In this document: positions 1-64,000 of the stretch, piece by piece | Layout of the letters: every line of letters starts with the position of its first letter | How positions within the stretch are numbered: position 1 is the first letter of the stretch | Assembly (NCBI GenBank): GCA_043783155.1 | Contig: JAYVZS010000054.1 | Span: forward strand, 411 to 64,410 | Source of the DNA: Bacteroidota bacterium | GTDB lineage: Bacteria; Bacteroidota; Bacteroidia; AKYH767-A; 2013-40CM-41-45 | Direction of reading: 5' to 3' | DNA length: 64,000 nucleotides | Position numbers and translations under genes: made by a program | Notes under the pieces: generated by a model | Told to the model about the DNA's origin: nothing | The model's database searches: none | The model's input: the letters and a program-made list of their open reading frames with translations, nothing else

Positions 1-421
1 GAAGAAATCTAAGCTTCCCGGAGCCGGCAAAGGTTTGTTTACCCGTGTTGATATTCCTAAAGGTACGCGCATCGTGGAGTATAAAGGGCGACTGCAACCA
101 TGGAAAGATGTGAAACATGAAGACGGACGCAATGCCTATTTGTTTAAAATTAATTCACGCGTTGCAATCAATGCAGAGCAGTATTTAAAAACGTTTGGTC
201 GCTACGCAAATGATGCAAGAGGTTTTATTCGAGCAGAAGGATTGCGTAACAATGCCGATTACGAAGTGGAAGGGAACCGTTGTTTTATGGATGCGACACG
301 GAAAATTAAAAAAGGCGAAGAAATATTTGTCGCTTACGGAGGCAATTTCTGGTCGTTGATGAGGAAGATCAGGAAGGAAACAGAAAAGCAAACCAAACAA
401 TTTTCTACTTTCAACAAATGA
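1..421 (+). CDS. SET domain-containing protein-lysine N-methyltransferase (5' end truncated by window edge)
   Basis: The reading frame is open from the first base of the window (KKSKLPGAGKGLFTRVDIPKGTRIVEYKG...). A GxG motif near the N-terminus, YxG and a C-terminal GEEIFVAYGGNFW segment resemble small bacterial and archaeal SET domains. The ORF track lists 35..421. Confidence 0.55.
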   Translation, partial: KKSKLPGAGKGLFTRVDIPKGTRIVEYKGRLQPWKDVKHEDGRNAYLFKINSRVAINAEQYLKTFGRYANDARGFIRAEGLRNNADYEVEGNRCFMDATRKIKKGEEIFVAYGGNFWSLMRKIRKETEKQTKQFSTFNK

Positions 422-915
422 AAACACTTTATCTTCTCCGCCACTCCAAATCAAGTTGGGATCATACTGAAATTTCAGATTTCGACAGGCCGCTAAATGA
501 ACGGGGTTATTCAGATGCTCATCTGATGGGTCAGTCTCTTTTTGAAAAAAAGATCAATCCTGATCTCATTATTTCAAGTCCGGCAATACGAGCGATGAGT
601 ACGGCGCTTATTTTTTCTCTTCACCTCAAATATCCTGTCGATCAAATCCGGATCAGGAAAGATTTATATGACTCAACAATGAAACACTATTTACAAATCA
701 TAGCAGAGGTGGAAGAAGTGTCGTCAATCATGCTTGCCGGACATAATGAAACCATTACGGAGATTGCTCAAAAACTTTCAACGCAACGCATTCTCGAACT
801 AAAAACCTGCGCTGTTGTGGCGCTTGAGTTTGATATCAGGTCGTGGAAAGAAATCGGTACTTCGAAAGGAAAACTGATCTTTCATTTTGATCCGAACACG
901 ATAAAAGACTCATAA
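418..915 (+). CDS. histidine phosphatase family protein (SixA-like phosphohistidine phosphatase / PGM superfamily)
   Basis: The N-terminal LYLLRHSKSSW (RHG-type catalytic His motif) and its ~165 aa size fit the family. Its ATG overlaps the SET gene stop (ATGA), which suggests translational coupling. Confidence 0.6.
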   Translation: MKTLYLLRHSKSSWDHTEISDFDRPLNERGYSDAHLMGQSLFEKKINPDLIISSPAIRAMSTALIFSLHLKYPVDQIRIRKDLYDSTMKHYLQIIAEVEEVSSIMLAGHNETITEIAQKLSTQRILELKTCAVVALEFDIRSWKEIGTSKGKLIFHFDPNTIKDS

Positions 916-1079
916 AACCAATGTTAAGTTAATATTAAGGTTGCCGTTTTTCTTGTCTTATTGAGGAATTTTCCAAAGATTTACTGCCTTCTAAGTCATA
1001 GCTTTACATAGCTCCTGATAATACTTGCCTGAACACAGGGAAATTTGCTTAACTTCATCACTTGTAAACCTTATTTGTT

Positions 1080-1358
1080 ATGGACAAAAAACTAAAAAAA
1101 AAAATTGAGACTCAGATTGTAAGTGCAATCGAAGGAATTCTTTCCAGTATCAACACGTCCGCTTCGGAATCCGCGAAAAAGAAAATTAAAGAAGCGGGAA
1201 AGATGATCGCTAAAAAATTCGCTAAGGAGGTTGCTTCATCTCAAAAGAAAAGTACGAAGGCAAGTGCTCCCAAAAAGGACGCGAAGAAAAAGAGCAGCGG
1301 TATTCTTCCCAGGCCAAAGCGCGACAGTCACGGGAGATTTTCAAAGAAGAAAAAATAA
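1080..1358 (+). CDS. lysine/alanine-rich histone H1-like DNA-binding protein
   Basis: This 92-aa protein is dominated by K, A and S (KKKIKEAGK, AKKFAKE, APKKDAKKK, SKKKK), like Bacteroidota 'histone H1-like' proteins. Its stop lies 2 bp before the ppk1 start. Confidence 0.5.
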   Translation: MDKKLKKKIETQIVSAIEGILSSINTSASESAKKKIKEAGKMIAKKFAKEVASSQKKSTKASAPKKDAKKKSSGILPRPKRDSHGRFSKKKK

Positions 1359-1360
1359 CA

Positions 1361-3505
1361 GTGGGAAGTTTTAATATGTTAAAGAATAAGAATTTTTTTA
1401 TCAATCGTGACCTAAGCTGGCTTTCATTCAATGCGCGGGTGTTACAGGAAGCCGAAGATCCCAATGTACCTGTGTTAGAGCGTATCCGGTTTCTCGGAAT
1501 TTTTTCGAATAACCTGGATGAGTTTTTCAAAGTTCGTGTAGCGACCATTCGAAGAATGACGAAGCTCGGAAAAAAAGCGAAAGATCTGCTGGGTGCGGAT
1601 CCGGATGAATTGCTCGACAGGATTCAAAAAATTGTGATCAGGCAGCAGGAAAAATCGGAGGCCATTTATCATCGTTTATTAAAGGAACTGGAGCATGAAA
1701 ATATTTTCATCATTGATGAAAAGCAACTTACTCCGGAAGAAGGGAAATATGTACGTGATTATTTTCTCGACAACGTTTTTCCGTTTCTCGTGCCGGTGAT
1801 GATTGATACGGCCCCTAAATTCCCTTACCTGAAAGACAAAGCCATTTACCTCGCCATTAAACTCAGCAGGAAAGATAAATCCAGGAAATCAAAATATTCA
1901 TTGATTGAAATTCCGACGGATGTGGTATCTCGCTTCCTTGTTCTTCCGGCAGAGGAAAATAAAAAGAAAATTATCCTGCTCGATGATGTGATTCGCTACT
2001 GCCTCGATACCATCTTTTCAATTTTTGATTATGATGAACTGGAAGCGTATACTGTTAAGATGACGCGGGATGCTGAATTGGACATCGACAATGATATTTC
2101 GAAAAGCTGGGTAGAAAAAATTTCCAAAAGTGTAAAAGAGAGAAAGAAGGGCGATCCTGTTCGTCTTGCATACGATCAGAAAATCCCTGTCGACTTACTC
2201 AATTTTATTCTGAAAAAAATAAAACTACACAAGGAGGAGTCGTTGATTCCAGGCGGACGTTATCACAACTTCAAAGATTTCATTAATTTCCCTAACGTTG
2301 GACGTGCTGCCTTACGTTATCATATTCCGCATACACTTGATCATCCTGATCTGAGCGGAAAAGCAAGTTTATTCAAAGTGATTAAAGAGAAAGATATTCT
2401 TCTTGCATATCCTTACCAGTCGTTTCATCACATCAACGATCTGTTGCGCGAAGCTTCCATTGACCCCAAAGTGCAATCGATAAAAATTACGATGTACCGT
2501 GCAGCGAAAAGTTCAGGAATCATTAATGCACTCATCAATGCTGTAAAAAACGGAAAACAGGTGACGGCTGTTGTTGAATTGCAGGCAAGATTTGATGAAG
2601 AAGCGAATATTTATTTTGCGAATAAACTGGAAGAGGCGGGAGCGAAAGTGATATTCGGAGTTCCGGGACTGAAAGTTCATTCCAAGTTATTTGTGATTAC
2701 GAGAAAAGAAAACGGCAAACTTGTGAATTACGCTCATATCGGTACCGGCAATTTCAACGAACAAACTGCTAAAATATATTGCGATCATTCTTTGCTGACT
2801 GCTGACAAACGCATTACGGAGGAAGTGGTAAAGTTGTTCAACTTTTACCAGGATAATTTTAAAACAGGAATGTACAAGCATCTTGTTGTCGCCCCGTTCA
2901 GCATGCGCGAAAAATTTATGCATCTTATTCACAAAGAAATAAAAAATGCGAAAGAAGGAAAACCCGCTTATATCATTTTGAAAATGAATAGTCTTGTCGA
3001 CAATGAAATGATCAAAAAGCTTTACAAGGCGGGAGAAGAAGGAGTCAAGATTAAATTAATTATTCGGGGCACATGTTCACTTGTTCCTGGAATAAAAGGC
3101 GTGAGCGACAACATTGAAGTGATCAGCATTGTAGATAAATTTCTGGAGCATAGCCGTATATTTATTTTTGCGAACGGAGGCGAAGAAAAATATTATCTTT
3201 CTTCCGGCGACTGGATGTTCCGCAACCTGGATGCGCGTTCTGAAGTCGCTGTTCCCGTTTATGATAAAGATATTCAGCGGCATCTAAGGCAGTATATCAC
3301 CATCCAGTTAAAAGACAATACGAAGGCGCGCATCGTCAGCAAAGCGCAGGACAATTCGTATGTTCAATCTGTAGGCGGAAAATCGGTTCGTGCGCAGGAT
3401 GATATTTATAAATGGCTGTTGAGTGAAAAATCGGCTCGAAGAAATAGTTCTGAAGGAGTGCCGGTTGCCGGACATAAGCATTCACAGCCGCTTATTTTAA
3501 ATTGA
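1361..3505 (+). CDS. ppk: polyphosphate kinase 1
   Basis: The N-terminus has the PPK1 signature (NRDLSWLSFNARVLQEAEDPNVPVLERIRFLGIFSNNLDEFFKVRVA). The ~710 aa size and C-terminal PLD-like domains match. An alternative start is M at 1376. Confidence 0.9.
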   Translation: MGSFNMLKNKNFFINRDLSWLSFNARVLQEAEDPNVPVLERIRFLGIFSNNLDEFFKVRVATIRRMTKLGKKAKDLLGADPDELLDRIQKIVIRQQEKSEAIYHRLLKELEHENIFIIDEKQLTPEEGKYVRDYFLDNVFPFLVPVMIDTAPKFPYLKDKAIYLAIKLSRKDKSRKSKYSLIEIPTDVVSRFLVLPAEENKKKIILLDDVIRYCLDTIFSIFDYDELEAYTVKMTRDAELDIDNDISKSWVEKISKSVKERKKGDPVRLAYDQKIPVDLLNFILKKIKLHKEESLIPGGRYHNFKDFINFPNVGRAALRYHIPHTLDHPDLSGKASLFKVIKEKDILLAYPYQSFHHINDLLREASIDPKVQSIKITMYRAAKSSGIINALINAVKNGKQVTAVVELQARFDEEANIYFANKLEEAGAKVIFGVPGLKVHSKLFVITRKENGKLVNYAHIGTGNFNEQTAKIYCDHSLLTADKRITEEVVKLFNFYQDNFKTGMYKHLVVAPFSMREKFMHLIHKEIKNAKEGKPAYIILKMNSLVDNEMIKKLYKAGEEGVKIKLIIRGTCSLVPGIKGVSDNIEVISIVDKFLEHSRIFIFANGGEEKYYLSSGDWMFRNLDARSEVAVPVYDKDIQRHLRQYITIQLKDNTKARIVSKAQDNSYVQSVGGKSVRAQDDIYKWLLSEKSARRNSSEGVPVAGHKHSQPLILN

Positions 3506-3587
3506 CATCGGAGTATTGATAAGATTTTTTTTGTCATGAAAATAACCACCCTTTTTTTATCATTTTTGTTTAAGAAATCTTTCTCAA

Positions 3588-4484
3588 ATGAAATATGCTG
3601 CGATTGATATCGGTTCCAATGCCTCACGGTTGTTGTTAAGCAATGTGGTGGAAGAAAGCGGGGAAACTCATTTCAAAAAGGCAGAGCTCATTCGCATTCC
3701 ATTGCGCTTGGGAGAAGATGCTTTTACATTGGGAAAAATTTCGGAGAAGAAGGCGTCGAGGTTCATCAAGATCATGCATGCCTATAAACTTTTGATCGAC
3801 GTTTTTGAACCCGTTGATTTCCGTGCCTGCGCTACTTCTGCTATGCGAGATGCCTCCAACGGGGAAGAAATTATGCAGCGTATCCGTAAAGAGTGCGGGT
3901 TGAAAATTGAAATTATCACCGGTCGGGAAGAAGCGGATCTTATTTTTTCAAATCATGTGGAAGAACACCTCGATAAAAACAATTCGTATCTCTATATTGA
4001 CGTTGGAGGAGGAAGCACGGAGGTTACGTTGTTTTCAGGTGGACGATGTCTTGTTTCCCAATCGTTTGATATCGGAACCATCCGTTGGCTCAATCAGCAG
4101 GTACCGAAGGAAAAATGGTATGAGTTTAAAGATTGGGTGCGACTGATTACAAATGGTCATCAGCCATTAACAGCGATCGGCTCCGGAGGAAACATCAATA
4201 AGATTTTTAAAATGCTGAGACGGAAAGAAGGACAAACGCTTCCGTTTGAAAAGCTGAAAGAAATCTATGCTGAAATGAAGCTTCACACAGTTGAAGAACG
4301 AATGGAAATATGGGGACTTAACCCCGATCGTGCAGATGTGATTGTCCCTGCCGCTAAAATTTTTCTCGGTGTGATGAAAGCCGCTCAGATCAATGAAATT
4401 ATTGTTCCCCAGATTGGCTTATCAGATGGTATCGTTCACCAGTTGCATGAAAAGAACAGGCAAAAGGCATTGCAAAATGTTTGA
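3588..4484 (+). CDS. ppx: exopolyphosphatase / Ppx-GppA family phosphatase
   Basis: The N-terminal AAIDIGSNASRLL (actin-like ATPase fold phosphate-1 motif of Ppx/GppA) is present, and the gene sits immediately downstream of ppk. Confidence 0.8.
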   Translation: MKYAAIDIGSNASRLLLSNVVEESGETHFKKAELIRIPLRLGEDAFTLGKISEKKASRFIKIMHAYKLLIDVFEPVDFRACATSAMRDASNGEEIMQRIRKECGLKIEIITGREEADLIFSNHVEEHLDKNNSYLYIDVGGGSTEVTLFSGGRCLVSQSFDIGTIRWLNQQVPKEKWYEFKDWVRLITNGHQPLTAIGSGGNINKIFKMLRRKEGQTLPFEKLKEIYAEMKLHTVEERMEIWGLNPDRADVIVPAAKIFLGVMKAAQINEIIVPQIGLSDGIVHQLHEKNRQKALQNV

Positions 4485-4650
4485 GTGAATTTTGTGATTG
4501 AATGATTTTTTCGTCTCCGGAGAAACTAAATACAACATCCGTTGTTATCCTGTTGTTAGTCATTGGTAATTTAGTTTGGTGTTTGTAGACTCTCCCTGTT
4601 GTTTTTTACGGAACGCTGAACTAATTCCTACAGACTCTTAACTCAACCCG

Positions 4651-5112
4651 ATGCATTTATTTCAACGGACTACTCAAATAGAGAAAAACACAGGTGAGGT
4701 TTTTAATTTTTTCAGCAAGGTCGAAAACCTGAACCTGATTACTCCGCCTGAATTGCAGTTTAAAATATTGACTCCGTTACCGGTTGTGATGGAGTGGGGT
4801 ACATTGATTGATTATCAACTGAAGCTAAACGGAATTCCATTCCGCTGGAAAACAAAAATCATTCACTGGGATCCACCTTTTACCTTTATTGACTTGCAGG
4901 TAAAAGGTCCGTATCGAATATGGAAGCATACACATTCATTTATTGATAAGGGTAATTTTACTGAAATGAGTGACCGGGTGGAATACCTTGCTCCGGGCTG
5001 GATTTTAGAACCTTTGTTGAACCGTTTTTTCATTCGAAAAAAGGTGGAAGGAATATTTGATTACCGTGAGAAACAAGTTCAAAAGTATTTTAAAAATTCT
5101 TTTCTTAAATAA
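4651..5112 (+). CDS. SRPBCC (START/Bet v1-like) family protein
   Basis: The size (153 aa) and sequence character resemble polyketide cyclase/dehydrase-like SRPBCC proteins. No catalytic motif was verified. Confidence 0.4.
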   Translation: MHLFQRTTQIEKNTGEVFNFFSKVENLNLITPPELQFKILTPLPVVMEWGTLIDYQLKLNGIPFRWKTKIIHWDPPFTFIDLQVKGPYRIWKHTHSFIDKGNFTEMSDRVEYLAPGWILEPLLNRFFIRKKVEGIFDYREKQVQKYFKNSFLK

Positions 5113-5188
5113 AATAAGGATACGTGATATTCTTAACCTCCTTTGTTGTTAAAATAAATGAAACTTTTAACTTTGAGAAAAAAAACTC

Positions 5189-5581
5189 ATGGCACTTACA
5201 CCGGAAACAAAAAAAATAATTTTTGAAAAAGTAAAAAAACAATTGGAAGCATGCACCCCACCGATGGTTTATAAAAAAGGATCTGAAGATGGGTATGAAC
5301 TGATGGGTAACAAACCTGTCCCGTACGGGTTCAAAAAAGAAATTGTACCGGGAATGTATTTTGCTTCAGTGGTAATACGGAAGGATTCAGTTAACTTTTA
5401 TTTTTTTCCTACTTATATGAATCCTGACGAATTTAAAAGTCTTGCTCCGACTATTTACAAATGCCTGAAAGGAAAAACATGTTTCCATTTTAAGAAAGAA
5501 GAGCAGGTGGATGAAAAAGAATTGAGCGCGATGTTAAAAAAAGGAGTGCAGGCATGGAAGAAGGCCGGCTATTTGAAATGA
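5189..5581 (+). CDS. hypothetical protein (DUF1801/YdhG-like)
   Basis: This is a 130-aa basic protein. The family call is from memory of the domain pattern only. Confidence 0.3.
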   Translation: MALTPETKKIIFEKVKKQLEACTPPMVYKKGSEDGYELMGNKPVPYGFKKEIVPGMYFASVVIRKDSVNFYFFPTYMNPDEFKSLAPTIYKCLKGKTCFHFKKEEQVDEKELSAMLKKGVQAWKKAGYLK

Positions 5582-5613
5582 ATGGATTGAATCTGTTTTT
5601 TCTTATTCACCTG

Positions 5614-6042
5614 TTATGGTTGTTCGCAAAGCTGCCAAAAGTTATTTAAGATAGAAACGGCTGCAACAAAATTTTCAAAAGTGATCGGCTTGATTACATA
5701 ACCGGCAACATTATAATTGTATGCTTCAAAACGATCCTTGTCATCATTGGAAGTAGTCATTACAAAAACACTGATGCTGTGAAGAGCCGGATCCGCTCTT
5801 AATTCTTTCAGGAACTCGAGCCCGTTCATTTTCGGCATGTTGATGTCAAGAAGAATGATACGCGGAAGCGGAGTGATTTTTTGTTCTCCGTTTGTCCCTC
5901 TTAATTTATCGAGTGCTACAACGCCATTGTGAGCAATGTTAAGCGGGTTGAGAATGTTGTTTTTTTTGAATGCACGCTGTACATTCATAACATCCACTTC
6001 ATCGTCTTCAACCAAAAGAATATTTACAATTTTATCTGACAT
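5614..6042 (-). CDS. single-domain response regulator (CheY-like receiver)
   Basis: ILLVEDDEVD, ILLDINMPKMNG (phospho-acceptor Asp) and VIKP (conserved Lys) are all present. Confidence 0.8.
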   Translation of the reverse strand: MSDKIVNILLVEDDEVDVMNVQRAFKKNNILNPLNIAHNGVVALDKLRGTNGEQKITPLPRIILLDINMPKMNGLEFLKELRADPALHSISVFVMTTSNDDKDRFEAYNYNVAGYVIKPITFENFVAAVSILNNFWQLCEQP

Positions 6043-6254
6043 TTTATTTGATATTAAAGTTCAATTTGAGATTACAAGTGCATTGCTGAAATCAATCAAA
6101 CGTTGTTTGGATGCGAATTATAAATCTGACGTGCCGCTATGTTTACGTATATTATTTTCATAAGGTTATTCAGCAAAATGACCGGATTTCTTACAGTTCA
6201 GTATCATTCTTCGTAAACCGGCGTAAAGGGTAGCCATAGAAACAGAAGTGTGTC

Positions 6255-7640
6255 ATGAATAAACTACTAAACAGAATTTTCAGGAGAGATCTCTACGAAA
6301 AGATTCCGTCGGATGATCTGATGTCGAAACAGCGGTTTGCACTGTTCAGAATATATTCAATAAGTGCGTTTATTGCTGCTGTTGCTGTGAGCATCCAGGA
6401 ACAATTAACATTTGAGAATCCGGGTTTTCTGCCACCGCTTTTATTGGTGCTGGCGGCTGTTTTTATCACCAACTATTTTGTGGTGAAGGAAGTAGACCGA
6501 CTTCCCATCGCTTACGGTATCCTGCTGATCGCGAGTTTATTTTTAATTCATGTGCAGGCGTATAACAGCGGCGGAGTAAAAAACTCAGGCACATTCTATC
6601 TCTGTGTTCCTGTTCTCTCGGCTTTTATGCTTCTGGGAACAAGATGGGGAAAATTATTCACGGGTTTGGTTGTACTTCATATTGCATATCTGTATTGTAT
6701 CACTGAATTTACCAACTGGACAAATTATAGTTTGTTCGGAAATGACATGCATGAGATCAACCAGGATTTTATGATTACGATGACGGTTGCATTTATTCTT
6801 GTGGCGGCGCAAAGCAGTTACCTGCACAGCGGAAAAAATATCATCATTGAGAAAATAACCGAGTCAAGAAATCAACTGGCGCAAAAGAACATTCAGTTGG
6901 AAGCATACACGCGTGATTTGGAAAAGACCAACCGTGAACTTGATAAATTTGCGTCCATCGTATCACATGATCTGAAAGCTCCGCTTCGCGCCATCGGTAA
7001 TCTTACAGGATGGATCGAAGAAGATGCCGGTGATATATTTACTCCTGAAGTGAAAGCGAATTTCAACATCATCAAAGGCCGTGTGAAAAGAATGGAAGAT
7101 CTGATCAATGCAATTCTTGATTATTCGAAGGCCGATAGGCAGGTGATAAGTGATGAAGTGAAGTTCGATACCAAACAATTGATTGAAGAGACTGTTGATT
7201 TTATCGGTCGACCTGATAATCTTACGCTCACCCTTTCGGATAAAATTCCAACAATTAAAAGTGACCGCACACGAATGGAACAGATTTTTTCCAATCTCAT
7301 CAATAACTCGATTAAATACACCGACAAAAAAGATATCCGGGTGCATGTTGGAGTAGAAGAACAAAAAGACGGTTGGATATTTTCAGTAAAAGACAACGGT
7401 CCGGGTATTGAAAAACAATATCACGAAAAAGTATTTGTCATTTTCCAGACACTGAACCGGAGAGATGAAGTTGAAAGCACAGGTGTGGGGCTGGCCATTG
7501 TGAAGAAAATTATAGAAGACCAGGGCGGTAAGATTTGGGTGGAATCTGAACCGGGTAAGGGTGCAGATTTCAAATTCTTCTGGCCAAAAACAAAAAAAAT
7601 AAAAGACACTGAATTGATTGCAGCCACTATTCTCGTGTAA
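6255..7640 (+). CDS. sensor histidine kinase with polytopic N-terminal membrane sensor domain
   Basis: The N-terminal half has ~6 hydrophobic helices, then a coiled coil. The HisKA H-box is FASIVSHDLKAPLRAI. The HATPase_c part has N-box NLINNSIKYT, DNGPGI and GTGVGLAIVKKI. Confidence 0.8.
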   Translation: MNKLLNRIFRRDLYEKIPSDDLMSKQRFALFRIYSISAFIAAVAVSIQEQLTFENPGFLPPLLLVLAAVFITNYFVVKEVDRLPIAYGILLIASLFLIHVQAYNSGGVKNSGTFYLCVPVLSAFMLLGTRWGKLFTGLVVLHIAYLYCITEFTNWTNYSLFGNDMHEINQDFMITMTVAFILVAAQSSYLHSGKNIIIEKITESRNQLAQKNIQLEAYTRDLEKTNRELDKFASIVSHDLKAPLRAIGNLTGWIEEDAGDIFTPEVKANFNIIKGRVKRMEDLINAILDYSKADRQVISDEVKFDTKQLIEETVDFIGRPDNLTLTLSDKIPTIKSDRTRMEQIFSNLINNSIKYTDKKDIRVHVGVEEQKDGWIFSVKDNGPGIEKQYHEKVFVIFQTLNRRDEVESTGVGLAIVKKIIEDQGGKIWVESEPGKGADFKFFWPKTKKIKDTELIAATILV

Positions 7641-7713
7641 GAAACACAATCAAATCAGGATAACCATTCTCGCGATCAGCAGTAAACCTGTTAGTAATAT
7701 TAATAAAACTAAC

Positions 7714-8067
7714 ATGCAAACAAAAAAAAACAGAACTAGTGAAAAATCAGAAACCGCTTCTCTAAAGGTTATTGTTGTGGAAAATGACCAGGCGAGGATT
7801 GAGCGCGAGATCGAAAAGAACATCCAGAAGATCAGAGCACTCATTCGTAAACTTCGACCGGCAGACCGACAGAAATATTTTGACGGTTTACTTTCTCACA
7901 TGCTGAGTGAGCCTGTTGAATTATCGCAACACCCGAATTCGATGAATAAAAAACGGAATTCAGAAAAAGATTATAGTACTCTTTCTTTTGCTGAGATGAA
8001 ATTAATTGAGGAATTGTCCTTGAAGATCGAACAACTTTACAGGACAATGGATCAAGATCTTTCCTGA
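7714..8067 (+). CDS. hypothetical small coiled-coil protein
   Basis: The track ORF 7618..8067 overlaps the kinase stop, so the internal ATG at 7714 is the more plausible start. The gene is followed by a convincing terminator hairpin. Confidence 0.3.
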   Translation: MQTKKNRTSEKSETASLKVIVVENDQARIEREIEKNIQKIRALIRKLRPADRQKYFDGLLSHMLSEPVELSQHPNSMNKKRNSEKDYSTLSFAEMKLIEELSLKIEQLYRTMDQDLS

Positions 8068-8100
8068 GCTAAAACGACCCCTACATTTTTTCAGGAATTT

Positions 8101-8140
8101 AATGCAGTCCCGCTAAAACCGGGATTGCATTTTTATTATT
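8101..8140 (+). terminator. rho-independent terminator
   Basis: AATGCAGTCCCG-ctaaaa-CGGGATTGCATT forms a 12-bp stem with one G-U pair. It is followed by TTTTATTATTT. Confidence 0.5.
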
Positions 8141-8245
8141 TATACATCAACTTTCTGCCGAGTTTTTTTCTTTAATCATAATGGAAAGCTAAACTCATTG
8201 TTGGATGATTTTATTTTTTTACTTTTATTCGCTTAAAGAGTAAGG

Positions 8246-8908
8246 GTGAAAAAAATTGTAAAAAAACATTCGCTTGCAGTTCGTTGGTTTCATTGGCTCA
8301 ACTTTCCGATTCTCTTCGTCATGATCTGGAGTGGTTTACTCATCTACTGGGCTAATGATATTTACAAACTCGGTTGGGGCGATACCACCATCCTGAAATT
8401 TTTTCCCGATACATTTTACAAGGCTTTAAACGTTCCTTTTCAACTGGCGAAAGGAATGTCGTTTCATTTTCTTTTTATGTGGCTCTTTGCCATCAACGGA
8501 TTCCTCTATGTACTCTATACTTTTATTTCCGGTGAATGGCGTGTGCTGTTTCCGAACCGTCATTCTTTCAAAGAAGCGTGGCAGGTTTTATTGCATGATT
8601 TATACCTCAGTAAGAAAAAACTTCCGGAACGTAAATTTAACGGAGCACAACAAATCGCTTATACTTCTATTATCTTTATGGGAATTGGTTCTTTGCTTAC
8701 GGGCCTGGCCATTTACAAGCCGATACAGTTTGCATTCATTACAAAAATATTAGGAGGATATGAGGCCGCACGTATAGAACATTTTGTTCTTACGATTGGT
8801 TATGTATTGTTTTTTGTCATCCACATTATGCAGGTGATTCGTGCCGGGTGGAATAACTTCAGAGCCATGGTGGCGGGGTGGGAAGTGGTGGAGGAGGAAG
8901 ATGTTTGA
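8246..8908 (+). CDS. cytochrome b-type membrane subunit (MsrQ/YedZ-like or thiosulfate-reductase cytochrome b-like)
   Basis: HSLAVRWFHWLNF at the N-terminus (heme-ligand His pattern of b-type cytochromes) and 4-5 TM helices. It is paired with a molybdopterin oxidoreductase downstream. Confidence 0.5.
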   Translation: MKKIVKKHSLAVRWFHWLNFPILFVMIWSGLLIYWANDIYKLGWGDTTILKFFPDTFYKALNVPFQLAKGMSFHFLFMWLFAINGFLYVLYTFISGEWRVLFPNRHSFKEAWQVLLHDLYLSKKKLPERKFNGAQQIAYTSIIFMGIGSLLTGLAIYKPIQFAFITKILGGYEAARIEHFVLTIGYVLFFVIHIMQVIRAGWNNFRAMVAGWEVVEEEDV

Positions 8909-8934
8909 GAGGGTTTGTGTGTTTGAGTATTTAT

Positions 8935-8981
8935 GTGTTGAAGTGTTGAAGAGAGTGGGAGAGTGGGAGAGTGGGAGAGTG
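8935..8981. repeat. tandem octamer microsatellites (GTGTTGAA)x2 followed by (GAGAGTGG)x3.9
   Basis: Read directly from the sequence: gtgttgaa gtgttgaa gagagtgg gagagtgg gagagtgg gagagtg. The tract is intergenic, between the cytochrome b gene and the Mo-oxidoreductase gene. Confidence 0.8.
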
Positions 8982-9035
8982 TATAAAAAGATAATCAAGG
9001 TAGCCGTAAAATATTTTACTTAGGTTTAATGCAGA

Positions 9036-9848
9036 ATGAAGGAAGAAGAAAATAAAATGGATGATCAGTTCAGAAAAACAGTGAGGCGAAAAACCATTCG
9101 TTCGTTTGCGTGGTTTTTTCTTTTTTTTGTTTTGCTTTTTGCCGGATGGAAGTGGCTCGTGAGCCGGCCGCAGGATGAAGGCGCTTTGCGTCCGCTTAGA
9201 AAAGTGATGAATGCCAACGAAAAAATTTTTTCAAAAGTATTCAGCGAGCAGCATCTTGCTCCTGAATATCCGAAGACATCTGCAGTAAGCGAAGTGCGGG
9301 TGAATGGTGATCTTGGTATGGGCGCAGAGTATGATACTTCCGAATGGCAACTGGAAGTTGTGCGTTACTCCGCTCATGTATCAGTGCCCGGGGATACTTT
9401 TTATGTTTCACTTTCTGATTTGAAAAAATTGCCAAAGACCGAAGTTATCTTTAACTTTAAATGCATTGAAGGATGGAGCCAGGTAACGTGGTGGGGCGGA
9501 GTAAAATTTTCTGATTTTGCCGCTGCTTATAAGTTGGGAACAAAATCGGGAAATGCGCCCGACAAAAATCATCCCGAAGACATTGTTCCTTATGCGGGTT
9601 TATATACTCCCGGCATGGAATATTATGTGGGCATCGACATGGCAAGCATGCTTCATCCCCAGACAATTCTTTGCTATGAAATGAACGGAAAGCCATTGCC
9701 GTCAGAGCAAGGTGCGCCGTTACGTTTAATTATTCCGGTGAAGTACGGCGTGAAACACATCAAGCGCATCGGCACACTTTATTTTTCTGATACGCCGCCA
9801 CCGGATTATTGGGCAGAGCAGGGATATGATTATTATGCGGGACTTTGA
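9036..9848 (+). CDS. molybdopterin-dependent oxidoreductase, sulfite-oxidase family (MsrP/YedY-like)
   Basis: GAPLRLIIPVKYGVKHIKRIGTLYFSD is typical of the YedY/MsrP Moco domain. The N-terminal TM helix and the pairing with a cytochrome b fit. Confidence 0.6.
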   Translation: MKEEENKMDDQFRKTVRRKTIRSFAWFFLFFVLLFAGWKWLVSRPQDEGALRPLRKVMNANEKIFSKVFSEQHLAPEYPKTSAVSEVRVNGDLGMGAEYDTSEWQLEVVRYSAHVSVPGDTFYVSLSDLKKLPKTEVIFNFKCIEGWSQVTWWGGVKFSDFAAAYKLGTKSGNAPDKNHPEDIVPYAGLYTPGMEYYVGIDMASMLHPQTILCYEMNGKPLPSEQGAPLRLIIPVKYGVKHIKRIGTLYFSDTPPPDYWAEQGYDYYAGL

Positions 9849-10058
9849 ACTAAGAGTTAAGAACCAAGAATCAAGAATCTGGTCCGCAGCTTCCAGCTTG
9901 CTGGTCGCTTCGTCACCTCATCACTTTCCAACCCACTTTCCCTGTAAATATCCGAACAACACAACACAAAAATTTGTTAACACTCTCTTAATTCCTTTTG
10001 CTTCCTGTTATCTTCTTTCTAAATTGCCGCCTCTTAAACCAAACTCAAAACCAAAATC

Positions 10059-12857
10059 ATGAAACGTTTTACTTCTTCATTGTTAATGTTTTTTCTTTTC
10101 ATCGTTGCTGCACATGCGCAGGATGATCTAAAAACTGTTTTACCTGTCGATCCTTCAATCCGAACAGGTGTGTTGTCGAATGGCATGCGGTATTATGTTC
10201 GCTATAACAAAAAACCGGAGCACCGCGCCGAACTTCGTCTTGCCGTGAATGCAGGTTCCACCGCCGAAGACGATGATCAGCTCGGACTGGCCCATCTTAC
10301 CGAGCACATGTCTTTCAACGGGACCAAGAATTTTAAGAAAAGTGAATTGGTGGATTACCTTGAATCCATCGGTACTAAGTTCGGGCCTGATCTGAACGCA
10401 TACACAAGCTTCGATGAAACAGTGTACATGATTCAGCTTCCTACCGATACAGAATCGATTATCCAGAAAGGTTTTCAGATACTCGACGACTGGGCGCACA
10501 ATCTCAGTCATGACTCCACTGAAATTGAAAAGGAACGTGGCGTTGTGGTAGAAGAATGGCGTCTCGGACAAGGTGCTGATGAACGCATGCGTAGAAAATA
10601 CTGGCCGATTCTTTTTAAAGATTCTCGTTATGCCGTGCGTTTACCAATCGGTACCAAAGAAATTATTGAAGGATCCAAGCAATCAACACTAAAGAGATTT
10701 TATACTGACTGGTATCGTCCCGATCTCATGTGTGTGGTAGCTGTCGGAGATTTTGATGTCAACAAAATTGAAAAACTGATCAAGGAAAAATTTTCCGCTA
10801 TTCCGGTAAAGCAGAATCCACGTCCGATAAAATCGTGGCCTGTTCCCGATACAAAAGATTTGATGATCGCCACTGCAACGGATAAAGAAGCACGTTATGC
10901 ATCTGTTGAATTGGTTTACAAGCAACCGAAAGAGATCGAAAAAACTGTTGGTGATTATCGCAAGAACATAGTCGCGCAACTATATACCAGCATGCTCGGT
11001 TCACGCATGTCTGAATTACAGCGCCAGGCGGAACCACCATTCATGGCTGCTTTCAGTGGCTATGGAAATTTCGTACGGACAATCGATGCATATACCTCGC
11101 AGGCGATTTGTAAAGAGGATGGAATTGAAAAAGCATTGGTCACTCTTGTAACAGAAAATGAACGAGTGAGAAGATTTGGTTTTACCAGGACAGAACTTGA
11201 ACGTCAGAAAACCGAGTTGTTGAGAGGGATGGAAGAGGCCTACAACGAGCGTGATAAAACAGAATCGAAAGGATTGTCGATGGAATTGGTGAGAAACTTC
11301 CTCGATGCCGAACCGATTCCCGGAATTGAATATGAATACAATATATATAAGAAATACCTTCCCGGAATTACATTAGACGAAGTGAACAAACTTTCTCAGC
11401 AATGGATTACCGAAGGAGCAAATGCTGATGTTATTATTACAGCTCCTGACAAACCAACTTTAAAAATGCCGGGCGACGATCGCATACGTGAAATTGTGAA
11501 AGGCATGCGTACGATTGATGTAAAACCTTACGAAGACAAAGTGATTGACAAGCCATTGCTTGCAAAGAAACCGACAGCTACAAAAGTTGTGGATACAAAA
11601 GAAGTAAAGGAATTTGGAATCACAGAATGGAAATTGGCTAATGGTGCCCGCATAATTCTGAAGCCGACTGATTTTAAGAACGATGAGATTCTTTTTTCGG
11701 CCTCTTCTTATGGTGGTTCATCCTTGTATCCCGATAAGGATTACATGTCAGCTTTATATTGTGCTGGCATTATAGATGAATCCGGCCTTGGTGAGTTTGA
11801 CGCAACTTCCTTGGAAAAATTATTGTCAGGAAAGATTGCGAATGTTTCTCCAAGCGTAAGTGAACTTCAGCAAGGACTAAACGGAAAATGCGCACCAAAG
11901 GATTTAGAGACGATGTTGCAGATGATGTATCAGTATTTCATGGCTCCGCGAAAAGATGAAACAGCATTCAAATCGCTGATAGAAAAACAAAAAGGGTTCC
12001 TTCAGAACCGGAACTCCGATCCGAATTCAATTTTCCGCGATACTGTTTCGTATGCCATGTCGCAATACAATTACAGGAGTCGCCCGATGACAATTGATAT
12101 TTTGAAGGAAGTAAACCTGGATCGCGCTTTTGAAATTTACAAAGAGCGTTTCTCTGACGCAAGCAATTTTACTTTCTTCTTCGTTGGTAATTTCAAGCCG
12201 GAAGAACTGAAGCCGATGGTGGAAACCTACATTGGCGGATTGCCTTCGCCGAAGAAGGGTGAAACATGGAAAGATCTTGGTATCACTCCTCCTAAAGGTT
12301 TGCTGGAGAAAACTGTTAAGAAAGGTATCGAGCCGAAGAGTGCGGTGAGCCTTCGTTTCACGATGCCATTCGAATACAACCGAAATAACCGTAACCAGGT
12401 AAATGCATTGATGAAATTAGTGAATATCAAACTGCGTGAATCACTTCGTGAAGATAAGAGTGGTGTGTACGGAGTAAGTTGCAGTGCAAGTCCGAAACAT
12501 TATCCGAAACAAGGACTTGAAGTTACGATTGGTTTCGGTTGCGCTCCAAAGAATGTGGATTCGCTGATCATTGCCGCTTTCGCTGTCATTGAAAAAATTA
12601 AGAAAGAAGGTTGCAACGAGAAAGACCTGGTAAAGGTGAAGGAAACTTCAATACGTGAACGTGAAACCGGTTTGAAGGAAAACGGATTCTGGATGGGTGT
12701 ACTCAGTTCAAATTACATGAATGGAGAAAACATTCTTGACCTCCTTTCTTATACTGATTTTGTAAACAACCTGAAGGGCGATGACTTTGCCAAATTTGCG
12801 AATCAATATTTGAAATCGGAAAACTATGCCAAGTTCGTGCTGATGCCGGAGAAATAA
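10059..12857 (+). CDS. M16 family zinc peptidase (insulinase-like, tandem M16 halves) with signal peptide
   Basis: HLTEHMSFNGT carries the inverted zinc motif HxxEH, with EEW downstream. The ~930 aa size indicates a fused M16 active-plus-inactive pair. There is an N-terminal signal peptide. Confidence 0.8.
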   Translation: MKRFTSSLLMFFLFIVAAHAQDDLKTVLPVDPSIRTGVLSNGMRYYVRYNKKPEHRAELRLAVNAGSTAEDDDQLGLAHLTEHMSFNGTKNFKKSELVDYLESIGTKFGPDLNAYTSFDETVYMIQLPTDTESIIQKGFQILDDWAHNLSHDSTEIEKERGVVVEEWRLGQGADERMRRKYWPILFKDSRYAVRLPIGTKEIIEGSKQSTLKRFYTDWYRPDLMCVVAVGDFDVNKIEKLIKEKFSAIPVKQNPRPIKSWPVPDTKDLMIATATDKEARYASVELVYKQPKEIEKTVGDYRKNIVAQLYTSMLGSRMSELQRQAEPPFMAAFSGYGNFVRTIDAYTSQAICKEDGIEKALVTLVTENERVRRFGFTRTELERQKTELLRGMEEAYNERDKTESKGLSMELVRNFLDAEPIPGIEYEYNIYKKYLPGITLDEVNKLSQQWITEGANADVIITAPDKPTLKMPGDDRIREIVKGMRTIDVKPYEDKVIDKPLLAKKPTATKVVDTKEVKEFGITEWKLANGARIILKPTDFKNDEILFSASSYGGSSLYPDKDYMSALYCAGIIDESGLGEFDATSLEKLLSGKIANVSPSVSELQQGLNGKCAPKDLETMLQMMYQYFMAPRKDETAFKSLIEKQKGFLQNRNSDPNSIFRDTVSYAMSQYNYRSRPMTIDILKEVNLDRAFEIYKERFSDASNFTFFFVGNFKPEELKPMVETYIGGLPSPKKGETWKDLGITPPKGLLEKTVKKGIEPKSAVSLRFTMPFEYNRNNRNQVNALMKLVNIKLRESLREDKSGVYGVSCSASPKHYPKQGLEVTIGFGCAPKNVDSLIIAAFAVIEKIKKEGCNEKDLVKVKETSIRERETGLKENGFWMGVLSSNYMNGENILDLLSYTDFVNNLKGDDFAKFANQYLKSENYAKFVLMPEK

Positions 12858-12886
12858 TTCAGGTAGATGCAGTTGGAAATAAAAAA

Positions 12887-12915
12887 TGCAGCACCGAAAG
12901 TGCTGCATTTTTTTT
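12887..12915 (+). terminator. rho-independent terminator
   Basis: TGCAGCAC-cgaaa-GTGCTGCA followed by T8, 30 bp after the M16 peptidase stop. Confidence 0.75.
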
Positions 12916-13097
12916 ACATATCAAGTGATTTAAGAATCGGAAAGATCATAGCCATGTCATGCTGGAAGCAACTTGTTTATTAGGTGTGGGTATTTTCTAA
13001 TTGCCTGGATGGTAAATTTTAAGAGATAAATCTTAAGCTAGAGATTCTTCCAGAATGACATACTACATATTAGCGACTGACTTTAATCCCGGATAAT

Positions 13098-13598
13098 TCA
13101 ATTCATCATCCTCGAAACAATGAAGCCGATGATCAACGCAATTACCAATACGGCAAGAATCGTATTGAAAACTTTCTGCGTACCAAGATTTTTTTTCAGG
13201 CTCGCTTGTCCACGGATGTTGTTAAGTATAATTTCAAGACGGTGAAAAGTGCTTTCATTTTTTACAATGTAATCATACGCACCGTATTTCATGGTGTTGG
13301 CAGCGATTTCAGTTTTTTCCTGTGAGGAAAGGAAAATGATCGGGACATTCGGAAACTGTTCTTTCAGTTTTTTCAAAACCATTAAGCCGTTCATCGCTTC
13401 CGCGTTTATGGAGTCGAGGTGATAATCAAGAACGATGACATCCGGCTCAAGATAAATTCCGCTGATGGCTGATTCGCCTGAATCAAAAGAAGTGATGGAA
13501 GATCCCGGAAATTTTCGTTCGAAAAAATCTTTCTGCATTTCTGTCATTGCCGGATCATCATCAACAATTGCAATTTTAAAATTTTGATGCGTGTACAT
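13098..13598 (-). CDS. response-regulator receiver domain protein with C-terminal transmembrane anchor
   Basis: IAIVDDDP, VIVLDYHL (acceptor Asp) and YDYIVK (Lys) are present. There is no output domain. The last ~25 residues (VFNTILAVLVIALIIGFIVSRMMN) form a hydrophobic helix. Confidence 0.65.
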   Translation of the reverse strand: MYTHQNFKIAIVDDDPAMTEMQKDFFERKFPGSSITSFDSGESAISGIYLEPDVIVLDYHLDSINAEAMNGLMVLKKLKEQFPNVPIIFLSSQEKTEIAANTMKYGAYDYIVKNESTFHRLEIILNNIRGQASLKKNLGTQKVFNTILAVLVIALIIGFIVSRMMN

Positions 13599-13676
13599 GC
13601 TTGTTCCTGATTAATTGCTGTGAAGATAGAAGAAAAGTATTTAATTGGAAAACGGGTTGAAGATAAGCAGTATCAT

Positions 13677-13736
13677 CTTCATGCCTTCTTGTCTTTGTGG
13701 TAAAAAAATAAACCACAAAGACACGAAGGCATGAAG
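13677..13736. other. 60-nt near-perfect hairpin (24-bp stem, 1 mismatch, 12-nt A-rich loop)
   Basis: CTTCATGCCTTCTTGTCTTTGTGG-taaaaaaataaa-CCACAAAGACACGAAGGCATGAAG. It lies between the helicase stop and the receiver gene start, both on the minus strand. No flanking U-tract. Confidence 0.7.
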
Positions 13737-13755
13737 TAACATGAGGGTATAAGAA

Positions 13756-16700
13756 TTATTTAATCCGTTTCACTTTCTTCTCATTCACATACACCAGGTA
13801 TTTCTCAACGTCAACATACTTCATCGATGAAAGAACTTCAGCATAACGAACGACCTGTTTTTCATGGGCAGCCAATTCTTTTCCGGTTTTGAAATCAATA
13901 ACAATGGCTTTGTTGCCTTTGATCAATACTCTGTCGGGTCGCACTATTTCTCCGTCAGGAAGAATGATTTCGCGTTCTGATTTTACAGTCCATTCCTTGC
14001 TGAAAAAATTACTGACTTCAGGAAGTGCAAGAAGCGCTTGTATTTTCTCTTCCAGGTTTTTCTTTTCTTCCTCTGAAAACAATCCTTCGAAATAATATTT
14101 ACTGATCGTCTTTTCAATTTCATCTTCCGAATTGATCTCCGAAAGAATTTTATGAACGAGAATTCCGTAATTGATTTTCGAAGTTCCGGGCGATTGAATC
14201 AACTCAAGAAGATCATTCGCATGTGTCGTAATGCCGATCCTGTCGTGCCATCGATTTGATGGATAACTGTTCAGTGTAATGCCGATGTCTTTTCTCTTGT
14301 CTTCTTTCTTCTGATGAACCATCAGTTCTCCAAACGAAAAGTTGCCTTCTTCAGTAATCAGTTGTTTCCATTTTTCGTTTCGCTTAATCAAACGGCAGAT
14401 CAACTTTCCTGTTGTATTCAAATCATTCTCTTTGTCGACGGGAGAAAAAATATAGAGCTGTTCTTCGGCACGCGTGAAGGCGACATAAAGTAAGTTGATG
14501 TTGTCGATGACTGCGTTCGTAATTTCTTCCCGATACGATTCATGAAACGATGTGTCGAGTAATTTTTTAGAAGACGATAAAGGAACCGAACCAAGTTCAT
14601 TGAAAGGAGGTACTTCACTGGTGACCCAAAGAATATCACGGCTATCCGGTACCAACTTCCATTCTGTAAATGGCATGATCACAACAGGAAATTGCAATCC
14701 TTTCGATTTGTGAATCGTCATGATCCGGATGGCATCTTCGTTTTCAGGAATGGTGACGGAACAATTTCTGACCGTGTCACTTTCTTCCCACCACTCCAGA
14801 AACCCGTTGAGACTGGAATTATTTTTTGTCGCGTATTCAAGAACGAGATCCTGGAACCGTTGAATGTATGCATCCGGTTTTTTATTTAACCCGAAAATTC
14901 TGACAAGTTGCTCGCTGAGCTCATACACGGGAAGTTTACTCAGATAGAGCAAGTGTTCCGTAAAATCAGGAGGCAGGATTTTATTGAAGAGAGTTTCATC
15001 GAAATTCTTAACATCAAACAATGTATTTGCAACCGCTCTTTTTTTGCTTCTTGATTTAGTTGACCGGTGATCAGAAAAAATCGCGTGAAGATCATCGTTC
15101 TTGCTGTTGTTTAGATAAACGGCATAGTAATACAATACTTCGCTGCGTGCTATCTGGTTGTGATGATCCGAAAGGAAATGACAAACGTGAATGAGGAACT
15201 GGATGACAGCAGAGCGCGATAGGAGCAGGGAGTCAGGGGAAAGGATTTTCGTAATTCCGTTTTCAAAAAGAAAATCCGCCACTTCATTCCCTTCAAAATT
15301 ATTTCGGACGAGAATGGAAATATCACTCATGGAATAATTTTGCTTCGGCAAATCACGGATTATGGCGAGCATATCATTCAGCGCTTTCTCTTTCCACTTC
15401 AAAGGATCATTTCCTTCTTCCACTTCAATCGCTTTGTCATCTTCGAAAAAACGGACACTTACATAGCCGCCTGAATCATTTTTCTTTGTCACGTCCTGTT
15501 TCAAAGAATCGGAGTAAATAAGTTGAAGTAAAGCATCTTCATGTAGTTCAAGATCGCTGTTAACGAGCGTCGGAACGTTGCTGAAGAATGTGTTATTGAA
15601 TTCAATGATGTTGCGCTTGCTGCGGAAGTTGGTTGCCAGGTTCTCTTCGCTGATAATGGAATCAAATTGCATTAAATCTTTTCGAAGTTCGCGGGCAAGC
15701 AGGTTCATGTTTCCTCCGCGCCACCGGTAGATGGATTGTTTTGCGTCTCCTACAACCATGCAAAAATTTCCGCTGCCGAGCGAATTGATGATCAGTGGTA
15801 ACAGATTTTTCCATTGAAGATCGGAGGTGTCCTGGAATTCATCAATGAGAAAATGAGAATATTTGTTACCCGTCTTTTCAAAAATAAACGGAGCGTCATC
15901 GGTGGAAATAAATGAATGAAGAATTTTCGGTGTGTCGGAAATCATCACGGTGTTTTTTTCTTCCCGGTATTCGCTGAGTTTTTTTTGCAGATCATTTACA
16001 ATGCCGAGGACATAAATCTTTTTTAAGACCTCGATACATCCGGCGTAACGCTGAAATTCCTCTTCTATATAGTGACTGATTTTTTGCAGATGTTTCAGCA
16101 AGCTATTTTCAACCAGGTCAATGATTTCATTTTTTCGTTTCGAAGTTTTTGGAACCCAATTTTCAGAAGAGTCAAGTGCTTTCAAAACATACGAATTCTG
16201 TTTGTATTTATCGGGCCCATTGTTGGTTCTGATTTTATTAAAGTATCCCGCAACGCCTTTTTCTTTCTGAGTAAAATCATCGCTGCTGAATCCATTTTGG
16301 GAGATGGTATTGACCGCTTCATCACCGAATTTTTTCATCGTACTTTCAAAAGCTTTTTTAATTGCCTTCAATTGTGCGAAAACATTTCCGATTTTTTCTC
16401 TTGTGAGAGATTGATCCGATATCGATTTCTCTTTAAACAATTGTTGGGCGATCGAACGGATATCTCCTTCGATACTCCAGCTTTTTTCATCGTCTAATTT
16501 CTGAAGGACAAGATCACTCAGCCATTCGGTAAGTTCAGTGTCCTTTCCAACATCGTTTAATAATTTCTCAACGATTGCCTCGATGACTTCATCCTGTCTC
16601 ATTTCAACTTCAAACCGAAGCGGCAGATGAATTTCTCTTGCGAGTGAACGCATCACTTTTTGAAAAAAACTGTCTATCGTACAAACAGAAAATCCGCTGT

Positions 16701-16989
16701 AATCATGCAGTATCAGCTCCAGTACTTTTTTTGCCTGTCGACTGATGTTTATTCCGGGTAATTCATCCTGTAAAATATTTTTGAGCGTGTCATTTTTTCC
16801 TTCACTCAACTCAACAAGACTGTCCACAATTCGACTTTTCATTTCTTCCGTTGCCTTGTTGGTAAAAGTGATGGCAAGAATGTGTTTGTAATCATTCGGC
16901 TGACTGAGTGCAATGCGGAGATACTCTTTTACGAGTGTAAAAGTCTTGCCGGAGCCGGCAGAAGATTTATAAATTTTGAGAGCGTTCAT
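13756..16989 (-). CDS. UvrD-family helicase / PD-(D/E)XK nuclease fusion (AddA-like)
   Basis: N-terminal Walker A KSSAGSGKTF, UvrD-like motifs and a C-terminal PD-(D/E)XK-like segment (IVIDFKTGK). The track ORF extends to 17031, but the start was chosen at MNALKIYKSSAGSGKTF. Confidence 0.7.
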   Translation of the reverse strand: MNALKIYKSSAGSGKTFTLVKEYLRIALSQPNDYKHILAITFTNKATEEMKSRIVDSLVELSEGKNDTLKNILQDELPGINISRQAKKVLELILHDYSGFSVCTIDSFFQKVMRSLAREIHLPLRFEVEMRQDEVIEAIVEKLLNDVGKDTELTEWLSDLVLQKLDDEKSWSIEGDIRSIAQQLFKEKSISDQSLTREKIGNVFAQLKAIKKAFESTMKKFGDEAVNTISQNGFSSDDFTQKEKGVAGYFNKIRTNNGPDKYKQNSYVLKALDSSENWVPKTSKRKNEIIDLVENSLLKHLQKISHYIEEEFQRYAGCIEVLKKIYVLGIVNDLQKKLSEYREEKNTVMISDTPKILHSFISTDDAPFIFEKTGNKYSHFLIDEFQDTSDLQWKNLLPLIINSLGSGNFCMVVGDAKQSIYRWRGGNMNLLARELRKDLMQFDSIISEENLATNFRSKRNIIEFNNTFFSNVPTLVNSDLELHEDALLQLIYSDSLKQDVTKKNDSGGYVSVRFFEDDKAIEVEEGNDPLKWKEKALNDMLAIIRDLPKQNYSMSDISILVRNNFEGNEVADFLFENGITKILSPDSLLLSRSAVIQFLIHVCHFLSDHHNQIARSEVLYYYAVYLNNSKNDDLHAIFSDHRSTKSRSKKRAVANTLFDVKNFDETLFNKILPPDFTEHLLYLSKLPVYELSEQLVRIFGLNKKPDAYIQRFQDLVLEYATKNNSSLNGFLEWWEESDTVRNCSVTIPENEDAIRIMTIHKSKGLQFPVVIMPFTEWKLVPDSRDILWVTSEVPPFNELGSVPLSSSKKLLDTSFHESYREEITNAVIDNINLLYVAFTRAEEQLYIFSPVDKENDLNTTGKLICRLIKRNEKWKQLITEEGNFSFGELMVHQKKEDKRKDIGITLNSYPSNRWHDRIGITTHANDLLELIQSPGTSKINYGILVHKILSEINSEDEIEKTISKYYFEGLFSEEEKKNLEEKIQALLALPEVSNFFSKEWTVKSEREIILPDGEIVRPDRVLIKGNKAIVIDFKTGKELAAHEKQVVRYAEVLSSMKYVDVEKYLVYVNEKKVKRIK

Positions 16990-17267
16990 ATTTGTTTCGT
17001 GAACAAAGATAAACTTTGGGAGCAAGATCAAAAGGAAACTTGTTTGAGACTTGTTTTAAATATTTGCTATCATACATCCTTCCAGATCACTCAGCATGAC
17101 CTGCGTATGATGTCGCACTGGGCGAAGTGCTTGTTAGCCATGATATTTTAGCGCATTAAATTTAACAGTGACTAAAGTCTGAATTTTCTGAACAAATCGG
17201 CCTTTGAATTGTTCTACTCTTACTCCTGAAGAATTATCGGTAGATTTGTGTTGTTAAATTTAAGTTC

Positions 17268-18365
17268 ATGAAGGGGTATCGCTTTGGAAAATACATTAAC
17301 CGGGATGATGGCAAAGCTCCATTCGAGAAATTGCTTGATCTGTTCATGCAGCTTCTTGTGTACACGGCAGGCGATGTTCAGGAAGCCATGAACTGGTTGA
17401 ATGAACTTGACCGCGAACACAAGCTGACCGATGAGAATTACTCGATGGCTGATTTCATCCGTGACCTGAAAGACAAAGGATATATTCGCGATGGTGAAGG
17501 AAATAATGGAATTATTTTAACGGCGAAAACGGAACAGACCATTCGCAAGAGTGCGCTGGATGAAGTGTTTGGCAAGTTGAAGAAATCGCAACGCGGAAAT
17601 CACCGTACTAATTTTACCGGAACGGGCGATGAGCTTACCTCTGATCATCGAGAATACCGTTTCGGTGATTCGCTCGATCAGCTTTCGATGACTGATTCAA
17701 TACGGAATGCGCAAATCAATCATGGGATCACTGATTTTACATTGATGGAAGGCGATCTCGATGTAATTGAATCGGAAATGAAAATGCAGACATCAACGGT
17801 TTTGATGATTGACATTTCTCACTCCATGATTCTCTACGGAGAAGATCGTATCACACCAGCGAAAAAAGTGGCGATGGCTTTGAGTGAATTAATTACAACG
17901 CGTTATCCAAAGGATACACTTGATATCATTGTGTTTGGAGACGATGCGTGGAAAATTGAAATCAAAGATTTACCTTACCTTCAGGTAGGACCTTATCATA
18001 CCAATACCGTTGCAGGATTGGAACTGGCCATGGATATTCTTCGCCGAAGAAAAAATAACAACAGGCAGATTTTTATGATCACCGATGGAAAGCCAAGCTG
18101 CATCAAAGAAGGAGGCCGGTATTATAAAAACAGTTTCGGGCTCGACAGGAAAATAGTTAACCGATGTCTTAGTCTCGCTATGGCTTGTCGTAAGATGAAA
18201 ATTCCAGTCACTACGTTTATGGTTGCTGAAGATCCTTACCTGCGTTCTTTTATTCAGGAGTTTACTGAGGCGAATAATGGCAAAGCGTTTTTTACTTCGC
18301 TGCAGGGATTGGGAGATTATATTTTTGAGGACTATGAGAGGAATAGAAGGAAGAGAGTTAGGTAA
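17268..18365 (+). CDS. VWA domain-containing protein (BchD/CobT C-terminal-like)
   Basis: The MIDAS motif is intact: MIDISHSM (DxSxS), then FMITDGKPS and further conserved positions. Confidence 0.7.
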   Translation: MKGYRFGKYINRDDGKAPFEKLLDLFMQLLVYTAGDVQEAMNWLNELDREHKLTDENYSMADFIRDLKDKGYIRDGEGNNGIILTAKTEQTIRKSALDEVFGKLKKSQRGNHRTNFTGTGDELTSDHREYRFGDSLDQLSMTDSIRNAQINHGITDFTLMEGDLDVIESEMKMQTSTVLMIDISHSMILYGEDRITPAKKVAMALSELITTRYPKDTLDIIVFGDDAWKIEIKDLPYLQVGPYHTNTVAGLELAMDILRRRKNNNRQIFMITDGKPSCIKEGGRYYKNSFGLDRKIVNRCLSLAMACRKMKIPVTTFMVAEDPYLRSFIQEFTEANNGKAFFTSLQGLGDYIFEDYERNRRKRVR

Positions 18366-18437
18366 TTGGATTTAGGATGTTTGGATTGGGAGAGTGTAAA
18401 AATAAAGGCAACAAAATTATATAACAACTGGTAAGAT

Positions 18438-19925
18438 ATGACATTCGAAAAATTGATAAAGGCAAAGACTTTTGGTGAGTTGAAGGCGTTGGGTTACAGG
18501 AGTAAACCGGTATGTGAGGAGTTACGTGACAATCTCATTGAGAAATTAAAGAAGAAGGAAAAAATCTTTGAAGGCATCAAAGCATTTGATGATACCGTAA
18601 TTCCTGATTTGGAAAGGGCAATTCTTTCCCGTCATAATATTTTATTACTTGGCTTGCGCGGACAGGCGAAGACTCGTATCGCGCGCTTGATGACTAATTT
18701 GCTTGATGAATATATTCCTTTTGTAAAGGGAAGTGAATTGAATGATGATCCTTTTCATCCGCTTACACGACATGCGCATGACATGTTGAAATTACATGGC
18801 GACCAGACAGAAATTGAATGGCTGCATCGCGATGAGCGATACACGGAAAAACTTGCTACTCCTGATGTTTCCGTTGCCGACCTGATCGGTGACGTGGATC
18901 CGATTAAAGCAGCAAATCTTAAACTGCCGTATTCCGATGAACGTGTTATTCATTTCGGATTGATTCCAAGATCGCATCGTGGCATTTTTGTCATCAATGA
19001 ATTACCGGATTTGCAGGCGAGGATTCAAGTGGCATTATTCAATATTTTACAGGAAGGTGATATTCAGATTCGCGGATTCAAACTTCGTCTTCCGCTCGAC
19101 ATACAATTTGTTTTCACCGCTAACCCGGAAGATTATACTAACCGCGGGAGTATAGTAACACCGCTGAAAGACCGCATCGAAAGCCAGATTCTGACTCATT
19201 ACCCAAAAGACATTGCGACATCAAAAGAAATTACATTGCAGGAAGCGCAATTGTCGCCTGAACAAAAAGCAAACATTAAATCATTTGAGTTGGTGGAGAA
19301 TTTACTCGAACAAATTTCTTTTGAAGCCCGCAACAATGAATTCATTGATCCGAAAAGTGGTGTGAGTGCCCGCCTTGCCATTTCAGCATACGAAAATTTG
19401 TTCAGTGCCGCTGAACGCAGAATGTTAATCAACAACGAAAACAAAACTTCTTTACGGATAACAGACTTCTGGGGTGTGATTCCATCCATCACCGGAAAAA
19501 TTGAATTGGTGTATGAAGGTGAACAGGAAGGAAGTTTCATCGTATCGCAAAACCTGATCGGTAAGGCCATCCGCACCCGGTTCACGGAATATTTTCCTGA
19601 TCCTGAAAAATTGAAAAAGAAAAAAGAAGTAAATCCTTATCGCGAAGTGGTGGATTGGTTTGGAGCAGGAAATGAAATTGACTTGCTGAATGATTTGTCG
19701 GAGAAAGATTATTCTGCCGCGCTTAACTCGGTCCCCGGTTTAGATGATGTCGTGAAAAAATATTTTCCAAAGGCGAAAGGAGAAGAAAAACTAATGCTGA
19801 TGGAATTCCTGTTGCATGGCCTCGCTGAATTTTCTCTTCTTAGCAAGAATACACTTACATCAGGATTGCGCTTTAAAGATTTGTTCAGTTCTGTTTTCCA
19901 GGATAGAGGGCGGGAGGAAGAGTAG
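18438..19925 (+). CDS. divergent Mg-chelatase subunit I (BchI/ChlI)-like AAA+ ATPase
   Basis: The layout is ChlI-like: a P-loop region GLRGQAKTRIARLMTNLLDEYIPF..DDPFHP, then ADLIGDVDP, IFVINELPDLQ (Walker B) and FVFTANPED (sensor). It is immediately downstream of the VWA partner. Confidence 0.55.
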   Translation: MTFEKLIKAKTFGELKALGYRSKPVCEELRDNLIEKLKKKEKIFEGIKAFDDTVIPDLERAILSRHNILLLGLRGQAKTRIARLMTNLLDEYIPFVKGSELNDDPFHPLTRHAHDMLKLHGDQTEIEWLHRDERYTEKLATPDVSVADLIGDVDPIKAANLKLPYSDERVIHFGLIPRSHRGIFVINELPDLQARIQVALFNILQEGDIQIRGFKLRLPLDIQFVFTANPEDYTNRGSIVTPLKDRIESQILTHYPKDIATSKEITLQEAQLSPEQKANIKSFELVENLLEQISFEARNNEFIDPKSGVSARLAISAYENLFSAAERRMLINNENKTSLRITDFWGVIPSITGKIELVYEGEQEGSFIVSQNLIGKAIRTRFTEYFPDPEKLKKKKEVNPYREVVDWFGAGNEIDLLNDLSEKDYSAALNSVPGLDDVVKKYFPKAKGEEKLMLMEFLLHGLAEFSLLSKNTLTSGLRFKDLFSSVFQDRGREEE

Positions 19926-20002
19926 AGGGAGTAGTTAAGTTTTTAAAGGTTGAAGTAGCCACCGCACCACTCCTTCAAAACATACACACGTAAACATTTT
20001 TT

Positions 20003-20821
20003 TCACAGCTTTCCGCTCCACACAGTGCAATTTCTGAACGAATGATCCAGAATTTTTTCTTCTGTGAAGATTCCGTATACGGACGAACCGCTACCGCTCA
20101 TCGAAGCATAAACGGCTCCGTATTTATATAGTTTCGCTTTGATGTTTTTGAGGATGGTGAATTTTTCAAAGATGGTTTTCTCAAAATCATTCTGAATATT
20201 TTCTTTCCATTTTGCAATTGGAAGTTTGATGAGTTCCTTCAGTGAAGCAGGTGGTTTTAAAGGGACAACGTTGGTATATGCTTCGCTGGTACTCACGTGG
20301 ACTTTAGGTTTTACAATGACAATGAAATATTTTTTGAGATCCAGTTTGATTTCTTCAAACTGATCACCCTTGCCAGACGCGAATACAGGTTTGTTTCGAA
20401 CAAAGAATGCGCAATCACTTCCTAACTGCGAAGCGTAGTTTTGTAATTGTTCATCGTTCAGATTTAAATTGAAAAATTTATTGAGCATGATAAGGGTAAA
20501 AGCCGCATCCGCTGACCCACCTCCGAGGCCGGCACCGATCGGAATAATTTTATGAAGGTGCATTTTGATTGGTGGAAGATCCGATTTTTCGGTAAGTAAA
20601 TAATATGCTTTCAGGCAGAGATTCTGATGATCTTTGCTGTAAATCCTAGTCCCTGTGTTTTTAAACTGAAGCAATGATTTTGAAGATGGATCAGGTATTA
20701 TTTCCAGTGCATCGCTCCATTGAACAGGGTAAAAAATAGTTTCAATGTCATGAAAACCGTCAGCCCTGCGCGAGACAATATTCAATCCTAAATTAATTTT
20801 TGCATTGGGAAAAGAAATCAT
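20003..20821 (-). CDS. ispE: 4-(cytidine 5'-diphospho)-2-C-methyl-D-erythritol kinase
   Basis: N-terminal PNAKINLGLNIVSRRADGFHD and the GHMP-kinase Gly-rich loop PIGAGLGGGSADAA. Confidence 0.85.
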   Translation of the reverse strand: MISFPNAKINLGLNIVSRRADGFHDIETIFYPVQWSDALEIIPDPSSKSLLQFKNTGTRIYSKDHQNLCLKAYYLLTEKSDLPPIKMHLHKIIPIGAGLGGGSADAAFTLIMLNKFFNLNLNDEQLQNYASQLGSDCAFFVRNKPVFASGKGDQFEEIKLDLKKYFIVIVKPKVHVSTSEAYTNVVPLKPPASLKELIKLPIAKWKENIQNDFEKTIFEKFTILKNIKAKLYKYGAVYASMSGSGSSVYGIFTEEKILDHSFRNCTVWSGKL

Positions 20822-21015
20822 AGTAATCCGAATAAAATAAATTGCATAGACACAGGAAATTGTTTACGAATGTACGAACCTGTATGTCTTTCGGCAAGAA
20901 CACAATCTGACAAAGGAAGAAAGGGTATTGAAATTTGTTCAAGAGGTGGAGATTTATCTGATTTTCAATATTCAATAATCCATGCTACCTTGCATCCACT
21001 TTTAATAAAATACTC

Positions 21016-22005
21016 ATGACATTTCTCGACTTTGAAAAACCGATTGAAGATTTGATCGATCAGATTGAAAAGCAAAAACAGATCGGAGAGAGGAGCAAAA
21101 TCGATGTCAGCAAAAGTGTTGCTGAATTAGAAAGGAAGCTGGAAGAAGCGCGAAAAAAAATTTACGGAAGCCTTACTCCCTGGCAGCGTGTTCAGTTGTC
21201 GCGCCACCAGGATCGGCCGTATTCTCTCAGCTACATCAATGCGATGACGGAGAATAATTTCATCGAGTTGTTCGGTGATCGGACGGTGAGTGACGACAAA
21301 GCCATTATCGGTGGTTTGGGTAGTATTGACGGGCAAACAATTATGTTTATCGCCCAACAAAAGGGAAATACAACGAAGCAGCGCCAATACCGTAATTTTG
21401 GAATGGCCAACCCGGAAGGTTATCGTAAAGCATTACGCCTGATGAAACTTGCCGAGAAGTTTAACATTCCTGTTGTCACGTTGATCGACACTCCCGGCGC
21501 ATATCCGGGATTGGAAGCGGAAGAGCGCGGTCAGGGAGAAGCGATTGCCCGTAATCTTTTTGAGATGGCTAAACTGCAGGTGCCCGTCATCTGTATTATT
21601 ATTGGTGAAGGTGCTTCCGGCGGTGCATTAGGAATCGCCATTGGCGATAGGGTGTTGATGCTTGAAAATACGTGGTACTCCGTTATCTCGCCCGAATCCT
21701 GTTCATCTATTCTTTGGAGAAGTTGGGATTATAAAGAACGTGCCGCTGAAGTATTGAAGCTGACGGCAGAAGATATGCTGAAACAAAATCTCATCGATGG
21801 TATTGTCAGAGAGCCAATTGGCGGAGCACATTCATTCCCTGAAGAGATGTTCGCGATTGTCAAGAATGAAATTAAAAAACATCTTGTTGAATTGGTAAAG
21901 GAAGAAAAGAAAACACTGGTGAAAAAGAGGATCGATAAGTTCTGCAGAATGGGAGTGGTAGTGGAGGAGAAGAGTGTTCAAAGCGTGGAAGTCATCAGCA
22001 AATAA
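21016..22005 (+). CDS. accA: acetyl-CoA carboxylase carboxyltransferase subunit alpha
   Basis: [11 protein letters not shown] at the N-terminus and the crotonase-fold motifs ([39 protein letters not shown]). Confidence 0.9.
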
Positions 22006-22103
22006 ATACGGATTATTGATTTCCGGATCATCAATTGTTTTAATTTAATATCGAAAAAGAAAATAATTTTTAAGTAATTGTAGTCTTCATTTTTACTTTT
22101 AAT

Positions 22104-22577
22104 ATGCCTGATAAAAAAGAATTTATGCGGGAGGCCATTCGCCTCAGTTTTGATACCATGCGTAGCAACACAGGAGGTCCTTTTGGATGTGTGGTTGTGA
22201 AAGATGGAAAAGTTATCGCGCGTGGTTTTAATAAAGTTGTTTCCACCAACGATCCGACAGCGCATGCTGAAGTGGTCGCAATTCGTGAAGCGTGTAAAAC
22301 ATTAAACGATTTTCAACTGACAGGTTGCGAAATTTATACAAGCTGTGAGCCCTGCCCGATGTGCCTTTCAGCTATTTACTGGGCGCGGCCGGATAAAGTG
22401 TATTACGCCAATACAAAGGAAGACGCAGCAAATATTAATTTCGATGACGCTTTTATCTACAAAGAAATTCAGGCGGAGTTATGCGACCGGAAAATCGCTG
22501 TCGAACAGTTGCTCCATGATGAAGCCATTGAAGCATTTCATGAATGGAAAAAAAAAACGGATAAGATTTCGTATTGA
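22104..22577 (+). CDS. CDA-fold nucleoside deaminase, guanine deaminase GuaD-like (or TadA-like)
   Basis: Zinc motifs HAEVVAIREA and SCEPCPMCLSAIYWAR. GGPFGCVVVKDG, TNDPTAHAEV and FDDAFIYKEI closely resemble my memory of B. subtilis GuaD. Confidence 0.6.
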   Translation: MPDKKEFMREAIRLSFDTMRSNTGGPFGCVVVKDGKVIARGFNKVVSTNDPTAHAEVVAIREACKTLNDFQLTGCEIYTSCEPCPMCLSAIYWARPDKVYYANTKEDAANINFDDAFIYKEIQAELCDRKIAVEQLLHDEAIEAFHEWKKKTDKISY

Positions 22578-22673
22578 TTGAATGTGTTGAAGATGTGATT
22601 TTAAAAATTTTGAGACTGATTTTTTTTTGTTACACAATAATTTAAGTAAAGATATTTTCCTCTTTTTATTCTT

Positions 22674-22704
22674 AATTGGATATCACAATTTGTGATATCC
22701 AATT
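22674..22704. promoter_or_regulatory. perfect 31-bp palindrome (15-bp arms around a single central T), candidate operator
   Basis: AATTGGATATCACAA-T-TTGTGATATCCAATT is a perfect inverted repeat. It sits 30 bp upstream of the reconstructed ORF6N start (22734) and ~100 bp downstream of the deaminase stop. Confidence 0.6.
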
Positions 22705-22733
22705 TTATCTTCTAACCTTTTAAAATTTTCAAA

Positions 22734-23276
22734 ATGAGAAAATCCATTTTATTATCAGACGAAAAGGTAATCAATAAAATTTACCTGATCAGGGTAAAAA
22801 AGTCATGTTGGACCGTGATTTAGCTGAACTTTACGGAGTTGAAACCAGGGTTTTGAATCAGGCAGTCAAACGAAATGAAAAAAAGATTTCCTGACGATTT
22901 TATGTTCCGGTTAACTGAAAAAGAATTGTCCATTTGGAAATCACAAAATGTGACATCCGACAAAGAAAAAATCGGTTTGAGAAAATTGCCTTTGGCTTTT
23001 AGCGAACAGGGCGTCGCTATGTTGTCCAGTGTCTTGAACAGCAGAAACGCGATTGATGTAAACATTCAGATTATTCGGATATTCACTCGATTGCGTGAAG
23101 TGTTTCTGACACACAAAGATGTTTTATTGAAACTGGAAAAACTGGAAAAGAAAATATTTAAACAAAATGATCATTTGAGAAAACAGGAAGAAGAAATTCA
23201 AATGGTTTTTAATGTATTGAAAAAATTACTTAGCCCGCCTCAGCAACCAAGGAAACGTATCGGTTTTAAAAATTAA
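22734..23276 (+). pseudogene. ORF6N (KilA-C-related) domain protein disrupted by two compensating homopolymer indels
   Basis: Frame 0 gives [23 protein letters not shown] then a stop. Frame -1 from 22805 gives [27 protein letters not shown], and frame 0 resumes at 22875 with (K)[36 protein letters not shown]... The frame changes sit at an A6 tract (22796-22801) and an A7 tract (22878-22884). Confidence 0.6.
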
Positions 23277-23301
23277 AGTGAGTTTTTGGTCGTCAAATTT
23301 T

Positions 23302-24606
23302 CTATTTACTGAAAAGCAGTCTCACATCCTTCACTGAATCCGTATTCGCAATGTTGTATTGGAATGAAGCCGTTGAAGAATTGTAAACATGAACGGTGTT
23401 TCCTGAACAAGCGAAAATTTCCTGGTCAAGGTCATCATACGTCAAAGAATAAACCGGAAAACCTGTAACGAACGGAGTAAGGCCATTGAGCGTATAATTG
23501 TACAGATAAATTCCGCCGGAATGAGCAACAAAGTAATGCGTGTTGTCAACCTGAACTACATTGTTAAGCAAACCGGTCGGTACCGTGTGCAACTGGATGA
23601 TTCCGTTCCCGGTTTCATTGTAGATTTCAATTTTGCCTTGCCCTGAAACCGTATCATTTCCGAAGAGAAGCAGGTGACCGTTATCAAGCGTGAACATGTT
23701 TTTCAGATCCATATCGATTACCCTTTCTTGTTTTGCAGCACCGGAAACAAGATAAAAACTTCCTATCCTGGTTTCATGAACAGTTGGATAATACAATTCA
23801 CCGAAAAAATACTGATCGTTTTTTAAAATAGCATCCGGTATAAAGTATCCTGATTGCTGAACCTCATATTTCTGTGTACCTGTTTTGTTGTATCCTTTGA
23901 TATTTCCATTGTACCAGGAAACGTAAACCACATCATTCTCCAGGAATAAATTCATAAAAGTAGGAATAGAAGACGCAGCAGATTGTTTGGAAAAAAGCAA
24001 TGCATTGCTGGTGAGATCATATCCATTAAAATTTCCAGTCAGCTTTCCGATAGTAAACAATGTATTGCCCAAAGAATAGATCGCTGATGCCGCATAATCG
24101 CCGGGTATACTAATACTGATAGATGGTTGATGCAATGAATCTATTTTCAAAACCTGGCAGGAGAAATTATTCGCTGAAGAAATAAGATAAATGGCTTTTC
24201 TGACTTTTTGCAGCTCATTGATATGAATTAAAGTATAAGCATTTGTCTCGTGATGTCCGTTTGAAGCGGTTACCGCGATATAATAATTTCCTGATACAAG
24301 GTTCACGTTGTCAATCACGTACTGTGCGTTGATCACGGTATTATTTCCTGAAAAAGTTGACGAAACTCCGTGTCCTGCTGGTATATAGTTTGAATTGAGT
24401 AGCCGGATTCCTACAGCTGTAATTTGTTTTGAATCGCTGATATGAATTTGAATGGGAAAAGTATCGCCGACGGCAAAGGATGCACCTGATGATGGTTTCA
24501 GAATAGTAACGATCGGACTGCCAAAATCTTCATTCTTCTTGCAGGAAGAAAACAGAACTTGAATAAGAAACACGAATGCGGCTAAATTGAAAATTCTTAC
24601 AGACAT
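23302..24606 (-). CDS. hypothetical lipoprotein (signal peptide + lipobox Cys; probable Ig-like N-domain and beta-propeller-like repeats)
   Basis: N-terminal LFSSCKKNE is a SPII lipobox. The sequence is rich in N, G, Y, S and T. Nothing beyond that was recognised. Confidence 0.35.
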   Translation of the reverse strand: MSVRIFNLAAFVFLIQVLFSSCKKNEDFGSPIVTILKPSSGASFAVGDTFPIQIHISDSKQITAVGIRLLNSNYIPAGHGVSSTFSGNNTVINAQYVIDNVNLVSGNYYIAVTASNGHHETNAYTLIHINELQKVRKAIYLISSANNFSCQVLKIDSLHQPSISISIPGDYAASAIYSLGNTLFTIGKLTGNFNGYDLTSNALLFSKQSAASSIPTFMNLFLENDVVYVSWYNGNIKGYNKTGTQKYEVQQSGYFIPDAILKNDQYFFGELYYPTVHETRIGSFYLVSGAAKQERVIDMDLKNMFTLDNGHLLLFGNDTVSGQGKIEIYNETGNGIIQLHTVPTGLLNNVVQVDNTHYFVAHSGGIYLYNYTLNGLTPFVTGFPVYSLTYDDLDQEIFACSGNTVHVYNSSTASFQYNIANTDSVKDVRLLFSK

Positions 24607-24848
24607 CTCAGATCTGATTAAACTTAAAACTAACTTTAATCTTTAACATCCTGAAAAATTAAATTCCTGCAAATCATGTATAAAAAAATAATGTAGAACA
24701 AAATTAAATTTAGTTTTCAACAAACCATCAGAAAGATAAAGATTTATTTAGTTTCGCATCCCTTTCTAAAAATATTTTCAACGGAGAAAAGTTGAATTTT
24801 TTTTTCAACAGTCGAGAGGAAACTCAATTCAATCACTATATTTGATCA

Positions 24849-26393
24849 ATGGCAGAGGCAGGAGAACCGGTTAAGACAGGCGAAACAACTTCAACACGAA
24901 GGAAGGTGACTAGTAAATCTCCTTACCAGTCGCAGTTGGCCAATACATTCGGGAAACTTCCTCCGCAGGCAGTTGATCTTGAAGAAGCAGTCTTGGGAGC
25001 ACTCATGCTGGAGAAAGACGCACTCACTTCTGTGATCGATATTCTTCGTCCCGAATCTTTTTATAAAGACGCTCACCGGATGATTTTCCAGGCGATCAGC
25101 AGGTTGTTTGAAAAATCAGAACCGATCGATATTCTCACCGTTACCAATGAGTTGAAGAGAAGTGGAGAACTGGATATTGTCGGCGGACCCTTTGCTATCA
25201 CCCAGCTGACCAGCCGTGTCGCTTCTGCTGCAAACATCGAATACCATGCGCGCATTATTTTACAGAAGCACATTCAACGGGAACTGATTCGCATTTCTTC
25301 TGAAACAATTAAAGATGCGTACGAAGACACCTCTGATATTTTCTTCTTATTGGACCGCGCCGAAAAAAATCTTTTCGATGTAGCGCAGGGTAACATCAGG
25401 AGAAATTACCAGGAGATGAGTTCGATGGTAAGCGAAGCATACAAACAAATTGAAGCGGCACTGAAACATGGAACCGGAATAACCGGAGTTGAATCCGGCT
25501 TCAGTGATCTGGATCGCATTACATCTGGATGGCAGAAATCGGATTTGGTTGTAGTAGCGGCCCGTCCGGGTATGGGTAAGACGGCGTTTGTACTTTCTCT
25601 TGCAAGAAATGCTGCTGTCGGCTTTAACAAACCGATCGCTTTTTTCTCTCTTGAAATGTCATCGGTTCAGTTGGTTCAACGGATGATTGCTTCTGAAACC
25701 GGTATTCCGGCTGAGAAGTTGAAAAAAGGACAACTGAATCCTGTAGAATGGCAACAGTTGGTTTCCATGACGGGTAAACTTTCCGAAGCTCCTATTTATA
25801 TTGATGACACACCCTCTTTGTCAATCTTCGACTTGAGATCAAAATGCAGAAGGTTAAAAGTTCAACATGACATACAACTTATTGTTGTCGACTATTTACA
25901 ACTCATGCGCTCTGATGTGGACGCGAAATCCGGTAACCGCGAACAGGAAATCAGTTCGATCTCACGTTCTCTCAAAGCGATTGCAAAAGAATTGAATGTT
26001 CCGATCATTGCGTTGTCGCAGTTGAGTCGTGCCGTTGAATCGCGTGGTGGAATTAAACGCCCGCAGCTTTCCGATCTTCGTGAATCGGGAGCAATTGAAC
26101 AGGATGCCGATATGGTACTTTTTATTTATCGTCCTGAATATTACAAGATCGAATATGATGAAGAGAATAAACCGACAAGAGGTGTTGCCGAAATCATCAT
26201 TGCAAAACATCGAAACGGAGCGCTTGAAACAGTGAAACTGAAATTCATCGATCGTCTTGCCAAGTTCACCGACCTTGATTATAGCGAAACACCTTCAGAA
26301 ACACCGAGTGGTTCTATCGTTGATTACCAGTCGAACAGAATCATCGTTGGGTCCAGGATGAATGACATGCCGGATGATGAAGCGCCTTTTTAA
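24849..26393 (+). CDS. dnaB: replicative DNA helicase DnaB
   Basis: N-terminal DnaB domain (EEAVLGALMLEKDALTSVIDIL..FYKDAHRMIFQAI), Walker A GMGKTAF, Walker B LIVVDYLQLM and the RecA-like fold motifs. Confidence 0.9.
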   Translation: MAEAGEPVKTGETTSTRRKVTSKSPYQSQLANTFGKLPPQAVDLEEAVLGALMLEKDALTSVIDILRPESFYKDAHRMIFQAISRLFEKSEPIDILTVTNELKRSGELDIVGGPFAITQLTSRVASAANIEYHARIILQKHIQRELIRISSETIKDAYEDTSDIFFLLDRAEKNLFDVAQGNIRRNYQEMSSMVSEAYKQIEAALKHGTGITGVESGFSDLDRITSGWQKSDLVVVAARPGMGKTAFVLSLARNAAVGFNKPIAFFSLEMSSVQLVQRMIASETGIPAEKLKKGQLNPVEWQQLVSMTGKLSEAPIYIDDTPSLSIFDLRSKCRRLKVQHDIQLIVVDYLQLMRSDVDAKSGNREQEISSISRSLKAIAKELNVPIIALSQLSRAVESRGGIKRPQLSDLRESGAIEQDADMVLFIYRPEYYKIEYDEENKPTRGVAEIIIAKHRNGALETVKLKFIDRLAKFTDLDYSETPSETPSGSIVDYQSNRIIVGSRMNDMPDDEAPF

Positions 26394-26395
26394 GT

Positions 26396-26546
26396 AATAA
26401 GGAATAATGAAGAAGTACTAAATGCTTTAGATAGTAAACCACCTGACGAAACTGAGAAATAATCGGTGTAATTAAATTTCAATTAGTGTAATCCTATAAA
26501 ACAATAAACAGTACTAAATTACACCGTAGCTTCGTTATTCCTTATT
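26396..26546. repeat. 151-bp AT-rich element with nested inverted repeats (possible MITE-like or structured element)
   Basis: Outer 12-bp IR AATAAGGAATAA (26396-26407) pairs with TTATTCCTTATT (26535-26546). Inner 10-bp IR CGGTGTAATT (26464-26473) pairs with AATTACACCG (26517-26526). There is also a direct repeat GTACTAAAT at 26415 and 26511. Confidence 0.35.
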
Positions 26547-26659
26547 CATTCTTCCTTTTTACTTTTTTACAATTTTTCCTGTCTTTCCCCGTTTACTTTT
26601 ACGATCTTTATACGTAAGAATAACCATTCCCGGCTTCTTTGCTACATTTGTACATCCAG

Positions 26660-27919
26660 ATGAAAAAAATAATTCTCTTCGTTGCCTTTCTTGTTGCGGC
26701 TTTCCGTATACAAGCCGCCTATATTTTTATTCCGATGGATGATACCCAGAAGAATCATCTCAAGGCGTACGGCATTGCATACTATGCGTTGCAAAAGGAA
26801 ATTGATGTTCAGTGGCTGCTGAATTACAAAGGCGGAAGTTTTTTATTGTCTGATCTTCCTCTATTCGAAAAGGAATGTGCGATTCGTGGTGTCACATACC
26901 AGGTGATTGCGAATGTACAGAAGGATGCTATCCTGACGGAGATTTCGAATCCGGAAGTAAATATGGATGTTGTTAAATTAGAGAAGGCGCCAAAGATTGC
27001 GGTTTATTCCCCTAAAAATAAAAGACCTTGGGATGATGCGGTAACACTGGCGTTGACGTATGCTGAAATTCCGTACGACCTCGTATATGATGAAGAGGTG
27101 GTGTCTGGTATTTTACCAAAGTACGACTGGCTGCATTTGCATCACGAGGATTTTACGGGGCAATATGGACGATTTTGGTTTGCTTACAGAAATGCTGCCT
27201 GGTACCAGGAAGATGTTCGATTGCAGGAAGACATGGCGCACAAATTGGGTTATAAAAAAGTATCGCAGATGAAGTTAGCAGTTGCTCTTAAGATTCGTGA
27301 TTTCACTGTTGGAGGCGGTTATCTTTTCGCGATGTGTTCGGCAACTGACAGTTACGATATCGCTCTTGCAGCGGAAGGTGTTGATATTTGTGAGTCGATG
27401 TTCGATGGTGATGCTGCCGATCCTGATCAGAATAAAAAACTTGACTTTTCGAAGGGCTTTGCCTTCAAAAATTATAATCTGGTTACCAATCCAAGTATCT
27501 ATGAGTTTTCTGAAATTGATAATGAACCACCGGAAAGAAAAGTAAGTCGTACGGAAGATTTTTTTACGCTCTTTGAATTTTCTGCCAAGTGGGATCCTGT
27601 GCCAACGATGCTCTGTCAGAATCATGAACAGGTGATCAAAGGATTTATGGGGCAGACAACCGCTTTCAAAAAGAAATATATTAAACCGGAAGTGCTGATC
27701 CTGGGCGACAACAAAGCCGCCGACGAAGCGCGTTACATTCATGGTGAATACGGAAAAGGAACCTGGACTTTTTATGCCGGTCACGACCCGGAAGATTACC
27801 AGCACCAGGTTGGCGATCCTCCTACGGATCTTGCATTGCATCCTAACTCACCTGGTTACCGTTTAATTCTGAACAACGTTTTATTTCCCGCGGCTAAGAA
27901 GAAGAAACAGAAAACGTGA
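26660..27919 (+). CDS. hypothetical secreted protein (signal peptide; possibly class-I glutamine-amidotransferase-like fold)
   Basis: Signal peptide MKKIILFVAFLVAAFRIQA. There is no confident family assignment. The KIAVYSP...DWLHLHHEDFTG segment vaguely resembles ThuA/GATase1-like proteins. Confidence 0.3.
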   Translation: MKKIILFVAFLVAAFRIQAAYIFIPMDDTQKNHLKAYGIAYYALQKEIDVQWLLNYKGGSFLLSDLPLFEKECAIRGVTYQVIANVQKDAILTEISNPEVNMDVVKLEKAPKIAVYSPKNKRPWDDAVTLALTYAEIPYDLVYDEEVVSGILPKYDWLHLHHEDFTGQYGRFWFAYRNAAWYQEDVRLQEDMAHKLGYKKVSQMKLAVALKIRDFTVGGGYLFAMCSATDSYDIALAAEGVDICESMFDGDAADPDQNKKLDFSKGFAFKNYNLVTNPSIYEFSEIDNEPPERKVSRTEDFFTLFEFSAKWDPVPTMLCQNHEQVIKGFMGQTTAFKKKYIKPEVLILGDNKAADEARYIHGEYGKGTWTFYAGHDPEDYQHQVGDPPTDLALHPNSPGYRLILNNVLFPAAKKKKQKT

Positions 27920-27999
27920 TTCGATTTAGGGTTTTGGATGTGGAGATTTAAGAGCCCCTCATGTAATAGTGATGTAAATCTGAAAATCCCAAACAAATT

Positions 28000-29913
28000 C
28001 TACTGGTCGAAGAACCTCCATACGACACCAAACTGGATCGTCATCCCCTGCATCGGGTAATGCGGAGTGAGGTAGTATCCTTTTCCCAGGAAATTATCAC
28101 CGATGTTTTCAAACTTTAAAAACATGCGTGCCGTTTTTATTCTGAAGTTGATAAAGAAATCAACGAGCGAAAATCCGCCAGTCTTATTTTCTTTCTGCCA
28201 ATAAAATAAACCGGTTGCAGGCATAAATGCATCAGCGTAATAAGACGAGTTGAAATGAAAATCAAAACCTGCCTGCAAAAGCAACGCGTTCTTATACAGG
28301 AATGATTCGTAGTAAAGCGATTGAGTTGAAATAAAGGAAGGAAGATGAAGAATATTTTCGTTGCTCACTTTTTGTGCAATCACTGAATTGTCGAAGTGAA
28401 ATTTCCCAAGACGAAAATTTTTGTTCAAAAAATATTTTAGAATTTGAATTTCATTTGTGGCCTGCACAGGAGAGACCGATGAATCAACATAAATGTAATG
28501 GCTCATGGTGGTCATTTCTGCTCCCACTGCAAATTGATACTTTGGAAATGAATACCGGGCAGAGATATTTTTTACCTGGCTATTCCCAAAATCATTCTCC
28601 CATTTAAAATGGTTCGAGAAGAAACGTTCGTAAATGAATTCAGGCGACTTCAGCAGCAGTTTGCCCGACACATCAATACATCCAAAACTGCTTAGAGGCG
28701 TGTGAAGAGAAATTTCTCCTTGGTAATTCGTTTTGTTGTTACCCGCAATAACATAGCTCGCTGTCGCTTTCCAGTGAACTGATTTTTCATTTTCCGGGTT
28801 ACTCAAACTTGCATTCGCAGAAACATTTTCCATAAATGCATTCACCATCTTCAGATTCTGTTCAATCAACTGGTCGTACCTGAACCATTGATGTTCGAGC
28901 GCAACTGAATAAAAAACAGAGTGGGAACTATCTGAATGCTCTTTCCTGTTTAGGATGGACGCCCATGAAATTCTATTTCTCAGATCATAGTAATGTAAGG
29001 AGTCGAGAGAGGAAACGGTGCGGAAAGAATTTTTATAATACGTTCCCGGGTTGTAATCAAGATAGGTAAACGATCGTGCTTCAAGACTGACGGAGTGTGA
29101 TATTCTTGCATCCGGTTTGAAAGTCGCTTTTTTTGTTGTGTCGGAATTTTTTTCTTCCGCATGAAAATGCACATCATAATACTGACTTAAAGAAAACCGG
29201 TGACTTCGGAAATGATTTTCAGCATCCGCGAGGTTAATCAACAATCCCTGCAAAGCGAGGTTACTCACAGAACTGTTGTCGTAAATGGAATCATTATGAA
29301 GACCTCCATTCACTTTATTCTCTATCGTATTCCAACAGGCAAAAGCCAGAAGATTATACCTGTTATCTGCTGAATGGAGCCACGTATACAAATCAAAGTT
29401 ACTGTGTAAGGTAGTTCCGTTTTTCAGGAAACCGGTAGAGCCGAGGCGGTTGAAGTTAAGCCCGATATTCCAGTTTGCATTAATGTTTTCAGACAGGGCA
29501 ACCTCGATCTGCTGCTCCTTTCCTCCTCCAAGATGATAGTTGATTTGTGTAAATGCTTTGTTGGTTTTGTAATATCGGATTCTTTCCCCGTTAAAAAGAT
29601 ATAGATCATACGAATGAAATCCCCCATCTGAGAATGCATTGCCTTCCGAACGAAACTCCTGCGGAGAAGCGGCGCTGCCTAAGTTCGCCAGGTTGTTGTA
29701 ATGCCTGCTATAAGCCGGGTTAATAATTTCAGTGCCGTTTAATGTTGTATCGAGCGAATGATAAGAAACCCGCTGTGATGCAAACGCATTACCATCGATG
29801 TATTTAATCAAGGTTGGAATGTTCACTTCTTTCTTCGTGCTGTCGGCCGGGGTGGCAAGTACACATTCAGAAAAGAAAATAAAGCTAAGTGCAAGGAAAA
29901 TTCCAAATTTCAT
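28000..29913 (-). CDS. outer-membrane beta-barrel protein (Bacteroidota 'putative porin' family-like)
   Basis: Signal peptide MKFGIFLALSFIFFSECVLA, alternating amphipathic strands throughout and an aromatic-rich C-terminus (GVVWRFFDQ). Confidence 0.4.
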   Translation of the reverse strand: MKFGIFLALSFIFFSECVLATPADSTKKEVNIPTLIKYIDGNAFASQRVSYHSLDTTLNGTEIINPAYSRHYNNLANLGSAASPQEFRSEGNAFSDGGFHSYDLYLFNGERIRYYKTNKAFTQINYHLGGGKEQQIEVALSENINANWNIGLNFNRLGSTGFLKNGTTLHSNFDLYTWLHSADNRYNLLAFACWNTIENKVNGGLHNDSIYDNSSVSNLALQGLLINLADAENHFRSHRFSLSQYYDVHFHAEEKNSDTTKKATFKPDARISHSVSLEARSFTYLDYNPGTYYKNSFRTVSSLDSLHYYDLRNRISWASILNRKEHSDSSHSVFYSVALEHQWFRYDQLIEQNLKMVNAFMENVSANASLSNPENEKSVHWKATASYVIAGNNKTNYQGEISLHTPLSSFGCIDVSGKLLLKSPEFIYERFFSNHFKWENDFGNSQVKNISARYSFPKYQFAVGAEMTTMSHYIYVDSSVSPVQATNEIQILKYFLNKNFRLGKFHFDNSVIAQKVSNENILHLPSFISTQSLYYESFLYKNALLLQAGFDFHFNSSYYADAFMPATGLFYWQKENKTGGFSLVDFFINFRIKTARMFLKFENIGDNFLGKGYYLTPHYPMQGMTIQFGVVWRFFDQ

Positions 29914-30352
29914 TACTTCCGGTTTTGCCATTTTATCGAAGGCAAATGTATAGGAAATTGATGAAGCAATTCAATAGTTATTCATGGAAATGCCTGGTAT
30001 CATTTTGAGACGCTTGCAGGAATTTGAAATCAGTAATTTTTTTCCAGGCATATTGGATCAATCATGAAGTGTCCCTGACAGATACCACTATGAATCTTAC
30101 TTTTTTTCATGTGATTAAAAAAAGTTTTTTTAATCGCTCAGTTAGTGTTTTCGTCAAACTGATTTTATTTTCGACATCTGCTTTCTGTAATTTTACTAAA
30201 TCCTTACATCTGTAATCCTGCTCGCGATGGGCTCTCAACCAGCGTTGAATATAGCTGACCTTTACGTACAAATTTAGTTACGTTGTTCATCACGAGGTTT
30301 CCTGATTGATCCGGGCAAGCCAAGCGCAAGGAACTAAATCTGGTTATAAAAG

Positions 30353-33031
30353 ATGACAACAATTAAATCGATACTCTTTCAAAAAATCCGGAAGTTCGTT
30401 ATACCTGCTTTGACGTTGTTCATGTTTGTCAGACAAGCGGAAGCTACGACTTACTTTACCAGGATGAATGGAGCAAACTGGAGCACGAATACAACCTGGT
30501 CAACTGTTACGTATAGTGGTGCTGCCGCTGTCGGTCATCCTGTTGCCGGTGATACAGTGAATATCGCAAACGGTGTTACTGTTTTTATCAATACAAGCAG
30601 CGCCTGCTCAGTCATAAATATTGGCCAGGGCACATCAGGAATTCTTCAGTTCGGGAGTACAGGAAATTTTACGTTGACAGTAAGCGGAGATGTAAATGTA
30701 AGTACGGGCGCTAAGTTGTACTATAACAGCAACAACACAAGAACGCATACGCTCAAAATAGGTGGGAACCTTATCAACAACGGAATTGTGGATCTCATGT
30801 ATGACGTCAATGATAAAGTAAATATAATTTTCGACGGAGGTAACAACAGCGTTGTGTCAGGAGCCGGAACGTGGTCTATAAATAATGTAACACTTAATAA
30901 AACAACATCTTCGGATGAACTTGTAGTTTCATCTTCAGGATTTGAAACTGCTATTGCATCACTGATCACAACCGAAGGAACCTACATCCATAATAACAAC
31001 GGTACATATTCAATCAATGCTTCTGCAGGATCAAACTTTGTAATCAGCGAAACGGTGGTTTTCAAAATCCCGCTCGGAACAGTGTGGTTCAGCGCGAACA
31101 GCAATAGTCTCTATCTTGAAGGTTCATTATACGTGAATGGAGGAGCGGTGTTTGTGGGAACGACCGCTGGGAACAACGGCTTGATTTACCGGCAGCCGGG
31201 AAGTGTTATTCCATACCTCGAGGTAACAGCAGGAACACTTGATGTGTACGGAGGAATTTATAACAACATGGCTGATCCTTTTAGTTTTAAGATGACAGGT
31301 GGAACAATTTTACTTAACAACGGTTCTGCCGGAACATCGCAGGGCGTATTCTATCAAAATGATTTGACCGGTAGTGTATTCTATATGAGTGGCGGAACTA
31401 TTATTATTGAAAAACATAATAGCGTGGGAGCTACCAATGTCGACTGGGGAATTTGCGGAACCAATGGCGTGGTGATTACAACCGGCGGCACCATTCAATT
31501 CGGTGACAATGCAACTCCCTCAGGAAGCACGTTCGACTTTCAGGTGTTTCCGAATGTTGTTCAGCCAAATTTTAAGGTGACAGGAACTGCCGCCGCCGCT
31601 ATTTCTCTTCAACCGACAAAAAGTGCTGTTGCTGATTTTAAATTGCTGAGTCTTTTCATCGATGTAAATAAAACATTTGATATTCGGTCTATACAAGGAG
31701 TGAATGGTGATAATAAAACCATGACATTAACATCCACGTACAATGGTGTAACTGCTTTTAACAACAACGGAACATTTATTGCGAGATCAGGTAACCTTAA
31801 ATTGACAGGAGGTTCTCCGCAGTCAATTGGTGGAAGTTCCGTTACTACTTTTTATAACCTTACAATGAACACCTCCACTGATGCAACACTTGCCTCTCCT
31901 GAAAAGGTATCCAATTTTCTGTCGATGACTACAGGGAAATTAATCACGACTTCCACGAATTTGCTTACCTGTACAAGCACCGCAAATGCAAACATTGGTT
32001 CGTCAACTTCTTATGTTGACGGACCTATGGTTCAAACCGTTGCAACCGTCGGGCCGACAACGAAGACTTTTCCTATTGGAGATGGAAACGCTTACAGGCC
32101 GGCGGTGCTAACGATTTCGCACTTAACAGCTACTTCGGTAACGTATAAAGGCGAAGTAATTAATTCTTCCGCGGCAGCGCTGGGTTATAATCTTCCTCCA
32201 ACGCTTGCGAAAGTTTCCTCGACGAGGTATTGGGATTTTACCAGGCAAAATGTTTTCAATTTTAATACGGCTGTCGTTCAGCTTTATTACGCTGTTGACG
32301 ACAGTGTCGCCGATAAAATGAGTGTGAGCATAGTGCATGATGACGGAAGTTTTAACTGGGTCGATTATGGAGGAACCGGCACTGCGAATGTAACCGGGAA
32401 GATTACATCAAACACCATCACTTCCTTCAAACAAAAATTTGCACTTGGTTTTCCACCGACCTCTTTACCTATTGAACTGATCAGCTTCTATGCAAAAAAT
32501 TCAGAAGGTCAGGTGAGGTGTGAATGGACGACTGCTACAGAAACGAATAACGATTACTTTACTATTGAGAGGTCAGCAAATGGAATTAAGTACGACTCTA
32601 TTCTTTACAAGGATGGAGCAGGCAACAGCAGCAGTACGCTGTATTATACAAGTGTTGACGATGCCCCGTTGAAAGGTGATTCCTATTACCGGTTAAAACA
32701 AACCAACTTCGACGGAAAATTCAGCTGCTCAGATCCTGTGCATGTTTACTTGAAGGAAAATAATGCTTCACGGTATAAAATATTTCCGAATCCTTCTGAA
32801 GGAAATTTAATTCTCATTGGTAAGAACGGTGAGGATTTAAACAACGCCGAGGTAGTTGTTCATGACCTGGCCGGAAAAGAAGTGAAATCGTTGGCCATGC
32901 TTTCAGGAAATAAAAAAGAACTTCAATTAAGTATTGATCCTTCTTCATTGAATAGGAACAGTGCGTACATTGTTTCCATACTTACAGGTGATGAAATTGT
33001 AAAAGAAAAAGTGCTGATCAACAAACATTAA
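30353..33031 (+). CDS. T9SS type A sorting domain-containing secreted protein (beta-helix/adhesin-like repeats)
   Basis: The C-terminal ~80 aa (KIFPNPSEGNLILIGKNGEDL...VVVHDLAGKEVKSLAML...SAYIVSILTGDEIVKEKVLINKH) matches the Por_Secre_tail type A CTD pattern. The body is rich in G, T, N and S repeats, and there is an N-terminal signal peptide. Confidence 0.7.
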   Translation: MTTIKSILFQKIRKFVIPALTLFMFVRQAEATTYFTRMNGANWSTNTTWSTVTYSGAAAVGHPVAGDTVNIANGVTVFINTSSACSVINIGQGTSGILQFGSTGNFTLTVSGDVNVSTGAKLYYNSNNTRTHTLKIGGNLINNGIVDLMYDVNDKVNIIFDGGNNSVVSGAGTWSINNVTLNKTTSSDELVVSSSGFETAIASLITTEGTYIHNNNGTYSINASAGSNFVISETVVFKIPLGTVWFSANSNSLYLEGSLYVNGGAVFVGTTAGNNGLIYRQPGSVIPYLEVTAGTLDVYGGIYNNMADPFSFKMTGGTILLNNGSAGTSQGVFYQNDLTGSVFYMSGGTIIIEKHNSVGATNVDWGICGTNGVVITTGGTIQFGDNATPSGSTFDFQVFPNVVQPNFKVTGTAAAAISLQPTKSAVADFKLLSLFIDVNKTFDIRSIQGVNGDNKTMTLTSTYNGVTAFNNNGTFIARSGNLKLTGGSPQSIGGSSVTTFYNLTMNTSTDATLASPEKVSNFLSMTTGKLITTSTNLLTCTSTANANIGSSTSYVDGPMVQTVATVGPTTKTFPIGDGNAYRPAVLTISHLTATSVTYKGEVINSSAAALGYNLPPTLAKVSSTRYWDFTRQNVFNFNTAVVQLYYAVDDSVADKMSVSIVHDDGSFNWVDYGGTGTANVTGKITSNTITSFKQKFALGFPPTSLPIELISFYAKNSEGQVRCEWTTATETNNDYFTIERSANGIKYDSILYKDGAGNSSSTLYYTSVDDAPLKGDSYYRLKQTNFDGKFSCSDPVHVYLKENNASRYKIFPNPSEGNLILIGKNGEDLNNAEVVVHDLAGKEVKSLAMLSGNKKELQLSIDPSSLNRNSAYIVSILTGDEIVKEKVLINKH

Positions 33032-33035
33032 AAAA

Positions 33036-36000
33036 TTATTTCACCACGCTCACTCTCCCATACCTGATAATATCATCGTTCACCAACCCTTTTGCTTTCA
33101 GTTTCCAGACATATACATCTTCCGCAACAGGCTTTCCGTTGTATTTTCCGTCCCAGCTTCCTGACAGGGTATTGTATTCATAAATTATTTCTCCCCAGCG
33201 GTTGAAGATCATTACATCTAATTCAGTAAGGCCGGTAGAATAAACACGGAAGTCATCATTTCTTCCGTCACCGTTTGGTGTAAACACATTCGGAACGTAA
33301 ATCATTTCTGACGTGTTGATATCTAACGGAGCGCAGGTGGAGTCGATGCAACCATTATTGCTTGTTACGCGAAGGCAAATGTCAAATGTTCCGCCGCTTC
33401 TGAACTGGTGCGCCACAATGGAATCGCTGGCGAAAGTTCCGTCACCGAAATCCCAGTTAAAATATGCCGCATCAGAACTGCGATCGTAAAAATGAATATC
33501 GTTGTTAAGGAAATAGAATATTTCCTGGTCATGCACAAAACCGGCGACAGGATTCGGGTACACATTCAACGTATACGTTCCGGTATCACCAAGATTGCAG
33601 GATGTTGTATCGGAAATAATCAACTCAATAACATAGGTTCCGATTCTGTTATATGTGTGATGCACCACCGGGCCTGTAGCAATAGTTCCATCACCGAGAT
33701 ACCAGGTACCTGTTCCTGTCGATGCGAATCTGTTACTGAGTTCTATTGCCTGCGGCACACACCCAAACAAGACATTGTGCGTATTTACTCCTGCAGATAC
33801 TGATTGACGAAACGTAATACTTTTTATTGCTGTATCCAGCCGGTTGCAGACAGAATCAGCCGCTACTAATGTAATATTGTAAGTACCAGGTACGGAATAG
33901 ATGTGTACAAGATTTAATCCTGAACCATGCTGGCCGTCGCCAAAATCCCAGCGATAAATATTCCCTCCTGTTCCGTCGAAGTTTACTGTTGCACTAAGTG
34001 TATCACAGTCCGGACTCTTAACAACATTGAACGAAGCATTCAATGGAGTAGAAGGAGGAACTGTAATCAGGACATGCGCAGTGTCTGTTCCATTGCAACT
34101 GTAAGGATCATTGATAACATAGATTACATCATACGTTCCTGCTGTCACAAAAATATGTGTCGGGCTGGTTGTTGTATCCGCGGCGTTTCCGTCCCCGAAA
34201 TTCCAGAAATGATTTCCGTGCGTCGAACTGTGATTATTAAACGTAACCGGAAAAGGAGCGCAACCGTTTACTGCACCTGAAACCGCAACAGAAGCCCGGG
34301 CAGCCGAATGAAAAGGTGCAGGCAGCGAAGTTGTGTCGGCAAGTCCAATGCAAAATGTATCGCGCACAATGAGTGTGATGGTATACGTTCCTGTGTCCGC
34401 GTAGGTGTGAGTGGCAGTTAAACCGCCCGTAGTAAAGCCATCACCGAAATTCCATGTGTAATCATTTCCACCGCTTCCGACAGACTGCACTGACGCAGTA
34501 GTATCGCACGGTGGATTTTGAGAAAGATGAAAGGCGGCAGTTATCGGCAGTGGTGCTTTTACCTCTATCACTGCATACGAAGTATCATTCACATTGCAGC
34601 TTGAATGGTTGATAGCGACAAGGCGGATATGAAAAACTCCTGTGTCGGCGAACACATGAGTAGGAGTCGCGAACGTATCCAACGGTGTGCCGTCACCGAA
34701 ATCCCATTCATACGAATCGGCATTGATGCTGTTGTTCGTAAAAGCCACTACCAAAGGCAAACAGCCGTACGACAACGGAGCTGTAATACTTGAAACAGTG
34801 TGGGCTAAATTAAATTCTAATTTGATGACACCGTTGTTGCAATTGTTCGCATTGTTCGTATTGGAAACAACTCCTGGAGTTGTGGGGAAATCACTGTGTC
34901 CGCCACAGCCGGCGCACACCGCTTCGTAAATGGTTCCGTTTTTATTGAAGCGACTGGTTCCCCCATCCACATGTTCCTGGCTGATATTTCCTCCGAAATA
35001 AGTCGCATACAAAACAGAATTTGCATCGTGATTCAAGACGAAGAAATAAAAATCACATCCGTCGGTGGTTGATTGGTATGCATTAGAGGTAATCGGCATT
35101 CCGAGTACATTTCCATTGGTAAAAGCACCCAGCGAAAGGCACCTTCCCCAACCGGCCACATATACATTTTCGCATGTGTCAACTAAAAATGCGGTAGGTG
35201 AAATATTAGGAAACGTACTTCCATTTCCAAACACAGTTGAATAAAAAGTCGAACTCAATCCTTCATTCATTTTATGGATAAACTGTTTGCTGCCGGGATT
35301 AGCATAAACACCGGGTGTTACAGGATATGCGCCTTCTGTTTGTCCGGTCGTATACACATTGCCGCTGTTATCCAATTCAACAAAGTACGTCTGATCATAA
35401 GAAGGTGTACCGATGAAAGTTGAGGCCATGATAAAATTTCCACCGTTGTTAATGTGAGCAATAAACCCATCAGCAACGCCACCCTGGAAAGTCTCGTGCA
35501 ACACTCCGGGAGTGGTCGGAAAGTTGATACTCGCAGTGCCTCCGGCTAAAAAAATATTCCCGCTGTTATCAATCACGCAGTCGTACACCGCATCATCGCT
35601 GCTGCCGCCGATGAATGTGCTCCAGACAAGAGACGTGAGTGAAGAATTTATTTTAAAGACGATTCCATCCTGGTTGCCGCCACCAAAGGCGGGTTGCAAC
35701 ACACCTGCAGTCGTCGGGAAATTGGGCGACTGCGTGCAACTCCCGACCAGGTAATTATTATTTGCATCGGCGATAATTTCTCCGCGCGCTTCATCGCTGT
35801 AATTATATTTCAAAGGGCCTGTGGTAACGAAACCGGGATCAGTATTCAATCCGTCGTTAGCAGATCCACCTATAAAAGTAGAAGCGAGTAATGTATTCCC
35901 ATTCGTACTTAGTTTCGAAATAACAATATCGCCTCCTCCTCCAAGTGAACCCTGGTAGGCGCCGGCAGTGGTCGGGTAGTTGGAAGAAAATGATGTTCCG

Positions 36001-37061
36001 AAAATGAGGAGGTTATCATTGCCGTCAACAACGAGACTTTGCGGCTGCTCGTTATCAGATCCACCGAGATAGGTTGCGTACAACAATGCTGTTCCTGTTG
36101 CGTTAAATTTCGCGATGGCCATGTCGCAATCCCATCCGTTTCCTCCTGCACCGCCGCCACCATAAGTTACTTGGTAAGCTCCGGGAGTTGCAGGGTATCC
36201 AATGCTATTGATGTTTCCGCCGGAGTACACATTTCCGGCAGCGTCATAGGTTGCGGTGAAGCCCCAATTGTCTGCTGTTGAGCCGGTGTAACTTGAGAAG
36301 ATTAAGGTCGGATCAATAATCAAGGGCAGGGATTTGTTGTAGCCGTCAGGAAAACGAAAACTTAATTTATTTTTATGCAGAAAAAATTTGCAACGAACTT
36401 CGGTTTCTTTCCCGTCAATAAGTTGGTAGGAATAAGGTTTTTCTTCGATGATGGTTCCCACAGAAAGCTTCATTGTCAGCGCGCCGTCTTTTATGGAAAG
36501 ATCATCAACTCCCTCGTATTCCATCGAAACGGTTGAAGCATCACCGCCCGGTTTCACAATAAGATCGTATTTAATATCTGTAACGCTGCTGTAAAATTTC
36601 AGGTCGATGTTTGTGTACAAATTCTGATATGTTACGGATGAGAAGAGTTTCACATCACTTGCCCATTTCGACGAATCGTTCCCAATGAAATAATTGTTGA
36701 AATAATTCGCCGCATCATCCGGTTTGATTTCAGGGTGTTCGTTGCCGCCAGCAGCATGTATTCTCACAGCGTGTAACCTGATTTTGTCAATTTGTTTTCC
36801 CTCGTGCGGATGCAACGACTGCATGTCGTCAGGATGATAAAACAGGTACGTGAACCGGTTGTTTTCAAGAAAAATTTTTCCACCTCTGAAAGCAGCTTCG
36901 TACCGGATAAAATTCTCCCATTGATTTTTGTTTTCTGCAAATCGGACTTTTGACGGGAACTTAGGAGGAGGAGCTTTATCGCCCGATCGGGCAAATACAT
37001 TTTCATTCATGCTGAAGATCAACATAAAAAGAAAAACAGTGAACAGGTTTGTTTTATTCAC
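33036..37061 (-). CDS. T9SS type B sorting domain (gliding-motility-associated C-terminal domain) protein with SBBP beta-propeller repeats and PKD domains
   Basis: C-terminal YVPNVFTPNGDGRNDDF...FNRWGEIIYE...WDGKYNGKPVAEDVYVWKL is the CHU_C/type B CTD. There are multiple WxFGDG PKD cores and SBBP-like repeats (SGGNINSIGYPATPGAYQ). Confidence 0.8.
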   Translation of the reverse strand: MNKTNLFTVFLFMLIFSMNENVFARSGDKAPPPKFPSKVRFAENKNQWENFIRYEAAFRGGKIFLENNRFTYLFYHPDDMQSLHPHEGKQIDKIRLHAVRIHAAGGNEHPEIKPDDAANYFNNYFIGNDSSKWASDVKLFSSVTYQNLYTNIDLKFYSSVTDIKYDLIVKPGGDASTVSMEYEGVDDLSIKDGALTMKLSVGTIIEEKPYSYQLIDGKETEVRCKFFLHKNKLSFRFPDGYNKSLPLIIDPTLIFSSYTGSTADNWGFTATYDAAGNVYSGGNINSIGYPATPGAYQVTYGGGGAGGNGWDCDMAIAKFNATGTALLYATYLGGSDNEQPQSLVVDGNDNLLIFGTSFSSNYPTTAGAYQGSLGGGGDIVISKLSTNGNTLLASTFIGGSANDGLNTDPGFVTTGPLKYNYSDEARGEIIADANNNYLVGSCTQSPNFPTTAGVLQPAFGGGNQDGIVFKINSSLTSLVWSTFIGGSSDDAVYDCVIDNSGNIFLAGGTASINFPTTPGVLHETFQGGVADGFIAHINNGGNFIMASTFIGTPSYDQTYFVELDNSGNVYTTGQTEGAYPVTPGVYANPGSKQFIHKMNEGLSSTFYSTVFGNGSTFPNISPTAFLVDTCENVYVAGWGRCLSLGAFTNGNVLGMPITSNAYQSTTDGCDFYFFVLNHDANSVLYATYFGGNISQEHVDGGTSRFNKNGTIYEAVCAGCGGHSDFPTTPGVVSNTNNANNCNNGVIKLEFNLAHTVSSITAPLSYGCLPLVVAFTNNSINADSYEWDFGDGTPLDTFATPTHVFADTGVFHIRLVAINHSSCNVNDTSYAVIEVKAPLPITAAFHLSQNPPCDTTASVQSVGSGGNDYTWNFGDGFTTGGLTATHTYADTGTYTITLIVRDTFCIGLADTTSLPAPFHSAARASVAVSGAVNGCAPFPVTFNNHSSTHGNHFWNFGDGNAADTTTSPTHIFVTAGTYDVIYVINDPYSCNGTDTAHVLITVPPSTPLNASFNVVKSPDCDTLSATVNFDGTGGNIYRWDFGDGQHGSGLNLVHIYSVPGTYNITLVAADSVCNRLDTAIKSITFRQSVSAGVNTHNVLFGCVPQAIELSNRFASTGTGTWYLGDGTIATGPVVHHTYNRIGTYVIELIISDTTSCNLGDTGTYTLNVYPNPVAGFVHDQEIFYFLNNDIHFYDRSSDAAYFNWDFGDGTFASDSIVAHQFRSGGTFDICLRVTSNNGCIDSTCAPLDINTSEMIYVPNVFTPNGDGRNDDFRVYSTGLTELDVMIFNRWGEIIYEYNTLSGSWDGKYNGKPVAEDVYVWKLKAKGLVNDDIIRYGRVSVVK

Positions 37062-37151
37062 CCTCAGGAATTTATCATGCTAAGTTAGTCCTCTTTCGGC
37101 TGGTTTCAAAATATTCGGATATTGCAGGTAAAATAGTAACAATATTTCCAG

Positions 37152-39977
37152 ATGGCCGCATTTCTTGAACAGTTAGCAGATGAGTTGTACGATAAACACA
37201 AAGGTGAGTTATCACAATTATGTCTTGTTTTTCCAACCCGACGTGGTGGTTTGTTTTTTAAAAAATACCTGGCTGAGAAAATGAATGCTCCCCATTGGAG
37301 TCCTGTCATTTATTCGATACAGGATTTCATCCGAAGTTTTTCGGAGGATGTTATTCCCGATCAGTTGACACTGATGTTTGAATTGTTTGAAGTTTATAAG
37401 AAATATTTTCCGGCTGAACCGTTTGAAAAATATTATCCATGGGGAGAAATGTTACTGAAAGATTTTGATGAAGCCGATCGTAACCTGACAGATACAAAAC
37501 AATTGTTTGCCTACATCAGGGATGAACGTGAAATAGATTTCACTTTTGAACTGGCGGATGAAGACCTTGAACGGATTCGCTCATTCTGGACCACTTTTTT
37601 TAATAAGGAGCCGGGGAAACTGAAGAATGAATTTCTGGCAAACTGGCAGCATCTTGGAAATATCTATGTGGATTTCAAAAAGCGCCTCACCGAAAAAAAA
37701 CTTGCTTACGAAGGCCTTGCTTATCGCCATGTCGCGGAGAGTCTGAAAGAAAAAAAGATTCAACTTGATTTTGAGAAAATAATTTTTGCCGGGTTTTATG
37801 CGTTGTCGAAGTCAGAAGAAAAAATAATTCAGTATTTCATTGATGAAGCAAAGGCGGATATTTATTGGGATACCGACACTTATTATCTTGATGATCCGAA
37901 ACAGGAAGCGGGTACTTTTCTCAGGAAAAATAAATTGATTCAACCCGGGTTTAAATGGAAGCAAAGAGATTTTGAAATCGGGGAGAAAAATATTGAGATG
38001 ATCGGAGTTCCGCTCCAGGTGGGGCAGGCAAAGGTGACGGGTAATTTGCTGAAGGAGTTGATTACTGAAAAAAATATTCCTGCCGACAAAACCGCAGTTG
38101 TTTTACCGGATGAGAACCTGTTGTTTCCTGTGTTGTATTCGTTACCGCAAAGCATCGAAGCATTTAATGTAACAATGGGGTATCCGCTTTCGGCTACTCC
38201 GTTATTTACGTTGTTTGAGTCGTTGATTCTGCTCCAGAAAAATACCAGGATTAAAAAAGATAAATCGGTGAGTTTTTATCACAAGCATGTCATCAATATT
38301 CTGAATCATACTTCCATTCAGCAAGTAGAAAGCTCGTATATCCGGGGGTGGATGAAATCTTTCAACGAAGAAATGAGATGGATACAGGTTCCGATGGAAA
38401 ATCTCAACAACGATAGAGTTCCGCAGTTGTTCAAAGATATTTTTTATCCGATTCATAAAGCGGAAGAGGTGTTCGGATATTTTAAAACCATCCTTCATCA
38501 CATTCTTGAAAGCATGAAGGAAAAAGAATTCCGCTTTCATGCAATCGAATCGGAATACATCTACCATTTTTATGTTCAGCTTAAACGTTTGGAAGATGTC
38601 GTGATACAATACCCGCTGGAGCTAACAATCGAAACGTTCTGGAATTTATACCGGGAAATTATTTTTTCATCGCGGATTCCTTTTTCCGGCGAGCCCTTGA
38701 AAGGCCTTCAGGTAATGGGTTTTCTTGAAACGCGTTTGCTTGATTTTGAAAATGTATTCATCCTTTCTGTGAATGAAGATACGTTGCCTGCTTCTTCAAA
38801 CCATCCATCATTTATTCCGTTTAACATCCGAAAAGCATTTGAACTTCCTACGTATGAAGACCAGCATGCTGTTTCTTCGTATCACTTTTACCGTTTGCTT
38901 CAGCGGGCGAAAAATATTTACCTGCTTTATAACACGGAAACAAAAAGTATTACGGCAGGGGAGAAGTCACGGTATCTTCTTCAGATCGAACATGAATTGG
39001 TAAAGAAGTATCCGGGCAAAATAACGATGCAATCAAAAATTGCTTTCACGGATTTTGTGAAAACAGAAACCAAACCTATCGTCATAAAAAAAACGGATGA
39101 GGTGATGGACTTGCTTGAAAAATATTTTTTGAAAGGTAATTCCTTCAATGAATTTTCGACACGGCTTTCCGCTTCGGCTCTCATCAGCTACATCAATTGC
39201 CCGCTTCAGTTTTACTTCCGGTACATTGCAAAAATAAAGGAACAGGAAGAGACGGAGGAAAATATTGAAGCCGCGACGTTCGGAAAAATTCTTCACCGGG
39301 CGATGCAGCTTTTGTACGGTGAGCAAACGAATCTGACGGAAACTGTTTTTGATGAACTGGCAAAAAAAATCAAAACGGTTGTGGATCTTTCCATCAAAGA
39401 AGAATTCCGCGGGCATGATTTACTCGAAGGAAAAAACATCCTCATGCGGAATGTGATTGTTGAGCTCATCCGAAAAATATTTAAGGTTGATAAAGCGGAT
39501 GCTCCCGTCATCATTCATTCGCTTGAGATGAAATGTTTTCAGCCGATTCAGATTTCGGCGGATCATGCCGTTCTTCTTCACGGAATTATTGATCGTGTTG
39601 ATGAAGTAAATGGCTGCACCCGTATCGTTGATTATAAAACCGGTAAGGTGGATACAAGCAACCCGGATGGCTTTGATGAAATATTCAGTGATCCGAAATT
39701 CAAGGAACATTTTCAGACTTTTTTCTATTCTTATTTGTACTGGAAACAGGCGCCTGCAAGACCTGTGAAAGCAGGGCTTCTCGCTGTCAAGGATTTGTCG
39801 GATGGAATCCGTTTTATCAACCGCGGAGAGGTAATTTCTTCAGAGCAATTCAACGATTTTGAGTTCCGCCTACTTGGGTTGATTGGAGAAATTACCGATT
39901 CAACTAAAACATTTTATCAGACCGAAGATGAAAAACGGTGTCAATATTGTCCATACAAAGAAATTTGTCACCGTTAA
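37152..39977 (+). CDS. PD-(D/E)XK nuclease family protein (AddB-like partner of the UvrD-family helicase)
   Basis: The ~940 aa size and the C-terminal RecB-type nuclease segment (GIIDRVDEV...IVDYKTGK) plus Cys cluster CQYCPYKEIC fit the family. The degenerate N-terminal helicase-like region is typical of Bacteroidota AddB-like proteins. Confidence 0.65.
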   Translation: MAAFLEQLADELYDKHKGELSQLCLVFPTRRGGLFFKKYLAEKMNAPHWSPVIYSIQDFIRSFSEDVIPDQLTLMFELFEVYKKYFPAEPFEKYYPWGEMLLKDFDEADRNLTDTKQLFAYIRDEREIDFTFELADEDLERIRSFWTTFFNKEPGKLKNEFLANWQHLGNIYVDFKKRLTEKKLAYEGLAYRHVAESLKEKKIQLDFEKIIFAGFYALSKSEEKIIQYFIDEAKADIYWDTDTYYLDDPKQEAGTFLRKNKLIQPGFKWKQRDFEIGEKNIEMIGVPLQVGQAKVTGNLLKELITEKNIPADKTAVVLPDENLLFPVLYSLPQSIEAFNVTMGYPLSATPLFTLFESLILLQKNTRIKKDKSVSFYHKHVINILNHTSIQQVESSYIRGWMKSFNEEMRWIQVPMENLNNDRVPQLFKDIFYPIHKAEEVFGYFKTILHHILESMKEKEFRFHAIESEYIYHFYVQLKRLEDVVIQYPLELTIETFWNLYREIIFSSRIPFSGEPLKGLQVMGFLETRLLDFENVFILSVNEDTLPASSNHPSFIPFNIRKAFELPTYEDQHAVSSYHFYRLLQRAKNIYLLYNTETKSITAGEKSRYLLQIEHELVKKYPGKITMQSKIAFTDFVKTETKPIVIKKTDEVMDLLEKYFLKGNSFNEFSTRLSASALISYINCPLQFYFRYIAKIKEQEETEENIEAATFGKILHRAMQLLYGEQTNLTETVFDELAKKIKTVVDLSIKEEFRGHDLLEGKNILMRNVIVELIRKIFKVDKADAPVIIHSLEMKCFQPIQISADHAVLLHGIIDRVDEVNGCTRIVDYKTGKVDTSNPDGFDEIFSDPKFKEHFQTFFYSYLYWKQAPARPVKAGLLAVKDLSDGIRFINRGEVISSEQFNDFEFRLLGLIGEITDSTKTFYQTEDEKRCQYCPYKEICHR

Positions 39978-40031
39978 AATCCGGACACTCGTAATTTTCC
40001 TTTCCTTTGCAAAGAAAAGAAATCAACATCT

Positions 40032-40952
40032 ATGAAACCCATTGCTATTGCGATCCATGGAGGAGCCGGAACGATTTTAAAATCACTGATGACTTCCGAA
40101 AAGGAAGCGCATTATCTGAATGCTCTCGAAACGGCTGTAGATGCGGGATATGAGATTTTACTCGGCGGCGGAAGTTCGCTTGATGCAGTAGAGGCAGCAG
40201 TGATGGAACTCGAAGACTCTCACTTTTTTAATGCGGGCAAAGGTTCCGTGTTTACAAACGAAGGCAAACATGAAATGGATGCGTCTATCATGGAAGGGAA
40301 ACACCTGAAGGCAGGTGCTGTTGCAGGCATCAGGAATGTCAAAAATCCTATTCAGCTTTCCCGTAATGTATTGGAACATTCTGAACATGTTTTTCTTTGC
40401 TTTGACGGAGCAGAATCGTTCGCGAGAAAGATGCACCTTGAATTTGAAGATGACGATTATTTTTTCGACCAGTCAAGATATGATCAATGGATTGAAATCA
40501 GGGATTCGGAAAAAACTCAACTCGATCATGCGGATAAAAAATTTGGTACTGTCGGAGCTGTAGCGTTAGACTCGGCTGGAAATCTTGCCGCGGCAACTTC
40601 CACCGGTGGAATGACGAACAAACGATTCGGCAGAGTGGGAGATACGCCGTTGATTGGCTCCGGTACTTATGCAAACAATCAAACATGTGCGATCTCCTGC
40701 ACCGGTCATGGAGAATTTTTTATTCGCGGAGTGGTTGCTTATGATGTTTCATGTTTGATGGAGTATAAAGGTTTTTCATTGAAGGAGGCTTGCAATTTTG
40801 TGGTGAATGATAAGCTGAAAAAAATTGGCGGGGAAGGTGGATTAATCGGGTTGGATGCACACGGTAACATGGAACTGGTTTTTAATTCAGAAGGAATGTA
40901 CAGGGCTTTCGCTGATGCAAACGGCAACAGGAAATGTGAAATCTACCGTTAA
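40032..40952 (+). CDS. iaaA: isoaspartyl peptidase / L-asparaginase (Ntn-hydrolase, plant-type asparaginase)
   Basis: IAIAIHGGAGT, the autoproteolytic nucleophile context GTVGAVALD and the GGxxxKxxGRVGD-like segment are present. Confidence 0.8.
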   Translation: MKPIAIAIHGGAGTILKSLMTSEKEAHYLNALETAVDAGYEILLGGGSSLDAVEAAVMELEDSHFFNAGKGSVFTNEGKHEMDASIMEGKHLKAGAVAGIRNVKNPIQLSRNVLEHSEHVFLCFDGAESFARKMHLEFEDDDYFFDQSRYDQWIEIRDSEKTQLDHADKKFGTVGAVALDSAGNLAAATSTGGMTNKRFGRVGDTPLIGSGTYANNQTCAISCTGHGEFFIRGVVAYDVSCLMEYKGFSLKEACNFVVNDKLKKIGGEGGLIGLDAHGNMELVFNSEGMYRAFADANGNRKCEIYR

Positions 40953-41039
40953 CCTGCCTGCGGGGTTTCTTTTAACAATTCAAATTCTTTTTTTCTATCC
41001 ATTTTTTTATATATTTGATGTGAGAAACATCTTTCACAG

Positions 41040-44000
41040 ATGTATAGATCAAAAAAGTCAACCACTTTTGTCATCTGTTTTTTTTGCCTGATGACTTTGA
41101 AATTGTCTGCAACTCATATTGTAGGTGGTGAATTGAATTACCAGTATTTAGGAAATTATAATTATAGAATCCGGCTTGTCGTGTATCGCGATTGCTTCAA
41201 CGGACAGGCTCCGTTTGATGATCCCGCTTCCATCGGAGTTTTTAATTCATCCAATGCGCTAACCCGGCAGGTGTTTATAAGCCCGACAACTCAGGGAAAT
41301 GTTCCTAACTACATCAATTCACCTTGTCTTGTTCCGCCAACCAATGTGTGTTATGAATATGCTGAATACGATACGGTCGTTTATCTTCCGCCAATCCCCG
41401 GTGGATACCAACTCGCGTATCAGCGATGCTGTCGTAATAGTTCCATCAACAACGTTGCAAATCTGCCGGTTGTCGGCGCTACTTATTATGCAACCATTCC
41501 TGATACTTCTATTGTTGCTGTCAACAGCAACCCACAGTTTACCCATTTGCCTCCTACTTTTATTTGTCAGGGAGCTTCCTTTCATTTCGATCATTCTGCA
41601 ATTGATCCGGATGGTGATGCATTGGTATATGAATTATATACGCCACTTGACGGCGCGGATAATATTATCCCGATGCCACAACCACCTAACCCGCCGCCTT
41701 ACAGCCATATTCAATTTCAATCGCCATATACGTTATCAAATGTGTTAGGCGGTGCACCTATGACCATTGATCCGGCAACGGGAATGCTGACGGCGACTCC
41801 TGGTTTTCTTGGGCAATTTGTATACGGTGTGAGTGTTAAAGAATACCGAAACGGAGTGTTGATCGGCAGAACAATTCGGGATTACCAGGTAAATGTAGTG
41901 CCCTGTCCGAACATCACCGTTGCTTCCATTTTTTCTCCGACCATTGTTTGCGGATCTCTTGAAGCGAATTTTGTGAATAATAGTTACAACGCCATCACCT
42001 ACAACTGGGACTTTGGTGATCCTTCGAATCCGAATGATACTTCTACAGCAATAAATCCTGCTTATGTATATCCTGATACAGGAATATATCATGCGACTCT
42101 CATCGCGCATTCGCCAATCAATCCGCTGTGTACAGATACTGCTACAGGCGAAATCCGTGTGTTTCCTTCTTTCTATTCCAACTTCACGATTTCGAATCAG
42201 CATTGTTCTAACCAGTTCAATTTTTATGATGCTTCTTTCGGACATCATGCTCCCGCTAACTACTGGTCGTGGAATTTTGGAGACGGAACTTTTGCTTCTG
42301 TTCAAAACGGAAACCATTCATATCCGACTCCCGGTGCATACGAGGTGAGATTTATTTCCTCCGCCGATTCAGGTTGTACCGACACGTCAACCACATTGAT
42401 TCATGTACTCGCTATTCCGGTTGCGATGTTTGCTGCTGTTGTTGATACCTGTCATTTGAAGGTAACATGCACAAATCAATCTCTGTTTGCAAGCACATAT
42501 ACCTGGGATTTCGATGATGGTTTTTCCGCGACTTCCGGTAATGTTTCGCATGCCTACTCGTCTTCGGGTTTTTTTGATATTCTATTGATGTCGGTTTCAG
42601 ACTCAGGATGTTCGGATACCACGCATCTCCGTATATTATTGCCTCCGTTACCTGTTGCATCCTATACTGCTCAGCACGCGTTATGTGATTCATCGGTTTC
42701 ATTTAATGATCAATCATCGAATTCAATTTTAAACGAATGGGATTTCGGAGATGGAACTTTTAGCAGTGGCATCAACATTACGCATGTATATAGTTCCCCT
42801 GGAACTTACTCAGCGAATCTTGTTATACATTCAGCTTCATGCAGCGATACATTGGCTCATCTTATTATTATTAACCCCGTGCCGGAGGCCTTGTTCCATC
42901 GTCCATTCATCTGCGGCTTGTCAGGAGATTTTTTAAATCAAAGCAGACAGGCCGATTATTATAAATGGGATTTCGGTGATCATACTTTTTCCCAGGATCA
43001 GGATCCGTTGCATACTTATAATAGTCCGGGGTATTATAATGTAGAGCTCACCGCGTTAACGAATATCGGGTGTGCGGATTCGGTGATGGAACGCGTTCAT
43101 GTTTACCCTGCAGTGACTTCTTTGTTTACTCCGAATGTGATCCCATGCGATCCGCAGGTTAAGTTCAGGAACAATTCAATTAACGGGCAATTTTACAAAT
43201 GGGATTTTGGAGATAGTGCCACGACAGTTACTGCAGCAGCAAATGTTTCTCACCGATATCGCCATGCCGGTGATTATATCGCTTCATTGATCTCGAATCC
43301 GGGAGTATGCGCTGATACCAGTTATCAGAATTTCAGAGTTTCCGTTTCACCGGTATCGTCATTTACTCATCCTGATGAATGCAGTTTGACTCTTCATTTT
43401 GAAAATACAAGTAACGATCTGCGTTATAGCCATTGGAATTTTGGTGATGATGTGATCAGTAGTCTTGTGAATCCTGTTCATACATTTCCATTGGACTCAA
43501 CGTATCTCGTTACACTTATTTCTGAAAATGATGATGGATGCACCGATACTTCTTCATCGAGCGTAAAAGCGAGATTGCCGGCAATTGCTGGGTTCTCTGA
43601 TTTTACGGATACCTGTGAGCAAACGGTAAAACTTTTCAACCATTCGCAGCGTGCTGCAGATTATTTATGGGATTTCGGTGACGGCATATACTCGGATAAT
43701 TTAAGTACGATGCATCAGTATTACAGTTCCGGTTTTTATGATGTGATGCTGATTGCAGAGCCGCTCTCTGCCTGTGCCGACACGATGAGTAAAACTGTTT
43801 TTGCGTATGGCACCAATGAATCTTTCCTGTTTATTCCGCAGGCGTTTACTCCCAATGGCGACGGAAAGAATGATGAGTTTGTTATTTCAGGTTACAACAA
43901 ATGTTTGTTTTATCACCTTGAAATATTTAATCGCTGGGGAGAACTGGTTTATGAGTCGAACGATATTTCTAAGCACTGGAATGGATTTTACAAAGGCAAA

Positions 44001-44081
44001 CTAATAGAAGAGGGCGTATATATTTACCTGCTATCCGGCGGAGGAAATGAATTGAAAGGTTCTGTTACTGTCTTAAAATAG
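41040..44081 (+). CDS. T9SS type B sorting domain protein with N-terminal domain and ~8 PKD repeats
   Basis: C-terminal FIPQAFTPNGDGKNDEF...FNRWGELVYES...WNGFYKGKLIEEGVYIYLL matches the type B CTD. There are many WDFGDG / WNFGDG PKD cores and a signal peptide. Confidence 0.8.
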   Translation: MYRSKKSTTFVICFFCLMTLKLSATHIVGGELNYQYLGNYNYRIRLVVYRDCFNGQAPFDDPASIGVFNSSNALTRQVFISPTTQGNVPNYINSPCLVPPTNVCYEYAEYDTVVYLPPIPGGYQLAYQRCCRNSSINNVANLPVVGATYYATIPDTSIVAVNSNPQFTHLPPTFICQGASFHFDHSAIDPDGDALVYELYTPLDGADNIIPMPQPPNPPPYSHIQFQSPYTLSNVLGGAPMTIDPATGMLTATPGFLGQFVYGVSVKEYRNGVLIGRTIRDYQVNVVPCPNITVASIFSPTIVCGSLEANFVNNSYNAITYNWDFGDPSNPNDTSTAINPAYVYPDTGIYHATLIAHSPINPLCTDTATGEIRVFPSFYSNFTISNQHCSNQFNFYDASFGHHAPANYWSWNFGDGTFASVQNGNHSYPTPGAYEVRFISSADSGCTDTSTTLIHVLAIPVAMFAAVVDTCHLKVTCTNQSLFASTYTWDFDDGFSATSGNVSHAYSSSGFFDILLMSVSDSGCSDTTHLRILLPPLPVASYTAQHALCDSSVSFNDQSSNSILNEWDFGDGTFSSGINITHVYSSPGTYSANLVIHSASCSDTLAHLIIINPVPEALFHRPFICGLSGDFLNQSRQADYYKWDFGDHTFSQDQDPLHTYNSPGYYNVELTALTNIGCADSVMERVHVYPAVTSLFTPNVIPCDPQVKFRNNSINGQFYKWDFGDSATTVTAAANVSHRYRHAGDYIASLISNPGVCADTSYQNFRVSVSPVSSFTHPDECSLTLHFENTSNDLRYSHWNFGDDVISSLVNPVHTFPLDSTYLVTLISENDDGCTDTSSSSVKARLPAIAGFSDFTDTCEQTVKLFNHSQRAADYLWDFGDGIYSDNLSTMHQYYSSGFYDVMLIAEPLSACADTMSKTVFAYGTNESFLFIPQAFTPNGDGKNDEFVISGYNKCLFYHLEIFNRWGELVYESNDISKHWNGFYKGKLIEEGVYIYLLSGGGNELKGSVTVLK

Positions 44082-44113
44082 GCAGACATAATAGGCTGAC
44101 TTTTCAGTTCATT

Positions 44114-44884
44114 TTATTCTACTTTTTTCAAAAGCTCTTCGCATTTTTTCTGAGTTTCTTTGTCATCATTATCCCTGACCGGAAGATCGATTGCTTTCTT
44201 TACCCAGATTTTAGAATAGATATCATCCTTGTCCTTGCCTCGTTCGTGGTAGGTAAGCGCTAGTTCATAGTAATGCAACTTGTACCCCGGTTCGATGCTG
44301 ATTGCTTTTGAAAAACATTCAATAGCAGCGTCATACGAACCTCCTTCCGGAACGCCGCCAAACATGGTATTGATCATGGCCTTTTCAATGAGGTTAAAAC
44401 CAGCAATGGTTTGGTGCCATCGTCCGAGAATGTGATAGGCACCGGCCATTTTAGGATCGAGCTTGATGGCCTGGTCACATTCTGTTTTGATCACTTTAGC
44501 ATTGGCGATTTTTTGTTTCGTGCCCGCAAACTCATTGATCCTTCCAAGCGCAAGCGCATAATTGTAATGTGCCGGTGCATTGTTGTTGTTGATGGTAATT
44601 GCTTTCTTCGACAAATACGCGGCATTGCGGAAATAACGTTGTCGGTTCTTTTCCTCCTTTTCGCGGTTACCGATTTTACAGAGCAGAAAAGCCGTGTTCA
44701 CGAGGTAATTTGTATTGTTAGAATCATTTTTAAGAAGTTGCTGAAACAATGGAAGTGCTTCCTCAAATTTTAAATCATTTTTTAACCGGAGTGCTTTCTG
44801 AAATTGCTCTTCGCTCGACTGGCCGAACAAAAAAACCGGGTAAAAAAGAAGGAGTAAAAATGGAAATTTGTATGTCATTTTCAT
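44114..44884 (-). CDS. tetratricopeptide-repeat protein with signal peptide
   Basis: Signal peptide FPFLLLLFYPVFLFGQ. TPR-like AxxYxxLGxxY periodicity runs through the protein. Confidence 0.55.
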   Translation of the reverse strand: MKMTYKFPFLLLLFYPVFLFGQSSEEQFQKALRLKNDLKFEEALPLFQQLLKNDSNNTNYLVNTAFLLCKIGNREKEEKNRQRYFRNAAYLSKKAITINNNNAPAHYNYALALGRINEFAGTKQKIANAKVIKTECDQAIKLDPKMAGAYHILGRWHQTIAGFNLIEKAMINTMFGGVPEGGSYDAAIECFSKAISIEPGYKLHYYELALTYHERGKDKDDIYSKIWVKKAIDLPVRDNDDKETQKKCEELLKKVE

Positions 44885-45072
44885 TCTGCAAATCTACCTA
44901 AAAACCGCTACCTGAAATAATTCAATTCTTATTGTGTGATTGAATAGATCATAATAAAAAAAAGCCCGAAAAGCTGTTTTCAGCAGTGATAAAATAAGAG
45001 TTATGGAAAAGTGAAATTGGTAAACGGATATTAATTTTCTTCTTTACCTTGCAAGCCAAATCAGTCCATTTT

Positions 45073-46359
45073 ATGATCAAGGAGATTTTTCAGAATAAGA
45101 AAAAATCAATCATCTTTTTTTTTCTAACAGGCATTCTGGTCAGAATAGTATATTACCTGGTAACATATAGCGACAGCTACATTCTGATGCCCGATTCGCA
45201 CAGCTATGATAAAATATCCATCGCGTTATTAAGCGGAGATTTTAATTTTGATCGTGACAACTTTATTGCCGCTCCGTTATTGCCTTTCCTGCTTTTTGTG
45301 CTGAAATCAATTTTTGCTTCCAATTGGATACATGCATTGATTATTCTCCAGATAATTGTTTCTTCCGCAACAGTGTATTATGTATGGCAGTTGAGTGAAC
45401 TACTTTTTAGCAACAGACGAATTTCTCTGATTGTCTCCGCGTTTTATACGTTATATCCTCCGCTGTTTTATTTTATTCATTCGATTGCACAGGAAACATT
45501 GTTCCTTTTCTTTTTGAATGCGTTTGCATTTTACTTTGTCCGTTACCTTTACCGAAGCGAGAGGAAAGACAATATCCTCGCGGCACTTTTTTTTACAGCA
45601 ACCTATCTCACCAAATCATTTATCTCTCTTTATGTACCTTTTATGGTGTTGTTGGTGCTTTTACAATGCAGGCAGATTTCCATTCCGAAAAGAATGGTAT
45701 CTCTTGTTCAGTTTTATTTAATCGTACTCGTGCTCGTGATTCCCGTTGGAATTAATAATTACAATCATCACAAGGTTTTTGTAACCTCAAGCAATGGAGG
45801 AGGAGTTGTTTTCTTTGCCGCCAATTGTGAACTGAATTACATTGATCTTACTAACACGCCTTCCGGTGGTACAAAGCCATACGAATATGGAAAGGCACCG
45901 ATTATGACATTTGATTTTTTCCCGAATCCAACGTATGATTCGATCATGGCGCTTCCTGTAAAAGTTAAGCAGGATGCTTTCTGGCATGCTGGTTTTGAGT
46001 GGATAAAAGAAAACCCCGGCAAGTTTTTAAAGATTCGTGTACTGAATTTCGTTCGGCTGATCATTCCAGGAAATTCGTGGAATCGTTATCCGTTCAGGCT
46101 TTGGTTTGCTTCTTTTATTTTCGGGTTACCACTTTTTTTGCTTGGCTACACGGGTCTGTTTCTGGCAATTAAAGAAAACTGGAAAAAGCATCTCTGGATA
46201 CTTGCGTACCTTGCGTCTATCAGCGTTATGCACATTATGTTTATTTTTACAAATCGTTACCGCACCTATACGTTTGATCTCTTTTACGGTATGTATGCGG
46301 CATACGCACTTGATTTTTTGTTGACTAAACTCAGGAAGCGAAGAATAGCTAATTCATGA
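45073..46359 (+). CDS. GT-C fold glycosyltransferase (ArnT/PMT, GT39/GT83-like) membrane protein
   Basis: ~11 TM helices. The N-terminal YxxxxxxxxxPDSxxY-like segment (YILMPDSHSYDK) is typical of ArnT/PMT_2 family members. Confidence 0.5.
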   Translation: MIKEIFQNKKKSIIFFFLTGILVRIVYYLVTYSDSYILMPDSHSYDKISIALLSGDFNFDRDNFIAAPLLPFLLFVLKSIFASNWIHALIILQIIVSSATVYYVWQLSELLFSNRRISLIVSAFYTLYPPLFYFIHSIAQETLFLFFLNAFAFYFVRYLYRSERKDNILAALFFTATYLTKSFISLYVPFMVLLVLLQCRQISIPKRMVSLVQFYLIVLVLVIPVGINNYNHHKVFVTSSNGGGVVFFAANCELNYIDLTNTPSGGTKPYEYGKAPIMTFDFFPNPTYDSIMALPVKVKQDAFWHAGFEWIKENPGKFLKIRVLNFVRLIIPGNSWNRYPFRLWFASFIFGLPLFLLGYTGLFLAIKENWKKHLWILAYLASISVMHIMFIFTNRYRTYTFDLFYGMYAAYALDFLLTKLRKRRIANS

Positions 46360-47621
46360 ACTATTACAGGAAGGTTTTTATTGACAGGTTGGTGGGAGTA
46401 CCGCTTATCTTCCTTACAAATGTAATTGCGCGACTTGCCGGTTTTATCCTTCAACGTAATCACTCGTTGAAAACAACTCCTCGAAAAGTGATCGTTTGTA
46501 AACTGGTTGGTATCGGCAGTATCGTCCAGTCTACCACTCTTCTTGTCAACCTGAAAAAGCAATTTCCGGATTTGAAAATCGCCTATTTCTCAACGGAAGG
46601 AAACCGGGTTCTTCTTGAAAACATTCCGCTTATTGATGAAGTCATTACAATCTCCGACAAGTCTTTGTTTACATTATTTATCAGCTCCTTACAAGCGACA
46701 TGGAAATGCTGGCGCTTTAAGCCGGATATTTTTTTAGACATTGAAGTATATTCTAACCTGACATCTTTCCTATCCTGTCTTTCAATGGCAAGAGACAGGA
46801 TCGGTTTTTACAGAAAGGATCAATCAGAAAGACTTGGCATTTATACCCACATGCTTTATTTTAATATCAAAGCTCCGATCAACCAATCCTATTTGCAGAT
46901 GGGCAGACTGATCGGATGCGTTAACACATCACCTGAATTATATCCCATTCAGCTTGCCGATGATGTAAAAAAAAATGCAGAGGAAAAATTCCGGCAGAAT
47001 TTTCAGATAGAACCATGTCAATACATTCTGATTAATCCGAATGCATCCGATTTGCGTATTGAAAGAAGATGGCCTGCCGAACGTTTTATAGAATTCATCA
47101 ATGTTATTTCTGAGGTGTCTCCGTTGAAATGTGTATTGATCGGTTCGAAGGATGAACGCTCTTATGTTGAGTCCATCATTCAATCGGTGAATCCCTGTCA
47201 TTCAACAAAAGTAATCAGCACAGCCGGAGAGCTTTCAATTCCCGAACTTCTCTGCCTCATTAAAAATGCAACACTCATGGTTACAAATGATACCGGTCCG
47301 ATGCATCTTGCTTTTTCATTAAAAACACGAACACTTTCTCTCTTTGGTCCCTGCAACCCGATACAATATGGAAATTTATCAAATGGAATGGCGATTTACA
47401 AGGAGTTGTATTGCAGTCCTTGTGTACATGAGTTTTTAATTCCTCCATGTTATGGCGACAATCAGTGCATGAAAATGATTTCTGTTAAAGAAGTTACAGA
47501 TGCTGCTGAACGAATGCTGCAAAGCGCAACAGAAACGATCGCACCGCCGGTTATTTTGTATAATAAATCCGGTTCTGATATTCCATTGGGACTCATAACA
47601 AGGAAACGATGGGTGATGTGA
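46356..47621 (+). CDS. glycosyltransferase family 9 (LPS heptosyltransferase-like)
   Basis: C-terminal LMVTNDTGPMHLA..LFGPCNP is the GT9 signature. The size matches and the start overlaps the upstream stop. Confidence 0.65.
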   Translation: MNYYRKVFIDRLVGVPLIFLTNVIARLAGFILQRNHSLKTTPRKVIVCKLVGIGSIVQSTTLLVNLKKQFPDLKIAYFSTEGNRVLLENIPLIDEVITISDKSLFTLFISSLQATWKCWRFKPDIFLDIEVYSNLTSFLSCLSMARDRIGFYRKDQSERLGIYTHMLYFNIKAPINQSYLQMGRLIGCVNTSPELYPIQLADDVKKNAEEKFRQNFQIEPCQYILINPNASDLRIERRWPAERFIEFINVISEVSPLKCVLIGSKDERSYVESIIQSVNPCHSTKVISTAGELSIPELLCLIKNATLMVTNDTGPMHLAFSLKTRTLSLFGPCNPIQYGNLSNGMAIYKELYCSPCVHEFLIPPCYGDNQCMKMISVKEVTDAAERMLQSATETIAPPVILYNKSGSDIPLGLITRKRWVM

Positions 47622-48499
47622 TACGTTGTATTATCTGTGAAGAAGATGATCGGATAGTTGGGGTGAGGCAACGATTTGGCGGAAACATTTTTGAGTGTCA
47701 GCGTTGCGGGCTTCAATTCCTGCTTCCACAGCCCGATGACGCGCGACTGAATACGATTTATGAAAAGGAATATTTTGAAACATGGGGAATCACAAACCAG
47801 GAACCAATTGTAAGGGAGCTTAAGATGAAAACTTTTCGACTACGTTTTAAAGTAATCGAAAGTGAGTTGAAGTCAGGTGATAAAATTCTTGATTGTGGTT
47901 GTGCTACCGGTTACCTGCTGGAGGCGGGAAAAGAAGCCGGGTATGAACCGTTTGGTGTTGACTTATCCGAGTTCGCGGCGAAGGAGTCGATTCGTAAATT
48001 CGGTGGGAGTCGTATTTATTGCGGTCAGTTAGAACACGCTCAGTTCGAAGACAATCCTTCAAAAATTTTTTCCGCGCTTTTTTTGATGGACTATATAGAA
48101 CATGTCCGTAACCCTAAAGACGTATTAAAACTTGCTGCCTCCATGTTAAAAGAGAATGGCAGTATTGTAATCAGTACTCCAAAACTGAACAGCATGAGCC
48201 ATCGTTTAATGGGAAAGGGGTGGTCGCATTACAAAGAAGAGCATCTGTTTTATTTTTCATTTGAAGCAATGAAAAAGATCCTCGAAGAATCCGGATTTAC
48301 AGAGATAGGTGAGCATCCTCCGTATAAATATTTATCCCTGGATTATATCAAAGGTCATTTCAATGTATATCCGCATTCATTTTTTACTCCTGTCATTAAC
48401 TTGATATGGAAAATTCTTCCTGCGTCGTTTTGTAACCGGCCATTCCCGATACAGTTAGGTGATTTGGTGGTGACTGGAAAAAAGGCATCAAGAAACTGA
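47609..48499 (+). CDS. class I SAM-dependent methyltransferase with N-terminal zinc-ribbon
   Basis: CIICEED...CQRCG forms a four-Cys ribbon. Motif I is ILDCGCATGYLL. Its start overlaps the GT9 gene stop by 13 nt. Confidence 0.6.
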   Translation: MGDVIRCIICEEDDRIVGVRQRFGGNIFECQRCGLQFLLPQPDDARLNTIYEKEYFETWGITNQEPIVRELKMKTFRLRFKVIESELKSGDKILDCGCATGYLLEAGKEAGYEPFGVDLSEFAAKESIRKFGGSRIYCGQLEHAQFEDNPSKIFSALFLMDYIEHVRNPKDVLKLAASMLKENGSIVISTPKLNSMSHRLMGKGWSHYKEEHLFYFSFEAMKKILEESGFTEIGEHPPYKYLSLDYIKGHFNVYPHSFFTPVINLIWKILPASFCNRPFPIQLGDLVVTGKKASRN

Positions 48500-48519
48500 A
48501 TGCACGAGAACGTGTCACC

Positions 48520-49473
48520 TTAAAATACTCTCCTCACTTGTTTTTTAGCGTTGTCGATGCTGGCGTTTAATTCAAAACCGAGAATCAATATAAGTGAATT
48601 GAAATAAATCCAAAGCATGATCACGATCAGTGTCCCGATAGAACCATACAATTTGTTGTATTGTCCGAAGTTGTTTACAAAATAGGCGAATCCGACAGAT
48701 GCAAGGATGGACAAAACAGTTGCGAATGTTGAACCGGCAGAAATGAATCTCCACCTCTTTCTGACAGATGGCGCGTAATAATAGAGAAATGAAATTGCGA
48801 AGAAAAATAATGCAAGAACAATGATCCATTTGCTGAACAACAACAATCCAACCTGTGTTTTAGTTTTCAGAATGTGCTGGTGAACGAGGTGCCTCGTTGC
48901 TATTTCTCCGAAGATGATCAAAATAGTGGCGACAATCAAAAGAACAGACAAGATTAATGTAAGAACAAGTGCCGCTCGTCTTCGTTGCCATGGAGTACGG
49001 CTTTCACTTACATGATACGATGAATTGAAACCTTTCATCAGCGCCATGAAACCATTGCTGGTAAAATAAAGAGCAAGAAGAAACCCGACAGAAAGTAGTC
49101 CACTTCGCTGATGCTTGATGATATCTTCGATGGTGCTTCTCGTGGCATCATAGGCATTGTTAGGAAGCACGTTTTTTATTAACTCAAGCAACTGATCCTG
49201 GAAATCGTGAAGCGGAACGTATGGAATAAGTGAAAAGAGGAAAATGATGGCGGGAAAAAGCGCCAGGAAAAAACTGAACGCCAGAGATTGAGCTCTTGTT
49301 TTAATTCCACCACGTTGAATGCCTGTGAAAAAAAAATCTGAAACATCATAAACAGCTAAACCATCGAACCCGGGAAGAGCAACACGTTTGGTGTAATTTA
49401 CAAATGATCGTACCGGAGATGAGTAGACAATGCTACGTACTATTTTCCTTAAAAAAGAAATTCGTTTTTTCAA
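48520..49473 (-). CDS. YihY/BrkB family inner-membrane protein
   Basis: N-terminal DGLAVYDVSDFFFTGIQRGGIKTRAQSLAFSFFLALFPAIIFLFSL is the hallmark of YihY (the family formerly called RNase BN-like). There are six TM helices. Confidence 0.75.
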   Translation of the reverse strand: MKKRISFLRKIVRSIVYSSPVRSFVNYTKRVALPGFDGLAVYDVSDFFFTGIQRGGIKTRAQSLAFSFFLALFPAIIFLFSLIPYVPLHDFQDQLLELIKNVLPNNAYDATRSTIEDIIKHQRSGLLSVGFLLALYFTSNGFMALMKGFNSSYHVSESRTPWQRRRAALVLTLILSVLLIVATILIIFGEIATRHLVHQHILKTKTQVGLLLFSKWIIVLALFFFAISFLYYYAPSVRKRWRFISAGSTFATVLSILASVGFAYFVNNFGQYNKLYGSIGTLIVIMLWIYFNSLILILGFELNASIDNAKKQVRRVF

Positions 49474-49487
49474 AGTGCATTAACCGT

Positions 49488-50324
49488 TTAACGGATCATT
49501 TTCAAACTGATGTCGAGACTTTTATAAGAGTGGGTGAGCGCCCCGACAGAAATAAAATCTACACCCGACTCGGAAACCTCACGGATGTTTTCAAATGTTA
49601 TTCCTCCCGATGCTTCGGTTTCAAATTTATTATTGATCAGATGAACAGCTTCTTTTAATTGATCCGTAGTGAAGTTGTCGAGCATGATGCGGTGAATGTT
49701 TCCGCAACCAAGAACTTCTCTTACTTCGTCGAGGTTTCGTGTTTCAATTTCAATTTGAAGATTTTTATTTTTACTGACGAGGTACTCGTTGGCCTTTCCG
49801 ATGGCCTTTGTAATTCCGCCGCAAGCATCGATGTGATTATCTTTTATCATGATCATGTCGAACAGCCCAAAGCGATGGTTGTAACCACCACCAATCTTCA
49901 CCGCCTGCTTTTCAAAGAAGCGAAAGTTAGGAGTTGTTTTCCTGGTATCGAGAAGCTTTGCCCTTGTGCCTGAAATTTTTTCAACCATTTTTCGGGTTAA
50001 AGTCGCAATGCCACTCATTCTCTGCATGCAATTAAGCAGCAGGCGTTCCGCTTTCAATATAGATTGAATATTTCCTTCGATATCAATTACAATGTCTCCT
50101 TTTTTTACGATTACTCCTTCCTGCATTTTTACTTTTGCAACAATTCTGTTATCGACCTGATTCAGGATTTGAGTAGCAAGCGTAACCCCGGCAACCACGC
50201 CATCCTCTTTAATTTTCACATGTGCCTTGCCAGTTGCAGTTTCATCAATGCAGGCAAGTGAAGTATGATCACCATCACCAACATCCTCCTTCAGGGAAAG
50301 AGCGATGAATTCGTAATTATTCAT
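49488..50324 (-). CDS. nadC: nicotinate-nucleotide pyrophosphorylase (carboxylating) / quinolinate phosphoribosyltransferase
   Basis: LKEDVGDGDHTS and the TRKTTPNFR...DNH QPRTase motifs are present. The track ORF extends to 50456, but the start was chosen at MNNYEF by typical NadC length. It is uncertain by ±40 codons. Confidence 0.7.
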   Translation of the reverse strand: MNNYEFIALSLKEDVGDGDHTSLACIDETATGKAHVKIKEDGVVAGVTLATQILNQVDNRIVAKVKMQEGVIVKKGDIVIDIEGNIQSILKAERLLLNCMQRMSGIATLTRKMVEKISGTRAKLLDTRKTTPNFRFFEKQAVKIGGGYNHRFGLFDMIMIKDNHIDACGGITKAIGKANEYLVSKNKNLQIEIETRNLDEVREVLGCGNIHRIMLDNFTTDQLKEAVHLINNKFETEASGGITFENIREVSESGVDFISVGALTHSYKSLDISLKMIR

Positions 50325-50442
50325 ACCTGAAATGCCTTGTTCGTCCGTCATCATTTCTGCAAAGATAGTTTTGTAACCTTCCTGAAAAAGAAAACACTGT
50401 CTTTTGATACAGACAGTGTTTTCAACAGGATAAGCACCTCGG

Positions 50443-50829
50443 TTATTCGGTTTCAAAACGGATTTCCTGAATCAGGTATTTCCCGGAAGTCATCTTAACA
50501 AAGAATGAGACGCGGAATGATTTACTGCTTAGGGTTGTTAGATTACCGATTGCATAGAGTGTCCCTTCCTTTGATGATCCTTTATGAAGAATGGAAAAGG
50601 TCTTTGGTGTGTTTTTACTTAGAAAGTCTTTTAGGATCAATTCCGCCTGTGCTTTACTATATACATCTTCCTGATTTACGATGGTCAGATCAACATTGTT
50701 ACCAAAATATACTGCTATCTGTCTGGAATCACCGGAGCGAATCGCGTTTGCGATTTCATCGTAAATATCCAATGCTTTTGCCGATGATACGACCAAGAAA
50801 AGAAGCAAAAATAGTTTAAAGAATTTCAT
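50443..50829 (-). CDS. DUF4783-like small secreted protein
   Basis: Signal peptide MKFFKLFLLLFLVVSSAKA on a ~125-aa protein. The start was chosen at the SP, whereas the track ORF is longer. The family assignment is from memory. Confidence 0.35.
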   Translation of the reverse strand: MKFFKLFLLLFLVVSSAKALDIYDEIANAIRSGDSRQIAVYFGNNVDLTIVNQEDVYSKAQAELILKDFLSKNTPKTFSILHKGSSKEGTLYAIGNLTTLSSKSFRVSFFVKMTSGKYLIQEIRFETE

Positions 50830-50939
50830 TGGGAATTTGTTTGGGCGGCATTTCTCAAATATCAAGCCAACAAACCCTTTATAACTCGATGGTTGAAGGG
50901 CAGTTGGTTGATGAAAAGATTGTTTTTTTAGTGTACAAT

Positions 50940-52403
50940 TCATCCCTTTGTTGAAGTTAAATCACTCTTCTTAAAAAACAATTGCATAAGCAGGTATGCT
51001 GCAGGAATCAGGAGAAGTATGTCGCATTGAAGGAGAAACCGTATCTCAATGTTTCTCCAAAAGAACGAAAGATAAAGATACCATGTTAACATAAAGAATG
51101 AAACCAGAATGATAAAGCCGGGGTTGAAAAAACGTTTCCTGATAGCCAGGAGTATCCCCCATAGTCCAAAGAAGATAAACAAGGTTCGGAACAGGAACAA
51201 CGATGATGATACCAATTTTACAAATTTACTTTTATTACCATAGAGACTGAATTTAAAGAAACATTTTTTAAGATTGCCGAGTGGAACATTGACCCAATAA
51301 TTGAACGCATTATTTGATTTTTGTTTCAGATAAAGTGATGTAAATATTTTGTCAATCTGTGTATCGCAGTTTTCAGCAGGTAAAACAGGGTGTTTCCGTA
51401 TACCTTCTGAGACTCCCCAGAAACTGAAACCAGTGCCGCACGTCCTGCATAACTGAACCACAGAATCTAACAGGATAGAATCGCCTGGGTCGAGGTAAGC
51501 TTGTTTTGGCCAGATCACTTTTTTATTACCCAGAATCTGGTAGTATTCAGGAGTGATATCTGTTGTGACAGAGTGGGAAAATTTTATAAAAGATAAAAAA
51601 TCTATTGACCACACATTCCCTACATTCATCAGGTCCTGGGAAAAGAGAACCCGATGTTGCAGAAAAATGTTACGGGCAGGCCACAAGCCGTATGTTACCA
51701 ATACGCCAAATAAAAACAGCATCGACAACTTGATTTTCTTTTTCAGAAAGAATTCATTTGAGTATAAAAAGCCAAGTGCAATAAACGGAATGCAAAATGC
51801 GCATTGCAGCCGAAGAAGTGTTGCTATACCTGCGAACATCCCACTTAAAAAAATCGTTCGGCCGGTTGTGGGTTTAAACATGAAATAAATACTAAGCAGG
51901 ACAAAGAATACACTGGGGGTTTCCGCATACAGCACAGGTGTCCATACGACTGCAAATGGATAAATGGCATAAAGCAGACCCGAGACATTGCTGAACAACC
52001 GTTTTTTTTCTTCAGACGAATTCCTAACAACTTGTCCGGCAATTTTAGAGACGAGGTAAATGCTGGCAATGTCCATCACGATCTGCACCGCCACAAGTAA
52101 TTTCGATGCAAGCAAAAGATTCTTGAATGTGATCAGGTAAAAGATGCCGAATAAAAAAGAGTAACCAGGAGGCCTGAAAAACTTGCCCGCTTCATTCGCT
52201 ATATTTGTTGTAAAAGTTCCTTTCTCCCATAAATTGGTAAAGGCATCAAACCAAAGACTTGTATCATTCTGGAAAAAGAAATCGGGCTTCCCGTAATATA
52301 TTTTACCAAGAACAAAGACAAACAGAAGCCTGATTACAGTTCCTATAATGAGGATATGGAATATTGATTTTTCCCTTGTCAAAAAGCGAGCAACCGGGTT
52401 CAT
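50940..52403 (-). CDS. polytopic membrane protein, GT-C (PMT_2/ArnT-like) glycosyltransferase candidate
   Basis: At least 10 TM helices. The N-terminal architecture parallels the 45073 gene. No catalytic motif was verified. Confidence 0.4.
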   Translation of the reverse strand: MNPVARFLTREKSIFHILIIGTVIRLLFVFVLGKIYYGKPDFFFQNDTSLWFDAFTNLWEKGTFTTNIANEAGKFFRPPGYSFLFGIFYLITFKNLLLASKLLVAVQIVMDIASIYLVSKIAGQVVRNSSEEKKRLFSNVSGLLYAIYPFAVVWTPVLYAETPSVFFVLLSIYFMFKPTTGRTIFLSGMFAGIATLLRLQCAFCIPFIALGFLYSNEFFLKKKIKLSMLFLFGVLVTYGLWPARNIFLQHRVLFSQDLMNVGNVWSIDFLSFIKFSHSVTTDITPEYYQILGNKKVIWPKQAYLDPGDSILLDSVVQLCRTCGTGFSFWGVSEGIRKHPVLPAENCDTQIDKIFTSLYLKQKSNNAFNYWVNVPLGNLKKCFFKFSLYGNKSKFVKLVSSSLFLFRTLFIFFGLWGILLAIRKRFFNPGFIILVSFFMLTWYLYLSFFWRNIEIRFLLQCDILLLIPAAYLLMQLFFKKSDLTSTKG

Positions 52404-52651
52404 GGTTTATTTTTTTTTAGAATAGAAATAATCTTAACATCAAGGTTGATCATTTCATGTTATCGTTCAACGATTAATTAATTAAACGAAGATGCATTAC
52501 TCTCAGGTTTCAAGTTTAGATATTATAACCTGCAAAAATACATTTACACATCAATTAAGCAAGAAGGAAATTAAAGTTGTAAGAATAATAAAAAGTGTTC
52601 ATATAAACAGCACCTGAAATTTCACTTATCTTCGGGGCAAACGATTCAAAC

Positions 52652-53116
52652 ATGAAACTGGAATTTTTGTTTGTTGGCAAAACATCGGAGAAATACCTGG
52701 AAGAGGGAATTCAAATTTATCTGAAGAGACTAAAACACTACGCTTCTGTTACCATTTCTGTCGTTGCGTCTCTTTCGACCGGGAATAAAGATGCGGTTAT
52801 AAAAAAGGAATCAGAGTTGATTCTGAAAAAAATCGGTGATAGGGATTTTGTCGTTTTGCTTGATGAAGGCGGAAAGGAGTTTAGTTCTGTTCATTTTGCT
52901 GATTTCATTGCTAAATCGATGGTCGGCGGAAATTCTCGATTTTTTTTTATTGTAGGTGGGGCTTACGGTGTTTCCGGGGATGTCGTTGAACGATCCAATC
53001 TCAGGCTATCTTTTTCAAAATTCACGCTCACTCACCAGATGATCCGTATTTTCCTGCTTGAACAAGTATATCGGGCCATGACGATTTTAAAAAAAGAACC
53101 CTATCATCATGCCTGA
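52652..53116 (+). CDS. rlmH: 23S rRNA (pseudouridine1915-N3)-methyltransferase
   Basis: The 154-aa SPOUT protein has the RlmH pattern: MKLEFLFVGK..., VVLLDEGGKEFSS, FIVGGAYG and LTHQMIRI. Confidence 0.85.
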   Translation: MKLEFLFVGKTSEKYLEEGIQIYLKRLKHYASVTISVVASLSTGNKDAVIKKESELILKKIGDRDFVVLLDEGGKEFSSVHFADFIAKSMVGGNSRFFFIVGGAYGVSGDVVERSNLRLSFSKFTLTHQMIRIFLLEQVYRAMTILKKEPYHHA

Positions 53117-53196
53117 TGAGCCGGAACCGATTTTGGATATTCTAAGAATATTGGAGGAAAAGATATTTGTCCGACTTTGTACTTTCTTGATGAAAA

Positions 53197-53232
53197 CCTT
53201 CTGATTACGCGGATACAGAAGGATCTTTTTTA
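53197..53232 (+). terminator. candidate rho-independent terminator
   Basis: CCTTCTG-attacgcggata-CAGAAGG followed by ATCTTTTTTA, ~80 nt downstream of rlmH. Confidence 0.4.
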
Positions 53233-53327
53233 TCGGGTATTTTTTTTCGTAATTTCGAAAAAACTAACCTCCCGGCAGCCGGGACTAAATTCTTAGTGAT
53301 TACCTTTGACTTTATAACCATAATGGG

Positions 53328-54674
53328 ATGAACGAATACGTTTCTTTTATTGATATTTTTTTATGTTGCGTTCTGTTGATTTGCTTTTATTTTTATGGTT
53401 CATCAAGAAAAAATCGTTTGATTGAAACAGAGCCTTACTACAGGTATTTTTTGCCCGGATTATTCGTTAAAGTTCTTGGCGGTTTAGGATTGTGTTTTGT
53501 CTATTTATATTATTACGAAGGAGGTGATACCCTCGCTTATTTCCATGACAATAAGTGTATATCGAGGCTGTTTATGGAGAATCCTGCTGCAGCGTTCAAA
53601 TTCACTTTTGGCCAGGTCGACCAGCAATTGTTGTCTTCATTTGATAGCTATACTGATTACCCGGTTTACCTGTTCGATAGTCATGCGATTTATGTGGTTA
53701 AGATTACATGGATTCTTTCGCTGATAACCTTTAACAGTTACCTCGGTCAAACGATGCTGATTTCTCTTTTATCGTTTCTGGTGATGTGGAGACTCTATAA
53801 AATGTTTATTACAGAATTTCCTATGTTACAAAAAGGATTGGCCTACGCAATATTATTTATTCCTTCGGTAGTTTTTTGGGGATCGGGGTTGTTAAAAGAT
53901 ACGATTACTCTGGCTTCGCTGGCATTGTTTACATCTTCTTTTTACAGAATCATTAAACTGAAGTCAGGATACTTTTTAAACAGTATAATCATGATCGTGT
54001 CAACATGGGCAATGATCAGAATTAAACCATATATTTTTATCGCGTTGCTTCCCGGTATACTTGTCTGGTTTTCCAGGTATCAAATGGAGAAGATGAAAAA
54101 TAAGATGATTCGGTCAGCACTCACTCCAATTCTCCTTTTTATTACACTCTTTTTAGCTTTTTTGTTTTTAAGGAATATGGGTGAATCTTTGGGAGAATAT
54201 TCTTTGTCCAATGTCGTTGACAGAGCTGTTGTATCACAACAGGAATTAAAACAGGATTATTACCATGGGTCTTCATTTGACATCGGGAATATTGATCCGT
54301 CGTTAAGCGGTATTCTTGCCAAAGCGCCTATCGCAATTACGTCGGCACTTTTCAGACCTTTTATATGGGAAACCTATAACCCGGCCATGATTGTATCTGG
54401 GGTAGAAAATCTTATCATCTTGGCATTTACGCTTTACCTTCTCGTGAAGTTAAGGGTGTATAATTTTTTTAGGTTGGTATTCAATCATCCGCTTTTATTT
54501 TTTTGTGTTTCATTCAGTTTGTTTTTTGCTTTTTCAGTAGGTTTGTCTACCTCAAATTTCGGTGCCTTAGTGCGATACAAGATTCCGGCAATTCCTTTTT
54601 TTGTTGCCAGCCTCGTCATTACTAATTACTATTATCTTGAGATGAAGAAGGAAGAAATAAAGAAGAAAGAATAG
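53328..54674 (+). CDS. polytopic membrane protein (possible Wzy/EpsG-like glycan polymerase)
   Basis: ~12 TM helices and a location inside the glycosyltransferase cluster. No motif was recognised. Confidence 0.3.
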   Translation: MNEYVSFIDIFLCCVLLICFYFYGSSRKNRLIETEPYYRYFLPGLFVKVLGGLGLCFVYLYYYEGGDTLAYFHDNKCISRLFMENPAAAFKFTFGQVDQQLLSSFDSYTDYPVYLFDSHAIYVVKITWILSLITFNSYLGQTMLISLLSFLVMWRLYKMFITEFPMLQKGLAYAILFIPSVVFWGSGLLKDTITLASLALFTSSFYRIIKLKSGYFLNSIIMIVSTWAMIRIKPYIFIALLPGILVWFSRYQMEKMKNKMIRSALTPILLFITLFLAFLFLRNMGESLGEYSLSNVVDRAVVSQQELKQDYYHGSSFDIGNIDPSLSGILAKAPIAITSALFRPFIWETYNPAMIVSGVENLIILAFTLYLLVKLRVYNFFRLVFNHPLLFFCVSFSLFFAFSVGLSTSNFGALVRYKIPAIPFFVASLVITNYYYLEMKKEEIKKKE

Positions 54675-54839
54675 CGTAGTAAAAACGTTATTTTTGTTCA
54701 ATCTCACTGTTTTGCTTCAAAGCCCCGCTTTAATTTTTTTTTGGTTGATCCCTTCATGATCTGTTATATTTGCAGCCAATGTTAAATGATGAGAATCCTC
54801 ATGAACGGATTAGAGGTCAGGATTTAACTTCAATGACAG

Positions 54840-55817
54840 ATGAAAAACGGAGCCTTTATTATTTCTCTTGACTTTGAACTGTATTGGGGAGTACGTGATA
54901 CGAGAAGCATTGAGGCATACGGGGATCATATTCTTGGAGTTCAAAAAGTGATTCCTGTTTTGCTTGATCTGTTTGAACGCTATAATATAAAAGCAACTTT
55001 CGCTACCGTCGGTTTTTTGTTTTGTTCCGGGAAAGATGAGTTGTTGGAATCGTTTCCCACCGCATTTCCGTCCTATCACAATTCGTTGTTGTCGCCCTAC
55101 AATGGGTATATAAAAAGTCTTGGCAAAAATGAGACGGAAGATCCGTATCATTTTGCTCCTTCACTGATCAGGATGATCATGCAGAAAGAACAACATGAGA
55201 TTGCCACTCATACATTCTCCCATTATTATTGTCTGGAAGAAGGTCAGACAGCTGAACAATTTCAAGCCGACCTTGTGGCTGCAAAGAAATCTGCAAAAAA
55301 AATAGGAGTTGAATTTAAAAGTATTGTTTTCCCCCGAAACCAATACCACAGCGAATACCTGCAAATCTGCAGAACGGAAGGGCTCACAGCCTTCAGAGGC
55401 AATGAAGATTCGTGGCTTTATAATCCGCGCAGCCGGGGAGATGAATCGTTGGTGCGAAGAGCGTTGCGTTTACTCGACAGCTATGTAAATATTTCGGGCG
55501 TGCATACTCATTTCCCCGGTGTTGAGAAAGAACTTTGTAACATTCCATCCAGTCGGTTTCTGAGACCTTACAACACTCGTCTGGCAATCTTTGACGGGTT
55601 GAAGCTGAACAGGATAAAAAAACAAATGACTTCGGCAGCGGCAGGAAAACAACTGTTTCATCTCTGGTTTCATCCACATAACTTCGGCACTCATTTGAAT
55701 CAGAATGTAAACTTCCTCGAACAGGTGCTCATTCACTTTCAATCTCTTCAAAACGAAAAAGAATTTGCTTCTATGACTATGAATGAAGTTGCATCCGATT
55801 ATTTCAGTTCAAATTAA
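54840..55817 (+). CDS. polysaccharide deacetylase family protein (NodB-homology)
   Basis: The N-terminal ISLDFELYWG is the Asp-containing motif 1 of carbohydrate esterase 4-like proteins, and HTFSH carries the His motif. Confidence 0.6.
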   Translation: MKNGAFIISLDFELYWGVRDTRSIEAYGDHILGVQKVIPVLLDLFERYNIKATFATVGFLFCSGKDELLESFPTAFPSYHNSLLSPYNGYIKSLGKNETEDPYHFAPSLIRMIMQKEQHEIATHTFSHYYCLEEGQTAEQFQADLVAAKKSAKKIGVEFKSIVFPRNQYHSEYLQICRTEGLTAFRGNEDSWLYNPRSRGDESLVRRALRLLDSYVNISGVHTHFPGVEKELCNIPSSRFLRPYNTRLAIFDGLKLNRIKKQMTSAAAGKQLFHLWFHPHNFGTHLNQNVNFLEQVLIHFQSLQNEKEFASMTMNEVASDYFSSN

Positions 55818-55818
55818 A

Positions 55819-56616
55819 ATGAATCAAAACAAAACATTAGAGACACGGCAGCAAGCCATTGAACGGCATAACATCGACAGTGGAATTTTCCAGGGACGCT
55901 ACAAAGATTTCAGCGGAGGAAAATTTACGGATGAGTTTATTTACGGACGTTACCAGTTATCGGAAGAAATTGAAGAGGAGTTAAACCGTTTACCTGCCGG
56001 TGCAAGTGTCCTTGATCTTGGTTGTGGAACCGGTCATTTTTCAAATTATATGCTAACAAAGGGATTCAAGGTGCATGCCATTGATCCTTCTGTTAGGATG
56101 CTGGAATTTGCACGGAATAATTTCCCTGATATTAATTTTCTTGAAGGAGTTGCATCATCACTTCCTTTTCCTGATAATTTTTTTGACTTCATTATTTCCA
56201 TTGAAGTCCTGCGCTATCTTGATACGGCTGACATTAAACAGGCGTATGCTGAAATGTATCGTGTCCTGAAACCGGGAGGTCGAATTCTTGTCACCCATGT
56301 AAATCTGTTTGCTTCCGACTTTTACTTCTTTTTTTATCACTTGAAACAACAAATTTTGAAAGTCAGAAAGCAACCGTTGCATGCCTGCTATTTTACAACT
56401 CCCTCAAAAGAAAATGCATTGGCTGCAGCTGCCGGTTTTTCATCTGTAAAATCTACAGGAAGAATGTTTGCATCGATTCGCATCGGCTATAAATTCGGAA
56501 AAATGATCGGCGTAAGATATGCACGTTTACTGGAAATGTTTAGCCGTAAACAAAAATTCACTGCCGGGTTTTCACGTTTGATAGCAGGGCATTTGGTACT
56601 CACTGCTGAAAAATAA
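55819..56616 (+). CDS. class I SAM-dependent methyltransferase
   Basis: Motif I VLDLGCGTGHFS, motif II ISIEVL, and post I/II LKPGGRILV. The start was chosen at the internal M to avoid a 35-nt overlap with the deacetylase. Confidence 0.65.
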   Translation: MNQNKTLETRQQAIERHNIDSGIFQGRYKDFSGGKFTDEFIYGRYQLSEEIEEELNRLPAGASVLDLGCGTGHFSNYMLTKGFKVHAIDPSVRMLEFARNNFPDINFLEGVASSLPFPDNFFDFIISIEVLRYLDTADIKQAYAEMYRVLKPGGRILVTHVNLFASDFYFFFYHLKQQILKVRKQPLHACYFTTPSKENALAAAAGFSSVKSTGRMFASIRIGYKFGKMIGVRYARLLEMFSRKQKFTAGFSRLIAGHLVLTAEK

Positions 56617-56634
56617 GATTAGTTCTTACTTTGA

Positions 56635-57855
56635 TTATTTTTCTAATTCAAGATAAATTTCAGAATAAAAATTTACGCCTCGATCCAGTGAAAATTCATG
56701 CCTGGCAAAATCCCTGATTTTTGTTTTGTCTTTTTCAAGCAACAAGGGGATTTGTTTAATTGCCCGATCATATTCGTTGTTTGTGAATTGATCAATTAAT
56801 AATCCTGCTCCCGACTTTGTGATGATTTCTTCCGTGTCTCCGATTCGTGTGTTGCAGATAACAGGAATTCCCATCGACAAGAGCTCTGCTTGTTTGGTAG
56901 GTGAGGATGCGATTTTTGAATACGTTGGCTTGATAAAAAATATCGAAACACTACTAAGTGCAAGCAATCCTGGCACATCGTTCCTCTTTGCTTTCACCAC
57001 CATGATTTTTTCTGCCGGAATATTTTTCTGGATGGCCGACTGCATTATTTTTTCCTTTGGATGATACGTCACAAACAGAAACGTAGCATTCGGATATTGA
57101 ATGATTAGATGCCTGAAAAAGTCAAGCATCTCATCGAGGAGATACCACGTTCCTAACGCACCAAGATAGGAAAGAACGAAATCATCTTTGCTGATGGATA
57201 ATTTTTCCTTTAATGAATACTGTTGTTGAAGATTGGTTTTTGACGGGTCGAATAGGAGTGTATCTACGCAGCAGGGGATCACCTGTAGCTTAGAAGGAGC
57301 TATTGAAAAATGATCAACAATTATTTTTTTTGCCGCATACGTAAGTGTTACTATTTTATCAGCAGCATGAAAGAATATTTTTTCCTTTCGCTTGAAATAT
57401 TGATAGATGTACCGATACATTATTTTTTTTTGATTCCATAAACCTCCTTCCACCCTTTCGTCAGCATAAAAGCCGCGTATGTCGAAAATAAATTTCAATC
57501 TGAATTTTTTTTTCATCAGCATTCCTGCAAATGCCGTGATGTAGCTTCTGCAATGAACAATCCGGTAATTGTTTTCTTTGTGCAGCCGGATGCATTCCTG
57601 CTTCAGTTTCAGAATATCAAAAATGGTTGAAATAACCGGAGGATGTCTTGTATACTTTAAGGGAACCCAGTTTATTTTTTTCTCATCTAATTTTTCTTTT
57701 ATCGATTGATGAGACTCCCCGATAGCTTCTCTTTTCTCAAAGCTTACAATGGTAATGGAGAACCCTTTCTCGGCAAGCTGCAGGAGATAAGGCATGATCT
57801 GCGATTGTCCCAGCGGATCTGATAGGCCATCGTATGTCAGGTAAAGAATTTTCAT
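56635..57855 (-). CDS. glycosyltransferase family 4 (GT-B fold)
   Basis: N-terminal MKILYLTYDGLSDPLGQSQ and a C-terminal E-x7-E-like region. Confidence 0.6.
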   Translation of the reverse strand: MKILYLTYDGLSDPLGQSQIMPYLLQLAEKGFSITIVSFEKREAIGESHQSIKEKLDEKKINWVPLKYTRHPPVISTIFDILKLKQECIRLHKENNYRIVHCRSYITAFAGMLMKKKFRLKFIFDIRGFYADERVEGGLWNQKKIMYRYIYQYFKRKEKIFFHAADKIVTLTYAAKKIIVDHFSIAPSKLQVIPCCVDTLLFDPSKTNLQQQYSLKEKLSISKDDFVLSYLGALGTWYLLDEMLDFFRHLIIQYPNATFLFVTYHPKEKIMQSAIQKNIPAEKIMVVKAKRNDVPGLLALSSVSIFFIKPTYSKIASSPTKQAELLSMGIPVICNTRIGDTEEIITKSGAGLLIDQFTNNEYDRAIKQIPLLLEKDKTKIRDFARHEFSLDRGVNFYSEIYLELEK

Positions 57856-57862
57856 TGAACGA

Positions 57863-59752
57863 TCAATTATTTTTTCGAAGCCAGGAATGCAAAACGATTA
57901 AGGACCAGATTCTTGAACTGTAAAAATACCTTCCGTTATAAAAAGCATCAATGTATTTTTTGACTGCTTTATAATCAACAACGCCGGCGTTCTGTATTAC
58001 TTTTTCTGACAGATTTTCTTCGATCAGGTAATTCAGTTCATTCTTTAACCAGGAAGACAATGGAACAGAGAAGCCTTGTTTGGGGCGATTAAATATATGT
58101 TGGGGAAGATATTTATACAGCACCTTCTTTAAAATATATTTTTGAATTCCGTTTTTTATTTTTAAATCAGGAGAAAGATTAAGCGCAAATTCTACAATGC
58201 GGTGATCAAGATAGGGAACTCTCACTTCCAGCGAATGGTGCATGCTTGCCCTGTCAATTTTCGTAAGCAAATCGTCCTGCAAATAATACTGTAAATCAAA
58301 GAATGATTGTTTTTCAGATGCATTAAATTTCCGGGTTCTGTTTTCAGAATATTTGTTTTCATTCCTGAATTCTTCGTTAATGAGTTCGGTTATTTCATGT
58401 CCGGCCTTCTTAGAAAAATCAGGATGCAGGAGATTGCAGATTTCTTGTTCGCTGAAAAGGTATTGTTCCTGCGAAAAAATATGACTTCGTGCATGTTGTT
58501 CGTTTGTGTACGATAATAATCCGGCTACGCGCTTATATCGCTCCGGCATCATCGATAAAAGAGTGGACGCCGGAAGGCGAAATACTTTCATCAGCGGATG
58601 GTTTAACCGTTCAGCCCATGTGTAGAATCCATATCCGTGAAACAATTCATCAGCGCCATCGCCCGAAAGTGCTACTGTTACCTGTTGTCTCGTTAGTTTC
58701 GACAGGAGAAGAGTCGGAATCGCTGACGAGTCTGCATAAGGTTCGTCATACATAGCAAGGATATCATCTGCAACAGAGGTTGCTTCCCGGTGCGAAATGA
58801 TAAACGGATGATGATCCGTATTCAGGTGCCTGGCAACCTGCTCCGCGTAACCCGATTCATCATGTGTGCTTTCAGAAAATCCGATGGAGAAGGTTTTTAA
58901 TTTTCCCGGATAGTGCGCAGATGCGATTGCACTTATTAAACTTGAATCAATTCCACCACTCAGGAAAACGCCCAGCGGAACATCGCTTCTCATTTGAATT
59001 GAAACTGCATTGTTAAGTAATTTGTCCAATTCGTTTGTTGCATAAACTTCATCCGTTACTACCTGGTCTGAGAGTTTGTCGGCGACAGACCAATAATATT
59101 CTTTCGTTATTCCTTCAGAAGAAATTTTGAGGATACTTCCACTTTCCATTTTAAAGATAAAGTCATAGGCAGTATACGGAGCAGGAATATATCCGAGGTG
59201 TAGGAACGTCCTGATTGAGGAAGTATTTATTTTTTTATTTAGCTGGCTTAGCTGCAACAATGATTTCAGTTCAGAAGCAAATGCAAAGTTAGCCCCATCC
59301 CAATAATAATAAAGTGGCTTTATACCGAGCCGGTCTCTGAAAAGAGAAAGTTCCTTTTTAATTCTGTCATAGATCATAATGGCAAACATACCATTGAGTT
59401 GTTCTGCAAATTGATTTCCGTTTTGAGAAAAGAGCTCAAGAATTACTTCGGTATCACTTGTTGTCTTTAGTTGATTTCGAATAACGGAATCGAGCGATGA
59501 AATCAACTCTTTGTAATTGTAGGTTTCACCGTTGTATATAATGACATACCTGTTGTTGGCTGAAAACATCGGCTGATTAGCTTTCTCTGAAACATCAATG
59601 ATGCTAAGACGCCGGTGCCCCAATCCGATGTTGCCTTCTGTAAAATAGCCATCAGCATCCGGACCACGGTGTGTCAATGATGAAGTCATTTTCCTGAGGT
59701 CATGTTCAGAAAAAAAATTGGTGGAAGAAAAAAAACCGCTGATGCCGCACAT
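57863..59752 (-). CDS. asparagine synthase (glutamine-hydrolysing) family amidotransferase, embedded in glycan cluster
   Basis: N-terminal MCGISGFF (Ntn Cys2), the PP-loop SGGIDSS and a ~630 aa size. Confidence 0.8.
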   Translation of the reverse strand: MCGISGFFSSTNFFSEHDLRKMTSSLTHRGPDADGYFTEGNIGLGHRRLSIIDVSEKANQPMFSANNRYVIIYNGETYNYKELISSLDSVIRNQLKTTSDTEVILELFSQNGNQFAEQLNGMFAIMIYDRIKKELSLFRDRLGIKPLYYYWDGANFAFASELKSLLQLSQLNKKINTSSIRTFLHLGYIPAPYTAYDFIFKMESGSILKISSEGITKEYYWSVADKLSDQVVTDEVYATNELDKLLNNAVSIQMRSDVPLGVFLSGGIDSSLISAIASAHYPGKLKTFSIGFSESTHDESGYAEQVARHLNTDHHPFIISHREATSVADDILAMYDEPYADSSAIPTLLLSKLTRQQVTVALSGDGADELFHGYGFYTWAERLNHPLMKVFRLPASTLLSMMPERYKRVAGLLSYTNEQHARSHIFSQEQYLFSEQEICNLLHPDFSKKAGHEITELINEEFRNENKYSENRTRKFNASEKQSFFDLQYYLQDDLLTKIDRASMHHSLEVRVPYLDHRIVEFALNLSPDLKIKNGIQKYILKKVLYKYLPQHIFNRPKQGFSVPLSSWLKNELNYLIEENLSEKVIQNAGVVDYKAVKKYIDAFYNGRYFYSSRIWSLIVLHSWLRKNN

Positions 59753-59753
59753 G

Positions 59754-60644
59754 TTACTTCAACAGGTATTTAAGGAGGTATTTATAAAACAGCATGTTTT
59801 GAAATGTTTTTGAAAAACGAAGCGATTTTTTAAAGAGTGGCAGAGAGTTTTTTTTATTGCCATTTGAAATTAACATGTTTGCACACAAAATGTACGTAAA
59901 GGATTTCACGGAGTCGGATATTTTTTTTGTCAATTTTGGATGAGTGGAAAAACGCAGCCCGGTGTATTCGTTCCAGTAAACAATTTCATTAATGCTCTGC
60001 GTATTCATCGTCCGTTGTTCATGCTCCGTAATAATGGTTGTTTTAATATTTGTTTTTACAAAATCTGTTTCGAGAAGAAGGTTACGGGAAAAAAGCCAGT
60101 CTTCAGATACGGGGATATTCTCATCTCCAAATGTTGTTTTTATTTTCTCTTTGTTGTAACACAAAACATTGGGTGGAAGAATATTGGATGCGATAACATC
60201 TTTTAATCTGACGATCGAAATTTTTTCCTTGATTTTTCCTGACTCTTTATGAACATTCTCTGCATCCGATTTTATTGAAGTTGCAAATGCGTCATACTCA
60301 GGAAAGCTGGAAATTAATCGACGCAGGACCGTTAAATGATTGGGCAGATAAAGATCATCCGAATCAAGAAAGCAAACCCATTTTGTGGAAGCGTTTTGGA
60401 TTCCTGAGTTCCTCGCAGCGCACCGGCCAAGGTTTTCAGGATGCCTGACGATTTTTACACGGGCATCCTGTTTCATAAATTTTTCAATAATTTCAACAGA
60501 GGAATCGATACTCATGTCATCCACACATATTAATTCAAAATCAATAAAATCCTGTCTAAGAACAGAATTAATTGAATTGTCAATGAATAAAGATCTGTTA
60601 TAAACCGGCATTATGACTGAAAAGAATGGAACATTCATCGACAC
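59754..60644 (-). CDS. glycosyltransferase family 2
   Basis: FSVIMPVYNRSLFI...CVDDMSIDSS (a DxD-type motif) is typical of GT2. Confidence 0.75.
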   Translation of the reverse strand: MSMNVPFFSVIMPVYNRSLFIDNSINSVLRQDFIDFELICVDDMSIDSSVEIIEKFMKQDARVKIVRHPENLGRCAARNSGIQNASTKWVCFLDSDDLYLPNHLTVLRRLISSFPEYDAFATSIKSDAENVHKESGKIKEKISIVRLKDVIASNILPPNVLCYNKEKIKTTFGDENIPVSEDWLFSRNLLLETDFVKTNIKTTIITEHEQRTMNTQSINEIVYWNEYTGLRFSTHPKLTKKISDSVKSFTYILCANMLISNGNKKNSLPLFKKSLRFSKTFQNMLFYKYLLKYLLK

Positions 60645-61597
60645 CGGGATGTAATATATCTGACTCTTAAATTATTCTTAATTAAAAACTCTAATGTACG
60701 GAAAAAAGTATGGACGTTAAATGAAGCTATGAGGAGTTTATTTGCATTTTTTACACGGTAAAAGGAATATTCCTGGATGGCGCATTGCTGTATGTACATG
60801 TTCAGTAATGTTTTTGTTTGAGCAGACGTGAAAGAAATATTGACAGGATATTTTTTTTCATCAGGATTGTTATAGATACCATATACTTTCAACTTGCTGA
60901 CGAGTTCTTTGCGGTTAAGAGAGTTAATAAACGTGGATAAAACCTTTCTGTATTCAAGGTATAAACCTTCCGGGTTCCCGGTTGTTTTTGAATGCGGATG
61001 AATTCTGAATTGAGAAAAAAGTTCATTCACCTTTAAACATTCGTAGTTAAAAAATATCCGTGTCCATAAATCATAATCCATGAGGTAATACAGGCTCTCA
61101 TCCAGCAAGCCAATGTTTTCATGTAATTTTCGTTTCCAGAAAACTCCGGGTTGATGAATGTTAACTTTTCGAAGGAAACTGACCGGCTCAAACGGAGGAG
61201 AGGAGATTAATTTTTTCGAGCCGTCAACATCCAGATTTTCTACATCACCATACAACAATTCAACGGATGGGTGCTCCAGGAACAAGCTTGCTACACGGTG
61301 CAAAGTGTCTTTCAGAAAAATATCATCGCTATTCAACCACGCAACAATTTCACCTGTTGCCTGCTTCAGACCTTTGTTGATGGCTTCGCTTTGCCCGCTA
61401 TCTTTTTCACTGACCCAGTAGTGTATTTTTTCCTGATGCTTTTTTATGATTTCCACCGACTGATCCTCACTGCCGCCATCAATGACGATGTATTCGAGGT
61501 TCGGGTAATTTTGAGAAAGTACAGACAGAATTGTTTCCTCCAGGAAATTTCCCTGGTTAAAAGAAGGAGTAATAATACTGATCTTAGGAAGTTCCAT
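60635..61597 (-). CDS. glycosyltransferase family 2
   Basis: ISIITPSFNQGNFLEETILSVLSQNYPNLEYIVIDGGSED is typical of GT2. Confidence 0.75.
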   Translation of the reverse strand: MELPKISIITPSFNQGNFLEETILSVLSQNYPNLEYIVIDGGSEDQSVEIIKKHQEKIHYWVSEKDSGQSEAINKGLKQATGEIVAWLNSDDIFLKDTLHRVASLFLEHPSVELLYGDVENLDVDGSKKLISSPPFEPVSFLRKVNIHQPGVFWKRKLHENIGLLDESLYYLMDYDLWTRIFFNYECLKVNELFSQFRIHPHSKTTGNPEGLYLEYRKVLSTFINSLNRKELVSKLKVYGIYNNPDEKKYPVNISFTSAQTKTLLNMYIQQCAIQEYSFYRVKNANKLLIASFNVHTFFRTLEFLIKNNLRVRYITSRCR

Positions 61598-61717
61598 CTA
61601 TCATTCGTTAACGTTAATATAGAAGTTTTTAGCTTTTGCAAGCAGTGACTGCTACCGGAATTTTATATCATGAGGAAATATAAATTCATCATGAAACTTT
61701 ATGTGATACTCAGAATT

Positions 61718-62956
61718 TTAATGTTTTTTTTCAATATCTAAAGCCAGAATTTTCCTGTACAAATCAATGTATTGTTTGCAAGTATTCTCAAGCGTAAATT
61801 TTCCTGAAACTATTTTTTCGGCAGCAGCTCCTTTTTTTCGACTCAATTCCAGATCACCCAGCGCCAGGTTTAGTCTAACAAGCAGGTCATCCTTGTTGTT
61901 GTTTTGAAATACATATCCAATCTGGTCATTGATTAGCTCGGTGATTCCTCCTGCATCTGAAGAAACAACACATACACCACATGCCATGGCTTCTAAAGCA
62001 GTAAGTCCGAAGCTTTCTGCTCTTGAAGGAAAAATTAGAATATCCACGTTGTTATACAAAGAACTTAAACTCTGTCGGTCATCAATATAGTTCAGGTAAT
62101 TTACAGATGATGAGGTGCCGATTTTTTCGCCTACAACATACAGGTCGTATGGGTAAATTATTTTATGCATGATCTCAGTAAACAACCAGGATCCTTTAAA
62201 CGGATAGGAGTTTTGGAGGTTAAAAAAAAGAACCCGGGGTTTTTGCCAGGTCCGGCTGTTTTTATTTGTGAAAACAGATGCGTTGAAGCCATTATAAAGG
62301 GTTTTTAATTTCATCTTTTTGTTAAAAACGTAGGCGTCAGCAACGCAATTCTCAAGCCATCTGCTTACAGCTATCAACGTAATCGAATCTGAAAGTTGAG
62401 TGTAGATATTTTTTTTTATATTGATAAAATGCTGACGTCTGTCAACAAAAGGGTTTAACAATGGATAATTTTCGATGAATGGTGTATAGCCGATTCCCTT
62501 TTTATAATTTTCATTTTCGAATGTGTAAGCATCTCCGCCCGTAATGGCCCACATATCATGCAATGTCCAGACTATTTTTTTCTCCCTCGCAATTTTAACT
62601 AAGGTAGTAAGATCAAAATAACCACCGTGAAGATTATGAAGATGAACAATATCGGCTTCACGATATTCTTTTATTTTCCAGAGTTTACGATAGGTACCGT
62701 TCCATTCATTTTCAATGCTGAAGAATGTACGAAGTGATTTTTGACTTCCAAGTTTCCACCCGATCTTATCAAGCAGGAGAAGTACAGTATCGAAGAAATT
62801 ATTTTTTAGTGGAATTACTTTCGGGTCATCCGACGATTTTTTCATGACCGCTAAATGGCAAACCGCATCAAGATGATGAACAAGATCCATCGCAACCTGC
62901 GAAGCACCGCCCATCTTATCATGGGTATTGATGTGAAAAATCTTTAGCTTATTCAT
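61718..62956 (-). CDS. glycosyltransferase family 4 (GT-B fold)
   Basis: C-terminal FPSRAESFGLTALEAMACGVCVVSSDAGGITE is the GT4 EX7E region. Confidence 0.65.
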   Translation of the reverse strand: MNKLKIFHINTHDKMGGASQVAMDLVHHLDAVCHLAVMKKSSDDPKVIPLKNNFFDTVLLLLDKIGWKLGSQKSLRTFFSIENEWNGTYRKLWKIKEYREADIVHLHNLHGGYFDLTTLVKIAREKKIVWTLHDMWAITGGDAYTFENENYKKGIGYTPFIENYPLLNPFVDRRQHFINIKKNIYTQLSDSITLIAVSRWLENCVADAYVFNKKMKLKTLYNGFNASVFTNKNSRTWQKPRVLFFNLQNSYPFKGSWLFTEIMHKIIYPYDLYVVGEKIGTSSSVNYLNYIDDRQSLSSLYNNVDILIFPSRAESFGLTALEAMACGVCVVSSDAGGITELINDQIGYVFQNNNKDDLLVRLNLALGDLELSRKKGAAAEKIVSGKFTLENTCKQYIDLYRKILALDIEKKH

Positions 62957-62971
62957 AAAAAGTTCTCCATG

Positions 62972-63877
62972 TTAGGAATGCATAAACCTGTTCACGATTC
63001 TCTCGATGATGTTTTTCTTACGCCTAAGCTTTTTATAAAATTGTTCAAGACCTTTTCTTGCTTCATTATTTTCAATAAGCGGAATTGTTTTAACCACAAT
63101 GGAATCAGCAACGGCCTGCTTGTTAAATATCGACTCACTTCCGTGTGTACCCGATCCGTCATTGCCTTCATTTCGGACTAGGCTGGGGGAGGGATGAAGA
63201 CAAAAACCTTCCATCAGAAATACGCTGGTCAGCCATTTGATAGCCCATGTTTTTATTTTTCCGTTTGTATTGTCTAAAAGATGATTATAAAATGGAGCTC
63301 GGCCGTTAAATGTAAATTCATTTAATCGTTCTGACTCATGGAGTTTTTGCAAGAGGTCTTCAGCAGATGGATTGTAATGGTTCCATGCGCGTTTCCAGGT
63401 TGCCCATCCCCAGCAGGAAGTCATGTTCATGAAAAATAATTCCGGTAATTTATTTTTAACCGGGAACATGTAAGCCGAAATGTGCATGATTTTCTCTTCC
63501 TCCTCAAAAACGTTTAATGCGTTATTCAGATAGTCAAGAAATCCGGGTGAAAGTACTAAGTCATCTTCAAGTACAATTATTTTTTCGTATTGATTGAGTA
63601 CAGCAGTCACTCCACTAACAATTGAATCAGCAAGTCCGACATTATGCTGTTTCCCGATCAACTGAACTTCTTTGCACCATTTTTCACTTAGCACAAGTTT
63701 CCTGACTTCGTTGATGTTTTTTCTTTCCGTTTGTGATGCCTCGTCTTTCGGTCCATCAGCAAACACGATCAGTTTTGATTGATCGCTTAACCGGCATCTG
63801 CGCAGGCTTTGCAGAAGATTTGAAGTATGAATGGGCCGGTTATAAACGAATAAAACGATTGGGGCAAGTGATTTCAT
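62972..63877 (-). CDS. glycosyltransferase (GnT-I-like / GT2-like, EDD motif)
   Basis: IVLFVYNRP at the N-terminus and IIVLEDDLVLSPGF (EDD motif). Confidence 0.5.
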   Translation of the reverse strand: MKSLAPIVLFVYNRPIHTSNLLQSLRRCRLSDQSKLIVFADGPKDEASQTERKNINEVRKLVLSEKWCKEVQLIGKQHNVGLADSIVSGVTAVLNQYEKIIVLEDDLVLSPGFLDYLNNALNVFEEEEKIMHISAYMFPVKNKLPELFFMNMTSCWGWATWKRAWNHYNPSAEDLLQKLHESERLNEFTFNGRAPFYNHLLDNTNGKIKTWAIKWLTSVFLMEGFCLHPSPSLVRNEGNDGSGTHGSESIFNKQAVADSIVVKTIPLIENNEARKGLEQFYKKLRRKKNIIERIVNRFMHS

Positions 63878-64000
63878 TCAGTTAAACTGATCTGACGGTT
63901 TCATTTTATATTTTCCTGCAATCAACAATCAACGAAGAATAATCAGCGAAGCCGGGATTTTTATAACCCTTGATCTTACTTCTTGAGATGATCCCATTTT

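What the first reader, a model, noticed from the sequence alone, without database searches (positions are those of the whole stretch)
22674..23276. ORF6N-domain gene broken by two compensating ±1 indels in A6/A7 tracts, behind a perfect 31-bp palindrome
Read across three frames, the region encodes a complete, well-conserved ORF6N/KilA-C-type protein ([23 protein letters not shown] | [27 protein letters not shown] | [21 protein letters not shown]...). Continuity needs one extra A in the A6 run at 22796-22801 and one fewer A in the A7 run at 22878-22884. As written, frame 0 hits TAG at 22818-22820. The middle segment in the -1 frame is 75 nt. Because the two slips cancel, every conserved block is preserved. 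Three readings are possible: homopolymer sequencing errors, a recently inactivated gene, or slipped-strand phase-variable expression (A-tract contingency loci are known in Bacteroidota). ORF6N proteins are typically antirepressor-like and phage/ICE-associated, and here one sits alone in core DNA. Directly upstream, at 22674-22704, AATTGGATATCACAA-T-TTGTGATATCCAATT is a flawless 15/1/15 palindrome. It lies 30 bp before the reconstructed start and looks like a dimeric-repressor operator.
Basis: partly seen in the sequence, partly recalled or inferred. Interest (0 to 1): 0.7.

Follow-up and report, generated by a model that had tools for sequence, protein, structure and literature searches.

The report
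Broken ORF6N gene with family-wide palindrome
A small, horizontally acquired DNA-binding gene of a candidate anti-phage family has been knocked out by two real one-base slips in runs of A, which is ordinary; the perfect palindrome in front of it is a conserved element that most relatives also carry inside their coding sequence, kept symmetrical by compensating base changes.

Summary
A6 (22796-22801), A7 (22878-22884) and the 15/1/15 palindrome (22674-22704) are as described. Repairing both tracts gives a 180-aa protein that matches Pfam ORF6N end to end (E 1.8e-33) and PADLOC candidate defence family PDC-S05 (E 4.6e-59).

The frameshifts are real, not assembly errors. Six contigs from six accessions and three assembly sources are 100% identical to the window and all carry A6/A7. 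No repaired allele exists among about 15 billion public proteins. The "compensation" is only arithmetic: a TAG at 22821-22823 lies between the tracts, so each indel is disruptive on its own. None of 80 homologues is shifted at these sites, and there is no stimulatory RNA structure.

Syntenic relatives lack the gene.

The more interesting result concerns the palindrome. Its sequence recurs upstream of many homologues, typically centred about -40 to -60 from the start. It also recurs inside the coding sequence (codons 67-77) of most homologues across phyla. There synonymous sites are frozen and 11 of 14 arm pairs show compensatory changes. Its function is untested; an operator for the gene's own product is my best guess.

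The parts
22578..23301 (.). Lineage-specific inserted segment: the whole interval between the deaminase stop and the stop of the convergent 434-aa gene
   Evidence: Relatives with DnaB >=90% identical keep the synteny but have only about 100-120 nt here (L088, L089-L091) or a different insert (L087).
22674..22704 (.). Perfect 15/1/15 palindrome AATTGGATATCACAA-T-TTGTGATATCCAATT, centred 45 nt before the ATG; upstream copy of the family element
   Evidence: The same 31-mer (any central base) occurs at 34 sites in JGI metagenomes, 27 of them in or next to ORF6N genes. Related palindromes lie upstream of homologues. It also fits a hairpin-plus-T-run terminator pattern.
22734..22802 (+). Gene segment 1, codons 1-23 ([23 protein letters not shown]) in frame 0; as written this frame runs on to TAG 22821-22823
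22796..22801 (+). A6 tract, one A short of the inferred ancestral GTA AAA AAA GTC; as written it forms GTA AAA AAG, i.e. an A_AAA_AAG heptamer in phase
   Evidence: Intact homologues read GGN AAA AAA GTN (K-K-V) with no gap. All six independent contigs have A6.
22802..22882 (+). Gene segment 2, codons 24-50 ([27 protein letters not shown]) in the -1 frame; the ORF as written is 22805-22894
22878..22884 (+). A7 tract, one A longer than the inferred ancestral GAA AAA AGA
   Evidence: Homologues read GAA AAA CGT/AGA TTT (E-K-R-F). All six contigs have A7.
22875..23276 (+). Gene segment 3 back in frame 0: the 133-aa ORF (MKKRFPDDF...GFKN), holding the second half of the ORF6N domain plus a C-terminal helical region
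   Evidence: Pfam ORF6N model positions 36-86 only. Identical to P0024, found on 8 contigs. Long helices 104-166 in the model.
22932..22962 (.). Intragenic, degenerate copy of the palindrome (ATTTGGAAATCACAA-A-ATGTGACATCCGACA), encoding I-W-K-S-Q-N-V-T-S-D
   Evidence: The half-site matches with 2 mismatches. 22665-22702 and 22934-22971 are 82% complementary over 38 nt. The position is homologous to the covarying palindrome of the family.

Best explanation
The locus is a recently inactivated copy (pseudogene) of a roughly 180-aa ORF6N / PADLOC PDC-S05 family gene. The gene was inserted on its own, with its upstream palindrome, between two convergent housekeeping genes of a Bacteroidota-like genome.

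Two independent replication-slippage events occurred in lysine-codon A-runs: A7 to A6 at 22796-22801 and A6 to A7 at 22878-22884. Each breaks the reading frame. Because a TAG lies between them, they do not rescue one another, and no full-length protein is made by standard decoding.

The 31-bp palindrome is not a private feature of this locus. It is the upstream copy of a family-wide, roughly 27-31-bp palindromic element (TTGGA-NN-TCACAA-N-TTGTGA-NN-TCCAA and variants) that travels with these genes. Most members carry it inside the coding sequence at codons 67-77, where it encodes a loop modelled with low confidence. A sizeable minority also carry it centred about 40-60 nt upstream of the start codon.

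Inference, not shown: the element is a cis site recognised by the gene's own winged-helix-like, coiled-coil product, which would give autoregulation from a promoter-proximal operator plus an intragenic site.
For: Real and fixed frameshifts:
- Six contigs from six accessions and three assembly sources (ENA scaffolds, ENA k141 contigs, Logan) are 100% identical to the window over 1.2-12.4 kb. All carry A6/A7.
- The window otherwise has intact ORFs of up to 1341 aa despite 267 homopolymer tracts, and an in-frame A10 in the neighbouring deaminase gene.

Family and reconstruction:
- Pfam ORF6N 1-86/86, E 1.8e-33.
- PDC-S05 model PDLC04856 matched over 1-176/177, E 4.6e-59.
- Gap-free codon alignment to intact homologues at both sites.

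Independent lesions: the stop at 22821-22823 lies between the tracts.

No recoding signature:
- 0 of 80 homologues are shifted at these sites.
- No structure follows the first site (z 0.30).

No ON allele:
- The best full-length hit in 5.8 billion clusters is 76% identical.
- Exact look-ups of three repaired products are absent from about 15 billion proteins.

Recent inactivation:
- In a leave-one-out family HMM, the repaired protein scores 255.4 bits, rank 30 of 81. The median of intact members is 250.7.

Insertion: the gene is absent from syntenic loci L087-L091.

Decay is common in the family: L103 has a frameshift, L104 an early stop, and L137 is truncated after residue 38.

Palindrome as a family element:
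- TCACA-N3-TGTGA lies at nt ~207 in 59 of 90 homologues and upstream in 13 of 90. Background is 0.018 per 156 nt.
- Synonymous sites are frozen: V73 is GTG in 98%, Q71 is CAA in 92%.
- On 66 distinct sites, 89.1% of cells are paired against 72.8% in shuffles. 11 of 14 pairs change on both sides. Slid controls give <=42%.
- Examples are S70 third base against codon-73 second base (WC 70/71) and W/L68 second base against S75 third base (WC 68/71).
- The exact 31-mer occurs at 34 sites in JGI metagenomes: 15 at +213 inside ORF6N genes, 11 upstream, 1 downstream.
- Only 4 hits occur in 2.9 M viral contigs, 3 of them inside ORF6N-like genes.

DNA-binding protein:
- Residues 72-76, encoded by the palindrome centre, have pLDDT < 50.
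Against: Apart from the two indels the gene and its upstream palindrome are flawless. Continued selection would also predict this.

The first site is a textbook A_AAA_AAG -1 slippery heptamer in the right phase. This follows automatically from deleting one A of a Lys-Lys A7 run, but it means some -1 product is likely.

All contigs are one clonal sequence. Conservation of the frameshifts across diverged strains therefore cannot be assessed, and minority tract-length variants within reads are invisible in consensus assemblies.

For the operator inference:
- Symmetry is kept at nearly every arm position, which is more than a protein would be expected to contact.
- Within one locus the upstream and internal copies can be different variants (L027, L032, L065).
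- Own-locus pairs are barely more alike than random pairs (23.8 vs 22.3 of 31, p about 0.05).
- No binding has been shown for any member.
Confidence: 0.72

Rival explanations
1. Assembly or sequencing artefact: the true genome has A7 and A6 and the gene is intact.
For: Both lesions lie in homopolymers and sum to zero. This is the classic look of homopolymer miscalls.
Against: Six contigs from six accessions and three assembly sources all give A6/A7 with 100% identity. No intact version exists in about 15 billion proteins. The rest of the window has long intact ORFs and an in-frame A10.
Confidence: 0.03
2. Phase-variable contingency gene: slipped-strand mispairing at the A tracts switches the gene ON and OFF in the population.
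For: Homopolymer tracts sit in the 5' part of a candidate defence gene. Everything else is intact.
Against: Two tracts would have to switch together. The tracts are short (6-7 nt). Every assembly shows the same OFF/OFF state, and neither ON nor half-repaired products are recorded anywhere. Homologues mostly have shorter, interrupted A-runs at these codons: the maximum run is 3 nt or less in 45 of 80 at site 1. The tracts are therefore not a maintained family feature.
Confidence: 0.07
3. Programmed recoding: ribosomes shift -1 on A_AAA_AAG (22796-22802) and +1 in the A7 run (AAA A|AGA), or RNA polymerase slips at both tracts. This would give a little full-length protein as a regulated output.
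For: The first site is a canonical -1 heptamer in phase. The -1 frame is open and conserved up to the second tract. tRNA-Lys can re-pair +1 within A7 (established knowledge of dnaX and IS3-type frameshifting).
Against: The phase of the heptamer is an automatic by-product of a 1-nt deletion in Lys-Lys. No downstream stimulatory structure exists (z 0.30). No known +1 stimulator (a stop or rare codon in the A site) is present. None of 80 homologues uses a shift at either site. Two low-efficiency events would multiply to a negligible yield.
Confidence: 0.04
4. The upstream palindrome is simply the intrinsic terminator of the deaminase gene, or more generally an RNA hairpin, and not a protein-binding operator.
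For: It matches the terminator pattern: 14-bp stem, 3-nt loop, then TTTTATCTTCT, at -17.1 kcal/mol. Arm covariation across the family is what a base-paired stem predicts.
Against: The element belongs to the ORF6N gene, not the deaminase. Syntenic relatives without ORF6N lack it. It recurs at a narrow distance upstream of ORF6N starts in unrelated genomes, where no T-run follows it. The same sequence sits in mid-gene, where a sense terminator would be self-defeating. G.U-type mismatches are not favoured on the sense strand (18 vs 29).
Confidence: 0.2
5. The palindrome is a recombination or mobility site, for example a hairpin or cruciform used to insert, duplicate or shuffle these small genes.
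For: The gene is a single-gene insertion with no recombinase nearby. The family forms tandem arrays of up to 8 copies and has head-to-head truncated copies (L060, L051). Isolated palindromes lie just downstream of genes or beside other genes (L046, L068, L015, L132). Two homologues sit directly after paired tyrosine recombinase genes (L092, L095).
Against: Arms of 12-15 bp with a 1-3-bp spacer do not fit known tyrosine-recombinase cores, attC or dif sites (established knowledge). Fragment boundaries do not consistently fall at the palindrome. No flanking target duplications or terminal repeats were found in the window.
Confidence: 0.1

Closest known systems
Pfam PF10543 ORF6N domain proteins (stand-alone, about 180-190 aa; labelled 'anti-repressor' in PHROGs, phrog_4792)
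   Same: Full-length domain match at 115 bits. Same length and architecture as thousands of homologues, up to 76% identical.
   Different: This copy is split into three frames by two 1-nt indels and cannot give the full protein by normal decoding.
PADLOC candidate defence system PDC-S05
   Same: End-to-end match to model PDLC04856 (E 4.6e-59). One PDC-S05 representative was reported to lower plating of T7 and T5 about 1000-fold (bioRxiv 10.1101/2024.09.26.614923).
   Different: The tested representative carried a Virulence_RhuM domain, so it may belong to another PDC-S05 sub-model. Defence by the 180-aa type is untested, and this copy is inactivated.
Homopolymer-frameshift pseudogenes (slippage at poly-A tracts during gene decay)
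   Same: Both lesions are +/-1 changes in A6-A7 runs encoding Lys-Lys. There is no other damage, as expected if slippage-prone tracts are hit first.
   Different: Nothing unusual. The zero net length change is coincidental because a stop separates the two sites.
-1 programmed frameshifting on A_AAA_AAG (E. coli dnaX, IS3-family transposases); from established knowledge
   Same: Identical heptamer in the correct phase at 22796-22802.
   Different: There is no stimulatory hairpin and no conservation in homologues. A second shift of opposite sign would also be needed.
Promoter-proximal plus intragenic operator pairs (e.g. lac O1/O2, gal OE/OI); from established knowledge
   Same: One palindromic copy lies about 45 nt before the start and a related copy about 210 nt into the coding sequence.
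   Different: Here the intragenic copy is the more widespread one. It is conserved across phyla with compensatory arm changes that override codon choice and even amino acids. Binding by any protein is unproven.

Membership tests
Pfam ORF6N (PF10543) | Score above the curated gathering threshold over the whole domain model | tested here: met
   Repaired protein scores 115.1 bits against a cut-off of 27.8, model positions 1-86/86.
Pfam ORF6N (PF10543) | Uninterrupted ORF encoding the domain | tested here: not met
   The domain is spread over three frames. The largest ORF (133 aa) holds only model positions 36-86.
   At E <= 0.1, Pfam returned only ORF6N and one sub-threshold unrelated hit.
PADLOC PDC-S05 candidate defence gene | Full-length HMM match | tested here: met
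   PDLC04856, residues 1-179 against 1-176/177, E 4.6e-59.
PADLOC PDC-S05 candidate defence gene | Confers phage resistance | not testable with these tools
   There is only a report for one RhuM-domain representative. This copy is frameshifted.
Phase-variable contingency locus | Tract-length polymorphism between or within populations, including an ON allele | tested here: not met
   All six contigs are A6/A7. Repaired products are absent from about 15 billion proteins. No other tract length was found in JGI metagenomes. Read-level minority variants were not testable.
Phase-variable contingency locus | Hypermutable repeat maintained in orthologues | tested here: not met
   A-run length at both codon positions varies from 1 to 7 in 80 homologues, mostly 5 or less.
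Programmed -1 ribosomal frameshift | Slippery X_XXY_YYZ heptamer in phase | tested here: met
   A_AAA_AAG at 22796-22802 in frame 0. This is an automatic consequence of the deletion.
Programmed -1 ribosomal frameshift | Downstream stimulatory structure | tested here: not met
   22790-22880 folds no better than shuffles (z 0.30).
Programmed -1 ribosomal frameshift | Frameshift conserved among homologues | tested here: not met
   No homologue among 80 loci is shifted at either site. Three proteins that start at M25 were examined. They are one intact gene with a mis-called start, one frameshift elsewhere, and one early stop.
Intrinsic (rho-independent) terminator | GC-containing hairpin followed by a T-run | tested here: inconclusive
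   The pattern is met in the window. However, the stem is AT-rich (4 GC pairs), and the T-run is absent after the homologous upstream palindromes elsewhere.
Palindromic operator of an autoregulated DNA-binding protein | Conserved inverted repeat at a fixed promoter-proximal position of the regulator's own gene | tested here: met
   Upstream copies are centred at -25 to -108, most at -36 to -67, in unrelated genomes. 18 of 105 genes have one, against 3% of background windows.
Palindromic operator of an autoregulated DNA-binding protein | Binding by the encoded protein and an effect on transcription | not testable with these tools

The most novel reading that the evidence does not exclude
The ORF6N / PDC-S05 family has at least 25,000 clusters at 50% identity. 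It carries a self-contained nucleic-acid element, a roughly 27-31-bp palindrome written into the coding sequence of a surface loop. Compensatory changes keep it symmetrical, overriding synonymous choice and even amino-acid identity. It is often duplicated about 45 nt upstream of the start.

If this is the recognition site of the gene's own product, as duplex, cruciform or hairpin, it would be the first cis element and the first mechanistic handle for this very widespread, uncharacterised candidate defence family. It would also be an unusual case of a portable gene that carries its regulatory site inside its own ORF across phyla. The window's copy preserves a perfect upstream site next to a dead gene.
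Probability: 0.45. Interest if true: 0.65.

Novelty: new member of a known kind. Interest (0 to 1): 0.42.

Why it matters
The frameshift story has little wider importance. It is a clean, well-documented example of a freshly inactivated accessory or defence-type gene. It also shows that 'compensating' homopolymer indels need not mean sequencing error or phase variation.

The palindrome matters more. It gives a testable cis element for a huge, uncharacterised protein family that defence-prediction tools already flag. It also explains why a short stretch of these genes is frozen at synonymous sites across phyla. Annotation pipelines and dN/dS or codon-usage analyses of this family should take the embedded element into account.

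Tried and rejected
- NCBIfam scan: no family.
- PDB sequence search: no hit.
- Foldseek against PDB: nothing significant (E >= 0.12).
- First AF2 model from a shallow alignment was poor (pLDDT 60.8). It was replaced by a deeper alignment.
- Rfam scan of 22500-23400: nothing at E <= 1.
- Phage blastn: two weak partial hits only.
- Half-site regulon search in the window: only the two arms plus the intragenic copy; the other 3-mismatch hits are at the chance level.
- Literature: 11 papers mention ORF6N, none on this element. The motif strings give one irrelevant hit, a spurious 'CRISPR' repeat table.
- Crude homopolymer frameshift scan of the window: too noisy, since gene junctions mimic shifts. 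I relied instead on the map of long intact ORFs.
- Search for target-site duplications or terminal repeats of the insertion: nothing convincing.
- Sense versus antisense G.U bias, to decide between RNA and DNA: 18 vs 29 cells, inconclusive.
- Own-locus versus cross-locus similarity of upstream and internal copies: marginal (p about 0.05).
- Proteins 'starting at M25' as a hint of recurrent site-1 frameshifts: not borne out.
- JGI scan for the gene with any tract length: no hit, so that collection gives no information on variants.
Evidence points to Bacteroidota: T9SS Por_Secre_tail and Porin_10 neighbours, 40% GC, and best homologues.

Full report
**1. What is in the sequence**

- An A6 run at 22796-22801 and an A7 run at 22878-22884.
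- A palindrome with perfectly complementary 15-nt arms (22674-22688 and 22690-22704) around T22689.
- Three short overlapping ORFs: 22734-22823 (frame 0), 22805-22894 (-1 frame) and 22875-23276 (frame 0, 133 aa).

There are small errors. The frame-0 stop is TAG at 22821-22823, not 22818-22820. The conserved -1 segment is 81 nt, not 75.

Adding one A to the first run and removing one from the second gives a 180-aa protein. It matches Pfam ORF6N over the whole model (positions 1-86/86, 115 bits, E 1.8e-33). The 133-aa ORF alone covers only the second half of the model. No other Pfam family scored, so the 'KilA-C' label is not supported.

**2. Are the frameshifts real?**

The 133-aa ORF exists as an identical protein (P0024) on eight public contigs. 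Six were retrieved, from six accessions and three assembly sources (ENA scaffolds, ENA k141 contigs, Logan). All six are 100% identical to the window over 1.2-12.4 kb and all have A6 and A7.

The window as a whole is not error-prone:
- It is tiled by long intact ORFs of up to 1341 aa, despite 267 homopolymer tracts.
- The neighbouring deaminase gene carries an in-frame A10.

An assembly artefact is therefore very unlikely.

**3. What the indels mean**

Codon alignment with 80 homologues shows no gap at either site. Intact genes read ...GGN AAA AAA GTN ATG... (K-K-V-M) and ...GAA AAA CGT/AGA TTT... (E-K-R-F). The ancestral state was therefore GTA AAA AAA GTC (A7) and GAA AAA AGA (A6). One A was lost at the first site and one was gained at the second.

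They do not compensate functionally. After the first site, frame 0 runs into TAG 22821-22823 before the second tract. If only one indel were present the product would still be truncated. They are two independent hits.

*Phase variation.* There is no evidence for it:
- Every assembly is in the same state.
- The best full-length relative among 5.8 billion protein clusters is only 76% identical.
- Exact look-ups of the fully repaired protein and of two half-repaired products find nothing among about 15 billion proteins.
- A JGI metagenome scan allowing any tract length found no copy.

*Programmed recoding.* The first site is an A_AAA_AAG heptamer in phase, but that is the automatic result of deleting one A from Lys-Lys. 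Other evidence is against recoding:
- The 90 nt downstream fold no better than shuffles (z 0.30).
- The second site would need a +1 shift with no known stimulator.
- No homologue is shifted at either position.
- Many family representatives appear to start at Met25. The three I examined are a mis-called start, a different frameshift and an early stop.

*Age of the lesion.* Nothing else has decayed. In a leave-one-out family HMM the repaired protein scores 255.4 bits, rank 30 of 81, above the median of intact members (250.7). The simplest reading is a very recent pseudogene.

**4. Context**

The neighbours are housekeeping genes: UvrD-like helicase, IspE, AccA, a CMP/dCMP-type deaminase, a 434-aa protein, DnaB and a porin.

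Relatives whose DnaB is at least 90% identical keep this order. Between the deaminase and the convergent 434-aa gene they have either about 100-120 nt (L088, L089-L091) or a different inserted gene (L087). The ORF6N gene with its palindrome is thus a lineage-specific single-gene insertion of about 0.6-0.7 kb, with no recombinase nearby.

The family is enormous: 25,552 clusters at 50% identity at E <= 1e-10. It spans many phyla. It often forms tandem arrays, with eight copies in L060.

The family corresponds to PADLOC's candidate single-gene defence system PDC-S05 (E 4.6e-59). One representative, carrying a RhuM domain, was reported to protect E. coli from T7 and T5. PHROGs label relatives 'anti-repressor'. 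Decay of such accessory genes is commonplace. L103, L104 and L137 are further broken members.

**5. The palindrome**

It is the only perfect inverted repeat with 15-nt arms in the window. Half-site searches find nothing else in 64 kb except a 2-mismatch copy inside the gene at 22932-22946. The whole intragenic stretch 22934-22971 is 82% complementary to 22665-22702.

Comparison with homologous loci changed the picture.

*Occurrence:*
- The core TCACA-N3-TGTGA lies at nt ~207 of the coding sequence in 59 of 90 homologous genes.
- It lies within 150 nt upstream of the start in 13 of 90.
- Background is 0.018 per equivalent length.
- The extended consensus is TTGGA-NN-TCACAA-N-TTGTGA-NN-TCCAA, with variants such as CTTGAGGTCACA...TGTGACCTCAAG and ...TTCCA-N3-TGGAA....

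*Frozen synonymous sites:*
- Val73 is GTG in 98% of genes, although other conserved valines prefer GTA or GTT.
- Gln71 is CAA in 92%.
- Ser70 is TCA in 78%.

*Arm covariation:*
- Ser70 third base pairs with codon-73 second base in 70 of 71 genes (A-T 47, G-C 11, C-G 11).
- Codon-68 second base (Trp or Leu) pairs with Ser75 third base in 68 of 71 (T-A 35, G-C 32).
- On 66 distinct sequences, 89.1% of cells pair against 72.8% in shuffles.
- 11 of 14 pairs show double changes.
- The covariation score is 0.428 against 0.164. Slid controls give at most 42% paired and 0.12.

*Protein context.* The AlphaFold model has pLDDT 77.3. Residues 72-76, encoded by the palindrome centre, have pLDDT below 50 and lie in the non-helical stretch 69-86 between helix 62-68 and strand 87-90. 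This fits a segment whose sequence is dictated mainly at the nucleic-acid level.

*Independent replication:*
- The window's exact 31-mer (any central base) occurs at 34 sites in 241 million JGI metagenome records.
- 15 are at +213 inside ORF6N genes and 11 are upstream of one. Six of the upstream sites are at -38 to -52, like the window's -45.
- One is just downstream, and seven have no detectable gene, four of them within about 210 nt of a contig end.
- In 2.9 million viral contigs the extended motif occurs four times, three inside ORF6N-like genes.

**6. What the palindrome does**

Several points argue against a simple operator:
- Symmetry is kept at almost every arm position.
- Upstream and internal copies in one locus can be different variants.
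- Own-locus pairs are only marginally more alike than random pairs.

These features suit a hairpin or cruciform element. The window's copy also fits a terminator pattern, but the T-run is not conserved elsewhere. G.U-type mismatches show no sense-strand preference. A role in recombination or mobility is suggested by arrays, head-to-head fragments (L051) and isolated copies. The geometry fits no known recombinase site, however.

No Rfam family and no paper in the searchable library describes the element.

**7. Verdict**

The finding as given is an ordinary, recently inactivated member of a known family. It is real in the genome, neither an artefact nor a demonstrable switch.

It is the upstream copy of a conserved, covarying element that most relatives carry inside their coding sequence. 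That deserves experimental follow-up.

Noticed in passing
window 22548-22557 and 22620-22628: An A10 run lies in frame at the 3' end of the deaminase gene (EWKKKTDKISY). A T9 run lies in the spacer 63 nt downstream. Both are longer than the broken tracts yet cause no frame problem, which makes them a useful internal control for homopolymer accuracy.
   Followed up: partly
L060 3534-8333; L062; L072; L020: ORF6N-family genes occur as tandem arrays. L060 has eight full or partial copies; the others have three each. Copies are 34-53% identical to the window protein.
   Followed up: partly
L051 5559-6471: Two N-terminally truncated ORF6N copies are joined head to head, overlapping by about 30 nt in the VMLD...LY segment. 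This looks like an inversion or recombination junction, or an assembly chimera.
   Followed up: partly
L092 3898-6561; L095 4686-6558: In two of the closest homologues (70-73% identity), the ORF6N gene directly follows two tandem tyrosine-recombinase genes. It is followed by 0.8-1.4 kb without called genes. This may be a mobile or invertible module.
   Followed up: no
L087 1858-2217 and 2811-4334: One syntenic relative has a 507-aa Por_Secre_tail protein at the same deaminase/434-aa junction that holds ORF6N in the window. It also has a 23S_rRNA_IVP gene before the deaminase. This neighbourhood is an insertion hot spot.
   Followed up: no
L015 9149-9180; L046 6539; L068 6664; L132 375; L027 9514 and 10068; L071 227; L097 4139: Isolated copies of the palindrome lie outside ORF6N genes. 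Some are just after the gene's stop. Others are at the start of, or upstream of, other ORFs (a 369-aa ORF in L015, next to a PIN-like pair in L068). Some read as short W-x-S-Q-I-V-T-S remnants.
   Followed up: partly
L137 964-1140; L103 1400-1500; L104 1300-1412: Other family members are decayed in different ways. L137 is truncated after residue 38 by an unrelated GC-rich repeat-like insert but keeps a perfect upstream palindrome. L103 has an N-terminal frameshift. L104 has a stop at codon 6.
   Followed up: partly
window 23130-23147: An exact 9-nt tandem duplication, AAACTGGAA x2, encodes KLEKLE in the C-terminal helical region of the broken gene.
   Followed up: no
window 22611-22623 and 23312-23324: A 13-nt inverted repeat (12 of 13 complementary) brackets the inserted segment, TGAGACTGATTTT / AAAAGCAGTCTCA. 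The right arm lies inside the 3' end of the 434-aa gene. It is probably chance.
   Followed up: no
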